A stretch of DNA of 62,701 nucleotides, the filler included, from Asterionella formosa (taxonomy: Eukaryota): NCBI GenBank assembly GCA_002256025.1. It is 4 parts of 4 records of this genome, joined end to end, with 100 filler letters (N's around TTAATTAATTAA, not from the genome) between each part and the next. Parts side by side here need not be neighbours in the genome. Positions count along the whole stretch, not along the records: positions 1 to 29,380 come from NKIB01001040.1; 3 more parts are not named here. One strand, written 5' to 3'. The number at the start of each line of letters is the position of its first letter. The first letter of the stretch is position 1. The notes beneath the pieces are model-generated. The model did no database searches. It was not told the origin of the DNA and was given only the letters and a program-made list of their open reading frames with translations. Shown one piece after another: positions 1 to 62,701 of the stretch. Made by a program: the position numbers and the translations under genes.

Positions 1-1419
1 ATGCTTTGTCGTCGGTTGCTGGTGGCAACATTAAGAGACTTGACAACCATGACGATGGTCCTCATGGATCTTATTGCATCACGCTCTCCTCCATAAAAGA
101 GCGGCGCGAACACCGAGAGTTTAGACTTGAATTTCACATTGGGTAAGTGCATCAAGGGCCACCAGTTCGAATTTCATTGTTTCTTCTCTAGGCTCGCTGA
201 TTATAAATCTATTAGCTCTATCGGAACACTTTAATGTGACGACAAAAAACGCATGTATTACATGAGAGCCTCTCTGGATAAAGCAAGTTAACCGTCCTTC
301 ATGCATCAACAACAACACCTCATGACGATTTTTTTTATGAAAAGATTCTGAATTTGTTTTGAAGAATATACTTTTTTCGGTTTGTATTCTCCGAAGGGTT
401 GCTTGCTTTGCAAAGGAATGGCTCTCCTCAGATGCTCTACCTATTTGACTTGACTAACACCCTCGATGATGTTTTTTGATTTCTACAGGGCAGCAACGGG
501 GACAACACACATTCTGCGTGTGTGAAGTGGAGTCGCCGTGCCTGGACATGGAGAGTTAGGTACGTCATTGTCTCGTTCTTGTCGAAGCTGGCCGCTAATT
601 TGCTACAGAGACTGGATATTCTACTTCTATAGTCCAACTTCTCCACCTGGTGAGCCAATATTAAATCCCACAAGCGGGGAATTCCAACCCACCGACCACT
701 CATTATGGGTTGACTTTTCCTACTCGTGACAAGCTATTTCTTTCATTGTTGGCAATTTCCTTACGTGGAAGATTGCCATGCAAGAGATTTGAATAATGAG
801 AATGGATAATGGGAGGATGCGAAATTGTGTGAATAATATTTCGCTCACTTCACTTTGTTTTTAATATTATTATAGTCTAGGACATTTTGGATGGATGGTG
901 AGAAAATGAATTCAAGGATCCCGAGACAACAATCTTCCGACAAGGAAACAGGAATATCATGAGTGTCCATGTGTCCAATCCCAACACTTTCAAAGTTTCT
1001 GAAGATTACATGTGGTAATCATTTTCCCACTATTCCTCGTTTGATTTGTTTGTATGTTTGTTTCTTCGTGCACCCCGGCCGCTATTCTGCTACGGAGGAT
1101 GGATTTTTTTCAATAATCCATATATTTATTTCCCTCCGCCATTGGTGAGCCAATATTCAAAGTTGAGCCGAGCAACCATAGGAATCAACCCATGAGAACA
1201 TACAATGGGTGGAGTCAACTGCTCGTGACATTTTTTCGTTTTTATCAGTTATTGTTCGTTGTATTGTCAAGATTCGTTTCTCCTTTGTTCGTTTTGAATT
1301 TCGCAAATTGTTTCGGAAGCGTGTGTTTGGTTTCGTTGCCATGTAAGAAGACAAGACTGCTTCGAAGTGAGTGGCATCATTTTTATGCAGAGAATAGTAT
1401 AGTTTAGTCTTATTTGCGG

Positions 1420-1857
1420 CTAATGAAAGGATTTAGTAGCATACATTTGATTGTAACGATCAATAACCTCACTAGTCGATCGCCCGGGTAAGTTTGCGGC
1501 AACCTTCTCCGCCCATCCACTTGCAGCAATGGAAGGAACATCGTTTGGAATATGCAGTACCAGCAAGGCTTCGAAGAGTGTCGCCTCCTCGGCGCTCCAT
1601 TCTTGCTCGACATGTGATCCTACTTTACTGCCTGTCAGTTCCTCGTCGTCAAAGTCTATCAGTGCCAAAAGATATCGTTTGGCATATGCTATGATATCAT
1701 CTTCACTGTACCCTAATTCTGTTGCAATCTTTGCAACAGCTTGACTGTCTTCACCGTGTCGCTCCAAACTTTCCACAAAGGCCATAAAACGGTCCTGTTC
1801 GGATCCTGTCTGCTGTTGTTCTGGGTCAACGTGGAAAGTTGTACTCTCCTCCGTCAT
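1420..1857 (-). CDS. Small SANT/Myb-like domain protein
   Basis: ORF with C-terminal EWSAEEATLFEALL...WAEKVAANLPGRSTSEVIDRY, a SANT/Myb pattern; first ATG at 1857; divergent from the next gene. Confidence 0.7.
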   Translation of the reverse strand: MTEESTTFHVDPEQQQTGSEQDRFMAFVESLERHGEDSQAVAKIATELGYSEDDIIAYAKRYLLALIDFDDEELTGSKVGSHVEQEWSAEEATLFEALLVLHIPNDVPSIAASGWAEKVAANLPGRSTSEVIDRYNQMYATKSFH

Positions 1858-2188
1858 TTTCTTCGTTTCTTGCACTTGTTTGTTTATTGTTAGCTTTGTA
1901 TCAGCGATTCTTATCTTTCAATATATATATAAAAATGATAATGCATCAAATATATATGGAGAAAATGCATGTTACCGTATTTTGTTTCATTTCGTAGACA
2001 ACCAACAACCATGCTCAAATGACATTACCTGTACACATTGTTCAACGGAGTTATGTACCGGAATGTTTTGTTTTTCAATACCACGGTACCTGGTCGATCT
2101 TGATATTTACGACCGTAACAGTATACATCATATACCGGTACTTTATTATTTTATAAAATTGGTAGACTAACTTACATTTGTGCTCATC

Positions 2189-3994
2189 ATGAAGAAGCCA
2201 GTGATTGGTGTTGGGATATCATTATTTACTCTCGTCGGGACATGCCAGATCACAGCGTTTGTGGTCGTTCCTACTAGACGTATACCTTCCTTAGGGAATT
2301 GCAAAACGTCGCAACGTTATGGCATTAAGGATTTCCTCAAAACAGCTCTTGGCAGGAAACCCCCGGACAACAATGAACTACCAACTACCGGTAGTGAGCC
2401 TACTACAAAAGAGGAATTGCCTACTTCTACTATCGAAGTTATCGATACATCACCACCACTTACAGAACCTTCGGTTAATCCTTTTTTGGTCACTAAACAA
2501 GTGGAAGAAGGTGAGCTTGTTTTGTTCGTGCAAGTCAATATATGCAAAAACGAATGTGATGTGCTTACTGAAAGTGATTTGTTTCCTATTATCAATGAAG
2601 CCTCTATTTGCATCATTGGAGGCGGAGTCTCGGGTTTGACAGCAGCTATTACAGCTAGCGATGCCTTGTTGAACAAGCCAGGTGATTTCAAAATCGTCTT
2701 GCTAGAAGCGACTCCCCATCTAGGAGGCAGGGTCCAATCCGATGTCACTGATGATGGATTCGTTTTGGATCGAGGATTTGCCGTTTTTATTGAGGAATAC
2801 CCCGCCGCAAAGAAAATTTTGGATATGGAAGCATTAAAACTTGGAAAATTTTTACCTGGAGCTCTAGTCAAATGTCAGGGGCAGGGCAAACTCGCCAAGG
2901 TTGCGGATCCCTTCAGACAACCGGAACAGATTTTCAATGCATTGATAGCTCCAGTGGGTTCCTTTGTGGATAAGATCAAGGTTCTGCCACTCCTGTATCA
3001 TTGCATATCCAAAGACTTGGAAGAAATTTTTGCCGAGAAAGAAATTTCAACCATGGAGGTTTTGTCCAAGCGATGGGAATTCAGCGAAGATATGATTAGC
3101 AAGTTTTACAAACCTTTCTTGGAGGGTATCTATTTGGCTTCCCTGGAAGAGCAATCGTCCCGAATGTTTCATTTTGTATTCAAAATGTTTTCGGAAGGAG
3201 CTGCTACCCTTCCAGCGGGTGGTATTGGAGCTGTCGCAGCACAATTGGCTAACAGAGCTGCTGCCGCTGGTGTGGACACAAGGACAAGCACTCCTGTGGT
3301 TGCGATCAAGCAAGACAAGGATGGCATGTTCGAAGTTGACCTGGAAGGAGGTAAGCACCAAATCAAGGCTAAGGCAGTTATTTTGGCAACGGATGGGCAT
3401 GTCGCGCAGAGGCTCATGAGCAATGTCGATGGTTTTGAATCTCTCGAATCGCTTCCAGAGAACCCTCAGCGTTCAGTTGGCTGTCTTTACTATGGGTTCG
3501 ATTCGGATGTGCCAATCAAGGAACCTATTCTCATTCTAAATGGAATAGGAGAAGACAGAGGAACAGAGGCATTTCCCGTTAACAATGTCTGCTTTCCTTC
3601 TGTGGTAAGTCCAGGGTACGCTCCCGAAGGGAAGAACCTTTGCAGTGTCACAGTTCTCAAGGAAGCCATGGAGATGTACAAAGGACGGGAAAATGATTTA
3701 GACGTTGCTGTTCGAAATCAGCTTAGCTCTTGGTTTCCTGAACAGAAAGCGGATATCCTCGAGACCTGGGACCTCAAGAAGATTTACTACATACCTAACG
3801 CACAACCTGGTCAATTCAAGGGTACCTTTCCAGCCAATGTCAATGGCGGTCGAGAATCTGATTCGTATCGCGACAAAAAATTACCGAAAGGTCTTGTTAT
3901 ATGCGGAGATCATATGGCTACAGCGACTCTCAATGGAGCATTGGAGAGTGGAGTGAATGCTGGCAAAAAGGCCGCCTCAAGGCTGACCGAATAG
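2189..3994 (+). CDS. Plastid-targeted FAD-dependent amine oxidase / phytoene-desaturase-superfamily oxidoreductase; probable in-frame intron 2511-2600
   Basis: Rossmann motif IIGGGVSGLTAA...LLEA...GGRV...DRG and C-terminal CGDH...LNGALESG; signal peptide ending TA-FV; GTGAGC...GAAG 90-nt intron candidate. Confidence 0.85.
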   Translation: MKKPVIGVGISLFTLVGTCQITAFVVVPTRRIPSLGNCKTSQRYGIKDFLKTALGRKPPDNNELPTTGSEPTTKEELPTSTIEVIDTSPPLTEPSVNPFLVTKQVEEGELVLFVQVNICKNECDVLTESDLFPIINEASICIIGGGVSGLTAAITASDALLNKPGDFKIVLLEATPHLGGRVQSDVTDDGFVLDRGFAVFIEEYPAAKKILDMEALKLGKFLPGALVKCQGQGKLAKVADPFRQPEQIFNALIAPVGSFVDKIKVLPLLYHCISKDLEEIFAEKEISTMEVLSKRWEFSEDMISKFYKPFLEGIYLASLEEQSSRMFHFVFKMFSEGAATLPAGGIGAVAAQLANRAAAAGVDTRTSTPVVAIKQDKDGMFEVDLEGGKHQIKAKAVILATDGHVAQRLMSNVDGFESLESLPENPQRSVGCLYYGFDSDVPIKEPILILNGIGEDRGTEAFPVNNVCFPSVVSPGYAPEGKNLCSVTVLKEAMEMYKGRENDLDVAVRNQLSSWFPEQKADILETWDLKKIYYIPNAQPGQFKGTFPANVNGGRESDSYRDKKLPKGLVICGDHMATATLNGALESGVNAGKKAASRLTE

Positions 3995-4318
3995 TGTGAT
4001 CTAGCTAGACAACCGTCAACACACGAGACACTTCATGAATGGACATTAATGAAACTTATAGCGCTCAAAGGAAAATCACACACTCCTCGTTACCTCCCTT
4101 CGTTGAGTTGTTGTTTCAATAATCAATCAATCAACACGAGTTGAAATAATCTCCCCATTTCTCTGTGATATACGCCAATAATGTGCACGAGAGGTAGCCT
4201 CCATTGGGGTTACTAGTATTGACTGGGTCTTGTTAGATATCTGTGTAACTTCTCTAGAATATTACAAAAATTGGTTGTGCTGCACTTTTGTTACTGTTAT
4301 ACTTCCTTACTAACGTGG

Positions 4319-5676
4319 CTACATATTTCCATTTTGTTCCAAGATAACATCTGATAGGACAAATTTTCCAAGTCTCTTACCGAGCACTAAATCCGTCAAA
4401 TCTGTCATCATACCAACCAGGTGGTCTTTAAATTCCGGCGTTACACAATCCTCGGGAGGCGCAGCGGGATTAACATTCACTTCTAAAAGGTAAAACCTCA
4501 TATCATCTGTCATCATAATGTCAAGGCCAGCAAAGGTAAACTTTTGAATATCAGGAGGATACTCCCCAGCTGAGTAGCCTACCCGTCTTGTACAGTCTGG
4601 CATGAGATGGGAGAATATTTTGGCACAAAAGAGTTCCAAGGCCTTTTGCTGGCCAGCCAACTCTTCCACGTCGTGCAGCAAGACGCGCTCTGTGGTATCA
4701 CGGAGTGCTCCATTGGTAATATGAGCATCTCGGTGTCGGGTGGTGTCTTCAATTGTGTCAACGGGGACAGGAGCAATCCTGACTTCATGTCGTGTAAAGA
4801 GGTACACGTCCAAAAGGTGGTTCTGATGAAGGCGTTCAATCGCTGCGGCGTACGTGCGTATGTGAAACTTGCGACGTCCCCGTATCAGAAGAGGAGGAAA
4901 AATTTCTGCTTGGAGGACTGCATTGTTGGGATGAACATGGATAGGGGTGAGAGTCAACGAATGGAATGGATTCTAGTGTAGTGTGCGAGAGTACCCAGTC
5001 ACCGGTGTCCACCAGTATTATACTCACCCCAGGATGGAATCCTTCCCTTATGAGCCATGACATTATCCAAAAAGTCGTCTCCTTCGTGCAAAGCCCGATC
5101 TCTATGCTCCTTGATAATTCGATACATTTCTTCCACAGACTGGACAAAGTAGATTCCTTCACCCCTGGAGCCCATTGGTTCCTTGAGGACCGCAAACTTG
5201 CTCGTGACTTCCGACAAGGCTGGCAGCTCCTTGAGCATATTGTGACATTCGCTCTCCTGAACGTCCCATTTAATCAAGACAGATGGCGGAGAAAACTGCA
5301 AATGATCAGCGCGGCAGCGCTGAAACGTCCTCACAAGTTCGTCCTTATCTTCCAAACCATCCAGGGCACAAGAACAGCCAAAGAACGCTGGACTGATGAG
5401 TTGCCCTTCGGTATCCAGCAATTCCAAGCGCAAAGTGCAGGGGGGTGGAACAGCCCTTTGTTTCCTTCTCCTGGGAGTCTCATCAACATGAGCTTGTAAT
5501 AACGAGGCTGACACCAAATCGTATTTGTCTCCCTTTTCCGTCATGCCTCCTTCGGCTTGCGCCACAATCTTCATGACCCACGTCCAGGGCGAGCGGATAG
5601 TGTAGTTCATGCTATCCGCATGGCGCGCAGGAGGAGCTGGTGGAGGTGGAGAGTGAGACTTGGTTGGAGTTTTCAT
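4319..5676 (-). CDS. Tubulin-tyrosine ligase-like (ATP-grasp) protein, 2 exons (5676-5028, 4917-4319)
   Basis: KEPMGSRGEGI, spliced WVLQAEIFPPLLI, KFHIRTY, GLDIMM...YLLEVNVNP; GT-AG intron 4918-5027 restores the frame. Confidence 0.85.
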
Positions 5677-6833
5677 GGTTGAACGGTTGATTTAGTTCGG
5701 ATTGCGTTGGGTTTGGCCGGTTAAAACAATAGAATTGTGTTCACAAATAACACACAGAGTAGCAGCTAAAAAAGAGGCAATTATTTGCCGTAATTATCAT
5801 CCCTATACCGGTAGGCACCTAAATAAATGAACGTGAGGCCAACACCAACGCTTTGGCTGTAATTTTGCTCATACTGTATGAAGTGCCAGATATTCCTACA
5901 GCAGTAGACTGACAACCTGGTACAGTACTCCTAACCAAGTACCGGTAGATGGCGGAGAACATCGTACACATGTACCGGTAAAGTACCGGGTAGCACAGCT
6001 CGCCCCTATCATATGAACCAGGTGGCTGGTACCAGTACCCTGGTACTAGGTACCAGGTCTCTAGCAGCACCAGGTACATTGCCTATGATGACGCACCAAA
6101 TGAAGTTAAAATCATTGTTATCATCTGCCTGGTCGAAGTGGAGGGACGCGGCTGGACGCACTGCAACATCATCTACGTTCGAATGCTTACCGGTATCGTA
6201 TCTTATGTTACCAGTCGTTCGTAGGAGCGAATCGAACATTCTACTACCAGTAGATATCGTGCATAGGCATGATTACTATGTACCGGTAGACTAAATTCCA
6301 TAAACATTCTGAAGCATTACATACCAGTAAACTTCATTATGATTGGATGCCCTACACCGGTAGACACGAAAATACGCACCCGCGTCCATTTCTACGGTAA
6401 GAACGCCTACCGGTAGTGTATGTGTTGGGATAAATAAAACGCACCTCACTGTTACCTGGCACTCAGCCACTGACTGCATGGCTGAAGGGCCTTTCTATCC
6501 ACTCATTCCTTCACAGAAGGAAGCTGAAATACCACGGAATCCTCGTCAACAGGTACCACTATTAAAATTTGAGATTTGATGAATAGCTTATATATGTGGT
6601 GGAAGTACAACACATACCCCACGGTGCACTATGTATATAGTAAATCCATCCTATCAGCCAGCAACAAAGAAGAATGAGAAAGGGATTTTGTTTCGTTGTT
6701 CGTTTTTCTTGGCTGATGTAAAAATACTCTAAAATTCATCATTATACATTCAGTAGTACGCCCAGCATCTAAAAGTCACTATTCATAGACTGAAGCAAAA
6801 TAATACGAAGCAGCCGATAGTCATCCAATCACC

Positions 6834-8207
6834 ATGGCTCCAAAGTCCAAGGTACAATCCAAGAAGCCAAAAGTTACCAAAAAGGTTACCGCGTCAGCAA
6901 AAGTCAAGACGCTAGCGCCTAAAATCACACTTGAAGAACTCGACGCCATTTCCTCCTCCGACGATGATGATGATGACGATGGTTATCCTGGAGAGAAAGA
7001 ATGGGATGCAGAAGCTCTGGCACTGAGACAAGCTATAAAAGATGGGGCGTTTGATCATTTATTAGAAAAGAGTAATGACGACGACGACGACGAAGACATC
7101 AAAGAAGTTTCCCTGGATGATGAAATGGAAGACGACGAGGACGAGGTGGCAGACGATTTGGCGGAATCAAATGAAGTAGATGAAGATGAGCCTCCAGATG
7201 AAGAAAATGACGGCGGCGACGACGACGATGATGATGACGAAGACGTTCAAGTTGATGACGAGGAGGAAGGCATGGATGAACAGGATGAGGACGATTCGGA
7301 TGCCGAAGCCCCAGTAACACCAGACTGGGGAAATGGCAAGGCCCTGGTAGCTGTGACGAAGGAACTAGAAGTTTCCAGAAAGGACATGCCGTGGGCAGAA
7401 TCATTCAGCATAATCGCCGAAACACCTCTTCCATTCGGAGTGGGAGCAGCAGTGGGAAATCCACTGGACGTACACGATGATCTCAAGCGCGAAGTGGCAT
7501 TTTACAACATGGCCCTGGAAGCAGCAAACATGGCAAGAAAATTGTGCCACGATGCCAACGTGCCATTTTCTCGGCCCGAAGATTTTTTTGCAGAAATGGT
7601 CAAGACCGACGGTGAGTTACTACCATTCGCTCCCTGTTGTGGTCCGGACATTGGTTTGATATCTCTACTCTTATTGTTGCTGCTGCCCATGTCACTGAAC
7701 CATCCATTCTCTCTCTTATGAAAACAATGTACAGATCATATGGCTAAAGTCAAGGATCGACTGATTTTCGAAACGAAGAAGATGGATGCTGTCGTTCAGC
7801 GCAAGTCGAACAAGGAGCAGAAACTCCGCGCCAAGGAAGCTCATGCGAACAAAATTGCTGAAAAATCCAAGAAAAAGAAAGAGCACTTCGCACAAGTTGA
7901 CCAATGGGCCAAGTCGGCTGCCAATCATCGAGGTGGGGCTCTTCAAGATGATCAAGATGAGGCCTATTTGGGAAAGATGCAAAAGCCTGGCTTCAAGCGG
8001 CAAAATGCCAACAAGAAGTTTGGGTTTGGAGGAAAAACTGGACGATTCAAGCAGAATAGTGCTTCATCCATAAATGACATGAAGGGATTTAATCCAAAGG
8101 GAAACTTTGCTGGAGGAAAGAAGGGTAAGAGTAGTGGCGGTGGTAAAGGAGGATCGGGTGCGGCGCGACAGGGTAAGAGGGCACGTGATGCAAAAAGATC
8201 CAAATAG
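6834..8207 (+). CDS. EBP2: rRNA-processing protein EBP2, 2 exons (6834-7611, 7735-8207)
   Basis: Acidic N-terminus; DVHDDLKREVAFY...PFSRPEDFFAEMVKTD|DHMAKVK; basic tail KFGFGGK; intron 7612-7734. Confidence 0.92.
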
Positions 8208-8839
8208 AGACAATAAAGTATGTAATTGCAATAGCGTTTGTATTCGGAATCAAATTTTTCATGGCACTGCTTAAGGGGTAGATTGCAAGTAATGTGAATT
8301 TGGAATGACTTGGAACTAGGTTAGATGGCTAGGCTTTGAAATGTCGTAAGTGTCAATGATTGTGCCGTGGTTGATTTTCCGACAACGGTAATGGTAAAGA
8401 GGAGAATCAACTATGTCATTGTACTCGATCGTACATACCAGTAGTTGATGAAGAAGATGAATAACTCGAATAATGCATGCCTTCCCTTTGGGTAAGAAAG
8501 GTTTTGCTGTGAGAGCTTACTAAATTATCATTTTTTCCTACGAGAATCTCACTTGATGGGTCGATGATACGGATTGCATTACACTGTTGTACATCACAAG
8601 GAAAAGAACTGCGCGGACAGAGCTTGTGTATCGCGCCTAATATAAAACATTGTGAAAGAGGCACTATATTTTCAATGATTTTGTTATTAAATGTTCGTCG
8701 TTGCTGTGCCAATGTGCGTCCATGCATGGCAGTCCGTGGCTGAACTTAAAAACAAATAAAAAATCCCTGCATAAAGCTATATGTGCGTCGCCTACTAAAA
8801 AGAAAGAATGGTGCCCAGAAACATTGAATAGATAGGCAT

Positions 8840-9782
<943 letters not shown>

Positions 9783-12444
9783 TGTTGATATGCTTTTTTA
9801 GTTTCTAAAGAGTTCCTAGCTGCGTCTTTGGGTCTTTGGCTTTTCGAACCGTTTTTAATTACAGGAGCACAGTAATAATTTTTGTCTACCTGGCTGTGAG
9901 TAAGCAAAGCGTTTTGGTTTTTTGCAAGCCAGCAGGTACCTTGTACCTGGTACCAGGTACTGTCCTCCGATTCGAGCATGATTTTGCCTGCTGCAACAGT
10001 ACCAGTACATGCAGTATGTAGTAATTGGGGTCTCAGAAGTAAGTTTGTATGGCACGTTCAATACACAGGTAGAAAAATGCGATAGAGCTTTCTACAATTT
10101 TGGCTGAAGGATGCGCAGCATTTTAAATTATATATTGAATATTTCAAAACTCAACATTAGAGATAAGGGTAATGATGCACACATGCTACGACCTGCGACC
10201 AACAGCCCAACCACAATAACAACGAAAAGAAGAAGCCGCAAAAGGCGATATGTATGGTACCTGTACCTGGTACCAGTAAGTAACTGTTACTACCAGGTAC
10301 CAGGGGTAAGCAATTTTAAGATAATGATCATGATTCTTTGGAGGTGCTGCCGGCCTGAGACTTGCTTTGTTTTGGAGCTGTATGTGAAGACCGGGAGAAT
10401 CTTCCCTACCAGTACATGTGTACTTCCAGGGTGTATTTAATTTTTATTACACACCTGTAAAATTATTACATAACCAGGTAGGAGTTGCAAATTGCAGTAA
10501 ATTTGCCCAAATGACGATTTCGCCATCACAGATATTAATGCCTGCTGATCCAATTTTAAAAGAAATACCGGTATGCTGGGTAGCTCAGACTATGGTTATC
10601 TTTCCTTCATGGCATGATTGTTCTGAGTACTATTATGCTGGAATTCAATCTGCCAGGAACTATTTCAGGGTGAAACTCATCCCCCCCCCCAATCCAAGAA
10701 AGGTTGGGTTTTTTACTGGAGAGTTAGATTCCATCAGGGTCAGAGGCACAGAGATCACAGAATATTTTTACCAACCACCAATGAGTGTACTAGTACATGC
10801 ATGTACATATTATGCAATGACTAAAATTGCATGGGACTAAATATACCAGTATATTGATGTAGAATATGTGTTATCACTACATTCCTGAATACATATTTAT
10901 TAGTACCATCTGTATACTGGTGAACTATTACAATACACATTTATGTATTGTTGATTGTTCTACATCTATGTATGCTCCTGGAGCATGATGTTTGCCAGTA
11001 CCAGCAGAGGTGGCAACATCATGCCAATGATGGTATGTCTATTAGTTGACAGATAAATCACGAATCATGAATCAATTGTGGTTTATGGCTATTTGATGTA
11101 TGACGGTTATGTCCAAACAAATCGGGTTCAGATTCAACAAGAAATCATGAAGATATGGTCACTGCGGTTGAGCGCCATTTTGCTTCCACCGATTTTCTAT
11201 TTTAGCCATTTTGCAATGAACATCAAAGCTACATGAACAATTGTTTCACTACTTGCTAGTGAGCAATATTTGTATTCTTTTGAAGAAACTTATGAAAGTG
11301 TTAAGCCATTGTACAACATTAAAAATTAAAAATCATTTGTTCATCATGCCCTGTTTAATGGTAATGGGAAATTCCTTGTGTTCCATTCATTGTAAATTAA
11401 ATGTATTAAACATGCCTGTTATGTATGTTCAAATGTACCACAGCCATTTGCACTATGAAATGCATGTAAATGAGAAAATTCAGTTACCGGAAGGACTTGC
11501 TTCTGTAATTTGTCCTCAATATTTCTGACCTTCCTAGAACAGATGGCACCAGCACCAGCACCAGCAGCTTCAAAGATGAGCTTCAATCAATATTGCTTAA
11601 CAAGCTTGGTCACTTTGTCAGCGAGAAAAAGCTTGTTGTGGTTTGATAATGAGATTCTTGAGTACTAGAGCATCGGCCATTTTGATGAACAAGATCAATA
11701 CGAACAACCAGAATGATGAAATTGTGTGATGATTTATATTGCTCTTGTGTGGCACCAGCACCAATTAGATTGCCTTCTTGCATCATTCTTGTAACACCTT
11801 TGTTTCTCCTTTACCACTGTTTTGTACTATACATGATTCACTGGATACTTTGTGGTCATTTCAGTTTCTGAGAGCTGGCCGCATGACAGGAATATAACAA
11901 GATGGTTTTTTGATGCAATGTGGGAATTCATGGTAGCATGTTGTTGCAAAGTCCATTATTCAACTTAATTGAAACATTGAATAAAAAGCATGAAGGCAAT
12001 TATGGCAACACTAGCTATTCTTGGAGGGATCTTACAATACAAATTCTTTTAGGGCTAGAATTAAAATGTAGAAGCTCCTTACGAGGATTGTCGAAATTGA
12101 CAAAGAACGTCCCTTACGATACATAAGAGCAGTTGCAGCATTTATCTTGTCAATATTTGTTGGCAAAAAATATATTTACTTCGAATTTTCTCTGGGGTTT
12201 TCCCCATGATCTAAGCAAGCTAATGAGGTGCCTTGTTGCTACTGAGAAACATGGCGACTGTTGCCTGCATTATGAATATTACTTTGATTGTCGACGAACA
12301 CACCTTCTTGGGACCCAGTGGTCAAAGTGAACTGCAATCCAGTCATTAACAATAGACATTCATAGATTTACTAATACCTTGCTGGTGCAAGTAGTGCGTC
12401 TGTTTACATTGGGGCTGTATGCAACAAAAGCATGGATATTGCCT

Positions 12445-15400
12445 TTAACGCCATTTTTTGGCAGCTGCATACTTACTAAGAACGCTAGATCCAACAATGA
12501 GGCGTCCACTGTTATACTTATCGACCTGAACATCGATGCCATACTCATTCTGTAGTAGCGTCTGGGCCGTTGGCAACAGCACTGACTTGTTATTGTCGCT
12601 TCCTTTGCCCTTACCGACGATAATCACCAAGTCCTGATTGACATCGTGCTGAGGTTTTGCTTCAAACAGTGATTCCATGACACTCCGAATGGCCGACTTG
12701 GCCATGGAACCAGAGTTACGGTGCAGGTCCAAGGCGCGAATACTATTGCCCGGAAAGTCCTTAGTCATTCTCCAAGGATTCAAAATTCTTTTTCTAATTG
12801 CTTCTTCGTATGTATCTTGTGCCATTTCCTTCTGATTTGCCTTGTCGAGTGCAATTATCATGCAGTTTACGGTCACAAAGTTAGGTCGAATTTTACCACC
12901 CTTGTGCATCATACGATGATAAAGCTCGAGGCCTTCAACCCAAGCACCACCCTTTTCGCAAGCACTAATGGCAGCATTGAAACAGTAGAGGTTAAACCGA
13001 GAAAAGCCTAACTTTGAACTCATCATGGCACGAAGGACACCAAGTGCGCGTTGCCATTCACCAGCTGCTTCACAAGCGCTGATCACTGAAGAATACGTTT
13101 GCGGGTCTGCTTGCAATCCATTTTCATTCATGCGTCGTAGTAATGACAACGTGCACTCCCACCACTGGAGACCATTTCCTTCGTATTCAAAGTTATACCG
13201 TGGTTCAAGACCCAAAGCGAGTCGACGTCTCTTTTCATGTTCGGCTTGGTTGCAGGCAATGGCAGCACTTCGGTAGCTTATCTCGTCCGGAACGATTCCA
13301 AATTGGAATTGCATCTCATTAAGTATACGCAGGGCCATGTCTGGTCTACCGTTTCGACCGCAAGCTGAAATCAGGGAGTTCATGGCAGCTGTTGGGATTG
13401 TGGCGTTTTCATCTCCCAAAGCGGAACTATTGACCAAAGTCGCAAATTAGTATCGGATAAATGTAAAAGTAACAAATTCATAGGAATACTTACCGTTCGC
13501 TAGGCGGTGATTGTCCATAAAGATATAAGAGACTGAGGGCTTCCTTCCACTCGTCGGCCTTGGAACATGCAATAATTGCGAAGCCAATACTTCGTGGGTC
13601 AAATTTCGCTGGACCCTTGGCTGTTTCGATAATGTCACTGGTATGGATGATCTGCAGTGCTTCTTTCCATCGCGGAGGAGATGCCATGGAGCACGCTGAG
13701 AGTATTGCACAGAGACAAGGACCATCAGTTTGTCCCGCGATCTTGTCGAAAACCGAAAAGGCATCTTCAAACCTTCGTTGCATTCCATAGCTGATAATCA
13801 TGGCTTCCAGCACCCGGCCTCCCAGGTTTGACCGCATTTCACTGGCGTCCATCCGATCTAACACACGCTCAAGCAATGTTATTTGTTCTAAGCTGCTAAT
13901 CCTAGCATTTCGAATGGCAACCGCAAGTTTCTAATAGAAACGATAGGTGAGATAAGGCAAGATATTCGTTTGCTCGTTGAAATACATACTCTTCAAAGTA
14001 CTCACAGAAAATATTTGTTCAGTTGGATCAATGCCGCTACTTTTCATTTCTTCAAACATTTGAATAGCTTCGATTGCTCGTCCTGCAACTGCTAAGGTTG
14101 AAATTACACCAAGATAAGTAACTGCATTTGGTTCACACTTCACCTCCTTCATCTTGTCGAGGATAGCAAGCGCAATATCACTGTCGCCACATCTCTCAGC
14201 CGTCCAAATGGCAGCCGAATACATGAATACATTTGGTTCGATTCCATCACTTTTAGCAGCCTCAAGAAAGTATAATGCGGTTTCCAAATCGGGTTCTTTT
14301 GCCTTGCGACATGCTGAAATGGCGTGGGTGTAGGTTATGCGACTTGGCGGGGTCGCTCCGTGTCGATTTCGTCTCGACATTCTCATTTCTTTCACAATCC
14401 CTTTGGCTTCTGCTGGGTCCCGACACGCAGCTAAAACTGCATTGTAGCTGATCTCATCAGGCAGTATGGGAACTCTTTTATTTTGGCTGTCCAGTGTCGT
14501 GTAGTGTCCGGATTTGAGTTTCCCTAAGAGATCCTTCGCACCACTAGAATTTTCGACCTTGGCGCATGCGAACAAAACTGTATTTATAGAAATGATATCA
14601 AGAGGAACCGCTGGTACTATTAAGACTCTCTTGTTCCCTCCTGCCAGTGGAAGCACAATCGGATTTCCTTGCTCCATCCCATCCAACATCTCCAATGCCA
14701 ATTCATGCTGACCAGCCTTTGCCAAAGCCGTCAGCAATGCACTGAGATGCCATGTGGTTGGAGTGATGCCCATGTCCTGCATATCATTTAATATTTTTGT
14801 TGCTTCCTTGTAGTTTCCAGCCTGGGCACAAGCATTCAATGCAGCTCCCCATACTTTCGCGTTCGGAATCATTGTCAACTTCATTTCTTGCAATAATGAT
14901 AATGCTACTCTAAGTTGTCCAGCCCTTGCACAAGAATGCAATAGAGAAGCAAATGTATGCTGGTTTGGTTGTATCCCTCGGGTCTTCATCTGAAAGAATA
15001 GTTTCAATGCAATATTCCACTCCTGGCGCTCCCCACGACTGCATGCATGTATGGCTGCATTGTAAACTTCAACTCCTATTGCTACTTGAGGATAGCTGTT
15101 TTGTACTCTTTCTAGCAGCTTCATGGATGCTTGAGCGCCATCCACGGAGTTGAACAATGCAGTGAACGTGTATGTTGTTGGCTCAACACTGATGTGATTC
15201 ATTTCGTCCAAAAGCTCCATTGCTTGCTGACGTCTCCTTTCCGATTGCGCCAATACTGATATTGCGGAAGTGTAAACAAAGACTGATCGATCCGACATGT
15301 TCCTGAGAAATATCAGCATGGCATCGTAGGCTTTTCTATTTGCTAGTTCCTTGATAAATTCAGGACCTTCCCTTGGATCTAGCCCGAGATTCAGATTTCG

Positions 15401-15733
15401 TTCCACCAGAAATGTCATCCAATTCATAATTTCGAATGGCGTTCTGGTTTCTCGGAGTATTCTGCATGCTTTTTGAAATGCTTTTGTCCGCACTCGAGGG
15501 TTTGGGTTTGTCCGCGACGGCGGCATCGAGTCATATTTCCTTGGTCTTGTCGTTTGGTTGTCTTTGTAGCCTGGAGGAATCGTCCTCAGCGGTCTATCCT
15601 CATCTCGGAACCAGGCGGCCGCATATTTCCTGGTACTTTTCAGTCGAAGGCTTGACCCAGCGCGGCGCTGTGTGTATGCTTGATTTTCCGAGCAGAAGAT
15701 GGCGATGAACCAAATTGCTTGTAGTCGTCCCAT
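12445..15733 (-). CDS. Pentatricopeptide-repeat protein with C-terminal SMR domain, 3 exons (introns 13931-14005, 13427-13493)
   Basis: Many 35-aa PPR motifs (YNAAIHACSR, YSSVISACEAAGEW); C-terminal LDLH...LVIIVGKGKGS SMR signature; hydrophobic signal-like N-terminus. Confidence 0.9.
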
Positions 15734-16453
15734 TTCTACAAAGCCTTGAGTGAATGAATCCTTAGTACCAGGGTACCTGGTACGCAAATGAGGGATGTTG
15801 AGCAGGGAACTACCGGTATCCTGTATATCATGGCCCACAGACAGCTACTATATAGAATAGCGGTAGTCTAGTCCAGTCGTATAGAGAGCATGTTGAAGTC
15901 GTCGATCACAATTGATGCGAGAAACAGTGACACATTATACTGGTGTATAGCATGCATTATGTATGACAAAAACCAGAGCATGCAGGGTAAGTATGATATC
16001 ATACGATGGATAAGGGCGAATGATGGCTCACCAACAGATACCGGTACCTGGTAGTTATTCCTAAAACGGCTGTAGGGCTAGGGATATTGCAATCTCTCTG
16101 TCATGTTTTTCGTACGTACAAATTTTGGCTCTTAAGAGATACGTCCATCATTCGCCCTAATCTTTTCTAGATAAATCTAAATAGAAGATCTTGGGTATAG
16201 TGTACAGGCGTTGTACTGAGGAGAAGAGAGTGACGTCTAGCTCCAACATATGATCCCGTTCATTTACCGGTATGTCGTTGCTTGCTTCGTATTTTGGAGT
16301 CTCTCGAGAAAATAATTTCGAACGTATGATTACCGACATCTCATGTCATAAATGCTGTCACGTACTATTCGATCAATCAACTCCATCAACCCTGTCGACC
16401 GCTTGCATTGTTCCTAGCCATCCTCAGCAATCATGACCCAAGGTATCTCCAAG

Positions 16454-18030
16454 ATGGCTACCCTTGGTTCGCTCTTTGCCACTGCTGTCACTTCGGCGGC
16501 GGCATTTGCCCCATCAGCTTTCGCTCCTCAACGAGCAATGTCATCTTTGAATGTTGCTGTAGACCCAACAACGGTTACGAAGAAGGAGTATCAAGACATT
16601 TGTGGGCTCGAATTCACGGAGACCGACATGGCGGCGCGCCTTCAGCGAACGAGCTACTTGTATCCCAAGCATGTAGAAGTCATCGAAGATATTGCTCCTG
16701 TTGCGGATGAGATGGTGCAAGATATTGTAAGTACCGATCGTTGATCGCTTCATTCAACCTAGGTTTTGCAGCGAACAAACTCGCTTTATTCTAAAGTGCT
16801 GCTGCTACTTGGGCGGAACTGCAATCATGCAAATTCTCGAAATTAAGCGATCTTTCCAGACATGGTCTGACTTGCTTGGATTTCTGCTCCGGATTAAAAA
16901 CGGTTTATTTATTTAGCTGTCTATCAGTCGAAGTGCGTGATGACGCCAAACAGAACTGAGAAACTTTGTCGACAAAGCGGGTTTCACATCGACATCGCTC
17001 TCGCTTCTGTGACGCTCACAATTTAAAACGTCTTTTGTTGCAACAATTATTTTTTCATTCACTCACCTTTCCGTTTGTTCTTCATCATGCATAGCTGTTG
17101 GAATGCGGAGAAAACGCATGGCAACCCCAGGACTTCCTTCCTGACCTTACCGGCGACGACTGGCAAGAAGCCATCAAAGAGGTTCGCGACCAAGCTGCTA
17201 CGATCCCAGATGATGTCCTCGTTGTGTTGATTGGAGATATGGTCACCGAAGAAGCCCTTCCCACCTACCAGACTCTTCTGAATACCTTTGAGGGATGCGA
17301 CGATCCTACGGGAACTACTGACTCTCCATGGGCTCGTTGGTCCCGTGGATGGACCTCCGAAGAGAATCGTCACGGTGACCTTCTTAACAAGTACTTGTAC
17401 CTCGGAGGCAGATGCGATATGAGAAGCGTCGAGGTAACTATTCAGCACCTGATTACTAGCGGTTTCAATCCTGGTGCACAAAAAGACCCTTACAGAGGCT
17501 TCGTATACACTTCGTTCCAAGAGCGTGCAACCAAGATCTCACACGGAAATGTGGGAAAGTTGGCTCGTGGATATGGTGACAAGAACCTCGGAAAGATCTG
17601 CGCCCAAATCGCTGGTGATGAAGGCCGTCACGAGAAGGCATACCAGAGATTTGTCACTGAAATTTTGCAGCGGGACCCTGATGGTCTTCTTGCTGTCTTT
17701 GGGAGCATGATGCGAGGCCAGATTGTCATGCCGGCTGAACTCATGTCCGACGGCAAGGATGCGGACCTCTACAAAAACTTTTCTGATGTTGCTCAACGAC
17801 TTGGAGTCTACACTGCACTTGACTACGCTGAGATTATGGATCATTTAGTGAAAATTTGGGATTTGGAACACTTGGAAGGTCTCAGTTCCGAAGGAGAGAA
17901 AGAGCGAGAATACTTGTGCAAGCTCCCTGGTCGATACCTTAAGATGGCTGAGCGATCCATGAACAAAATGTCCAAGCAAGAAGCCGCTCCTCTCAAGTCC
18001 TTCAACTGGATCTACGGACGCGAAGCTTGA
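16454..18030 (+). CDS. Plastid soluble acyl-ACP (palmitoyl/stearoyl-ACP) delta-9 desaturase, 2 exons (intron 16727-17094)
   Basis: AAAF-AP presequence; WQPQDFLPD, GDMVTEEALPTY, WTSEENRHG, FQERAT.ISH and DEGRHE di-iron motifs. Confidence 0.95.
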
Positions 18031-18129
18031 AGATCATACAATTCATTCATTTCGATTTAGCGCAAGCTGATTCTCGTCAGTTATTTTATTTAGATAGATA
18101 CTATGGTTTTAATAATCGCACTCACATCA

Positions 18130-19185
18130 CTACAGATCGCTGACGATACCAGTGCCCAGAAGATTTTCTACTTTGCCTCCAGTGTAGGATTTTCCGAGAC
18201 CAATAAGTTTGTTGTATGCCTCCGGAAGATCTCGTGAGAATAAAACCTTCTTGGTTGCGTATTTTCTGGCCCAGTCTGCAACAGCCTCATCCTCGAACAC
18301 AGAGCTGAACGGTCCCTTCTTGTGGTCCAAATCAGTTACAACGTCCTGGAAGATAGAGTCGTCAAGCATTCCTAGTCTCCTTCCATATATTTCGCCAGGA
18401 GCACCAAAACTGGTCGGAACGTAAGCTTCCACATCCCCCATTTCGTTCTCTTCAAACACTTCTGCAGGTACTGGTATCAGTCCTGATACCACCTTATTTA
18501 TGGCGCCTACGGCTCCAAACAATAACGCAACTTCTCGTGGTGACAAGCCAGCTGAAGCAAATGCATCAACAACTTGACTTGAGCTGTCGAAACTGGGATA
18601 GGACTTGGCAAGATGATATGCTTTGGGGTCAAGTTTTCCTAGTTGAACCACAACTCGAGGCCCACCAGTACTTTCAATAGCTTCTGCCCCAGCAAATGTT
18701 ACGAGATCAGCCATTGAAATCTCAGTAGTTTTCTTCAACTTGGCTTTGAGGTCTAGAAGAACTGCAGCGGCAGATTGAAGGGATACCAATTCCGCAGGGG
18801 CATCATTGCTCAATATGGCAGCAACAACGCTTCCATCGGGCCCTCCCACTCGTGTATCGGAATTATAAGTTAATCCATCTTGAATGACGATCTGAAGAAA
18901 TTGAGACGCCAGCGCTGGTTGGGCGACAATAGCATCACGGACATTCTGCCTGATTTTGTTGACAAAGGCAATCTTCAATTCTTTGTCGCCATAACGATCT
19001 GGATCAAAAAATACTGATGCCGACGTAGTAGATGGCGCAATAGTCGCAGCACTTACCAAAACGGAGACCGTGGAAAGCCAATGTCTGCGTGTTATTGCTT
19101 GCACCGGCTGTTGCCTTCGAGGTGCCGTCAACGCCGTTGCTCCTGATGCAGCCAAAGCAACAAGAGCGAACGTGATCATTTTCAT
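18130..19185 (-). CDS. Thylakoid-lumen ascorbate-peroxidase-like protein (TL29/APX4-like)
   Basis: Signal peptide, then twin-Arg TRR, hydrophobic stretch and ASA cleavage site; peroxidase-fold motifs GGPDGS, ISMADLV..AGAEAIE..GGP; haem His residues absent. Confidence 0.8.
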   Translation of the reverse strand: MKMITFALVALAASGATALTAPRRQQPVQAITRRHWLSTVSVLVSAATIAPSTTSASVFFDPDRYGDKELKIAFVNKIRQNVRDAIVAQPALASQFLQIVIQDGLTYNSDTRVGGPDGSVVAAILSNDAPAELVSLQSAAAVLLDLKAKLKKTTEISMADLVTFAGAEAIESTGGPRVVVQLGKLDPKAYHLAKSYPSFDSSSQVVDAFASAGLSPREVALLFGAVGAINKVVSGLIPVPAEVFEENEMGDVEAYVPTSFGAPGEIYGRRLGMLDDSIFQDVVTDLDHKKGPFSSVFEDEAVADWARKYATKKVLFSRDLPEAYNKLIGLGKSYTGGKVENLLGTGIVSDL

Positions 19186-20111
19186 CGTGATTCCTCGTAC
19201 AGACGCGATTCAATATATATATACGGAATGTGGTATACTATAAGTACAAGCGGAACCATCAATGATGGGATGGGTATCATTCACAAATGTGAAAGGTGAA
19301 CCTACAGAAAAAGATGTTGCACTTGCAAATATTTGGCAAACAAAATCGGCATATTGAAGGTGGACATGCTATGATGATTATGATTTGATGATATTATTTC
19401 GATGTATAATCAAAAAGTATGATACTTGTTGTCGTAAATTAAATAGTAACCGTTTCGACTATGCATATTCAATTATTTTATGTATTGTTTCTATTATGTG
19501 CAAGTATTTAAGTTTCATTGTAGGATGACGTACCGGCCAAAGTTGTGCTTTTATTTTTTCATCATTATCAGTTGCTCTGTTTGTAACACAAAAACAGCCG
19601 AGACGAAATCAATGATAGTCTATGTAATAACAGACAGATTTCTAACATAAAGAATATTTAAGTATAAATATGATATTGATACATGCATTTATGTAATGTT
19701 CACCATCATAATACAACAAAATCAGCAACCGCTCAATCAATTGACACTAAATTCAAGTTTGTAATCGAAGTCCAAGGCACATCGATGCACCTGAGTCTTC
19801 ATCTTCTTTAAAACGTCTTCGAGGGCCGCTGGACCATGTTGCTTGATAGCACTGGCTGCTGCTGTAGTGCTGATTTAATATCATGTGTATAAAACATAAA
19901 TTGTTGTACTCAGAACCCCAAAATTTGTGTTTCGAGGTGTGAACCGGGGTTACCAAAGTCGGTCAACACAAACACACATTTTTCGCAGGTGGAAATAATA
20001 GTGCAATATATAAAATATGTCAATTCATGTATGAATACATAAAATTTCCCTGAATATTTCAAGACTTGCTTGATCACAGTACCCAAAACGGCCTGCTATT
20101 ACCAAAAAATA

Positions 20112-20767
20112 CTGTATAATTCAGAGTCCTGTCCTCCCCTGAGGTTGCGGGGGGGGGGGCCCGGCGCGGGGGGGGGTGGGTTGGCACCAAACACCCAATA
20201 ATTTTCTAGAAATAGACAAAGTAACGTACTGCAATTCTGTTTTTACTCGTAGGCACTGGTATATAACTATTTAGCTACAATTTTGCGATTACTTTTGTAC
20301 AATATAAAACACTAGAGTGCGAAGGTAGTGGTTGTGAGCAGCTGGAGACTCCTGCATCATGTTGTCGCAACCTTGACCATGACGAAAATACGAATTATCT
20401 CCGCTGAAATTGAGAACAACACTTTGCTGCTTGCTACGTACATTAAGCACGGCATAGAAAATACAATGTTGAAAGAAGTAAAGTAATAACACTAATAATG
20501 ACAACGAAAATTGGGATTGCCAATAGCAACATGAAGTCGCGTTTTTCTTGCGAGGTGAAGAACTCTCTCATTGTTCACCGGACGGAAATAGTTGTCGTAT
20601 TTTTGTATATTAGTAGAAAATGCGCTCCATCCTGTAGAGCCGATAAAATGTAGATAGGCCCATTATAAGGGAAGTCTCTTCATTTTCCTCCCCCCTTAAG
20701 TAAAATCAGTCAAATTCAGTCACGGCATTGTTCATTGGGGGGGGGGGCAGGACACTGAATCATACGA
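20112..20767. mobile_element. Non-autonomous Tc1/pogo-type MITE
   Basis: Imperfect TIRs CTGTATAATTCAGAGTCCTGTCCTCCCC / GGGG...GCAGGACACTGAATCATACGA with TA on both flanks. Confidence 0.55.
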
Positions 20768-22130
20768 TATGCATATACCGGTACATGACCACTGGTACAT
20801 AACCTCATTAATCAACCTAAAGGTAGTATCTACATGTCCACCAATCATCGTCCATTTATATTGTTATCCTGTCTTGCTCATCCTCTTCTGGTCAAAGGAA
20901 AAGGGAGGCCAGAGATGGCATCCCTTCCTCTCTCCAAGGCTGCTCGAATGACAACGATGACATAAGACTGAGCAATTGATCATAATGTAACTTTGGTCAG
21001 TTGGGGGGAGCAAAAACCTAATTTCCAATTAAAATGCAGGAAATTAACACAAAAGCCATGCTGACAAATTCATGGATCATCAACAAATTATCGATATAAC
21101 AGGTGCCCTAGCTAAGGGAACTGAAAGACAATTGTGATAAAACATCTGAAATCATAACTTGTTTTATCAAATATTTTCTCAAAAAATATTATTTTTATCA
21201 GCCCAAAAAATGTATCTGATGGACCGGTATGTATATTGAAAGAATAATTCGCAACCCTGTTACCAGGTTCCCTCATCACTACCAGGTGCCAGTTACCTGG
21301 TACCATGCTTCGTTAAAATTTGTACATTCGAGTACCGTTACTGTTTAGAAATTGAAATATATACATGAATGATTATTAATTAATATGCAATCACAGACCA
21401 ACAAGAACACGTGTGCGTCATTTGCAAAATGTTCTGATATCATAAAACAAGAACTATGGAAAAGAAAGGTAAGCACTCGCAGCCATGCGTCCAAAAAGGG
21501 AAGGCCATTAATAACCGCAATCTAACGGGCAATTTGCATGATGCAAGGAACCAGGGAAACTTGGTGAATCAAATCGGAATTGTCCATCACATGATATATA
21601 AATATACCCGGTATGGGTTGCTGGTACCAGGTGGTACTCCGACCAGTACATACCGATGATAATGATTACCATGGTACCTGATACCATCAACCCCTTTCTC
21701 GCTCACGACTCAAGACATTACATGATAGAGGTACCAGTTTATGTATGTGAAAACGTACCAGATATCAAGTACCATCAAGACTGATTACCTATGCAATTAT
21801 TTGATGCTGTCATCGTTTATGAGAACCCAACGAAGCATGTTCGACTTACGTCACTCAGTCTGCTTAAAGGAGATGAGAACGCTAAATCAGGTAGATTATG
21901 TAGAGGAATACTAGTTTGATGAAGTGTCGACATCTATTGGCATGGACATGGCAGCCAGAAGAAGAAGCAAAAGTGATTGGACCATTCAACCCCGCCGTCA
22001 TCGCTATCATGCCTCCTTGGTACATGCATAGAAAGGAGCGTCTCGTGCAAAATGCGAATGCACATTAATTTTCCGAATTGCGATTTCCGTGGATAGGCAA
22101 AACGATTTCAATGCCAGCCTTACTTAAATC

Positions 22131-24124
22131 ATGACCAATGGAGATCGCGTACACAAGATTAGCCTTAGCTCAGATTCGAGTGAAGATGAGGGAGATAAAG
22201 ATCACACAGATCAGGGTCCACCAGCACCTGAAGCCGTTGGCGCTCCTGTCGTTGCACCGATGCCATTTGTGATTCATCCTCTTCTCCCAACGAACACGAT
22301 ATTTCTGAATCCATTTTGGACCTTTCATGTAGCTGACCACTATATGGTACCATTACTGGGTCAGCAGTCTCCAATAGCTTCAACAACTGGGCCGCATTTG
22401 CCTGGATTATTGACTACATCTGAATCCATTGAATACCAAGATCATGCAGGTGACGAGCAGCAGTGTAATATCAGCAACACGGATGAACCCTTCCCAGTTA
22501 AGCTTCATCAAATGATGAGCGATTCTTCCTGCTCTGAAATCATTTCGTGGATGCCTCATGGTCGTTCGTGGAAGATTCGTGATACTGTACTCCTTGAAAC
22601 AGCGGTACTTCCAAAGTATTTCAAGCACACTCGCTTCGCCAGTTTCATGAGACAAGTCAATGGCTGGGGTTTTCGACGATTTCCTTTAGGAAGCCTTGAT
22701 CACCGTTCCTATTATCATGAGGTGAGTTTTCTACGCATCCTCCGTTTGCGTTCTTTTATTATTTCGTTATTAAGAATAGCGTGTTTTAAGGGGGTCCAAA
22801 TGCAACAAGTCACGAACGAGTGATACTCTTAAGCATTCCGTTGCGGTACTTCACTGCTGTGTGACGGATAACTTACCTTTCTCCTTCATCTTCATGTTTT
22901 CAGCTGTTCTTGCGAGGCCGTCCACACCTCTGTCATGACATGAAGCGATCACGTGGAAAGCTGAAACCAATTCTCAACATAGATCATCCTGATTTCTACA
23001 GCTTATCCCTGTTTCTCCCGTTACCAGAGGTCTCGCCGGCTGCGTTAGCACCATTGACTATCGCCGACAGCTTTAGTGAGAAGGACCTTTCGATGAAACC
23101 CACAAGCCTTCGTGCACATACGCGTTGTTTGCTGTCCTCCGACAAGAAGCGCACATCTCGAAAGCGACGTCAGAAATTCCAAAGCAACAGGCCGATATCT
23201 CATGTCAATGAAGACAATGATCCGGAAGGTACAATTGAAATACCCACGCAACAGTGGAGTTCCTCAATACTGGATACCAATCCCAAAACTTCTTCGCTAC
23301 ACGTCAGTATTAATACGCTTCAAAACTTCGCCAACAGCGAAAGCGTAGCAAGTAATTCAAGTGACTTTCGTGAAAGTGGGACCTCCATGGACTTTGGAAA
23401 TAAGGACTCTTCATTTGATACTTTGTGGCGTGGGAGCACAATAACTTCAAAAGATCCACCTTCAAACAATTCCATGTGCAACCAAGACAAGGATGAGATT
23501 TCCTTCCCCCAAATACCGATTCCTTCACCTGGTATTTTGTCGGTTGCTTGTGAGTCAGGTAACCCATACGAAGGTTTGGCACAACTTGCACCTTTCTTTG
23601 CTGCACATGACCTTCTGGAACCAGTATCCGCTGCACAACCATTTCCTGGGCCTGGTATACCCTTGAGCCATATACCTCAAGCATTTTTTTCTTTTTCTCA
23701 ACCTCAACCACGGGTCCTTCCTGCAATAGTACCGACATCCCAGTCCTCTGGAATGGCACAGATGATGCCAATGCATCAGGGAGTTGTCAGGAATCCCATG
23801 CAATTTCCAACACCTCCACCATTCTTACCCCTGTCTGCACCAACATGGATGCAGCAGCAACCACTGTCACAAGCACAGGAACAATCGATTTCTACCAATC
23901 TGCTATATCCTCATCTGAATTCCCCACGAAATTACTTGTCCACATCTTGGCCAGGTGTTCAACAGCAGTTCCTAGCAGGACAAACGCAAAGGCCCACCTT
24001 AAACCCTGATGCATTGCATTTCGATCAGCCAGAAATGGATTTCTCAGAATGGAAGCATGAAGAATCGAACAGTGATGAGACCACAGAATCTAGTGAAGGT
24101 AACAATGGCAGATTCATTAACTAG
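22131..24124 (+). CDS. Heat shock transcription factor family protein, 2 exons (intron 22722-22903)
   Basis: HSF DNA-binding domain PFPVKLHQM...IISWMPHGRSW...YFKHTRFASFMRQVNGWGF...YYHE|LFLRGRPHL; P/Q/S-rich tail. Confidence 0.93.
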
Positions 24125-24322
24125 GTTCAGGGGTTTACACCCAAGAATATGAAATTATTATTATTTGCTATCCAGTGTTATTTGCTATCCAGTGTTGATG
24201 GTGCGTCATGTAATAGTATTCATTTTTTGCTTCGCCTAAAATTATGGACAAATGTGATAGTTTGAAGTGACAGCACCAGGGCAATCTTTGTATAAATAAG
24301 TATACTACCATGGTATCATTAA

Positions 24323-25669
24323 CTTCATTTATTTAGAGCCTTCAGACTACAATAGGTGATTAGGGGAGCCTGCATGGCGCTTCCTGGCAGGTCCAACATG
24401 GGCATCGAAATAACTGCGCCCTCCAAGTATCAACAAATGTGGTGACTTCTGGTGCTCGCATATGGGGAATTTTCTGGTGAGGTACACTCTCTCAAATGAG
24501 AGTAGGGATCAAAATGGTGCCAAATGTGCTGAATTTAATTCTTTCACCTCATCAGGTATTAGGGAGGAAATTCAATACCTTTGGTTGTTCTTGTTGTGGC
24601 TGTTTGGACCACATGTTTGGCGAGATGCCACTTGCTCGTCAAGGACACTGTGATAAAAATTGTCGCGGAATTGTTGCCCAATCTATTTCATTTTCTTCCA
24701 TTTTCCTTGTAATTTTTACAGAGACTTGGACCTTGAGTGTCAATTGTACCATTCATTGACGCCTCTTTTCTGATGATTCTCAACAGGGAAGCCGGAAAAC
24801 TTTGTAGCTTGACTATACCAGTGCAGTGGCAGATTCCTTGTTGGTCTGTATTTGTTCTAGATTAGTTCCTATTATTTTCACCTTGATACTTAGCGAAAAA
24901 AAAGAACATCCATTCTTACTAACAATGTACACTACCTGGTACTACCATGACATAGAACTGATCTCAATTATAATGCAGATGTACTATGTACAGCGTATGC
25001 AGTGAGCTACCTACAAGCACATGAAAGAATCAACAGAAACAACAAGAAACTCAAGGAGCTTGACGAAAATCAATGGAATGCAACAACATGCATCATTCAA
25101 TTGATGAGCGCATTTGTCGATGTACTGGCATCAGAAGTGAGGCTCCATTGGCGCTTTGAGCTACACAATAATTACAGAGTATGCAATGAGCTAGTACAAA
25201 CACATGAAAGAATCAACAGAAACAACAAGAATTCAAGAAAAGTCATGATGATCATGTCACCACATTTCACTTTGATCCAATCAGTTGATATGAGCTAAAG
25301 CTGCACAATATTATCAGAGTCTGCCATAAATACCACAAAGGCAAGGCAAACACATGGGAGGCAAATATATGCCTCATTAAAAGATCAAACCAAGCTATCT
25401 GCCTTCTCCTCAGTCATCAAGATGTGGGGACAGATTAACTCACCAGTGCCAGAATATGAAATTTACACCACACATACTTCCCCCTACTCTCATTCGAGAG
25501 AGTGTATCCACCCTTTCCCCGCCTTGCAGTGCCCAAAAGTCGGCACATTTGTTGGGTTGATACTGGGTAGGTTAAGATTTTTATACAACCTAGGCTGTCA
25601 ATGCCAGGAAGCGCCATGCAGGCTACCCTACTAACACTTGAGTAGTCTTAAGGCGCTTAATCAATGAAG
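24323..25669. mobile_element. Non-autonomous DNA transposon, piggyBac-like
   Basis: About 220-bp imperfect terminal inverted repeats with TTAA directly outside both ends (24319-24322, 25670-25673); internal ~185-bp direct repeat. Confidence 0.65.
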
Positions 25670-25965
25670 TTAACTATGATAGTACATTTGGTACTGCACA
25701 ACCAAATATTTTACATATACAGAAAAGAAAAGGAATTTTATTTCTATGATAAGGTAGGTCTATGTATTTACCGGAATGGGAGGAATTATGCTCAGGGTAC
25801 CAGGTACCTGGTACGGAGTACGAGGTACCCGATGTAGCTCTTGTTGGCACTAGCATGAGAACAACCCTTTCCATTTTGGTTTTTTCGTCATTGTCAAGGC
25901 AAAGACGCATGAAATTATGCAGGATTCTCCAGCTGCTCACAACCCCTACTGTACACTCTAGTGGT

Positions 25966-25990
25966 CCCTAACCCTAACCCTAACCACTAA
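25966..25990 (+). repeat. Interstitial telomeric repeat (CCCTAA)3+
   Basis: CCCTAACCCTAACCCTAACCACTAA. Confidence 0.85.
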
Positions 25991-26929
25991 AACATTCAAG
26001 GACCTTTCCTCAGAAACCGACGCCCTTGTTACTTCCTTCTCCCAAGCTATTAAAAAAAAATCAAGCTTACTTCAGCACTCGAACTCAAAACCACGAAGAT
26101 CGCAATTGCATCTCATATTCTTGAAAGTCTAACTATCTTAGCTAAAGGCAGCATCTTAACAATCACCACGGAAAGTACCATCTCCAATGAAATGATACTA
26201 GATGTGATCAAAACAGTCAAGTGCAAACCAGCGATTCAAGAACTACTAGTCAACGCTGATACAATTAATGCCGCAACTTAACTCTATGATCTCCTTCCTC
26301 CAACAGTTTATACTCAAGACCAACTACAGCTTTTGTCACAATCCAACTTACAAATCAACCTAAAGTCAACAATCGTTCAAACAGTCATCCCAACGTTCAA
26401 ACAATCGATTCTACATATGTAAATCAATTCACGCAACGCATTTGATCAAACAAACATAATCAACAAGCAGAAACTCCGTATGGAATCCTTCTCCAAAATG
26501 ACACTTTTTGACAATACTACTACATTATTGACTATGGAATTCGACAAAGAACACAGCGTAGAGCCCAACCAACTCTCCAAATTAATCAATGATAAAGTAA
26601 ACAAAGCCACACTATCAATGAGAAAAGAGCTTGCTAAAACTTAAGGAAACATCAACACCAAAAAACACCTCAAGAGGGGCAACCGATACAACCGACACAA
26701 CAGTCAAACCTGGAAAGAAATCAACAAACAAAACAACCAAGACAACTTCAAGAAAGAAAACAGACCAAAGCGCCTCACAAAAAAAGAAAAAAACAACCGG
26801 TCAACAACATAACCATTGACTCCAAAAACAAAGCCGATGTTATAGACTCAGATACCTCGACAGAGAACAAAAAACTCTCCAAAAAACTGACAAAAAAGAA
26901 GAAGACGAAATAGCTAAGAAACATCATTA

Positions 26930-28420
26930 ATTGTTTTCCGTTGCGATAAAAACCTTGGTCCAGCCATTTTATGAACGATCTCGATACATCAACATGGCTC
27001 TCAATGACCATCTCCTAAACAAAAATATCTATCGACAAATTTCTGAACAACAAGCTGAAGGAAGGATAAAGGCAATCACCAAACTGACTACGAACTTTAG
27101 TCTTAAACACTTCAAACCTAAGGAAACAACATCAACGTTCCTTAACCGTTCCCTACAAACAAAAGACCCATTTGCATACTTCTACTTACTGGCGAAAATA
27201 CATAAGACACCGCTAACAACCCGGCCCATCATCATTGTGAGTGGAAGTATCTGCCATGGTCTAGGCAAATGGACTGATGTCAGTCTTCAAAAAATCACTC
27301 AACATCTCCCATTTACCCTTTCAAGCTCCTTCAAGCTTGTCCATGATATTCGCTCCATTAATAACGTCTCAACAACCGCAACCTTATTTACCATGGACGC
27401 AATCTCTATGTACACTAACATAGACACAACCCACACTCTTTCCGTCATTAATAAATTCCTATGAATTGACAGACCAGACATCTGCCTCAACGAAGATATT
27501 AATATTTATGCACTCATAAATGCACTCGAAATTATCATGCGAGATAACATTTTTAAATTCGAAAATACATACTGGATCCAAACATCTGGAACAGCTATGG
27601 GGACACCTCCGGCACCAACATATGCCACCCTCTATTTTGCAATTCACGAAATACAAACCATCCCAACCTTTCCACAAATATCCTTCTACAGAAGGTAAAT
27701 TGATGATTGTTTTATAATCTGAGTCCCTACATCAACTACCCATATCGAGGATCAAAAATCACACAACTCGTTTATCAGCTTGATGAATAATTTTGGCACA
27801 CTAAAATGGAATGCAGAACCACGGAGATTATCAACAACTTTCCTGGATCTCACTATTTCTATCAATCAACACACCCGTTCTATTGATACAACACTATTAT
27901 AGAAATCTATGAATCCCTATCTCTACATACCACAACATAGCGCACACCCTCCCGGTGTCCTTCGCGGTATTATTGCAGGCATGATCCGCCGAATCTACCA
28001 TTTAACAACGGTCGAGACACATTTTAAAACTGCAATCCATTCTTTTTACAACCGCTTACATGTCCAAGGTTATTCTGCTAAAACCCTTATACCCATCTTT
28101 AATACATACATCAAACAATTATGTATTAACAAATCGGACACCACCAACACGGCCACTCAAAGAACGGACACAAACACAGAGCAATGTGTGTTCCTCCACA
28201 TGCCATTTCATCCGAACAACCCTCCATCATCTCACATACAACGCATCTTCCAAGACACTATATTTTCCCCGAAGAAAGAACCAACTCTTACTTCACTACG
28301 GAATTTTCTCCGGAAATCAATGTACTATGCAAAGGTTGATAATTGCTTATAATCGCCCTAAAAATATTGGTAATTATACATCACCACGGAAACTGAGATC
28401 GGAAACCACTTCAGTCAGTA
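26930..28420 (+). pseudogene. PLE reverse transcriptase pseudogene
   Basis: In-frame stops at 27462, 27696 (Tyr of YIDD) and 27720; frameshifts near 26970 and 28310. Confidence 0.85.
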
Positions 28421-28617
28421 CTCACCTACTTACAACGCAAATTGATAGCAAACAGAAAACATCAACGCCAACCAGGTCCATGCTACCAGGTACCAGGTGC
28501 CCTCCACCTCCACTCTCAATACCGCTTCAACTCCTGGTGCATTTTCACAGCCAAACACGTCTGTACACCCCCCCCCGGCACGCACCAGGACCACAACAAA
28601 ACATTACTACAGATGCA

Positions 28618-28676
28618 TGCCAACTGATGAAGCCCCTTCAGGCGAAAAGTAACATTAGTCTCATTACTTTTTGGCA
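28618..28676 (+). ncRNA. Type I hammerhead ribozyme motif
   Basis: Stem I TGCCAA/TTGGCA; core CTGATGA; stem II GCC-CCTTCA-GGC; GAAA; stem III AAGTAA/TTACTT; NUH triplet UUU at 28668-28670. Confidence 0.8.
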
Positions 28677-28720
28677 ACTTAAGTAGTCACCTCATCGTCG
28701 CTGGATAATAGTCATTGTAG

Positions 28721-28752
28721 CCCTCACCCCTAACCTAACCCTAACCCTAACC
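28721..28752 (+). repeat. Interstitial telomeric repeat (CCCTAA)n, imperfect
   Basis: CCCTCACCCCTAACCTAACCCTAACCCTAACC. Confidence 0.85.
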
Positions 28753-29007
28753 GGCGTACAAGCCGAGCACGCAAGGAATGGACTCTGTCCTTATCATCCA
28801 GACATTCAGCTTCGCAAAGAGAATCTGTCTGGAGTTTTGAAGACTGTGCGAATAAAGACGAGAAAGTCCAAGTCAAAAACAAAAAATTACCACTAATTGA
28901 TAATCAAAATATAACAGATTTCGTTATTACAAAAATAAATAATAATTGATCCTCTTATAATTACCATAGAAACCATTTCCCACGTTGGGTCAATATGAGT
29001 AGTGCTC

Positions 29008-29380
29008 CTATAAGTTTTTCTTATACGTGGCATTGGAGTTCTGAAGTCCAGAAAAACAAGATTCTTGCACCTTAGCATTGGAGGAATGAGTCTTCATTGT
29101 AGAGAGAGTCGTAATGATACCTCCTGCATCAGCAATCGTCACCTGGTTCTTGTCAATATTCGCAGACAAGCACAGAAGTGCTCCACAACCATTCTCTTGC
29201 ACCTTAGCATTGGAGGAATGAGTCTTCATTTCAGACAGAATCGTAGCGATACCTCGTGCTTCAGCAATCATCACCTTGTTCTTGTCATTATTCTCAGCCA
29301 AGTTCCTAAGTGCTCCACAACCATAGTGTTGAACATTAGCATTTGAGGAATGAGCCTTCATTGCAGACAGAATCCTAATG
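29008..29380 (-). CDS. Armadillo-repeat protein, 3' fragment (5' part lost in gap)
   Basis: 44-aa/132-nt tandem units MK.HSSNA.VQ..GCGAL..L..N.DKN.V.IA.A.GI. Confidence 0.75.
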
Positions 29381-29480
29381 NNNNNNNNNNNNNNNNNNNN
29401 NNNNNNNNNNNNNNNNNNNNNNNNTTAATTAATTAANNNNNNNNNNNNNNNNNNNNNNNNNNNNNNNNNNNNNNNNNNNN
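29381..29480. other. Assembly gap with artificial TTAATTAATTAA spacer
   Basis: N-run, TTAATTAATTAA, N-run; identical structure at 58824-58923 and 60763-60862. Confidence 0.95.
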
Positions 29481-30400
29481 TTGATGCCATTGCTAAATAC
29501 AATGTTATCTACTCTACAATCATCTGTGATGATGATTCTACAATTCAAGCTTTCTCCAAATGGTCCTAAAAGGAATTATCAAATCTACAGTCTGACTTTC
29601 AATGGCCAAGGACATTAAATGGTAAAAACACCCGACAAAGGATGCTTTCCACTACACATTCCAGAACCAAGGTATCTTTCCGATCCATTGTACAGGATCC
29701 GCATTCTTCTCCGCCGTGCCTTTCTCAAATCCAATGGCCCAGTCTGTGTAGAGCGACCTTCCAAAGCAGATTGTCTCCAACTAAAGATTTATTATGGAGC
29801 ATGGATTAAAAAAAACGGAACCTCTCTCTAACCGATTTCACGGACTCCTCCAAAGCACCAATCAACCACTTGTTTGGTTGCCACGACTACTGCTCTGAGT
29901 CATGGTGTCCTGTAAAGTCTGGAAAAAGTGTTAGTAACGGAAAATATCATGACAAGGAAAATGAAACGAAATTATACGAATGGTTAATGTGGCAAGAAAA
30001 GTCGAAGGAGAAAAGCTCCTTTCATTGTATCATCCCTTCGATACACAGGTGAATGAGGGAATGAGCAATGCAGTGTCACAACGATGTCCAAAGAACAAAG
30101 TGTTTGCAGGATCTGCTGGTCTAAAATACAGAGTGGCATCAGTTGCCAGATAACAAACACAATGAGTCACAAAATACAATGAAGATGCATACAAACGATG
30201 TGGAGTGAAAATGTCCCAACGCAAGAATCCTTCTGGAAACAGAAGGAAAAGCGACAGAACGATGGTGCAGCCTAAAAAGCGCAATTCCATCGGAAATGGA
30301 AACGAAACGAAAAAATTAATGCCGCACAATTTGAAGCTGTCAAACAAGGAAGGCACGACAATAAAACTAGAAAGACTTACAGCTCTGGGGTGGCTTTGTT
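29481..30400 (+). pseudogene. Mutator-like transposase remnant
   Basis: IICDDDSTI, HLFGCHDYCSESWCP and HPFDTQVNEG...PKNKVF motifs across frameshifts and stops. Confidence 0.7.
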
Positions 30401-30872
30401 AGAAGACCAAGATTAGGAGGCTACAACAAAGAATGCAAATGCGCAATGCAAACATTGCGGCCGGAATGATCATCAGAGAAAAAGCAGCACACTCTGTCCA
30501 TTCTTTCAAGGCAAAGCGAATCATAGTACCAGTACTGGTATTACATGTGCATGCAGTGTGGCCGGCATAAGTTTGCAACGCCCTGCACATCAGGCAAATC
30601 AAATGGACATAAGTAATTCATGTTGACCAATCATATTGTATATGTGGAAGCGGGCACTTACAATGGAATTTGCTGGACAGGAGATTTTAGGACTAAAAAT
30701 TTCCGGCACATGACTACTATTCCGATGATGACGTTTCGGCTCATAGTAATTCTGATTCCGATATTTTGGCAACCGTAGAAAAGGCCGATTTTGTCGAATT
30801 TTTCGACAACAATAGCTCAGCGTTGGCTGGGTCTGAAGGCGATCTAGATACATAGGTAGCTTTGAAATAGCA

Positions 30873-31024
30873 TCAGTGTATAACTTCTGGCGAGAAACTG
30901 CAGAAAGGAACTTGTTTTTTACTATGCCAAATAAACAGATTTCCCCCGAATTTACAAGTCATTTTAGCATAGTTAAAAAAACCGAAGTTCCTTTCTGCAG
31001 TTTCTGACCAGATCCTATATACTG
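30873..31024. repeat. Long hairpin / inverted repeat
   Basis: AGAAACTGCAGAAAGGAACTT...TACTATGC pairs with GCATAGT...AAGTTCCTTTCTGCAGTTTCT; ~60-bp arms. Confidence 0.8.
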
Positions 31025-31339
31025 ACAATATATAGAGTGGACCTACACCCCTACTTTGTATGAAGACTGTATGTATGCATATGGAAAGGGTGTGTATTGG
31101 TGAAAGCTCCGTTGAGCGTTATCCAATTTTGATTTTTATGTGGAAAGCATGTGTTTGATTAGTCTGACTCAATATTTTTTTTACCCTACCTCGAGCTAGG
31201 GGTTCAAAAGCAGCAACCTTAAGCTATCTTTATCCTAAATTATATTGTTTATTTAAGCCAAATGACCGCATCTTGCTACGTAGGTACCAGGTACCGTGTG
31301 AAGTATCTAACTAGAAGTAGTAGTATTTGTTGAATATAT

Positions 31340-32310
31340 GAGCACGAAATTCAATCGCTTGGGTAGCCACTGTTATCTTCCATGGACCAATTAAATCTAC
31401 TGCGACTTCTGACCATGGTAATAACAATGCATTCCTGGGTGGAAGTTCACCAAAACCAGTACCAGGTAATTTTGTACGTTGACATGCTTCACATACTGTT
31501 ACAATATGTTCCACTCTTGCTTTTGATGTAGGGTGATAAAAATGTGTAGCAATTGTAGCATTTAATCTTTTCATACCAACATGAGCTAAAATCTGATGAT
31601 ACCAATTAATAATAGGATCCAATAGTGATGTATGAATAGCAATATGCCAAGTCTCTCCTGGATTCTTCACAAAACATATTAAATGTATATAATGAAATTG
31701 ATAGAGGGAAATTTTAACGATGTGTTTGTTGATTGAGAATGAGATGTGTTCTTTGATTTAGAATCAATTTTATATCCAGAAATTTTCTATCATGTATTGA
31801 ATTATTTTCCAGAGGATATTGAATATTGTCTGCCAAGATTAGATGATTGAGGAAACAGGTAAACAGAGGTTCATCATCTAATTCAATTGAGAAAGTAGAA
31901 GTGGATGTTGATGCTGAAGATTTCGGCCCAATATCATCCCCCACCAAAGACTAAAGCCTCGGGAGGCGAGAGATAGAATCTGTAATACTAGTTAGCATTT
32001 TCAGTACCCTTTCACATCGTGAAAAGTAAGAAGAAGATATTATTCAATATAAAGCCTCCACCGCCGTAGAAGACGTTGAGTGTCTGTGTAGGATATTATT
32101 TAAAAAGTCCAAGGCTCAGTGTGAACATGTAGAACCGCATTCAATGACATAGAGCGAAATTCTTTGAAAGTTTCTTAAATGAAAATCAGAAACATCAGTA
32201 AAAATATGGAAAGGAAAATTACGATCAGGATAACGCATGAGTGTATCTGCAAATAGCAATGCTTTCATTCTTTCAAAAGCTTGTTGACCAAACAAATGGA
32301 CCAGTCCCAT
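31340..32310 (-). mobile_element. Ty3/Gypsy LTR retrotransposon pol remnant (RNase H to integrase)
   Basis: MRYPDRNFPFHIFTDVSD; integrase Zn-finger WYHQILAHVG...C..CQ; PWSEVAVDLIGPW. Confidence 0.85.
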
Positions 32311-34233
32311 TTAAATCTCTTTTTAATTTTGAAGACCAAAATTTGAGGTCGGTTTGAGTTTTTTGATATCCCAATGAGTCAGTTTCTTCAACAGAACATT
32401 TCATTTTGGAATTGTGCTTGATGACTTGTGGTTAAATACATTTATTTCAGCCATAACAGCAGCGTTCCGTATCTGTACAGTTTGCAGCTTTAATGTTCCA
32501 TGTGTAAACATAATCCTTGATAGGTGTATCAAAATATAACAATCCATTATGTAAATGTTCTGTATCATTATAGGAATCAATGACATGCAGAAAAACACTG
32601 ATATGTCCACGACAAAGGACATGGTATTTTGTACAAAATCCATCATAAGTTAATCAGCTGGACACATGAGTAAACTTGCAGAATGTACTAAGACCAGGTA
32701 CTTCTGTTGCAGGATACAAGCTGACGGATTAATTTTGGAAGCATCATGCATGTTTTATGAAAGAGTACTGGCAAAGGAAGAAAAGTTGGGATCATACCTG
32801 CTATGCATGGTATATATTAATTATAAATGTTCGATTTACAACGAAATGTCCTGAAGTACAATCCATTCATATGTTAAAGATCAGGACCCACCGCAATCGA
32901 ATAACATTCATCTAATGTCATGAATATACAACGCAGCCACCAATTCTTGGTTTGCTAATGACATGGGAATGAAATGCAAATAAGCTTATGCATTCATAGG
33001 CAAAGAAAGAATGAGACCGGAATCAGGTCTTGAGATGTGCATATGGAATGATACATTGAAGCTATCTTTGCATTTTAAGATATCCCGTGTTACAATAGCG
33101 GTGATATCCAACGTGTAATTATCCTGTACATAACAAAAGTTATTCAGGGAATGATTGACGTAAGACATATTCAATGTGCTGTCGCTCATAAACATAAATA
33201 CATGTATATTATTAAAATCATAGCATTGTTGCTATTGTCGCTCTGTTAAGGCGATCTATTCAGCATTCTGCTGGTTTTTAGTAGGCACATCGGCCACTAA
33301 CTGACCAATGGGAGGGTTCATGACCACTAAAATTTCCTGGGCAGATTCATAAAATTCGGCAGCTATGTCCCTTGGCACAGTAACCTAACCAGAAATCATC
33401 ATAGGGTTAACCCATGGATTTTCTTGTATAAAGCATATCTTTGCTGTAAGACTCCAAATGTCGACCTGGCTTATAAGGATACACAAAGAGGTTTGAATCT
33501 TGATTGATTTCAGTAAATCCTGTGATATGGCTAACACATATATCTTCAGTCCAGCAGGTTTCTTGCTTGTTCTCCTATTGCTACAGAATATGCCTTATTG
33601 ATATCACCTTGTCTGACTGGATGAGCGTTGCAATGCACCCAGATACTCAGTCCTATGACAGTCTCTACAAAATCATGGCGAGGTGGCTGAAGCAATATTG
33701 TACTCATGACATGTTCCTTTGAAGGTCAGCATCAGCGGATGTGGATTTTCTGATAAAACTCGATAAAACCGTTCAACGTGCTGTTGATGAATGTCACTGC
33801 CTGTCTCAAGACCTTACAGAAGTTCCTAAAACTCATGATAATTCTGGTCCCCTGAGCGTCAATTGATCATATCTTTGCTGTAAGACTCCAAATGTTGACC
33901 TGGCTTATAAGGAAACACAAAGAGGTTTGAATCTTGATGATAAGTATGCTGCTATCCTTCATCAATGGGACCACAACTGGAACTTGACAGGACATCAACA
34001 TTATTAATTCTAATTGGACTCTTTTTGAATTCAAAGTGAAGTATCTAACTAGTAGTAGTAGTATTTGTTGAATATATGAGCTAATTAATCTTATGTACAG
34101 TTTGTTTCCCAAGTTGACATCAAAGTAAACAATAGGTGTTAGTCAAGTACTGATATATTTGATATAACCCTAACTTTATATACATCTGTATTGATGCGCA
34201 AGATCGCTCACCTTGTACCTGGTACCAGGTGTC

Positions 34234-34690
34234 NNNNNNNNNNNNNNNNNNNNNNNNNNNNNNNNNNNNNNNNNNNNNNNNNNNNNNNNNNNNNNNNNNN
34301 NNNNNNNNNNNNNNNNNNNNNNNNNNNNNNNNNNNNNNNNNNNNNNNNNNNNNNNNNNNNNNNNNNNNNNNNNNNNNNNNNNNNNNNNNNNNNNNNNNNN
34401 NNNNNNNNNNNNNNNNNNNNNNNNNNNNNNNNNNNNNNNNNNNNNNNNNNNNNNNNNNNNNNNNNNNNNNNNNNNNNNNNNNNNNNNNNNNNNNNNNNNN
34501 NNNNNNNNNNNNNNNNNNNNNNNNNNNNNNNNNNNNNNNNNNNNNNNNNNNNNNNNNNNNNNNNNNNNNNNNNNNNNNNNNNNNNNNNNNNNNNNNNNNN
34601 NNNNNNNNNNNNNNNNNNNNNNNNNNNNNNNNNNNNNNNNNNNNNNNNNNNNNNNNNNNNNNNNNNNNNNNNNNNNNNNNNNNNNNNNNN
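34234..34690. other. Assembly gap
   Basis: N-run. Confidence 0.99.
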
Positions 34691-35356
34691 NATACACTGA
34701 ATCGAAACTGATTACTTATCCGTTGAGTATATATAGTGAATCGTCGAACATACGCTTCGTACTTGCATCAGGTCGATTGATAAATTCAATAAATTTTTTC
34801 AGTCGGAAGATGGAGTAAAATAACGGTGGCTTCCAGTTTTTAACTGGTACCTTTACATGGTGCTCCTACCAGGTAACCTGGTTACCTGGTATACCACTGC
34901 TTTTTAACCGGAATTTGTACTGGCGTAAATGACCGGTAATTATAGAAAAAAAATTATCACACGACTGATGGCGAGATTTCCTGATCTTGAACATCCAGTG
35001 ATGAGGATACATCATAAGAAGCACATACAATTAATTAGCGGAGGGAATTCTCTAACGAATGAGAAAATCGCAGAAAAAAAACGATCAGTATCGTCGTGTG
35101 TGTTATCGGCAATCCGGTCTCGAAACAAAGAGGTGCTGCTTCATGGTGATTACAAACAATAAACCCCTGATACTTTTACAGGTTTACTTTAAGCAGTATA
35201 CGAAGCAGAGGGAAATTTCCTGTTTAGGGGGTTGCGCATGTATTATTTAACAAGTTCGCAATCGCCTATTATCAAGAGATCACAGATTGAAAACAATCTT
35301 CTTGATTGAGTGTGTAACCCAGCGCAAACGATATTGCGGCTTGCCCCTTGTTGAGA

Positions 35357-38239
35357 ATGCATGAGCTTTTGGGGTTGAAGCGATCGAATGGAGGAGCCTC
35401 GTCAGAGAAGCAGAGCTACACCACAACGATACTGCTTGAGGAGATAGCATCTCTGCGGAAGCGGGTCAAGGAGCTAGAGGATGACACTTCTTCTTCTGGT
35501 GCGCACAGTTCGCCTTCTTCGCATTCTTCAGACGCTGCAAATTTTGATGACATCGTCGCTGCCCTGAAAAAGGATCTGTCGAAATCACAGAATGAAAAGG
35601 CAAACATGGAACTTGATTTCATGAATCAGCTCTCAAGGCAGACAAGGGATCATAACGAAGCTATCGAGGAGCTCAACGCCAAAATTGCCAAGTCGGAAAG
35701 GGAAGTTACTTTGTTGAAAGACACCAGACCCAAGTCGAAGGACGAGGCAGCCGTGGCTATGGAGTCCCTTAAAGCGGCGCATGAGGCTGAGCTGAAGCAG
35801 ATCAAGGACGACCTTGCTGCTGCTGACAAGGAGCTCGAAGTTCATCGAAAGGATGCGGATGAACTTCATCAAAAAATGAAGGACCTGGAAGAGCAAAAGA
35901 AAAATCTTTCAGAAGAAGTCAAGGAATCCAGGTTAGAGCTGGAAAACGGAATGATCGCGGTTTCTTTTCTTCGAAATGAAGTGGACGAGGTGGAGAAACA
36001 CTACAAGATTCAGATCTCGAAGTTGGAAGTGCAATTAAGGGATCACGGGGTGGTCCAAGCTCGACAACAGGATGAGATTGCAACTTTAAATAGTTGTGTT
36101 GTCAATCTTGAGAACGCAAAATCGATGCTGCTAGACGAAATCACGGACCTCCGCATGCAACTGGACAGAGGGGAGGAAGCCAAAGTAAATCTATTGAAAC
36201 AGGTTGATGATTTCAATAAGCAACAGACGAGAGGTGGTGCGATATTAGCTTCTGCTGCCGTGGAGCAACGAGCAAAGGCAGCCGAGATCAAGATTGTGGA
36301 ATTAGAAAAGGCCAACCAGAAAGCGCAAACAGAGCTGCGTGAGATGACAATGTCATACAAAATGGATGTCGCCCGCCTTGAGGAAACCTTGTCGTCTAAT
36401 GAAGCGAAAGCAGACCAATTGAAATTGGATGTTCAGCGAAAAGAGAATGATCTCATCCGCATAAAGGAGCGATGTAACCTCTTGGAGAACGAAATGAACT
36501 CTGTGAAGGCTGATCTGGCCCGAGAGGAATCTGTTTCGTCTCAAGCAGATACTGAATTGACAAGCCTACAACTTCAACGAGTTGTTTACGAACAGCGAAT
36601 GTCTCAGTGCTTGATGGAGCATGTTGCTGAAATCGATGAAGTCAAGTTGGAAAACGCAGCTCTTCAAGCAAAAGTGCTAAAATACAAGAAAATGCTGGAC
36701 ACCGAAAAAGATTTGTTGGAGAATCAGAAAGTGGCAAATAACTTGAAAACAAAGGCGAACATCCAGCCTTGGATGAATCCACCTCCAATGGTACGCACAC
36801 CTTCGAACCATTCGATTTCTGGAAGGTGCTTTACTCCTTCAAGTATAGTCTCACCGAAAGGGTCTGCCCTTAGAGTGCCATCGCCCGGACGTAGCTTTCC
36901 TCCCTCAAGTCATGGTGCGTCTCCCAAACAGGCACATTCGGTGAGAGAACTCGCTGCCGCATTTGAGCCTAGTCCACGTACTATAACTCCACGTGCTGGA
37001 TTTGTGGGCTTCAAACAGCCTAAACCACGGCCAGAACCAGTAGTGACTTCTGCTGACGAGATTGAAGCATTGCAGCAGAAAGCGGAAAGTGCTATCAAGC
37101 AAGAGTGCCAGGCTCAAGTGGATGAATTGCAGAAGAAGGCGCTGGAGCAGAAGGTTGAAGAAATCGAAGAGCTGCAGCGGAATCTCAAAGAAGAAGTTGA
37201 GAAGAACGCGGCAATGGAGGAGAAACTCAAGAGTCAATCGCTTGCTATTGGTGCTCTGAGAGCGGAAGTTGCCAGTCTCTCAGCGACAAGGCTGGCAATT
37301 CAAGCTTTTTCCCGAAAAGAATACGAAGAACAAAGTACAAAGGATTGCGAAGAAATCTTGCGACTCCGCAAGGAACTGGATCAAGCGCGCGAGGAGCTTG
37401 AGCTTGAGGCGAAGGAAATCGTGAACCTCAAAACAGAGATCAGAGGCCTGACGTTGGAGCGCATGAACGAGGAGGAGAATGCAATGGTGGAATACGATGA
37501 CAAGGTTGCGGAAACCCGCAAGAACTACAGCATTGAGCTCAATCAGCTGCAGATGCAAATAACGAAGGAGCAGATTAGAAACAATCAGCTGGAGTCCGAA
37601 TACCGAATTCAGGTGAAGGAACTGGAAGACACTATCGAACAGCTCAATTATGAATGCGACAGAGAGCTTGATGCCAAGCAGGCCGAGCTTGACATCATGA
37701 AATACAAAATTGATGAGAATCTTGATAGCATGAAGCAACTTGAATCTGAACGCGAGCAACTATGTCTGTCAATGAACTCTCAGTCGAACGATAGGAAAAT
37801 TCAGTTTGATGAGCTTCAAGCGGAGCTATTGCAGGCAACCGCCATGAATGCAAAACTTGCTCGTGACGTTGAGAAACTTAAACTTCAGATTCACAATGAT
37901 GAAGCTGTAATTGAAGAACTTGAACATCTGCGAGAAAAGGTGAAGTGCTTGGAGGGAAAACAGCGACCGAGTAACTCAGCTACCCTGAAGTTCATGGAAA
38001 ACATACAGCTAGATGACCTGAAGGCAGAGAACGAAAGACTGCGTGAGAGTTTGCGACAAACCTCGATGGATAGGAGATTATTGCAAGACAAGATCAATGG
38101 CATGATGACAGAAAAAAATGAATCTCGGGCTGTTCAAGTCCTGCGAGAAAGAAATGAGCAACTTAAGTACGAAGTAGAAAAACTCAGCAAGAAGCTGTCA
38201 AAGCTTGACCGCCGCGGCAGCACGCGGCTTGAAGTTTGA
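35357..38239 (+). CDS. Large coiled-coil protein of unknown function
   Basis: About 960-aa E/K/L/Q-rich heptad ORF with a central S/P-rich linker; true start uncertain. Confidence 0.85.
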   Translation: MHELLGLKRSNGGASSEKQSYTTTILLEEIASLRKRVKELEDDTSSSGAHSSPSSHSSDAANFDDIVAALKKDLSKSQNEKANMELDFMNQLSRQTRDHNEAIEELNAKIAKSEREVTLLKDTRPKSKDEAAVAMESLKAAHEAELKQIKDDLAAADKELEVHRKDADELHQKMKDLEEQKKNLSEEVKESRLELENGMIAVSFLRNEVDEVEKHYKIQISKLEVQLRDHGVVQARQQDEIATLNSCVVNLENAKSMLLDEITDLRMQLDRGEEAKVNLLKQVDDFNKQQTRGGAILASAAVEQRAKAAEIKIVELEKANQKAQTELREMTMSYKMDVARLEETLSSNEAKADQLKLDVQRKENDLIRIKERCNLLENEMNSVKADLAREESVSSQADTELTSLQLQRVVYEQRMSQCLMEHVAEIDEVKLENAALQAKVLKYKKMLDTEKDLLENQKVANNLKTKANIQPWMNPPPMVRTPSNHSISGRCFTPSSIVSPKGSALRVPSPGRSFPPSSHGASPKQAHSVRELAAAFEPSPRTITPRAGFVGFKQPKPRPEPVVTSADEIEALQQKAESAIKQECQAQVDELQKKALEQKVEEIEELQRNLKEEVEKNAAMEEKLKSQSLAIGALRAEVASLSATRLAIQAFSRKEYEEQSTKDCEEILRLRKELDQAREELELEAKEIVNLKTEIRGLTLERMNEEENAMVEYDDKVAETRKNYSIELNQLQMQITKEQIRNNQLESEYRIQVKELEDTIEQLNYECDRELDAKQAELDIMKYKIDENLDSMKQLESEREQLCLSMNSQSNDRKIQFDELQAELLQATAMNAKLARDVEKLKLQIHNDEAVIEELEHLREKVKCLEGKQRPSNSATLKFMENIQLDDLKAENERLRESLRQTSMDRRLLQDKINGMMTEKNESRAVQVLRERNEQLKYEVEKLSKKLSKLDRRGSTRLEV

Positions 38240-40385
38240 TTCTCTGTTTTTATATACCGGTATTGATATGTAAGAAGAGGTTGGTTCCATCCAATATATG
38301 TTAGTGTTCCTTAAATAATCTTGTATAATCTGAAAAAAGACCTAAATCGATGTTATCTAGTGATAAAATATATGGAATTCAACGAGTCAAGGATCAATAT
38401 TTCAGTGATTAGAAACCAAGACATGCAAGACTTATTGACCAATGAATTGAGATGCTTACTTATTTCGTTGGACGAACGATGATATCGATAGATCTGATGT
38501 TGGTGACAAGTTTATGCTCCGGTCATGTATGTAATGATGCTTAACGGATATTCTACCGGTGCCGGCAGTCATCTAGTCTACATACGTACGTGGTACTAAA
38601 AACAACCATGCATGCTTTAACGCTTACTTTGAACACGTTATAATATTATCTCTGTAGACTCTGTATTATTTTTACGAGACCTGAAATGTTGAATTATATC
38701 GTTCACATATTCATTGATTTTACGTACCGTTTGCCCGATTTCGTCCTCACAAATATAGTTCTCACTCTATCTTGCCTGCCTTTGCTCTATTCGGGCTTGC
38801 AATAGGCAACGTTTGTCTTTCTTTGATCCCATCGTCTGCTGCTTGTTATGCTAGTTGAAGCGGATCGGTGAGTACAACAGTGGAATACTGAATGTGGATT
38901 GTAGATCGTATTTATGGGGCTGACTTTCCGATTTGATTGCTTCCGTGGTTTGTTTTGATCGCTTCCATCGTTGTTTGTCGTTAAGCACTGTCGTTTTGTT
39001 TCGATTGTACATATCTACATAAGAACCAATGCATTTATCAATGACTACTCATTGAAGATGTGGTATTGTGCCGTTGTTGATTTGTATAGTCATTGACAAC
39101 GATGTCAATATTGTCGCCAAGCAATGCTTTTCTTGTACTAACGCGCTTTGCTACATTTCTACTACGAGTTCGTATCAGAACCTACATGAATACTCAGCTA
39201 GAGAGAGTCAATAGTGCTGGAGCAGCATGGCGATCATGCTTGCTCAGAATGGAATGATCAGGGTTGCTTGTTTGGTGGCAGCGGAGAGGAATGACTGTGG
39301 CGGAAATACTGCTAGTACTGGTGTCAGGCTACTACAGCGATGTGCATGGTTGCAGAAACCAGACCAATTACGCTACATAACGATGTAGGTCAAGATTGGT
39401 TTCAGCTTTTCCCTTCTTATTTTGGTCTTTGATTGTGTGGTGATGGAAAGTGAATGTTGCCTGGTGTGTAAGTACTACAATGATTCACAATGCATACGTC
39501 TCCATTGGAACTCTTATTTTTTTATTTCATTTCTAACCCAAAACAATTTTTTCTATTTCTCATTTGATGCTACTTATTACATCGCATTTCATACTTTGGT
39601 TGCTCCAAACATCATGCTCAATTTTCGTTGATGTTGCATGTTACAATCATTCTCGTGTGTTTTACGCTTGTTGTACCATCTCTATCCATATTACCACTAT
39701 TCTGGTTGTCATGCTAAAATCGGCAATTTTATTGCCGAGAAATTCGATGTGCCCCATATTGCCTTTAAATAAAAATTACTTATGAAATTACTTAAAGACT
39801 AAAAATTACTTAGAAGTACCCGAATGGCAAGACGATAGCTGGAGCGGGAATTGCTTGTGCACCTTTTACCATGTCAGCCCAGGTACAGCTTGCCGGTTCT
39901 CTCTTGTGTCTACTATACCCGTCACTCCTGTCCTGTGGCAGTCAGATCGCATTTTTCCAACAACTGGTACCGGTACCTGGTTCCTGGTAGTTTTGTAATA
40001 TATACCAGTACCTGGTACCTGGTACCAGTTACCAGGTACCGTACACCAATATTTGATGATCCTCGTGTTCCGTCGTACCAGGTACTCACTCCGTAACAAA
40101 TACTTTTTGTACACCAGGTTGAGCGAAACCACGCACGTGCGTTTTTTAGATACCCGCGTCGGCGGGAAGAGTACGGTACCAGGTACCTGGTACATACAAT
40201 ATTCTTGGTATTACCGGTAGCTTCAGGTAGCGGTAGATAGGAGCGCCTTGCTTGGTGCGAGGCGTGTAAATTCCTCATTCATGAAAATATTAAGGCATAC
40301 TAACAACGAGAACGAAAATCGGCATTCAAGAATATTGCTTCCTCCAGGTTCTGTAGATATCAGGTATCGGTAATAGACTTCCACC

Positions 40386-41879
40386 ATGTTCAGTGAAACA
40401 GACTCAAGAGACGTGCCATCAATGGAAGGTGCACCCTCGCTGCTGGATCAGGAGCTATCATTGAACCACAAGCCCACATATTTCGACTCCAGCGGTGACG
40501 ACGACGCCGACTCATCAGACGGACACTTTCCCTTGCAGTCGATCGGTGGAGCAAAATCTATTGTTGTCTTACCCGTAAAGAACGAAGAACATGGGTTTGT
40601 GGTCCAAAAAGATGTCGAAGCCTCCTTGGAATGTCACATCCCACCATCTGCCGCTGACGGCCGATGGAGCGCAACTTTGCAGGGATCTTCCCTTGTTAGG
40701 GGACCCGTGGGTTGTGCTAGTGGCACCTTGAGCGTACACTACGCTGCATATCCGAAGACGCTCTTATTGTCGACTGGAGCGACTTTTGGAGATGATGCCA
40801 ACATGACTTATGCCTGCAGCTACAACTCACGGAACCAGCAACATCAGATCTCTATTGTGGTTCCAAAGGCGTCGGAGCCAAGGGGGTTAATTCTTCAAAC
40901 GAAAAGAAACTTTCGCGCCTGTGTTATGTCGAGTGCATTTAGCTTCAATCAATCCCAGGTATTGCCGGACTTGGACTTGTCAATCAGTTCCAAGACCACT
41001 CTCCCAATTCACGCCAACCTTTCTATATCTGGGCGTCAGCGGATTCCGACGGCTTTCCAATTTCAAGTTAGTCCAGTCAAATCGAGTAAAACCACAAGCA
41101 CAGTTTCTTTATCTTGGAACAGAAGTTGGAGTTTGGAAATGGCAGTGTATCAAATGCTGGGCACGAAGCACTCGTGGGTCGGCCTTGCGGTACAGCACTC
41201 CCGAAGGGGTTTGACTTGGATTTTCTCGTTCATTCGTGGAGACGTTACGGTCTGTGTTCCAATCAACCTTGTTCCGATATCGCATGATATAGCTTCATAT
41301 ACAATGCAAGGTGCATCTCTATCGATACTGACGTGGGCTATTCAGGAAGCAGTAATGGAGTTATGGGCTCAAGTCGAACCTGGTGAGAAGTCGAAGGAGA
41401 CCAATAGAGAGCAAAATCTACTCAAGAAGGGCAAGGCCAGGACCGAAGCACAACAACAAAAAGAACTGATGGTTAAGCAAGCCAATTCAAGAGCGAAGCT
41501 AGAGGGTGAGAAGGCCGGTCTCGTCATTAAAAAAGCAGTGTATTGGATCGAAGGTGGAGATTCCTGGGATGTCACGACACAATTGCAGTTTTGGGTGGTC
41601 GATTCCACTCTAGTGTTCCCAACTTCGTCCAAGAGAGACCTTCTGGGATTCTACGATGTATCGGTGGGCTCCCAGCAGGCCAGGGAAGAAAGTTCCTCAT
41701 GGTGGTCTGGTTTCTTTCATGTCGAGGAGCTCACAAGCGAGGGTAGACAGTCGCTGCCAAAGTTGCGAGTAGAATATCTTTTCAATGACACACCATACTG
41801 TATTACACTATCCGACGACGAGGCCCTATCTCTACCCAGTAGCAGGGGGACTCGAATAACTCCTAACGAAGTAAAATAA
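40386..41879 (+). CDS. DNAJC11-like protein (DUF3395 C-terminal domain), no J-domain seen
   Basis: GLVIKKAVY...DVTTQLQFWV.DS.L....SK..LLGFYD...KLRVEYLF...DDEALSLP; preceded by a beta-strand-rich region. Confidence 0.75.
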   Translation: MFSETDSRDVPSMEGAPSLLDQELSLNHKPTYFDSSGDDDADSSDGHFPLQSIGGAKSIVVLPVKNEEHGFVVQKDVEASLECHIPPSAADGRWSATLQGSSLVRGPVGCASGTLSVHYAAYPKTLLLSTGATFGDDANMTYACSYNSRNQQHQISIVVPKASEPRGLILQTKRNFRACVMSSAFSFNQSQVLPDLDLSISSKTTLPIHANLSISGRQRIPTAFQFQVSPVKSSKTTSTVSLSWNRSWSLEMAVYQMLGTKHSWVGLAVQHSRRGLTWIFSFIRGDVTVCVPINLVPISHDIASYTMQGASLSILTWAIQEAVMELWAQVEPGEKSKETNREQNLLKKGKARTEAQQQKELMVKQANSRAKLEGEKAGLVIKKAVYWIEGGDSWDVTTQLQFWVVDSTLVFPTSSKRDLLGFYDVSVGSQQAREESSSWWSGFFHVEELTSEGRQSLPKLRVEYLFNDTPYCITLSDDEALSLPSSRGTRITPNEVK

Positions 41880-41919
41880 TAGTTTCAACAAATGAAAGAT
41901 AGCAAGATATAACGCGAAA

Positions 41920-43125
41920 TCATTTTCGAACTCTAGGTTTCTTGAATTCACCTGGTTTCTGCCTCTGTGTCTTCCACCCCTGCGACTTATCGCCACTAAT
42001 AAAATCACGACTGGCGTTGTCTTGCTTGGCCTTCTTGAAGACCTCGAATACATCATTGTCATCGTTGGCAGGCATTAGGAAGTCATCAAAGTCGTCATCC
42101 TCCGCTGAAGCGATTGGATCTCGTTCAAGTGAACGCTTTTTGGAGGCTTGCTCCGCTTCCTTGTTGTCATCCTCACTGCTAGAATCTGACGAATCACTGC
42201 TACTGTCACTCGAGCTATCACTACTACTTACGGCTTTCTCAGGAACTAGTCCCTGTCCTTTGGAACTTGCGGACATGTTGGAAACGAATTTCGTCTTCGG
42301 AGGTTTCTCAACCAGTTCACTAGTATGGTCACTCTTTTCGTCACCATCACTATCGTCCTCGTCAGAACCATCGCTATCGATTATTTCTTTCGAGATTTGA
42401 GATTCAATTTTCTGAGCTTCCTCTAACACTTTCTCCTGCTGAGAACCAATGGTAAATCTGTTGTCGCTGGCACAGGCATTGTCGCTTTTGATCACTTCCA
42501 GAGCTCCAAAGGTTTCCCTCTCCATTTCGGCAGTCCATTCCTTTGCTGGTAATAATTCATATTGGTCCCTTGAAATCCAGTCGACTTTATCTTCATCTTT
42601 CAAATCCCTCAGAATACGACTCCTTGTCATGACTCGACGAGTGAACGATCGTTGGTCATCTAGGGCACGAGCACCTTTCTGAAAGATAGGCAAGTACTTT
42701 TGGTCATGGGGAAAGTGTGCAACATACACTTGATCCAGAGCGATGCGCGCCAATTCTTTATTGTACCTAGTCTTCTCTTCATTTTCTTTTGAGTCAAGGA
42801 GCAATTTTCTCGTCGCCTTCTCCATCCGATGCAGTCTTTGCCGTTCTAGAAAGCGCACCCCATGTGACTTTTGTGCATGTTGACGCTGCCGTTCAATTTC
42901 AGCCTTCTCAGAAATCTCCTTCTTTAGAGCGTTAATGTTCTCTTTGAGCTCCCTTTGCTTTTCTGGATCGGTATCTTCATCGAATCTCGCCAGCAGGCGC
43001 TCTTGACCACGTAGTTGATTCTTGAGACATGATGCTGTTTTTGACTTGGTAGGAGCTGTAGACTTTCCCTTTCGCCATGGCTTGAACTTCTTCTCTAGAC
43101 CGTGTTTAGAAGGCGGGCGAGGCAT
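41920..43125 (-). CDS. EFG1: rRNA-processing protein Efg1-like
   Basis: LKNQLRGQERLL, KSHGVRFLERQRL.R, DQVYVAHFPHDQKYLPIF; acidic/Ser-rich tail. Confidence 0.8.
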   Translation of the reverse strand: MPRPPSKHGLEKKFKPWRKGKSTAPTKSKTASCLKNQLRGQERLLARFDEDTDPEKQRELKENINALKKEISEKAEIERQRQHAQKSHGVRFLERQRLHRMEKATRKLLLDSKENEEKTRYNKELARIALDQVYVAHFPHDQKYLPIFQKGARALDDQRSFTRRVMTRSRILRDLKDEDKVDWISRDQYELLPAKEWTAEMERETFGALEVIKSDNACASDNRFTIGSQQEKVLEEAQKIESQISKEIIDSDGSDEDDSDGDEKSDHTSELVEKPPKTKFVSNMSASSKGQGLVPEKAVSSSDSSSDSSSDSSDSSSEDDNKEAEQASKKRSLERDPIASAEDDDFDDFLMPANDDNDVFEVFKKAKQDNASRDFISGDKSQGWKTQRQKPGEFKKPRVRK

Positions 43126-43622
43126 GATAGCATCGTCTATGAGTGGATGTGGTTATGAATGGAAAGAAACAAATTTCTCGATTGTCAAGCCGACTGTGAC
43201 AGGAGAAAAAGCTTTAACACTGCTTTCGATATTATTCGAGTTTCGAATAAAAGGAATGGATTTCTTTTCCATCATTGCTTCCAGCATCATCTAAACGACG
43301 TCAGTGTCTCATGTGAGAAAGCGAAGGAGACGTACAAAGTGCTGCCTCTGCCTGTGATGATGGTTGGCTGGCCTTGAAACGAGCACGCCAACAAAACAGA
43401 TCCCCCAGCGCGACTAATGCGCGAAATTATGCAAATGCGAACAACGGACTGTCTCTGATTCTTTGCTTGCTTCTTTGCTTGAACTCACTCATCATCATGC
43501 ATGCATGCAGCAGCAATGTGTTATTACTTGCATCGAGAACCAGCAAGTTGCAGTCATTTCGAAGAAATTGACAATGTGACACAGGACAGGCTTTAAAAAC
43601 ATAGAAAACGTCATCAATTCAC

Positions 43623-45942
43623 TCTTTAACATCGACTGGCTGTATGATGACCACTTAGTGATGTAGGCTTTATGCTAATTTTATTCTTCCAAAAAGGGAA
43701 ACGTCAAAACTCAACAATGACCTGGGCATTTAAGGGGTGGCCCAAAGCAAAAGTAAGCAATAGTAAGCAAAGTCAGCAAAAGTAAGCAAGTCTTGTTGCT
43801 TACTTTGCTTCATTCTCATCAAACTCAAAATCGTTCTCCTTTTCAAGCCGAAGTGATGAAAACAATCTTACTTAATTACCAGTTGCAAAGTTGTTGGGAT
43901 TTGGAAATTCGAAACAACTGCAAGCATCACCATACCAACGACCTGATATAGCTAGCTAGTATTATAAACTATGTATGTACAGTGTATACGCATGTTATGC
44001 ACACTATATCGAATATCAACTATTAAAGATAATAGTATACTGGTACTTACTTGTAAGCAAACAATTTTGAAATCTCATCACCATCATGCGTTCATCATTC
44101 TTATGTGACGATGCATCCGTTTTGTGGCGTCGATACAAGCAATCAAATCTAAGCTAATAAATAACTTGTTTCACATCTTTTGCTTTAATTAATCGTGTTA
44201 CCTATTGTTTTAGTCGTCTTTATAGTCGTTGTACAGCTACTGTGAAAGCTCAAATCTGCTCATAACATCGTCGTTTGAATTGTTAATTTATGAATTTCAT
44301 TAAAAAATGCGCCATCGGCTATTTCAATATTTTTTGTTGTCAATATTAGTGCTATTACAACCATTCTTTTACGACTCTATTTTTCATATCGTGCTTAATA
44401 TATATATACCAAATAGCACAGCGTAATTCTCATTTTTCATGGAGATGTTTGTTATTATCGTCATGGTCAAGGCTGAGACGACATGATTCAGCATGCATTC
44501 TCCAGCCACTGACGACGACCACACTATATTCCAAAGTGTTATACCGGTATAAAAATTACATACCGGTATACAAAAGAATCGAATAATCTAAGCTAAAAAA
44601 TTATTAACAAGCGCTTATGAGTGATACCTGAAGTTGCGGTATTTTTGCTTGACTGGCCACATGGCAACTGTCAGATGTGTATATGATTACCTTTTTGAAG
44701 ATATAAAACACCAAGGCTGTAAACTTTAACGCTTTTTAGTTGGCACGCACCGCATCACTTTTGCAAAAAATGAAATCACTCTGGCAGATATATCAAAATG
44801 TTTTTGATTTGGCAGATGAAGTAAACTTTACTCGAATCGAGCAATGACCGAATGACACAAAGTAAACTTTACTCAATTTGAGCAAAGTATACTTTATTTG
44901 CCAAATCAATTTTTTTGCTATAACTTCCAAAATGATCATTTTTAGAGCTTAAAACTTTATTCAAAATCATGCCACAAATTATCAACGCAAACCATCACAT
45001 GGGTTATGTAGGATGTATGGCTGGATTCAAGCTCAGAGTGCAGAAGCTCCAGCCATACAAACGACCTGTATATCCCTACTACATATGAGAGATACTACAT
45101 ACTGGTACTCAAAGCACATGCTTCTCGTTAGTCTTAGCAATCTTACTTCATTTCGCTGACCGAGACAGTACCAGTAGTACCAGTAGATTAAAATTGTTAT
45201 TTTGATCACCACTTAGCTATGCAGATATAGCAAGATGTTTTTGATTTGGCAGATAAAGTAAAATTTACTTGAATCGAGAAATGACCCAATGACCCAATTT
45301 AAACTTTACTTGATTCAAGCAAAGTTTACTTTATCTGCCTTATCACAACCTTTTGGCTATATCTGCCAAAAAGATAATATTTAGAGCTTAAATCTTATTC
45401 AAAATCATGCCACAAATGAAAATTAACGGCATTTTGCTCTGGCCAGCATATTGCACTAAGTATTGGGTCAAAGGTGCAACTACATTGCTGTATATTGCTG
45501 AGATCGTGATGTCAGCAAAATTGTCGCAACTTGCAGGTACCCTGCTGGTACCCTGAGCAGCATGAGTTCAGCCAGCGTGCATATTGTGGTACTATGGAAT
45601 AATATTTACATGATCGGGTAACACTGCCTAGTTGTTATATATGATGATGTTAGCATGTGAGTATCCAAATCTTAATTGATTTAGAACCATAAATTGTTGG
45701 TTGTTGTTTTCATCACTTCGGCCAGAAAAGGAGAACAATTTTGAGTTTGTAGAGAATAAAGCAAAGTAAGCAAGACTTGCTTACTTTGGAAAAATGTTGC
45801 TTACTTTTGCTTTGCGCTGCCCCTCTATTACCCCAGTCATTGTCATTTTCACATACGCATCATTTTGACATTTCCGCATTTACATGAAATAATTAGCATA
45901 AAACCTATGCCATAAACAAGTCGTGATACTGTCGATTCAAAG
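43623..45942. mobile_element. Non-autonomous foldback/TIR element with ~250-bp inverted termini
   Basis: 43623-43866 is the inverse of 45703-45942 (e.g. CAAAGCAAAAGTAAGCAA, TTCTCCTTTT...CCGAAGTGATGAAAACAA); internal direct duplication 44785-44977 / 45222-45417. Confidence 0.7.
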
Positions 45943-46223
45943 CAAAGTAACTTCGACACAATTACCGTCTTGTCCTTTTCATCTTTCTCCATTTGTGCCG
46001 CTCTTGGATGTTTGATTCAACTCTAAAGAAGCTAGAACTATACCAGGTACGGTAGTCAAGTTGTTGCTATCTGAATATCTCACCTTCGACTAACGTCATG
46101 CGGTTTATCTACTGTTAGTCCGGTCCTCGCCTTGTATGATACCGGTACCAGGGTACCTCCATCGAGTCTGTCGTTGCTTGCTTGTCTGGAACAAAAAAAA
46201 GAGAGAATTGATGACGTTGTCTC

Positions 46224-47377
46224 TGTGATGTACAGCTGAACCGTCTGTCCTACCTACCTACAGTAGAATAATATATCACGTAGTTATAATTTTGCATTTC
46301 ATCTTTTGATATTGCATTGACAGGTTACTGAGCCCTTTTGCGGTTGCCTGACCCCTCAACTCCTCTTCTTTTCTTTGCCATAGACATTGTGAGGTGTCTT
46401 TCAACCCACTGCTTCTTCGCTTCTGCTTTGGATTTCTAAATACACAGTATAAAACAAGCCTCTACTGGTTTTTTTCATTCCTATTTTCTAAGTTGTTCTT
46501 TTTTGCCAGACAGCCTACCTGAGGTTCTGGACTAGCACCACACCATTTTGCTCCTGTTCCATTTCCTTCACAAAAGGCTGCCACTTGTCCCCATTGCCAT
46601 CCACAAACCCTCCTGCTTGCTCCTCTGACACCACCACCTGTTCATCATCTATCACGGAATTCGCACGTTCTGTCTGCTTCTCTGTTCCTTTCTTTTTGAG
46701 TGTTGATACTATTTTCTATATATTTTGTTTGGCTGTGTCTAATTTTGGTGGTCTGTCCTACCATCCGACTCATTTCGGCCTGCAAGCCACGTCTGTCTGT
46801 CCATCAATAATTTCTGGGTCAGTCCTTCCATCCAATTTTTTTCATTCCTCTCCTGCTGAGTCTGCCTTCCGGTATATCTCCCTTATTTCAAAGAAGGCAC
46901 CTATCCATCACTCTTTTGTGAATCTGTCTGTCCTTTTCTCTTCTAATTGCAGTAAGTCTTCCCTTCTTTGCATCATCTATCACACTTGCTTCTTCCCTGA
47001 AAGCTGCCCTTTGAGCAAGGGGGGGGGGGAGGGGGTCAGTGTGATGTACAGCTGAACTGGGGAATGGCTTAGTGGTTAGCACACCTGATGCGGTGGCAGG
47101 TTCGATTCCTGCATTCTCCACTTGTCTTTTTCATGTAGTCCCTATGGTTCCAGGCTGTGCGGCTGACGAAAAGACAGGTCCTGTTGTACCATACCGACAA
47201 ATAAAACCGGTACTAATTGTGTCCATTTATTCATTTATTTGGGCAAGAGTACGATTATAGCATAGCTTTAACGTACTATAAGATTTGATTGATAATTTTT
47301 TTATGTACAGTACAGCTGAACCGTCTGTCCTACCTACCGTAGAATGATATATCACGTAGTTATAATTTTGCATTTCA
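46224..47377 (+). mobile_element. Miniature LTR element (TRIM-like) with ~78-bp LTRs; 3' LTR interrupted
   Basis: TGTGATG...CATTTCA repeats at 46224-46301 and 47040-47377; polypurine tract 47017-47035 immediately before the 3' LTR; no clear PBS. Confidence 0.6.
47058..47302 (+). mobile_element. tRNA-derived SINE-like insertion
   Basis: tRNA-like head 47059-47120 with A box TGGCTTAGTGG and B box GGTTCGATTCC; GATT/T-rich tail; flanking duplication TACAGCTGAAC. Confidence 0.65.
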
Positions 47378-47481
47378 TCTTCGGTCTAGCTCGAGGAATT
47401 CATCTCTCCGTCCTTCCCTGCATGGCAATAATGCCCTGTCCCATCCAAAATCACGAATTGAGTAGCAGACGCTCAAGGATT

Positions 47482-48648
47482 TTAGAATAGGTACAATGAA
47501 TTTTGTTCCTCATCAAGGTCACTGTCGTCGCTGTGGCCCAGATCAACGCTTGATAGGGGACTGTCATTTAAGAATGAGTTGATTAATAGGATGGTAACTG
47601 GGTGACGGGGTTGGTCGTAGTGGACTTCCATTTTTTCATCAGGAAAGTCGTAGTAATTGCCTAGTGCGGCACATGCTTTTCCTTCCCCAATTAGTCTACC
47701 AGTGTCGTTACCGTAGGTGTCTTGAGTACCTGACGCATCAGTATGAGGGTTGAAGCTCACGTCTTTCATGGGAAAATGGACATTGTCATCCTGTTGATGT
47801 CGACGATGCTTCATCAAAAGGCATTGCATAGACTTTTGGAGATGCGGACTTCCAACATCGGTCGGTGCAGTCGAGCATCGGAGAGCAAGTGCGAACAGTC
47901 CTTTGAATGTGTAGACCTGAGCACCATAAAGGGTAAAGAACAACGGAAAACCGAGGACCTTCCAAACCATGCCCCACCCTCCAACAAATTCCCCGTTCAA
48001 GAGTACCAGACAATAATAGGTGGTGCTAGCGATGAACACAGTCGTTTTGAGTACAAAAGCCTGCGCAATTGCCAGGTAGAACAGCAATCTCTGGTACTTC
48101 TGTACCAAATTCAACCGAAACACGAATAATGCAATAAAACTTGCTTGCTCAGTGGTGGCGTAGAACCCCGTCATCATAGCCAGTCTAAGGTAAATGATAT
48201 CATTTGTATAGAAGAAAGCCGCGAAAACCAATTGCATCAAAACAAATATAAGTAAGCGAGTGCAAAGCAACGGAAAACCAAATTTCTCTCTAAAACTCAG
48301 CTCCCATATGTAGATGGTCAATATGCTTTGAATCGATAATGTCAACCATTTGAATCGAAAAGCGTTCGCTGCACTGATGTCATTGAATAACAAATCGTAT
48401 CCGCCGTAGATTTGTGCACCGAGAGCAAACGTAGTTCCGGCTAGCAAGATGATATATGTGACGGCGTTTTTCTTTTTTTCTTCTGAAAGCTTCATGAATG
48501 TAGACTTCGTTGATTGCATTTGCGACAGTGCTCTGCGCACAAGATGCGAAAGCATCCATGAGATCAAGAAACAATTCAGGGACATCCACGGGTACTGGAA
48601 TGGGCCGCAAAGTTGGTAAGGGGAGGCGTTTGGGTCGTTATCCACCAT
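47482..48648 (-). CDS. Multi-pass membrane protein of unknown function
   Basis: 388-aa ORF with about 7 hydrophobic segments and a polar C-terminal tail. Confidence 0.75.
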   Translation of the reverse strand: MVDNDPNASPYQLCGPFQYPWMSLNCFLISWMLSHLVRRALSQMQSTKSTFMKLSEEKKKNAVTYIILLAGTTFALGAQIYGGYDLLFNDISAANAFRFKWLTLSIQSILTIYIWELSFREKFGFPLLCTRLLIFVLMQLVFAAFFYTNDIIYLRLAMMTGFYATTEQASFIALFVFRLNLVQKYQRLLFYLAIAQAFVLKTTVFIASTTYYCLVLLNGEFVGGWGMVWKVLGFPLFFTLYGAQVYTFKGLFALALRCSTAPTDVGSPHLQKSMQCLLMKHRRHQQDDNVHFPMKDVSFNPHTDASGTQDTYGNDTGRLIGEGKACAALGNYYDFPDEKMEVHYDQPRHPVTILLINSFLNDSPLSSVDLGHSDDSDLDEEQNSLYLF

Positions 48649-49178
48649 ACTTCTACTGGTAGACTGCCAATAAGACAGAGGAAAGGAGCGGTCGAATTGA
48701 ACGCAAGATGTTCTACCGTAGGGTCAATTTATTATTTGCGATATTGCATCCCTTCTAGGCACCGTTTGAGTTTCTTATCCCAACAAAGGGTCTTGGCGGT
48801 TGTGTCCAACTTACCCTGCCGAATAAATAATTCATAAACGTACATTTGAAAATGATATTCAAAACCCATCATCATTCCCCTCTGGTCTTGAACAATCATA
48901 AATAAATGGATAATGTAACAAGATTCTTTTGATTTATGCCCGCTTCGATCGACAAACATTTTGTTACGATGATGCATTGGAAATATTTACAAAGCGTTTA
49001 GATATCAGTTGGGGTTTTATTATTTTGATTGGCCCAACCATAGTAAAACGTCAGCCACAATCTGAAGAAGGCTGCCGTCGCAACTACCTGGTACTGGTAG
49101 TAAGAAGCAATTCCCGCTCTAGGTACCATCTTGCCTGCCCTTCTTTCGTGCACATGAGTAATTTTTAGGCTCTAAGTA

Positions 49179-51379
49179 CGGTGAAATCTGGTGTCTCGTA
49201 TCCCCCAGATACCTGTACCCCCCCCCGTTTGTACATCTGGCGCAACACTCCCAAATATTTCATGTGTACAGAAAAAATAGCACAACATAAACGTATTCTA
49301 TTTATTGATATGTATTTTCGTATATTACCTGTTCCCTGTAAAGTATCATCACATATAGGCAACATGAGAATTGCGGACGACATTTGTGATGGCGAATTCC
49401 TTGGCCTCAGAGGTACCAACAATGGAAGAAGCTGTGAGCAGCATGCCTGCTGTGAGGCAATCGTGAGGCTGAATGATTGTGTTCGGTTCAAGGCATCAGT
49501 GGTCTCGATTGATGGAGTTGATCAGGCAGGTATCAAGGCTGTTCTGATCTTTGATGGGACGGAACTGAGCACGATTGGTTTCCTTGGCAAGAATATTGCA
49601 GCTTTGAAGAAAACAAGTGACAAGTTTGTCAAAAAGTTTGCTCAAGTCATTGAGCTCTAAGACTTTGGTGAAGATGCCGCCAAAAGGGCAAAAAGCAACA
49701 ATCACCTTCTTGGAGTTTGTTCATTCTAGCTTCTTGAGGACATCCAGATTCAGAAATAGATATTATGAAAACTGGACAAGCCTTCAAGTCCTTCGATCAA
49801 TCTACATTAGAGCATTAATAATTGTATTAGAAATTAGTATTTCAAGATTAGAATCACTTGGTTTAGTTTTTTTGTAGTTGTCAGCTTAATAGGGTTTGCC
49901 ATCCTGAATCTAATTGACGATAGTGATTGTTTCACTAAAATTAAATGTGTAAATAGACTATCAAATGATCTGATCCTACTTGAATAGTTAACAGCAGCAA
50001 ATCCCTCAAATCCAATGCTCCTCCAGGTATTGGTGATAGATTCAATTGAGACTCTAGCCCATGCCATTTCTACCCCCATTATGCAATGTGGTGCCTTTGC
50101 ACCATGGCATTTTCCACATTGGCGACCATGTAGTCTTCCCAGTATCCTCGCATGTAGTCCTTGAAGGGCTTATTAACAACTCCTACATCCAACACTTGAA
50201 GATTAGAAGTGTAGTCTGGGAGGGAAAAATCAACCTCAGTGCCGAAATCTTTAATTGCATCAACACAACGTCTTACCTTGTGGACAGTAAATCATCCACA
50301 AGAAGGAGGTGAATATGCTCACCGCCTTTTACCAACGCAAATGGTTGCCAAACTTTTTCGATCCATTGTAATAATTTGTCTGCATCAACCCAAGCTTTGG
50401 GTTGACAAGCATATTTCATACCGACCGGAAAAATTTGTTGATTGTTGTCTAGTAATCCCAGATGCCTGGTAATATGTCCATCCCTTGTTCCTGTAAATAC
50501 AAGGAATGGTGCCAACTTCTCATCACTCATTGTCACCAATAACAACACAGTGCAATGATTCAAATTACCTGTTGTTCAAAGCCCAATGGTCCTTTCGCCT
50601 CGGGTTGGCAAAGTCCTTGATCCAAACTTGTCAAAATTGATGTTCGTCTCATCAATATTGACAATGTTTTCAGCAGGAAATTCTAACTCAGCAATTTGAT
50701 TGTTGACATAGGAAACCAAATCCTGAGTCTTCTCCTGGGTCCATCCTTGTATTTTGAGTGACAAAAGTCACACGTCGGATGCCTGCCTCTGGATCAAACC
50801 TTCTTCCAGCAGGGTAATCTCCGCCACCTCCCCCGGAACCAGAGCAACCATACCATCCAGCATAGACTTCTAGCTCTGGATCTGCTTTGGCTGATCCAAA
50901 TATGCTCTGGTGGTTGCCTTGATATTGTTGGGCTTGATGTATGCTTCCGCAACAATATTTTTCTTCTGCCTGATTCAGATATATTTTTTCGTTGTCATGC
51001 TGATGATTCTGTAGAAAATGATTTGTTTGGCTGACATCAATTTCTATCACGATCAGTGTTGTAGAACCTACACAATTTATTGCATCTTGAATAAGATACA
51101 AATTGTACACACTCTAGAAATTTCTGTTGAAGTCATGACGAAATTCGGGCTCACTTGTGCTCCAAAAATAGAAATTCAATTGATCCTAGAAGCTGATTGA
51201 ACCTAAAACAATATTAAAGTTGCTATTTATGTTTTAGACTACGGAGAAAATGGTGGTGAAGTTGGTTTTTACCTAATGTTTGACGGCGATTATAAAAGGT
51301 CCAATGTCTTGTACTCTCCTCTAAGTAAAATCATTTGTGGCTGCGTACATTGAGGGGTACGAGACACCAGGTTTTACGG
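49179..51379 (-). mobile_element. pogo-like (Tc1/mariner superfamily) DNA transposon, decayed DDE_1 transposase
   Basis: TA|CGGTGAAATCTGGTGTCTCGTATCCCC ... GGGGTACGAGACACCAGGTTTTACGG|TA; NIVNIDETNI, EKLAPFLVFTG, QPKAWVD, LDVGVVNKPFKD motifs with frameshifts. Confidence 0.88.
49363..49760 (+). pseudogene. Second ORF inside the pogo element (NGRSCEQHACC motif), probably disrupted near 49660
   Basis: MRIADDICDGEFLGLRGTNNGRSCEQHACC...IKAVLIFDGTELSTIGFL; protein-like composition; convergent with the transposase. Confidence 0.5.
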
Positions 51380-51840
51380 TACTAGTTTGTTAAGTAATAA
51401 ATTTAGAGGCGATATGGGGCACCTTGCAGATTTTAACATGACAGCAAGAATGACGGTACCCTGGTAGAATATTTCAGATATTCCGGAATTATCATTCGTC
51501 CGATGAAATATGTACAATCAATGCGACTACTACAGGAATCCAACGAGAAGGCGAGCAATCCAAAAACCAACTGCATCTGTTTGACGACGAATCGCTACTG
51601 GATTCATTAATGAACTCATTTTGCTTCAGACTAAGCATGATGGACGATGATCGGCATGTTGAAAGGTGAGTTGCCGCAGTCACTTTTCAGGAGACAAACG
51701 AAAATGAGGTGAACATCTGAAATATCATAATCAAATCTGTATATGTTTTTTCTTAAGTAATACTAGACCCGTTGCAGATTTCGGCAATCCCAGGGCTGGA
51801 AAACCGAGGGGCAATTCTTGGCACAAATTGTAATTCCAAA

Positions 51841-52535
51841 ATGCGAACATAGGAAATATACAAAATATGTTTTAATGATGGGCAATATCGGACCCATTGC
51901 AAATTTTGATGTGAAGATAGGAAATATACAAAAAATATTTGATATGATGGGCTATAGCAAGCTAAAATTGATATTTTCACTCAATGAGTGGGTAGTAGGT
52001 AAGCGAATGGCACAACGATAGCTAGGTTGTGAATTGCCGCAACAATACCCTTCTTGCTTGGTGGCTACATGCCTTCTTGTGCACATGTGTACTCACAGGC
52101 ATGAGACCACCTCGAGCGTGTATCGGACTTTTGGCAAGATTTTATGTGAAGATAGGAAATATACAAAAAATATTTGATATGATGGGCTATAGCAAGCTAA
52201 AATTGATATTTTCACTCAATGAGTGGGCAATAGATAAGCGAATGGCGCAACGATAGCTAGGTTGTGAATTGCCGCAACAATACCCTTCTTGCTTGGTGGC
52301 TACATGCCTTCTTGTACACATGTGTACTCACAGGCATGAGACCACCTTGAGCTTGTATCGGAATTTTGGCAAGATTTTATGTGAAGAAAGGAAATATACA
52401 AAATTTATTATAAATGATGGGCGACAGCAAGCTTAATTTGACATTACACTCAATGAGTGGGCAGTACTAGGCAAGCGAATGGTGTGACGATACCTAGTTT
52501 CCGACGGCTACTTGCCTTCTTGTATACATGTGTAC
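51841..52535 (+). repeat. Tandem repeat, 235-bp unit, about 3 copies
   Basis: GTGAAGA(T/A)AGGAAATATACAAAA recurs at 51911, 52146 and 52381. Confidence 0.9.
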
Positions 52536-54875
52536 CCTTCTGGGATGGCACTCGTAGGGTGACCTTCTTGCAACGCTGGGGCTGCCACTTGTATGGTTAA
52601 CCTACTCATACCACCCAGCCTCAAACACATGTTTTCTCGCAGGCAAGAGCAGACCACCAAGGGCATGTCTTGCCTTCAGCCATTACGACTATATATCCAG
52701 AGACATGTATTACTATATAATTTTGCATTGGCGTAGCTTCAACTTTTATACTCCACAGTGTTGTAAATACTGTACTCAGGATGTAGGACCACTTTCTTGG
52801 TACTGTGTATGTACTAGACTTGTTCAAATGCTTCTTGAATCACTTTATAGTATAGCTATAGGTAAGTTATTCTATGTCAACTAGGGTATCAGGCACATCA
52901 AAAAGCAGCAAATCCCTTCCCTCTGTCTAAGGGCTGTTTCTATCATTTCGAAATTGGGGTTGTCTGTGAATGGAAACAGCATTAGGCCTTACACATTTGC
53001 GCTATTATCGACTGTCCCAAAATTATCGCAGTATGACAGGTTTTTAATTGATCATACATAGAAAGTTATTGATCACACGCAAAAAATTATTGATCAATAA
53101 CTTTTTGCGTGTTTGATCATAAACATATATATGCATGATAATATGCATATTGTTATTATTTCAAACAGTTTCTGATGTTGCATCAAATAGTGTACTACCA
53201 TTTGTATTATATATCGAATATCCTTGTATATCAATACATTCTAAACGCATTGATCAAACAATGTCATCGTCATTAATTTAGAACCATTACTGTGTTATCA
53301 AATGATTTTCCAAATTAAGATCTGATGATAGAAACCGTTTGATCATGTCAATTGATCTCTTGACCAACGTTTGGAGTGCTTTGATCAAATCGTATGTTAA
53401 ATTTTGACCTAAAGTAATTATTTCTACAGATCTAAGGAAATCCTACCATTGGTCAATTGTATTATCATGTTCGATCAATAATAATAACAAATCGAGTTAA
53501 ATGGATCAATATTAAATATTATATATATATATATTAATTGCTTCTGGTCACATATCCTTTCCACTGTACATCCCCCTTTAACAGAATGACGAGCACATAA
53601 TTGTCTTCAATAACTTTCACTCTGGTTCCGGTATGACCTTTGTTTATATCATTTACGTTGACATGTTTTCTTCAAGAGGAAATGAAAGAGTCAGCGAAAT
53701 TGTTCTTGTTATATTCAAAATTCACCTTAAAGAATGACTGCAAACTCACATTCTAACCTTCTTGTATCATTTTTCCTCTAGGAGATAAGAACAATGTTAG
53801 CGAAAGTGTTGCTACGAGTTAAACTATCTCCACATGGATGCAACGAAACGATCAAACAATTTATGATCACAAGCGGTCTTCTTTACACGCATGTGCACCG
53901 ACATGACGTCACATAGCGGTCTAGGAAAGAATTTTGTCAGTATGAACTTTTTCGTCGTCCTTTTCACAGGCATGAAAAAAATCAATATTGCGAAACCATT
54001 TGATTGGTCAACAGTTTGGCACAGTTCACCTTTGTCATTACTACAGTATAAAGCGACAATCACTCATCAAAGCAATCAACCAAAGCCCATGCTGCATAGT
54101 AAAAATCTCTGATATACTTGCTAGCTACTCAGCAATGTTGCAAGTTAAATTTGTGCTGTAGTATGTTGCGTTAGCTGCATGTTGGTAAAGCAGCTACTAT
54201 TCTAACAACTCATTGCATGTGTGGCATGTGGTTTTTCAATTAGACTGTTGACAAATAGAAGTTACAGCCTTGTAAATGATAGTTTGATAACGTAGTTGTC
54301 TTATCAGTTCTGTTTGCCATAAGTATAGAGTCTTAATGCTTTGTTTTCGTCGTCAATTCTGCCAAGTTCGAGTCCAATTGATTGCCAGCAATCATCGATT
54401 AATCACCCTGTTCTCCTTGCTAGAACCTTCATTCAAAGGTATTTGTTTAATAATAATCAATGTTAATGTTTGTAACTCCAGCAAATTTTTGATTGTTGAA
54501 TGAGACTGCTAATAGCTAGCTATCATTGAACATTCATGAATCATTTCATCTACATTCTATCATTGGTTGAGGTTGAAATGAAGTGATAGTGAGTCGTAAT
54601 TTACATATTCTGTGTATATCCTATAGTGACAACATTTTTTGTCATCTGCTCCTCCGCTTTGCAGTGTTTTATCAGTTCTTTTTGTATAATTAGGCATGCA
54701 TAATTAGGTGTGGTCCAGCCAAGGTATAAGTAATTCTTGTGTGTACATTTTGTACTGGCTATTATTTAGGTGTCGGTTTGACCTTAAATTCAGGGTGTGA
54801 GTGAAGAAGTTTACGGCATCCATGATACGTATTGTCAAGAATATAGCATCAATGGCTATAATGAGTCACAAGGAC

Positions 54876-55211
54876 TGTTGACTCGACTACAGTCCAATGA
54901 GTCAAATGGTGCGTTCCCATGTCAAGAAGCTTGCTAACGAGATTGATGTCTTAGATCAATCAGAAGAAGGTTTACATCAACGAAAAGTGAACACGAAGAA
55001 CAGGTTCTCGAAGTGTGATGAATGGGATTGAAACTTAGTTTTAGTTTAAGCTTATAATTAAGAAACAGTGAGAATTGACAGAGTAAGGTCAATAGCGAAA
55101 ACTACGACGAAGGCTAGCAGCAGAAAGAAGACAACAATACTAGTGGTATAACAGGTAAGTTCTACGTAAGAGGAACCCGTCAGACGGGAAGGAGAACGAG
55201 ACCTTTCAACA
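54876..55211. mobile_element. Possible solo LTR
   Basis: TGTTGA...TCAACA termini, 336 bp; no matching TSD seen. Confidence 0.35.
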
Positions 55212-55864
55212 ACGTTTACCAGTACGCCGAGTACAGGTACATGCTTATTATGTTGGCAGTTCTCTGATTCTTCCCGCCCACTGACGCGACAGGCGGAACG
55301 AGCATACATGCCGGTACTACTAATCATTTTTTAATGCATTAATATTGATATCCATATTCATGTATGGATGGTTACATTCGTTGACGGGAATAAAAGCCAT
55401 GTTGACATCGCGCAAGCCAAATTCTAGCACAATGTGGACTTCTGTTAGTAGAAAAGTGATGAAATGGGTATCGAGAGTACCAAATTTTCCCTCCCAGGTC
55501 ATTATGCATATCATCTTGAGATTCTTGGTTATCTAGGCGTGCTAATTATTTAGGCAGGCAGGATTTCTATATTTGAAATATTTTTTTTAGTCCATCGTAT
55601 AGCGGGGTGATGTGTGAGGGCAGGCGACAACAAGTAACAAAAAGGCAGTCAGTCAAGCAACCAAGTATAGCAGCCACCTAGGGTATTCATACGAGGAATA
55701 ATATCATTTCTTGCATATATTTCTTTAAATCATGCAAAGAGAAAACACGGAGAATCAAATAATGCTACCTGGGAAAACCAGGGTATCTCATGGCATTGCT
55801 GTCCTATAAGTAGCGTAGACGAGACAATACACTGCACTTAACAATAGCTCCTGATCCCACAAAC

Positions 55865-58159
55865 ATGCCTCCTTTAGAAACTGCGTCTGTTAGCCCCTCT
55901 GATGGGAGCGGTGAGAACAGTCCACCCAGAGCGAAGACACCGAGCAAGCGTGAGAAGCTACAAACACCACCTTCCTCGCACAAGCCTCTCCTGCCAAATT
56001 CGGATTCTACGAAACGCGGAATCTTTCATAGACTAAGTCATAAGAGCATCAAAGCTCGCGATGATTCTTTTGTGAAAAAGGAAGGACGCCAGCAAAGTAT
56101 GTCATGGAGTCGGATTCGATCGCATTCACCAAAGACGGCGCCTCTGACTATGGTTGCTGAGCTCCAGTTGGTCGAGGAAGACCCTGTAGTGGCCTTATTT
56201 GAAGCCAGACGCACACAACGAGTAAGATTTTGTCTTGAAGGAAAGCAACCGACAAGAGATCCTATTGCGAAGGTATCAGTGATCAAGGAAAAGCTGGATT
56301 CTTCCTTTAACATCAAGACTTTCATGAGCCGAGCACTTTTCAGAAACGGATCTATGAATTCATTTTTCCACCTAGACTCTTCAAAACCAGAAAGTGACAA
56401 GAGCAAAAACGCTGGTGACTTAGTCTGGGAATCAGCAGATATAGAGCATGGACCGGAGGTGGTTCATACTAGCAGTAGTGACAACCCCAACGGGCTGGGC
56501 ACTCTAAAGCTATCCTATACAGAAGACCCTGAGACACGAAAATTTGTCTTGAAATGCCTAAACAAGGGCCGCAGAGCACAATTTACTCATTTTCGGTATG
56601 ATTATGCAGTCAAAGCGCATGTCAGGGCACTTGACTCGTTGATCGAGGCGAAGTATCCTTCTGACCATCCACTAATGATGCGAGCGCGAAAGTCGCTCAA
56701 CAACGCCCATCACATGCTCCTTTCATACAAGAACTCTGCAAACATTGTCAAGATGGGAATCAAATACGAAGAATCTGGAGAGTTGGTCCGAGCATTGAAA
56801 ATGTACACCATCGCCTACCGTATGCGGAGGGATCAGCTTAGTAAAACTCATCCATCCTTAGTCGTTTTGTTGAATATCCTTGGAAGTATCCAAATCAAAC
56901 GAATGGAACTGAAGGAAGCTATGCAGATCTTTGAGTTGGCATTGAAAGAAGCTCCCGTTACGTACAGTTCTGATGATGCAAGTTACGAGGAGGTACCACC
57001 TCCTCCGAACAATTTGCTGGCAAGAGCGGTGACCTATAGGGATATGGGTACCATTCACGAAAAGTGGGGTGCAATTGAAAAAGCTTTAGTGATGTACCAT
57101 CGAAGTCTTGACTGTACTTCCCAGTGGAAGGACATGTCGTTTGCGAAGAAGGGCCTAGGAGTGTCTCTTGAGGCGGTTATAATTGAAGAACCTATTCTTG
57201 ATTCTATTTGCTCGCTTCAAATGAACAAGCCCTTTCGTTCCCTACCACATTCTGAGGAAAGCGTAGAAATTTCCGAGAGTGGTGCAATTGAAGTGTGCAC
57301 GGGGTTCCAATCGATAAACATGGCCGTGCTGGGTGATAGTACTGTTGCAGAAAACTACAACTCCTATTTTCCTGAACCGAAAACAAAGAAGAAGCGATCA
57401 AAGAAGGTCGTAGACCCAACAAGTGAAGGCTATGCCGATGTGGACATTGCCATGACTTTGCATCAAATTGCTCAAATGCATCGTCGACAGGGTCAATATG
57501 GACAAGCATTAGGGGCGTATAACGCAGCACTACGAGGGATGAAGCACGCCCTTGGTGATGTCCATCCAAACGTTGCTGCTATTCTCGCGAATATTGGGAA
57601 TCTTCAGAAAGAGTATGGAGATTTGGATGCCGCCTACGAGACATACCAAGAGGTGCTTGGAATTGAATCGTATCGACTTGGTTTTTCCCATCCAGAGGTT
57701 GTCGTCTCTTTGCACAATGTTGCCACCATTGAAGCTGCTAGAGGCAATTATGAGCATGCTTTGAATATTTACAACAAGGTTCACTTTCTTCAAACGAAGC
57801 TGTTCGGTGGGGATAACATCGCAATATCAGTCACCGCTGCATGTATGGGTGATGTGCACGAACGACTTGGCGATCTGAAGGCAGCAACAGACTGTTATGA
57901 GGAAGCGCTGAAGATTAAATTGTCTGCAATCGGACGCCACAATTTGGAAGTCGCACGGGTTCTTCATAAACTTGGAAAACTCGCCTTTCAACGAAAAGAA
58001 TTTAACGTTGCGGACTCATACATCTCAAGAGCCGTGTTGATTTACCGATTAAATCGACTTGGGGATGACAACGCTTGGGTATTCGATGCCTATCGAGATG
58101 CCGCTGATGTTGATGCAGCTATGGCTATGGCTAATCAGCAGTTCCTGGCAGAAGATTGA
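55865..58159 (+). CDS. Tetratricopeptide-repeat protein (kinesin-light-chain-type TPRs)
   Basis: 42-aa repeats LGDVHPNVAAILANIGNL...A...Y..L, LGFSHPEVVVSLHNVA; S/P-rich N-terminus. Confidence 0.9.
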   Translation: MPPLETASVSPSDGSGENSPPRAKTPSKREKLQTPPSSHKPLLPNSDSTKRGIFHRLSHKSIKARDDSFVKKEGRQQSMSWSRIRSHSPKTAPLTMVAELQLVEEDPVVALFEARRTQRVRFCLEGKQPTRDPIAKVSVIKEKLDSSFNIKTFMSRALFRNGSMNSFFHLDSSKPESDKSKNAGDLVWESADIEHGPEVVHTSSSDNPNGLGTLKLSYTEDPETRKFVLKCLNKGRRAQFTHFRYDYAVKAHVRALDSLIEAKYPSDHPLMMRARKSLNNAHHMLLSYKNSANIVKMGIKYEESGELVRALKMYTIAYRMRRDQLSKTHPSLVVLLNILGSIQIKRMELKEAMQIFELALKEAPVTYSSDDASYEEVPPPPNNLLARAVTYRDMGTIHEKWGAIEKALVMYHRSLDCTSQWKDMSFAKKGLGVSLEAVIIEEPILDSICSLQMNKPFRSLPHSEESVEISESGAIEVCTGFQSINMAVLGDSTVAENYNSYFPEPKTKKKRSKKVVDPTSEGYADVDIAMTLHQIAQMHRRQGQYGQALGAYNAALRGMKHALGDVHPNVAAILANIGNLQKEYGDLDAAYETYQEVLGIESYRLGFSHPEVVVSLHNVATIEAARGNYEHALNIYNKVHFLQTKLFGGDNIAISVTAACMGDVHERLGDLKAATDCYEEALKIKLSAIGRHNLEVARVLHKLGKLAFQRKEFNVADSYISRAVLIYRLNRLGDDNAWVFDAYRDAADVDAAMAMANQQFLAED

Positions 58160-60862
58160 ACAAGGAGCAGTCTTGGTCAGTTCCGTAGTGTGTAGACCCA
58201 TTGAAATATATTAGATGTTAGAGCACGGATTATCACCAAGCTTACTGCGCTCCTGCTAGTTCGAGAAAAAGGAGCAAGTATTCCAATATGAAGATGTCAT
58301 TGATGCCATTCCAGCCGACAATGAAGGAATACTTTGTCTTCCCTAGATTCAAATGTGAGTGGAAAAGTGTGTTGTTGCGCCATCACCGGAAAAGGTTGGT
58401 CAAACTGAATGCTATAGGCTTACAGGGTTCATGAGCATAGGGCCTAGGCTATTTTATCGACCGAGGTGATCTTCGTGGAAGGGTACAGTTATTCTAACAC
58501 ACTACTACTAGTAGCAACGTAAAACTAAATGTGTATGTGTATATGCTTAAGTGCTTTTGTAAAAGTTTTTTTATTTAATCCCACCAATGAACATTGAAGA
58601 TGTGCTTACGAAGCAATGGTACGTGAAACGAAAAGCATGATCATATTTCTGCAAATTCCACCTCATAAGTTCTAAAGTTAACGTATGTGGAAGGATGTGT
58701 AGGTGGCATTATGAACGACGGCGACGCTATAAAGGCGCTTCGGGAAGTCGTGTCTTCGACGCACTGTCCCATTCTCGACATGCATTCCAGAGCGTAATCC
58801 CATCTAGCCCGAATGTTACTTTCNNNNNNNNNNNNNNNNNNNNNNNNNNNNNNNNNNNNNNNNNNNNTTAATTAATTAANNNNNNNNNNNNNNNNNNNNN
58901 NNNNNNNNNNNNNNNNNNNNNNNCGGTAGTTTTGAATGGCTCTGGACTGTATTTCTCGTAACCACTCACTGTGAGCATCTTCGTACGTACGTAAGGACAG
59001 ACAATTTTAGCATTGTACCTGTACATACCTCTGGTGCTCCCTTCCCTCTGGTCGAAACCGATGAATTGCGTCAATTTGCAGCGGCTCAAGTGCCGAGCAG
59101 CTTGCTTTTAGGACAGATTGCGTAGTAGAATATATAGTAATTTTCTACCTGAAGGTACGCTTCCTCAAAAAGTGAGTTTTTAAAAAGTTACATAGTACCG
59201 TATGTAGTTGTGAACATATACTACTCGTCTGTTTCTGAAAATTAAATTATTAGCGTTTGAATAATTTAATGGAAACCAATTTAACATATATATATATATT
59301 TGTATACATATAAACATTCGGAACATGTACATACCACCAAATGCCTTTTTTTCGGCTGTTCCACGGCACCAGGTGAAAACCTATCTGGCCGCTTGCTTTG
59401 CCCTACCCCATCCATGTGGGGTGCTTGAGAGGCATAATGGGAGAATTCTTCCTCCTTTAAGCAATCACCTAATGCCATTTTACATCAGTTGGCCACTCAA
59501 ATATTTGCAAGAAACCAAATAAAGCATATCACTTTCATAATTATTATGTAGCTTGAATTACTGTCATTACATATACTTCCTATCATGGTAGTTACATTTT
59601 TACATGAACCATACTGCCGGATATTAAATGGTTCCAATCATCAAAACGAGCATAACATCCTTTTCTTCCTTCCCATCATAGCCGCTTTCGCAGTTGCACA
59701 ATCCATCCTTAAAGACATGTTACCATTGTTCTAGCTACTGTTAGTATGTTCGACTTTGTACGTATGTAGAGAATAGATGGACGGAAGTAAAATGGGTCCT
59801 CATGACTCTACATTTTGCTCAAGATAGCCAAAAGCGAAAATCGAGAAAAGCCCAAAAAGTTTTTTGAAATGTAGTTGCCAATTTTACTATTTCTATATTT
59901 ATTGTATAAATGGATCTGTAGCTTAGAGAAAGGCGCACATGAGGGCAATTAATCAGGAGAAAATTGTAAAAGTCAAAACACAACCCAGAGAAATTTTAAG
60001 AATTGACGCAATTTTTTTGTCTAAAGAGTGTAACTAAGTGTGTTCCTAAATTTGCATCCATCCAAACATACTGGAGAGTGGGGAGGGGGGCTCGCTGAAT
60101 TCACAGCCTGTCTGAGATACTCATACTGCCGGTAGTTGAGGTGATGTAATGCAACACAAGCTATGTATGTTATAGACCAAGAACACTACAATGCCAACAG
60201 CCACCTATATGCAATGCACTAGGCAGAATGGTAATTTTTGACTCCCATGGCGACTTTACTGTTGCGAAGCCAATTTAATGGCAGTTGTCGCCACATTGGT
60301 TTCTGCTTTTGGAACAATCACAACCAAACAGAACTTTCTGATGCGAAGATTCAACAGTGCCCAAATTTCGAAAGTATCAAATCTGTTTCTATCATCTTCG
60401 TTTTGAATTGTGCATCTCTAAATTGCATTAAAAAAAGGCGCCGTTGGCGACTTCAATTCTCGTCGTCAATATTAGTGTAATTACAATCATTTTTAACGAT
60501 TGTATTTTTTTATATTGTGCTTGATATACGTACCAATAGGAAAGCGTTGTTCTCAAATTTCGTGGAAATATTCGCTATTTTCGTCATGGTCAAGGCTGTG
60601 ATGATATGATGAAGGATTCTCCAGCTGATCACAAAGCATACACTCTAGTGTTTTGTATACATAAAAGAATCGCAAAAACTCAGCTAAATAAATCGTTTTT
60701 GTTGTGCAGCTTCTGTGAAAGTGGTCTCAAATCTTTTCATATCGTCATCATTTTGAATTGTGNNNNNNNNNNNNNNNNNNNNNNNNNNNNNNNNNNNNNN
60801 NNNNNNTTAATTAATTAANNNNNNNNNNNNNNNNNNNNNNNNNNNNNNNNNNNNNNNNNNNN

Positions 60863-61855
60863 CTGTGTCAATACAAGTTAGAGCACGAAATTCAATCGTT
60901 TGAGCAGCCACTGTTATCTTCCATGGACCAATTAGATCTACTGCGACTTCTGACCATGGTAATAATAATGCATTCCTGGGTGGAAGTTCTTCACATACTC
61001 TTACAATATGTTCCACTCTTGCTTTTAATGTAGGATGATAAAAATGTGTAGCAATTGTAGCATTTAATCTTGTCATACCCACATGAGCTAACATCTGATG
61101 ATACCAATTAGTAATAGGATCCAATAATGATGTAGGAATAGCAATACGCCAAGTATCTCCTGGATTGATGTTGGAGATTTCGGTCCAATATCAATATCAT
61201 CCTCCACCAAAGACTCAAGCCGCGGGAGGCGAGAGATGGAATCTGCAATAGCATTGTCAGTCCCTTTCACATAGTGAAAAGTAGGATGGTATTCATCAAT
61301 GTAAAGTCTCCATTGTAGAACACGTTGAGTATGTAATGTAATATAAATAAGATTTTGATGATCAGTGTGAACATGTAGAACTGCGCCCAATAACATAGAG
61401 CGGAATTCTTTGAAAGTTTCTACCACAGAAAGTAATTCTTTTTATTTAGTAGTATAATTTTTTTGAGCAGCAGATAATTTGCGAGAATAATAAGCAACTG
61501 GGAGATCATTTTGCATAATGACCGACCCTAATTGATAATCAGACGAGGCATCAGTAAAGATATTAAAAGGAAAATTATGGTCAGGATAACGCATGAGTGT
61601 ATCAGCAACTAACAATGCTTTCATTTCTTCAAAAGCTTGTTGATGGATAGGTAACCAGACAAATGGACTAGTTCCATGCGATCGTCTAGGAAACATGTCT
61701 CGATAGTAAGTAAAAGCACCGAGAAATGATCGAACTTGTTTAAGATTGGTAGGTGAAGACATATTAATCAATGCTCGGACCTTTTTAGACCAAGGTTTCA
61801 GTCCATTAGGAGTTAACCAATAGCCTAACCAATCTGTCTCTTTGACGGCCCATTC
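60863..61855 (-). mobile_element. Ty3/Gypsy pol remnant (RT end, RNase H, integrase start)
   Basis: [33 protein letters not shown]...[27 protein letters not shown], integrase Zn-finger; close relative of 31340-32310. Confidence 0.9.
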
Positions 61856-62701
61856 ACTGTCTGTAAATAAAAAGTATCATGCATATAGGATCAAGGTTAT
61901 CGTACGCTAAGTGGCACAGGATTTTCGTATATATGATAATTTTTGGATCAAAAATATGATCAAGGTATCTTGTATCTATGATGATTTATTAATATGTTAC
62001 CGACCTTGAAGTATAATGATAATAAGAGCATTATCATCACACAATGTATATAAACTGATCAACAATTTTTCTCGTCAATATCATAAACCTTCTCATATTA
62101 TTTTCACTTCTCGTGATCGCCCGATGTAAATCATTACTACAATGCATCCTAAAATCAGCTCAACTCTATGCATCATGTGAATTGTTTCATCGTAAATCTA
62201 TCGTAAACATGATCATAATTCTAATCACAAGCATTGTTCAAAATAGATTGAAATGGATCGTAATTTAACTATCAAATTAAGCAATGCTATCTATTAATGA
62301 TCTACTACATGCCAGCGACCCAACGTTTCCCTCTCTACTCGGCTCGATGTATATTGATCCTGTCTCGCCCTTTCCTTCCTCTATTCTGAATCTTGCGCCA
62401 TGCAGTGCTTAATGACTCGCATTTCTCCCTGCAATTAGTGACACTCTGAACTCACCGACTATTCCGTTGTTTCATTGGTTTTATTGTCCTATGCATGCAG
62501 TTACAGTTACAATGAGAAGGAATGGTTTGTTAGCTAGTCATGTTACATTGACACAAGAACACGCAATTCCATCATATCCTCTTGCTTCACTTACCACAAA
62601 TCAATGCAACTGATGCATAAGTCTATTAGCGGTAAATTGTCAGTAAATTCTTGAATAAGTAAGTTTCGGGTATCCAATGTTGTCGAATAAAACTTACCGG
62701 T

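What the first reader, a model, noticed from the sequence alone, without database searches (positions are those of the whole stretch)
25966..28752. Telomere-bracketed, endonuclease-less Penelope-like retroelement with its own hammerhead ribozyme, lying inside the contig
Seen in the sequence, on one strand: (CCCTAA)3, an A-rich ORF1 remnant, a PLE-type RT (GTAMG, [Y]IDD, YIPxxSAHP thumb, no GIY-YIG), a hammerhead fold and (CCCTAA)n. Established: EN-deficient PLEs (Athena, Coprina, Terminons) attach to chromosome ends, carry reverse-complement telomeric repeats at their 3' end, and have 5' truncations capped by telomeric repeats. Inference: this is a diatom Terminon/Coprina-like unit that was added to a chromosome end or break at 28752 and capped at 25966, then became internal. 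About 26 kb of gap-free genic DNA lies on the side that should be the telomere.
Basis: partly seen in the sequence, partly recalled or inferred. Interest (0 to 1): 0.9.

Follow-up and report, generated by a model that had tools for sequence, protein, structure and literature searches.

The report
Dead telomere-type Penelope-like retroelement copy
This is a broken, shortened copy of a known kind of endonuclease-less, telomere-attaching retroelement with its own hammerhead ribozyme, now sitting between ordinary genes; it is a real but largely ordinary relic.

Summary
Window 25966-28752 carries, all on the + strand:
- (CCCTAA)3CC.
- The C-terminal two thirds of an ORF1.
- A Penelope-like reverse transcriptase (RT) without GIY-YIG.
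- A type-I hammerhead, 28618-28676.
- A 50-nt tail.
- An imperfect CCCTAA tract, 28727-28752.

Rfam misses the hammerhead. A covariance model built from relatives finds it once in the window (36.7 bits), and the fold covaries strongly across 44 distinct sequences.

The copy is dead:
- It is 5'-truncated inside ORF1.
- It lacks at least the first 75 RT residues.
- It has two frameshifts and four RT stops, which other copies in the same sequencing runs do not share.

Intact 624-aa family members exist and none encodes an endonuclease. In the same runs, other copies are capped by telomere repeat at other 5' points. One of these caps lies exactly at the ribozyme cleavage site.

This matches what papers read here report or attribute to earlier work: endonuclease-less PLEs of the Athena and Coprina clades, and hammerhead variants in diatom PLEs. 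It is therefore a new member of a known kind, not a Terminon.

The internal position is real in the assembly (no N in 1-29380, with genes on both sides). However, the immediate left flank is a high-copy repeat, and no listed contig piece spanned the whole stretch or was shown to bridge either junction. How the copy became internal is not settled. Interest is modest.

The parts
25876..25965 (+). Left flank: a copy of a dispersed repeat, cut off at 25965 by the telomere tract
   Evidence: Copies at window 20394-20310 (-) and 60578-60650 (+). Both continue ...CTCTAGTGTTTT(A/G)TAT... beyond the point where this copy ends. Loose ends at 25949 in X1, X3 and X4 show the same continuation, and summed contig depth is about 30,900 against 625-725 in the flank bins 24000-24359 of X1.
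25966..25985 (+). 5' cap: (CCCTAA)3CC
25986..26653 (+). ORF1 remnant: the C-terminal two thirds of ORF1, read through 5 stops, with its 5' end missing
   Evidence: P0122 residues 24-222 align to columns 132-327 of 426 of an ORF1 profile built from 22 relatives (hhalign probability 93.2%, E 2.9e-7). tblastn gives weak hits to the regions upstream of the RT in L001, L072, L016, L026 and L023.
26654..26926 (+). Lys-rich basic tail of ORF1, followed by the junction of an internal deletion that removed the RT N-terminus
   Evidence: Read-through translation. P0128 residues 1-75 have no aligned counterpart in or near the element. The only tblastn rows touching them (E 1.9 at 37583-37825, E 9.2 at 6673-6813) lie elsewhere in the window, at E values expected by chance.
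26927..28574 (+). Reverse transcriptase pseudogene (DKN motif 26945-26953, RT core, thumb, Ser/Thr/Pro-rich C-tail). It has frameshifts near 26971 and 28304 and stops at 27462, 27699, 27720 and 27900.
   Evidence: tblastn places P0128 residues 76-90 at 26927-26971 and residues 83-619 at 26949-28574. Other copies in runs X1-X4 lack the extra bases at 26971 and 28304 and read C at 27462, G at 27722 and G at 27900 (tables 3 and 4).
28618..28676 (+). Type-I hammerhead ribozyme. Stem I 28618-23/28671-76; CUGAUGA 28624-30; extra A 28631; helix II 28632-43; GAAA 28644-47; stem III 28647-52/28664-69; U17 at 28670. Predicted cleavage is between 28670 and 28671.
   Evidence: Script parse. The covariance model gives a single hit in the window, 28618-28675, 36.7 bits, E 7.6e-8. 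Covariation.
28677..28726 (+). 3' tail with a conserved GGATAA box (28703-28708)
   Evidence: An exact GGATAA lies 15-29 nt after the hammerhead (one case at 50 nt) in 20 of 46 distinct tails of relatives. The background is 1.5% of random 70-nt windows. Another copy in X1 has the same tail running into the repeat at the same point (table 5c).
28727..28752 (+). 3' reverse-complement telomere tract: CCCCTAA CCTAA CCCTAA CCCTAA CC

Best explanation
Window 25966-28752 is a dead copy of a two-ORF, endonuclease-less Penelope-like retroelement (the Athena/Coprina kind).

Proposed mechanism of the live family (from the literature and inference): the RNA carries a C-strand telomere tract after its 3' tail. 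That tract pairs with a G-rich telomeric 3' end. The element's own RT extends that 3'-OH along the RNA and often stops early, and the new end is then capped with telomere repeats. The hammerhead, 57 nt upstream of the tract, cuts transcripts at a fixed point.

Proposed history of this copy (inference): it was laid down on a G-strand end whose proximal DNA is now 28753 onward. It stopped inside ORF1 and received a short cap. It later came to lie inside the chromosome when other DNA, a broken dispersed repeat at 25965, was joined to the short cap. It has since decayed.

Shown here: the identity and parts of the element, the absence of an endonuclease, the conserved ribozyme fold, the truncation, and the private decay. 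Inferred: priming at a chromosome end, capping by telomerase, and the later joining.
For: Identity and relatives
- 842 relatives at E<=1e-3. Intact 624-aa family members exist: P0128, P0131 and P0135.
- In a tree of 49 rows (24 of the 120 listed near-length hits, all 23 long hits, the window copy and P0128), the window copy pairs with P0128 (SH-aLRT 100) inside a clade of 26 short RTs (99). The only GIY-YIG-bearing row was set as outgroup.

No endonuclease
- PF01541 is precomputed on 0 of 120 near-length hits.
- No GIY-YIG family was found at the thresholds used (E<=0.01 or <=10) among the 83 relatives scanned (9+7+71, with overlap).
- 1 of 23 long relatives (P0167, 27% identity) carries PF01541, which serves as a positive control.

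Hammerhead
- 55 covariance-model hits in 78 sources, all on the RT strand.
- 85.8% of cells are paired against 59.2% in shuffles (0 of 500 reach it). The covariation score is 0.680 against 0.203, and slid controls give 0.055-0.143.

Termini
- Both telomere tracts lie on the coding strand.
- In run X1, contigs join the repeat to 27620, 27651 and 28671. Another copy has the same tail-to-repeat junction. Summed depth rises toward the 3' end, from about 3,000 to about 32,000.
- The 28671 cap is exactly the first base after the predicted cleavage site.

Literature
- PMC8557442 (passages) states that Athena and Coprina lack the endonuclease and attach to G-rich overhangs through reverse-complement telomeric repeats with adjacent hammerheads.
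- PMC4209133 (section 7) reports type-I hammerhead variants with a large helix III in fungal and protist telomere-associated PLEs, including a diatom.
Against: - This copy is not at a chromosome end in the assembly. Ordinary genes lie on both sides.
- No listed contig piece spans the whole stretch, and none of the pieces shown bridges either junction. The left flank from 24900 is high-copy, so the link to the 24 kb of genes further left depends on how the assembler resolved repeats.
- Rfam finds no hammerhead. The minimum-free-energy fold is not better than shuffles (z -0.49).
- The ribozyme lies upstream of the tract, so cleavage would separate the coding RNA from the tract that is supposed to prime. 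How both features serve one cycle is unexplained.
- Only 1 of 46 distinct tails of metagenomic relatives is followed by two or more CCCTAA units within 300 nt. Many carry (CAA)n instead.
- The host's own telomere repeat and the positions of intact copies could not be checked, because no genome is held.
- The 28671 joint rests on one contig with a 20-letter side, and the tool warns that sides under 30 are weak.
Confidence: 0.75

Rival explanations
1. One-step capture at an internal double-strand break. The element RNA, or its cDNA, was used to patch a break that was never a stable chromosome end. It was primed from a 3' end by microhomology with the CCCUAA tract. The 5' repeat came from template switching to another tract-bearing RNA, or from a template that already carried an upstream tract.
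For: The two flanks are not continuous with each other. The left flank is a dispersed repeat broken at 25965, and its expected continuation is absent downstream, as expected for a break or rearrangement site. Both tracts are very short, at 20 and 26 nt. The CC|GG junction at 28752/28753 allows a 2-nt microhomology. Relatives form head-to-tail units without telomere repeats between them: L016, L023, L041 and L065, with periods of 3.6-4.2 kb. This shows that the RT can join templates without telomerase.
Against: No direct evidence of template switching in this copy. The same end products are expected from terminal addition followed by fusion. In the same runs, several other copies are capped by the repeat at different 5' points, which is the pattern that PMC13159263 and PMC8557442 describe for terminal addition.
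Confidence: 0.2
2. The internal position is an assembly artefact. The unit and its immediate junctions are real, but the assembler threaded it through high-copy repeats into the wrong scaffold, and the true locus is subtelomeric.
For: Summed contig depth in X1 is about 28,000-152,000 in the bins covering 24900-25979, and 588,000-1,537,000 at 29040-29370, against 625-725 in the flank bins 24000-24359. No listed piece spans the whole stretch. A 132-bp tandem array follows at 29063-29378, and N runs start at 29381.
Against: The tracts (20 and 26 nt) are shorter than usual assembly word lengths, so words spanning flank, tract and element must exist in reads (inference). Exact, zero-difference contigs at about single-copy depth cover 25639-25810 (depth 470 in X1), close to 24073-24461 (depth 450). 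Zero-difference pieces of both flanks occur in a second study, in runs X2-X4 (table 8). There is no N in 1-29380.
Confidence: 0.12
3. It is an endonuclease-encoding PLE that merely lost its GIY-YIG domain in this decayed copy, and the telomere-like tracts are incidental microsatellite targets.
For: PMC8557442 (passages) notes that EN-less families occasionally arise within EN+ clades and that PLEs show an insertion bias for microsatellites. Relatives carry (CAA)n tracts.
Against: Intact family members end about 50 residues after the thumb and have no GIY-YIG. 0 of 120 near-length relatives carry PF01541. The only EN+ relative found has 27% identity and was set as outgroup in the tree, where the window's 26-row clade has 99% support. 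The tract is the exact TTAGGG-type complement at both ends.
Confidence: 0.03

Closest known systems
Coprina (EN-less PLE clade of fungi, a clubmoss, a shrimp and the diatom Phaeodactylum; Repbase Coprina Pt1, Coprina-1_Alen)
   Same: No endonuclease; a DKN motif, RT motifs 1-7 and a thumb; telomeric repeats on both ends of copies; an adjacent hammerhead (PMC13159263 and PMC8557442, passages; PMC4209133, section 7).
   Different: PMC13159263 describes Coprina as typically single-ORF, although its own Coprina-1_Alen has two or three. Relatives of the window copy have a separate ORF1 of 390-540 aa. No tree with named Coprina sequences could be made here. This copy is internal, not terminal.
Athena (EN-less PLE clade of bdelloid rotifers)
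   Same: Two ORFs, no endonuclease, a reverse-complement telomere tract and a hammerhead (PMC8557442 and PMC13159263, passages). The nearest ESM Atlas clusters (DUF8422 + HTH_animal) have Rotifera as the commonest recorded phylum (a lead only).
   Different: PMC8557442 calls Athena rotifer-specific. The runs that hold this window are labelled algae or freshwater metagenome. Placement was not tested with named sequences.
Terminons (giant Athena-based composite elements at rotifer telomeres)
   Same: An RT of the EN-less kind, and attachment through telomere-complement tracts (PMC8557442, passages).
   Different: Terminons are giant multi-gene units. This is a 2.8-kb fragment of a 3.6-4.2-kb two-ORF unit.
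Type-I hammerhead variants of fungal and protist PLEs (Cervera and De la Pena 2014, PMC4209133, section 7 and Fig. 3 legend)
   Same: Type I; a large helix III; helices I and II of varied size; located in telomere-associated EN-less PLEs; a diatom example (Thalassiosira oceanica) is named.
   Different: Here every one of the 26 parsed sequences has an extra A between CUGAYGA and helix II, and U at position 17. I could not see the figure, so I cannot say whether the published variants share this. An extra core nucleotide in viroid hammerheads is something I recall, not something I checked.
Endonuclease-independent LINE-1 insertion at breaks and dysfunctional telomeres (recalled; no paper read here)
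   Same: An RT using a free 3'-OH instead of a self-made nick, and internal insertions without target duplications.
   Different: A different RT lineage, with no telomere-complement tract and no ribozyme.

Membership tests
Penelope-like element RT | RT core motifs with the PLE-type DKN motif upstream and a thumb downstream | tested here: met
   RCDKNLGPAI at 26939-26968; [20 protein letters not shown], [Y]IDD and YLYIPQHSAHPP in register with 24 relatives. DKN, RT1-7 and thumb are named as PLE hallmarks in PMC13159263 (passages).
Penelope-like element RT | Profile match to curated RT or PLE domain families | tested here: inconclusive
   The Pfam copy held here gives no family for the window copy. 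For relatives it gives at most weak RVT_1 hits below cut-off (E 2.2e-4 and 1.1e-3 in 2 of 71). Precomputed PF28514 (DUF8422) and PF26215 (HTH_animal) lie on most of the 120 listed relatives, and the Atlas clusters add RVT_1. A profile search of the PDB found no RT.
Penelope-like element RT | Groups with named PLE clades, next to TERT, in an RT tree | not testable with these tools
   No named Athena, Coprina, Penelope or TERT sequences could be obtained. The tree holds unnamed relatives only.
EN-less PLE (Athena/Coprina kind) | No GIY-YIG endonuclease in intact copies | tested here: met
   PF01541 precomputed on 0 of 120. No GIY-YIG match at E<=10 for 7 relatives or at E<=0.01 for 9 and 71 relatives. 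P0128, P0131 and P0135 end about 50 aa after the thumb. Positive control: P0167.
EN-less PLE (Athena/Coprina kind) | Reverse-complement telomeric repeats at the 3' end, with an adjacent hammerhead | tested here: met
   Tract at 28727-28752, 50 nt after the hammerhead. A second copy in X1 has the same junction.
EN-less PLE (Athena/Coprina kind) | 5'-truncated copies capped by telomeric repeats | tested here: met
   The window copy starts at about ORF1 profile column 109, directly after (CCCTAA)3CC. X1 contigs show caps at 27620, 27651 and 28671.
EN-less PLE (Athena/Coprina kind) | Located at chromosome ends | tested here: not met
   This copy lies between genes in the scaffold. The positions of other copies are not testable, because no genome is held.
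Coprina | Typically a single ORF (as stated in PMC13159263) | tested here: not met
   51 of 53 relatives examined have a separate upstream ORF of at least 80 aa. Where it is not cut by a contig end it is mostly 390-540 aa. The window has an ORF1 remnant.
Terminon | Giant composite unit with many ORFs | tested here: not met
   The unit is 2,787 bp. The tandem period in relatives is 3.6-4.2 kb, with two ORFs.
Hammerhead ribozyme, type I | CUGANGA and GAAA cores, three helices supported by covariation, position 17 not G, helix I open | tested here: met
   26 distinct parses, all with U17. 11 of 13 pairs show changes on both sides; 85.8% of cells are paired against 59.2% in shuffles.
Hammerhead ribozyme, type I | Reaches the score of a curated Rfam hammerhead model | tested here: not met
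   No match at gathering score or at E<=10.
Hammerhead ribozyme, type I | Self-cleavage | not testable with these tools
   The only indirect hint is one X1 contig in which the telomere repeat is joined exactly to 28671, the first base after the predicted cut.

The most novel reading that the evidence does not exclude
The window copy belongs to a large, possibly unnamed, two-ORF lineage of endonuclease-less PLEs in aquatic protists. In this lineage the hammerhead sets the 5' end of the RNA that is copied: one copy in the same organism starts exactly at the cleavage site. The simple-repeat tract after the tail (telomeric here and in L058, (CAA)n in many relatives) decides which free 3' ends the RT can prime from. 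Under this reading, the window copy marks a chromosome break or shortened end that was patched by the element and then rejoined to other DNA.
Probability: 0.2. Interest if true: 0.55.

Novelty: new member of a known kind. Interest (0 to 1): 0.3.

Why it matters
For annotation, it is a clean, well-delimited example of a dead EN-less PLE copy with all its landmarks, found in an organism for which no genome is held here.

Three side results may be useful to specialists:
- The hammerhead variant of this lineage is invisible to Rfam, but a small covariance model recovers it easily.
- One sister copy begins exactly at the predicted cleavage site. If confirmed, this would be genomic evidence that the ribozyme cuts in vivo before reverse transcription.
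- Relatives swap the telomeric tract for (CAA)n.

The internal position could record a healed break or an end fusion, but that needs long reads and synteny.

Tried and rejected
- Rfam at gathering score and at E<=10 on 28350-28800: no hammerhead.
- Pfam on the window's pieces and on the read-through protein: nothing. The Pfam copy held here lacks the families that are precomputed on the relatives.
- PDB profile search with A1: only chance-level hits (E 0.1 or worse) to GapR-like proteins, and no RT.
- Own genome search: none held.
- First metagenome scan with P0002: 103 pattern matches, none confirmed. The second scan, with alignment A1, worked.
- G-to-A hypermutation as the cause of the strong GC skew (-0.35): rejected. 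75 of 77 relatives also have a sense-strand skew below -0.1 (median -0.206). The stops arise from mixed changes: the sister copies read C, G and G where the window has T, A and T.
- An alternative genetic code as the reason for the in-frame stops: rejected. All three stop codons occur, and sister copies have sense codons there.
- Thermodynamic folding of 28612-28682: z -0.49, so it gives no support by itself.
- Simple insertion with a target-site duplication: rejected. The continuation of the left-flank repeat is not found downstream.
- Earlier findings of this scan: nothing.
- Gladyshev and Arkhipova 2007 and Arkhipova et al. 2017: not held. What I say of them comes from citing papers or from recall.
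- Parts of the stretch without a listed bridging contig are not evidence either way.
Full report
WHAT IS IN THE SEQUENCE

All parts lie on the + strand.
- 25966-25985 is (CCCTAA)3CC. 28727-28752 is CCCCTAA-CCTAA-CCCTAA-CCCTAA-CC.
- The 12-mer CCCTAACCCTAA, with up to one mismatch, occurs four times in the 62,701-base window, only at these two places and only on the + strand. Shuffles give a mean of 0.14, and none of 100 reaches four.
- Between the tracts, frame 26931-28352 is open except for four stops (27462 TGA, 27699 TAA, 27720 TGA, 27900 TAG). It reads as a reverse transcriptase (RT) with GTAMG, [stop]IDD and YLYIPQHSAHPP.
- GC skew on this strand is -0.35 inside the element and about 0 on both sides.

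RELATIVES AND THE FAMILY'S INTACT FORM

- The read-through protein has 842 database relatives at E<=1e-3.
- The cluster of the best hit (P0002, 84% identity over its aligned part) holds three intact 624-aa proteins: P0128, P0131 and P0135.
- tblastn places P0128 residues 76-90 at 26927-26971 in one frame and residues 83-619 at 26949-28574 in another, at 73% identity.
- P0128 residues 1-75 have no aligned counterpart in or near the element. The only rows touching them (E 1.9 and 9.2) lie elsewhere in the window at chance level.
- The window copy therefore lacks the RT N-terminus. It has a frameshift near 26971 and another near 28304, in addition to the four stops.
- Contigs from four public runs (two studies) show sister copies without the extra bases at 26971 and 28304. 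They read C at 27462, G at 27722 and G at 27900, which restores Arg, Trp and Glu as in P0128 (tables 3 and 4). The damage is private to this copy.

THE REGION UPSTREAM OF THE RT

- A scan of metagenome contigs with an alignment of relatives returned 77 loci.
- In 51 of the 53 loci I examined, a separate ORF of at least 80 aa lies upstream of the RT. Where it is not cut by a contig end, it is mostly 390-540 aa. It matches no Pfam family beyond one stray hit in 22.
- The window's 25988-26971, read through nine stops, aligns to columns 132-327 of 426 of a profile built from 22 such ORF1s (hhalign probability 93.2%, E 2.9e-7). A Lys-rich tail follows.
- The copy therefore begins about 110 residues into ORF1, directly after the telomere repeat. 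It is 5'-truncated and capped.

ENDONUCLEASE

- None of the 120 listed near-length relatives carries PF01541 in the precomputed Pfam column.
- My own Pfam scans found no GIY-YIG family. They covered 9 and 71 relatives at E<=0.01 and 7 relatives at E<=10.
- Among 23 relatives longer than 1,092 aa, one (P0167, 27% identity) does carry PF01541, so the domain is detectable when present.
- The tree had 49 rows: 24 of the 120 near-length hits chosen by me, all 23 long hits, the window copy and P0128. In it, the window copy pairs with P0128 (SH-aLRT 100) inside a clade of 26 short RTs (99). P0167 was set as the outgroup.
- No named PLE or TERT sequences were available, so the named clade is not determined.

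THE HAMMERHEAD

- Rfam finds nothing, neither at gathering score over the whole window nor at E<=10 on 28350-28800.
- By eye and by script, 28618-28676 parses as a type-I hammerhead:
  - stem I: UGCCAA/UUGGCA
  - core: CUGAUGA, then an extra A
  - helix II: GCC-loop-GGC
  - core: GAAA
  - stem III: AAGUAA/UUACUU
  - U17, with the predicted cut between 28670 and 28671
- The same parse works for 25 further distinct sequences in the relatives. All lie 3' of the RT on its strand, all have the extra A, and all have U17.
- A covariance model built from these finds 55 matches at E<=0.01 in 78 sources, all on the RT strand. It gives one match in the window (28618-28675, 36.7 bits, E 7.6e-8).
- On the resulting alignment (44 distinct rows, 13 pairs):
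  - 85.8% of cells pair, against 59.2% in shuffles (0 of 500 reach it).
  - 177 cells change on both sides, against 57 in shuffles.
  - The covariation score is 0.680 against 0.203; slid partners give 0.055-0.143.
  - This alignment was fitted to the model, which leans toward the structure. The seed parse did not depend on the model.
- Thermodynamic folding alone is unremarkable (z -0.49).
- Section 7 of PMC4209133 reports type-I variants with a large helix III in telomere-associated PLEs of fungi and protists. Its figure legend names a diatom.

SISTER COPIES IN THE SAME RUNS (Logan contigs only)

- Summed contig depth in X1 is 625-725 in the flank bins 24000-24359; individual exact-match contigs there have depth about 450-500. 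Across the element it is 3,000-32,000, rising toward the 3' end. The tool warns that such sums are not copy numbers.
- Joints link the end of the repeat (25985) to 27620, 27651 and 28671. These are copies capped at other 5' points.
- Another contig shows a sister tail (one or two differences from the window) running into the repeat at the same position as in the window. This means a fixed 3' junction and variable 5' ends.
- The 28671 joint is the first base after the predicted cleavage site. It rests on one contig with a 20-letter side, because the reference tract is only 20 nt, so it is weak.
- Zero-difference contigs of both flanks and of parts of this very copy occur in X1 and in runs of a second study. 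X1 may be the source sample.

THE SURROUNDINGS

- There is no N in 1-29380. N runs are at 29381-29424, 29437-29480, 34234-34691, 58824-58867, 58880-58923, 60763-60806 and 60819-60862.
- By Pfam, the left side holds an amine oxidase, two PPR proteins and a peroxidase. The right side holds a DnaJ-C11-like protein, Efg1 and a TPR protein.
- The immediate flanks are repeats.
  - 25876-25963 is a copy of a dispersed repeat, also at 20394-20310 (-) and 60578-60650 (+). In those copies, and in run contigs, it continues ...CTCTAGTGTTTT(A/G)TAT.... In the window it stops at 25965.
  - 24900-25620 has very high summed depth and joints that vary in copy number.
  - 29063-29378 is a 132-bp tandem array in an armadillo-like ORF, with extreme depth.
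- The continuation of the left repeat is not found downstream of 28752. The unit is therefore not a simple insertion into continuous DNA.

HOW IT MOST LIKELY WORKS AND AROSE

The papers I could read in part say the following.
- Athena and Coprina PLEs lack the endonuclease. They attach to exposed G-rich telomeric overhangs by means of reverse-complement telomeric repeats with adjacent hammerheads (PMC8557442, passages).
- Coprina is known from the diatom Phaeodactylum (PMC13159263, passages).
- The proposed cycle is pairing of the RNA with an unprotected telomere, reverse transcription by the element's RT, and then telomere addition by telomerase (PMC13159263, passages).

With that orientation rule, 28753 onward is the proximal side and 25965 backward should have been the end. 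I infer the following sequence: terminal addition, or addition to a healed break, at 28752; early stop in ORF1; a short cap; later joining of other DNA, the broken dispersed repeat, to that cap; then decay. A one-step capture at a break and a mis-threaded assembly path remain open.

One geometric point is unexplained. The ribozyme lies 57 nt upstream of the tract, so cutting separates the coding RNA from the tract.

COMPARISON AND VERDICT

Every defining feature of the EN-less PLE kind that I could test is met, except terminal location of this copy. The Terminon features are not met. Assignment to Coprina or to Athena needs named references: the two-ORF layout is Athena-like, while the host is evidently not a rotifer sample.

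This is a new member of a known kind. Interest is modest. The points worth a specialist's time are the cleavage-site cap, the ribozyme variant that Rfam cannot see, and the (CAA)n-tailed relatives.

I could not see supplements or figures of the cited papers. They may already show the extra-A variant and diatom copies.

Noticed in passing
L016, L019, L023, L029, L030, L032, L035, L042, L050, L056, L057 and others: Many metagenomic relatives carry (CAA)n tracts. One tract lies just after the RT ORF. Another lies about 120 nt after the hammerhead, at the unit junction, which is where the window family has its telomere tract. Only L058 has a (CCCTAA)n tract, at 4230-4301 at the contig end.
   Followed up: partly
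window 28703-28708; tails of L001-L077: A GGATAA box lies 15-29 nt after the hammerhead in 20 of 46 distinct tails (31 of 46 with one-letter variants). The background is 1.5% of random 70-nt windows. Its function is unknown.
   Followed up: partly
L016 (3383, 7103), L023 (2302, 6010), L041 (2361, 5976), L065 (4, 4215): Relatives occur as head-to-tail units with a period of 3.6-4.2 kb and no telomere repeats between units. These are either tandem arrays or circularly assembled contigs.
   Followed up: no
window 29008-29424 (-) and 29063-29378: An armadillo-like repeat ORF built from a 132-bp tandem unit (2.4 copies, 85% matches). Its words reach summed depths of 0.6-1.5 million in run X1, against 625-725 in the flank bins 24000-24359.
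   Followed up: no
window 29381-29480, 58824-58923, 60763-60862: The same pattern occurs three times: 44 N, then 12 bases, then 44 N. This looks like masking of a recurring sequence rather than ordinary scaffold gaps. The 458-N run at 34234-34691 is different.
   Followed up: no
window 24900-25620: A repeat-rich stretch with an internal duplication of about 184 bp (25173-25231 against 24989-25048, 92%). Run contigs there skip 162-233 bases or go back 146, and summed depth reaches about 152,000 in X1.
   Followed up: no
window 25876-25963, 20310-20394 (-), 60578-60650: A dispersed repeat of about 90-150 bp ending in ...CACTCTAGTGTTTTATAT..., with three copies in the window and many in the runs. 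What it is, whether a small mobile element or a shared regulatory region, was not determined.
   Followed up: partly
all 77 loci and window 25986-28726: The sense strand of this RT lineage is G-poor and A-rich throughout. GC skew is below -0.1 in 75 of 77 loci (median -0.206) and is -0.35 in the window copy.
   Followed up: partly

Follow-up and report, generated by a model that had tools for sequence, protein, structure and literature searches.

The motif at 28618-28676 of the Asterionella formosa DNA analysed here (a stretch of 62,701 nucleotides made of joined contigs, hereafter the window) is very probably the hammerhead ribozyme of an endonuclease-deficient Penelope-like element (PLE) of the Athena/Coprina type, a reading to which we assign a probability of roughly 0.85. 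The sequence of the motif by itself is suggestive, not compelling, and the matter is settled by its context. The element copy occupies 25986-28720 with a telomeric tract on either side and is a fossil, truncated at its 5' end in ORF1, with an RT frame broken by four in-frame stops and two or more frameshifts. Its features, with those of the ribozyme motif, are the following.

25966-25985, plus strand: upstream C-strand telomeric tract, a perfect (CCCTAA)3CC, which caps the 5'-truncated copy.
25986-26819, plus strand: remnant of ORF1, of no known family and truncated at its 5' end, recognised by its match to the ORF1 of relatives.
26820-28482, plus strand: decayed ORF2 encoding the reverse transcriptase (RT) of an endonuclease-deficient PLE, delimited by tblastn with relatives.
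28618-28676, plus strand: type-I hammerhead ribozyme motif, recognised by sequence, descriptor, the covariance model of relatives and covariation.
28618-28623 with 28671-28676, plus strand: helix I, 6 bp, open (TGCCAA with TTGGCA).
28624-28630, plus strand: CUGAUGA box of the core (CTGATGA), followed by an extra A at 28631.
28632-28643, plus strand: helix II, 3 bp with a 6-nt loop (GCC-CCTTCA-GGC).
28644-28646, plus strand: GAA of the core.
28647-28669, plus strand: helix III, 6 bp with an 11-nt loop (AAGTAA with TTACTT).
28670, plus strand: U17 (T in the DNA).
28670/28671, plus strand: predicted self-cleavage site, after U17, placed by the hammerhead consensus.
28677-28720, plus strand: 44-nt tail from the ribozyme to the telomeric tract, with a GGATAA box at 28703-28708.
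28721-28752, plus strand: downstream C-strand telomeric tract, reading CCCTCACCCCTAACCTAACCCTAACCCTAACC (CCCTCA, CCCCTAA and CCTAA, then CCCTAA twice and CC), the reverse complement of the G-strand.

The preliminary description had parsed 28618-28676 in exactly this way, with an intact core and 6-bp stems I and III, and its claim of a complete, monomer-type type-I hammerhead is supported by the helices, the RT context, the relatives of the element and the covariation among them. It had also placed the hammerhead just 5' of the 3' telomeric tract, and the gap to the tract at 28721-28752 is indeed 44 nt. The cut position 28670/28671 is deduced from the established hammerhead consensus. The minimum-energy fold of the motif, at -11.8 kcal/mol, pairs the CUGAUG box to CAUUAG of loop III; the hammerhead fold, at -9.7 kcal/mol, lies 2.1 kcal/mol higher, and the 59-mer has a folding z-score of just -1.15.

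This modest z-score is one of the points in favour of a chance hammerhead-like string without biological meaning. The bare core CTGANGA..GAAA is another, with 10 matches in the window against 6.3 expected, and a third is the silence of Rfam 15, in which no hammerhead reached gathering score in the window and none was found at E<=10 in 28500-28800. Against these stands the full type-I descriptor (core, three helices, A15.1-U16.1 and H17), for which 28618-28676 is the sole match in the window on both strands; among 400 first-order Markov windows, six contained a loose descriptor match and a single one contained an equally good match. The Rfam hammerhead models also found nothing at E<=10 in 17 loci of relatives, and since they miss the variant class there too, we ascribe their silence on the window to the reach of the models. 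The check by hammerhead models that had been suggested earlier thus has a divided outcome, Rfam remaining silent while the descriptor and the relatives' covariance model both find the motif. We conclude that the curated Rfam models miss a well-defined hammerhead subclass.

The relatives of the element carry most of the argument. A search with the window's RT, read through its stops, gave 920 protein relatives at E<=0.001, of which the closest shares 84% identity, and 78 loci in metagenome contigs encode RT relatives at 33-49% identity. By the descriptor, 41 of these 78 loci have a hammerhead in the sense orientation of the RT and none has one in the antisense orientation; its matches downstream of the RT match begin 213-959 nt past the end of that match. 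Where at least 900 nt follow the RT match (27 loci), the descriptor succeeds in 21; the covariance model adds L011, L060, L067 and L073, bringing the number found by descriptor or model to 25, and L042 and L059 have no hammerhead by either. This covariance model was built from the motifs of nine relatives (a gap-free seed), the window's own motif being left out. Searched against 323,573 bases, it matches 57 times at E<=1, always on the RT-sense strand, and places a hammerhead at E<=0.01 in 48 of the 78 loci. Run on both strands of the window with filters off, it returns 28617-28677 with a score of 26.7 bits and E=1.7e-5, well ahead of the runner-up in the window, which scores 11.5 bits.

Pair counts were made on a model-fitted alignment of 45 distinct sequences; a plain MAFFT alignment of 32 motifs had misplaced the insertions of helices II and III and was dropped for this purpose. 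Paired cells amount to 88.8% against 28.6-42.0% with slid partners, cells changed on both sides to 203 against 22-38, and the covariation score to 0.787 against 0.065-0.144, a value reached by none of 500 shuffles, with both-side changes in 11 of the 13 modelled pairs; all these figures lean towards structure, because the alignment is structure-fitted and its seeds came from a descriptor that demands minimal pairing. The regularities of strand and position are independent of this bias. An alignment for covariation and for the consensus triplet, proposed earlier for genomic copies and made here with relatives, brought out strong pairing covariation, with U17 as the consensus cut-site base. The chance reading, to which we give practically no probability, is refuted by a family model independent of the window's motif and by the recurrence of the hammerhead, identically placed and oriented and with covariation, in 48 of 78 loci.

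The counts over distinct family sequences also show what kind of hammerhead this is. G5, A6, G8 and A9 are present in 45 of 45, C3 in 43 of 45 and U4 in 41 of 45; G12 is found in 43 of 44, and A13 and A14 each in 44 of 44. An extra A follows A9, that is, the CUGAUGA box, in 45/45, and G10.1-C11.1, A15.1-U16.1 and U17 are each found in 44/44. The window motif conforms at A15.1-U16.1, G10.1-C11.1 and H17, and its core still shows every family-invariant base. Being invariant across distinct members, the extra A and U17 are family traits and not decay, and the earlier view of UUU as a weak, perhaps decayed triplet does not hold. Helix II is often 2 bp in the family and closed by GAAA. For specialists, this Rfam-missed subclass is of interest in that it combines an additional A behind A9 with an unvarying U17 and, often, a 2-bp helix II closed by GAAA. 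A CUC triplet before the 3' strand of helix III (28660-28662 in the window) recurs in many members, though their helix III sequences are otherwise unrelated, and might serve within the loop as a tertiary contact or as a binding site for protein.

The frame 26931-28352 of the window encodes the RT, with in-frame stops at 27462, 27696, 27720 and 27900, two of which fall on invariant residues, the Y of YIDD and a W. In tblastn with relatives, 26820-28304 matches in one frame and 28312-28482 in another, which marks a frameshift. The motifs of the RT, present in the window in decayed form (DKNLG in relatives, GTAMG, YIDD, FLD, and SAHP, which is SAHPPGV in relatives), are ones that we take to be PLE-specific. 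DKN, RT1-7 and the thumb are given as PLE motifs in the text of PMC13159263. Membership of the RT in the PLEs rests on these motifs and on its sequence relatives. Precomputed Pfam annotation of RT relatives gives DUF8422 and HTH_animal, a local Pfam search of one RT relative gives RVT_1 below threshold, and the look-alikes of the RT in the atlas are commonest in Rotifera and Arthropoda, which serves as a lead only. Local Pfam searches of the window's RT pieces and of the read-through returned no family, and the RT profile returned nothing at E<=1 against PDB sequences.

In most aligned relatives the ORF2 protein stops some 20-60 aa past the ...RP.NLGN..PR region, at most about 60 aa beyond the thumb, and these proteins have no endonuclease domain; those of P0059 and P0116 run on in long low-complexity tails. 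In the window, the interval from the end of the RT to the hammerhead holds no trace of an endonuclease domain and has no room for one. About 135 nt separate the last RT homology of the tblastn relatives (28482) from the hammerhead, and the closest relative, P0002 (84% identity), aligns as far as 28574, which places the end of ORF2 about 30 nt 5' of the ribozyme. Upstream, residues 237-318 of the ORF1 of L003 and L077 (about 423 aa) match 26375-26620 with 32% identity (E 4e-8 to 6e-7), and the copy is accordingly truncated, and telomere-capped, inside ORF1. The ORF1 of relatives matched no Pfam family.

A GC skew of -0.25 to -0.40 is confined to the element, whose 2.7 kb are G-poor on the sense strand. 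TGA accounts for two of the four in-frame RT stops and in one case occupies the position of a tryptophan. The G-poorness and the TGA stops could reflect either the native composition of a retroelement or a G-to-A mutation bias.

By blastn there is no second copy of the element within the window. Copies elsewhere were compared at 85% likeness in the contigs of four public runs, two DNA and two RNA libraries from algal, lake and freshwater samples, X2 and X18 coming from one sample; as contigs they show no RNA ends, strand or level, and the gaps in X18 RNA cover within the element carry no meaning. The element is multi-copy, with 1303 matching pieces in X1. At 27900-27902, where the window has the stop TAG, other copies have GAA (14/14 contigs in X1, 3/3 in X18, 3/3 in X19, and 452 of 517 depth units in X2), and other copies are also without one base at 28304 (6795 of 9614 depth units in X1) and one at 26971. 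The window therefore carries a decayed copy from a family in which less damaged copies exist. One X18 RNA contig extends 325 nt 5' of 25986. In X1, which is possibly the window's own source, contigs join the tract end 25985 to the element at 27620, 27651, 27827, 28667, 28671 and 28674; joins at six positions are the published signature of variously 5'-truncated, telomere-capped copies.

In relatives the element can be seen as a whole. Full units (L017, L027 and L067) have two ORFs and measure 3755-4343 nt from cut site to cut site, and the ORF1 ATG of the next unit lies about 80 nt past the ribozyme. The order within a unit of the family is a GGATAA tail, a short C-rich telomere-like stretch, ORF1, ORF2 (RT), the hammerhead, and again the tail with a telomere-complementary stretch. 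Of 48 distinct tails, 25 have an exact GGATAA, 24 of these 14-28 nt past the motif, and 43 have the box within one mismatch; the control figures are 0/45 upstream segments and 37/2000 random 60-mers. When the tails were inspected by eye, no hairpin around GGATAA common to the family was seen. A conserved box at 14-28 nt past the motif is itself a feature of specialist interest. The telomere-like stretch is looser, AACCC occurring at +30..+110 in 13 of 46 relatives' tails (247 of 3000 random segments) and CCCTAACC or CCTAACCC in 3 of 46 (9 of 3000 random segments); two perfect CCCTAA units were found in none of the 78 relatives' loci. At L067:4297-4480, the tail and C-rich end are tandemly duplicated past the hammerhead, the second tail copy amounting to a very short unit, truncated at its 5' end, that is stacked upon a complete unit.

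Several contigs hold more than one hammerhead. In L038, L043 and L046 a hammerhead stands at both contig ends, 3.6-4.2 kb apart and with some ends redundant, and in L012, L016 and L034 two copies are separated by 3.6-3.7 kb; contigs like these represent whole units, either arrayed in tandem or assembled into what looks like a circle. They would also be produced if unit RNAs were cut at both hammerheads and circularised, as in the hammerhead-bearing retrozymes that are known to circularise (PMC5680766), the redundant contigs then being circular RNA or DNA and not tandem arrays. Head-to-tail PLE arrays, the published norm (PMC6431247), nevertheless assemble alike, and the window copy is linear, truncated and telomere-flanked. 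We therefore regard circularisation as highly improbable.

The layout found here is already in print, protists and diatoms included (PMC4209133, PMC13159263). Type-I hammerheads with a large helix III, stable as monomers, were described in endonuclease-deficient PLEs of fungi and protists by Cervera and De la Pena (2014, PMC4209133), with a Thalassiosira oceanica example in the inset of their Fig. 3, and Coprina PLEs occur in the diatom Phaeodactylum tricornutum (PMC13159263); the earlier suggestion that the layout might be undescribed in diatoms is contradicted by both sources. What is new is an abundant freshwater and marine PLE family with this hammerhead layout. It shares with the fungal and protist type-I variants of PMC4209133 a large, stable helix III and a fold predicted to be active in monomeric form, as well as variable helices I and II that make no recognisable loop-loop contacts. 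The extra A after A9 recalls the unpaired base at the 5' end of stem II in the minimal PLE hammerheads of metazoans, as that paper presents them.

As to the element itself, Athena of bdelloid rotifers and Coprina of fungi, Selaginella and Phaeodactylum tricornutum have, as here, an RT without GIY-YIG, and the likeness extends to 5'-truncated copies capped by short telomeric repeats, to head-to-tail stacking, and to reverse-complement telomeric repeats at the 3' end beside a hammerhead (PMC8557442, PMC13159263). By the rule of thumb in PMC13159263, the two ORFs of the present family would make it Athena, yet its host is a diatom, where Coprina has been reported. Unlike Athena and Coprina, the copy studied here lies between host genes within joined contigs. 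The preliminary description had likened the 3' end to that of bdelloid Terminons, and the hammerhead-plus-telomere arrangement does correspond. The name is too specific for a unit of about 3.8-4.3 kb with two ORFs, since Terminons, as summarised in PMC6431247, are giant multi-gene units with minimal, dimer-type hammerheads, in contrast to the monomer-type ribozyme and 44-nt tail before the repeats seen here.

HDV-like ribozymes of R2 and related non-LTR elements free the 5' end of the co-transcribed RNA. The present family would resemble them in that a self-cleaving RNA sets the 5' end of the retroelement RNA, if the unit RNA starts at the cut site; it differs in the class of ribozyme, in the class of retroelement and in having the motif at the 3' end of every copy as well. 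Telomerase RT has its nearest relatives in the Penelope-like RTs, whose endonuclease-free members extend chromosome ends, so that the 3' modules of PLEs bear on the origin of telomerase.

A published model combines priming by the chromosome overhang with capping by telomerase (PMC8557442, PMC13159263). Applied to this family, the C-rich stretch of the RNA would pair with the G-rich overhang where a chromosome end is uncapped, the RT of the element would lengthen that end by copying the element RNA, and telomerase would cap whatever 5' end the cDNA had reached. The C-strand repeats that flank the sense strand at either end have the orientation that such priming and capping would be expected to leave. 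In read-through or tandem transcripts, the ribozyme would probably cut after U17, the unit RNA then beginning at the first base of the tail and having a tail at both ends. An RNA that is to prime must keep its 3' hammerhead uncut, because the priming stretch would otherwise be lost.

Cleavage in vivo is likely but unproven. In X1, a contig of depth 681 has telomeric repeats running into 28671 with one letter, C, between them, and to within one base it starts where the cut is predicted; the join to 28674 seems to be this junction again, with a single mismatch. Among relatives, 3 of 74 contigs with a true 5' end (L017, L027 and L067) start 1-2 nt past their own predicted site, where by our arithmetic, with units of about 3.8 kb, roughly 0.06 such starts would be expected by chance. 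The join and the three contig starts are suggestive of an RNA that begins at the cut site and is copied to that end, and DNA copies and contigs starting at the predicted site are of interest to specialists in their own right. PMC4209133, in its treatment of PLE hammerheads, describes evidence for cleavage in vivo as lacking, and PMC11167929 did not find such evidence for an endonuclease-bearing element. Truncations near the site need not mean cleavage, as the tail duplicate of L067 starts 11 nt before its predicted site.

The main rival to cleavage in vivo is a hammerhead-like fold that does not cut and serves as a structural 3' element, presenting the telomere-complementary stretch to the overhang or the RT, a view of hammerheads set out in section 8 of PMC6431247. 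In its favour, a contig from the X18 RNA library (185 nt, depth 959) spans the cut site from 28572 to 28720, so that uncut RNA, or DNA in that library, exists. Copies that keep the tail and repeats past the hammerhead, the window's included, must moreover have been templated by RNA left uncut at that hammerhead. The choice of cut-site base points the same way, since U17 cleaves more slowly than C or A. For the endonuclease-bearing PLE PAc, hammerhead catalytic mutants insert normally in vitro and no reads were found at the cut site in the experiments reported in PMC11167929. The core bases are nevertheless invariant across RT divergence down to 33% identity, which a hairpin scaffold does not need, and a telomere-capped copy and three contigs start at the predicted site. 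A fungal PLE hammerhead of the monomeric kind also cleaves in vitro, at 0.16-1.97 per min (PMC4209133). On balance we hold the purely structural fold to be unlikely, and cleavage in vivo to be the better reading.

A more far-reaching proposal joins three parts, namely that the motif is cut in vivo, that the cut site is the true 5' boundary of the element RNA, and that the 3' product is copied onto chromosome ends. As a joint claim we consider it decidedly doubtful. If it were true, new copies would begin with the tail, the GGATAA box and the telomere-like stretch, and the product made of tail and C-rich end, copied by a telomerase-related RT, would give 'tail-only' units between telomeric repeats. 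The ribozyme would then release a small template RNA akin to a primitive telomerase RNA, and GGATAA might be an RT-binding site, a template-boundary signal or a promoter.

Host genes lie on both sides of the element, among them members of the amine oxidase, PPR, peroxidase, HSF, DnaJ-C11 and Efg1 families. The best look-alike of the amine oxidase in the atlas is commonest in Bacillariophyta, which as a lead only points to a diatom. The window is a set of joined contigs, with spacers of 44 N, TTAATTAATTAA and 44 N at 29381-29480, 58824-58923 and 60763-60862, and a run of 458 N at 34234-34691, so that distances to chromosome ends and the long-range context are unreliable. Both flanks of the element are very high-copy repeats, the nearest linker being that at 29381-29480. 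To the right, another high-copy sequence (28753-29380) abuts the tract and reaches a depth of about 150,000 at 28771-28850 in a DNA and an RNA run; a 132-nt tandem repeat at 29043-29306 lies inside a minus-strand ORF, 29008-29424. To the left, a short repeat at 25880-25965, present in inverted form at 20300-20390, has a depth of 57,302 in X1. The telomeric tract cuts off this repeat, where the inverted copy and contigs from other samples continue with TTTATAT... Strand polarity suggests that at the right junction telomerase healed a break within a repeat, and that at the left junction (25965/25966) either a capped end became attached to other DNA at a later time or a mis-join occurred.

Further left of the element, 24319-24507 and 25482-25673 contain several inverted-repeat arms of 22-34 nt, 86-96% complementary, which bracket about 1.35 kb and are possibly a small foldback or TIR element. 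An ORF at 22128-22823, 3 kb left of the element, encodes an HSF-type DNA-binding domain (E 1.6e-18) and seems to extend into a long Q/P-rich ORF (22865-24124).
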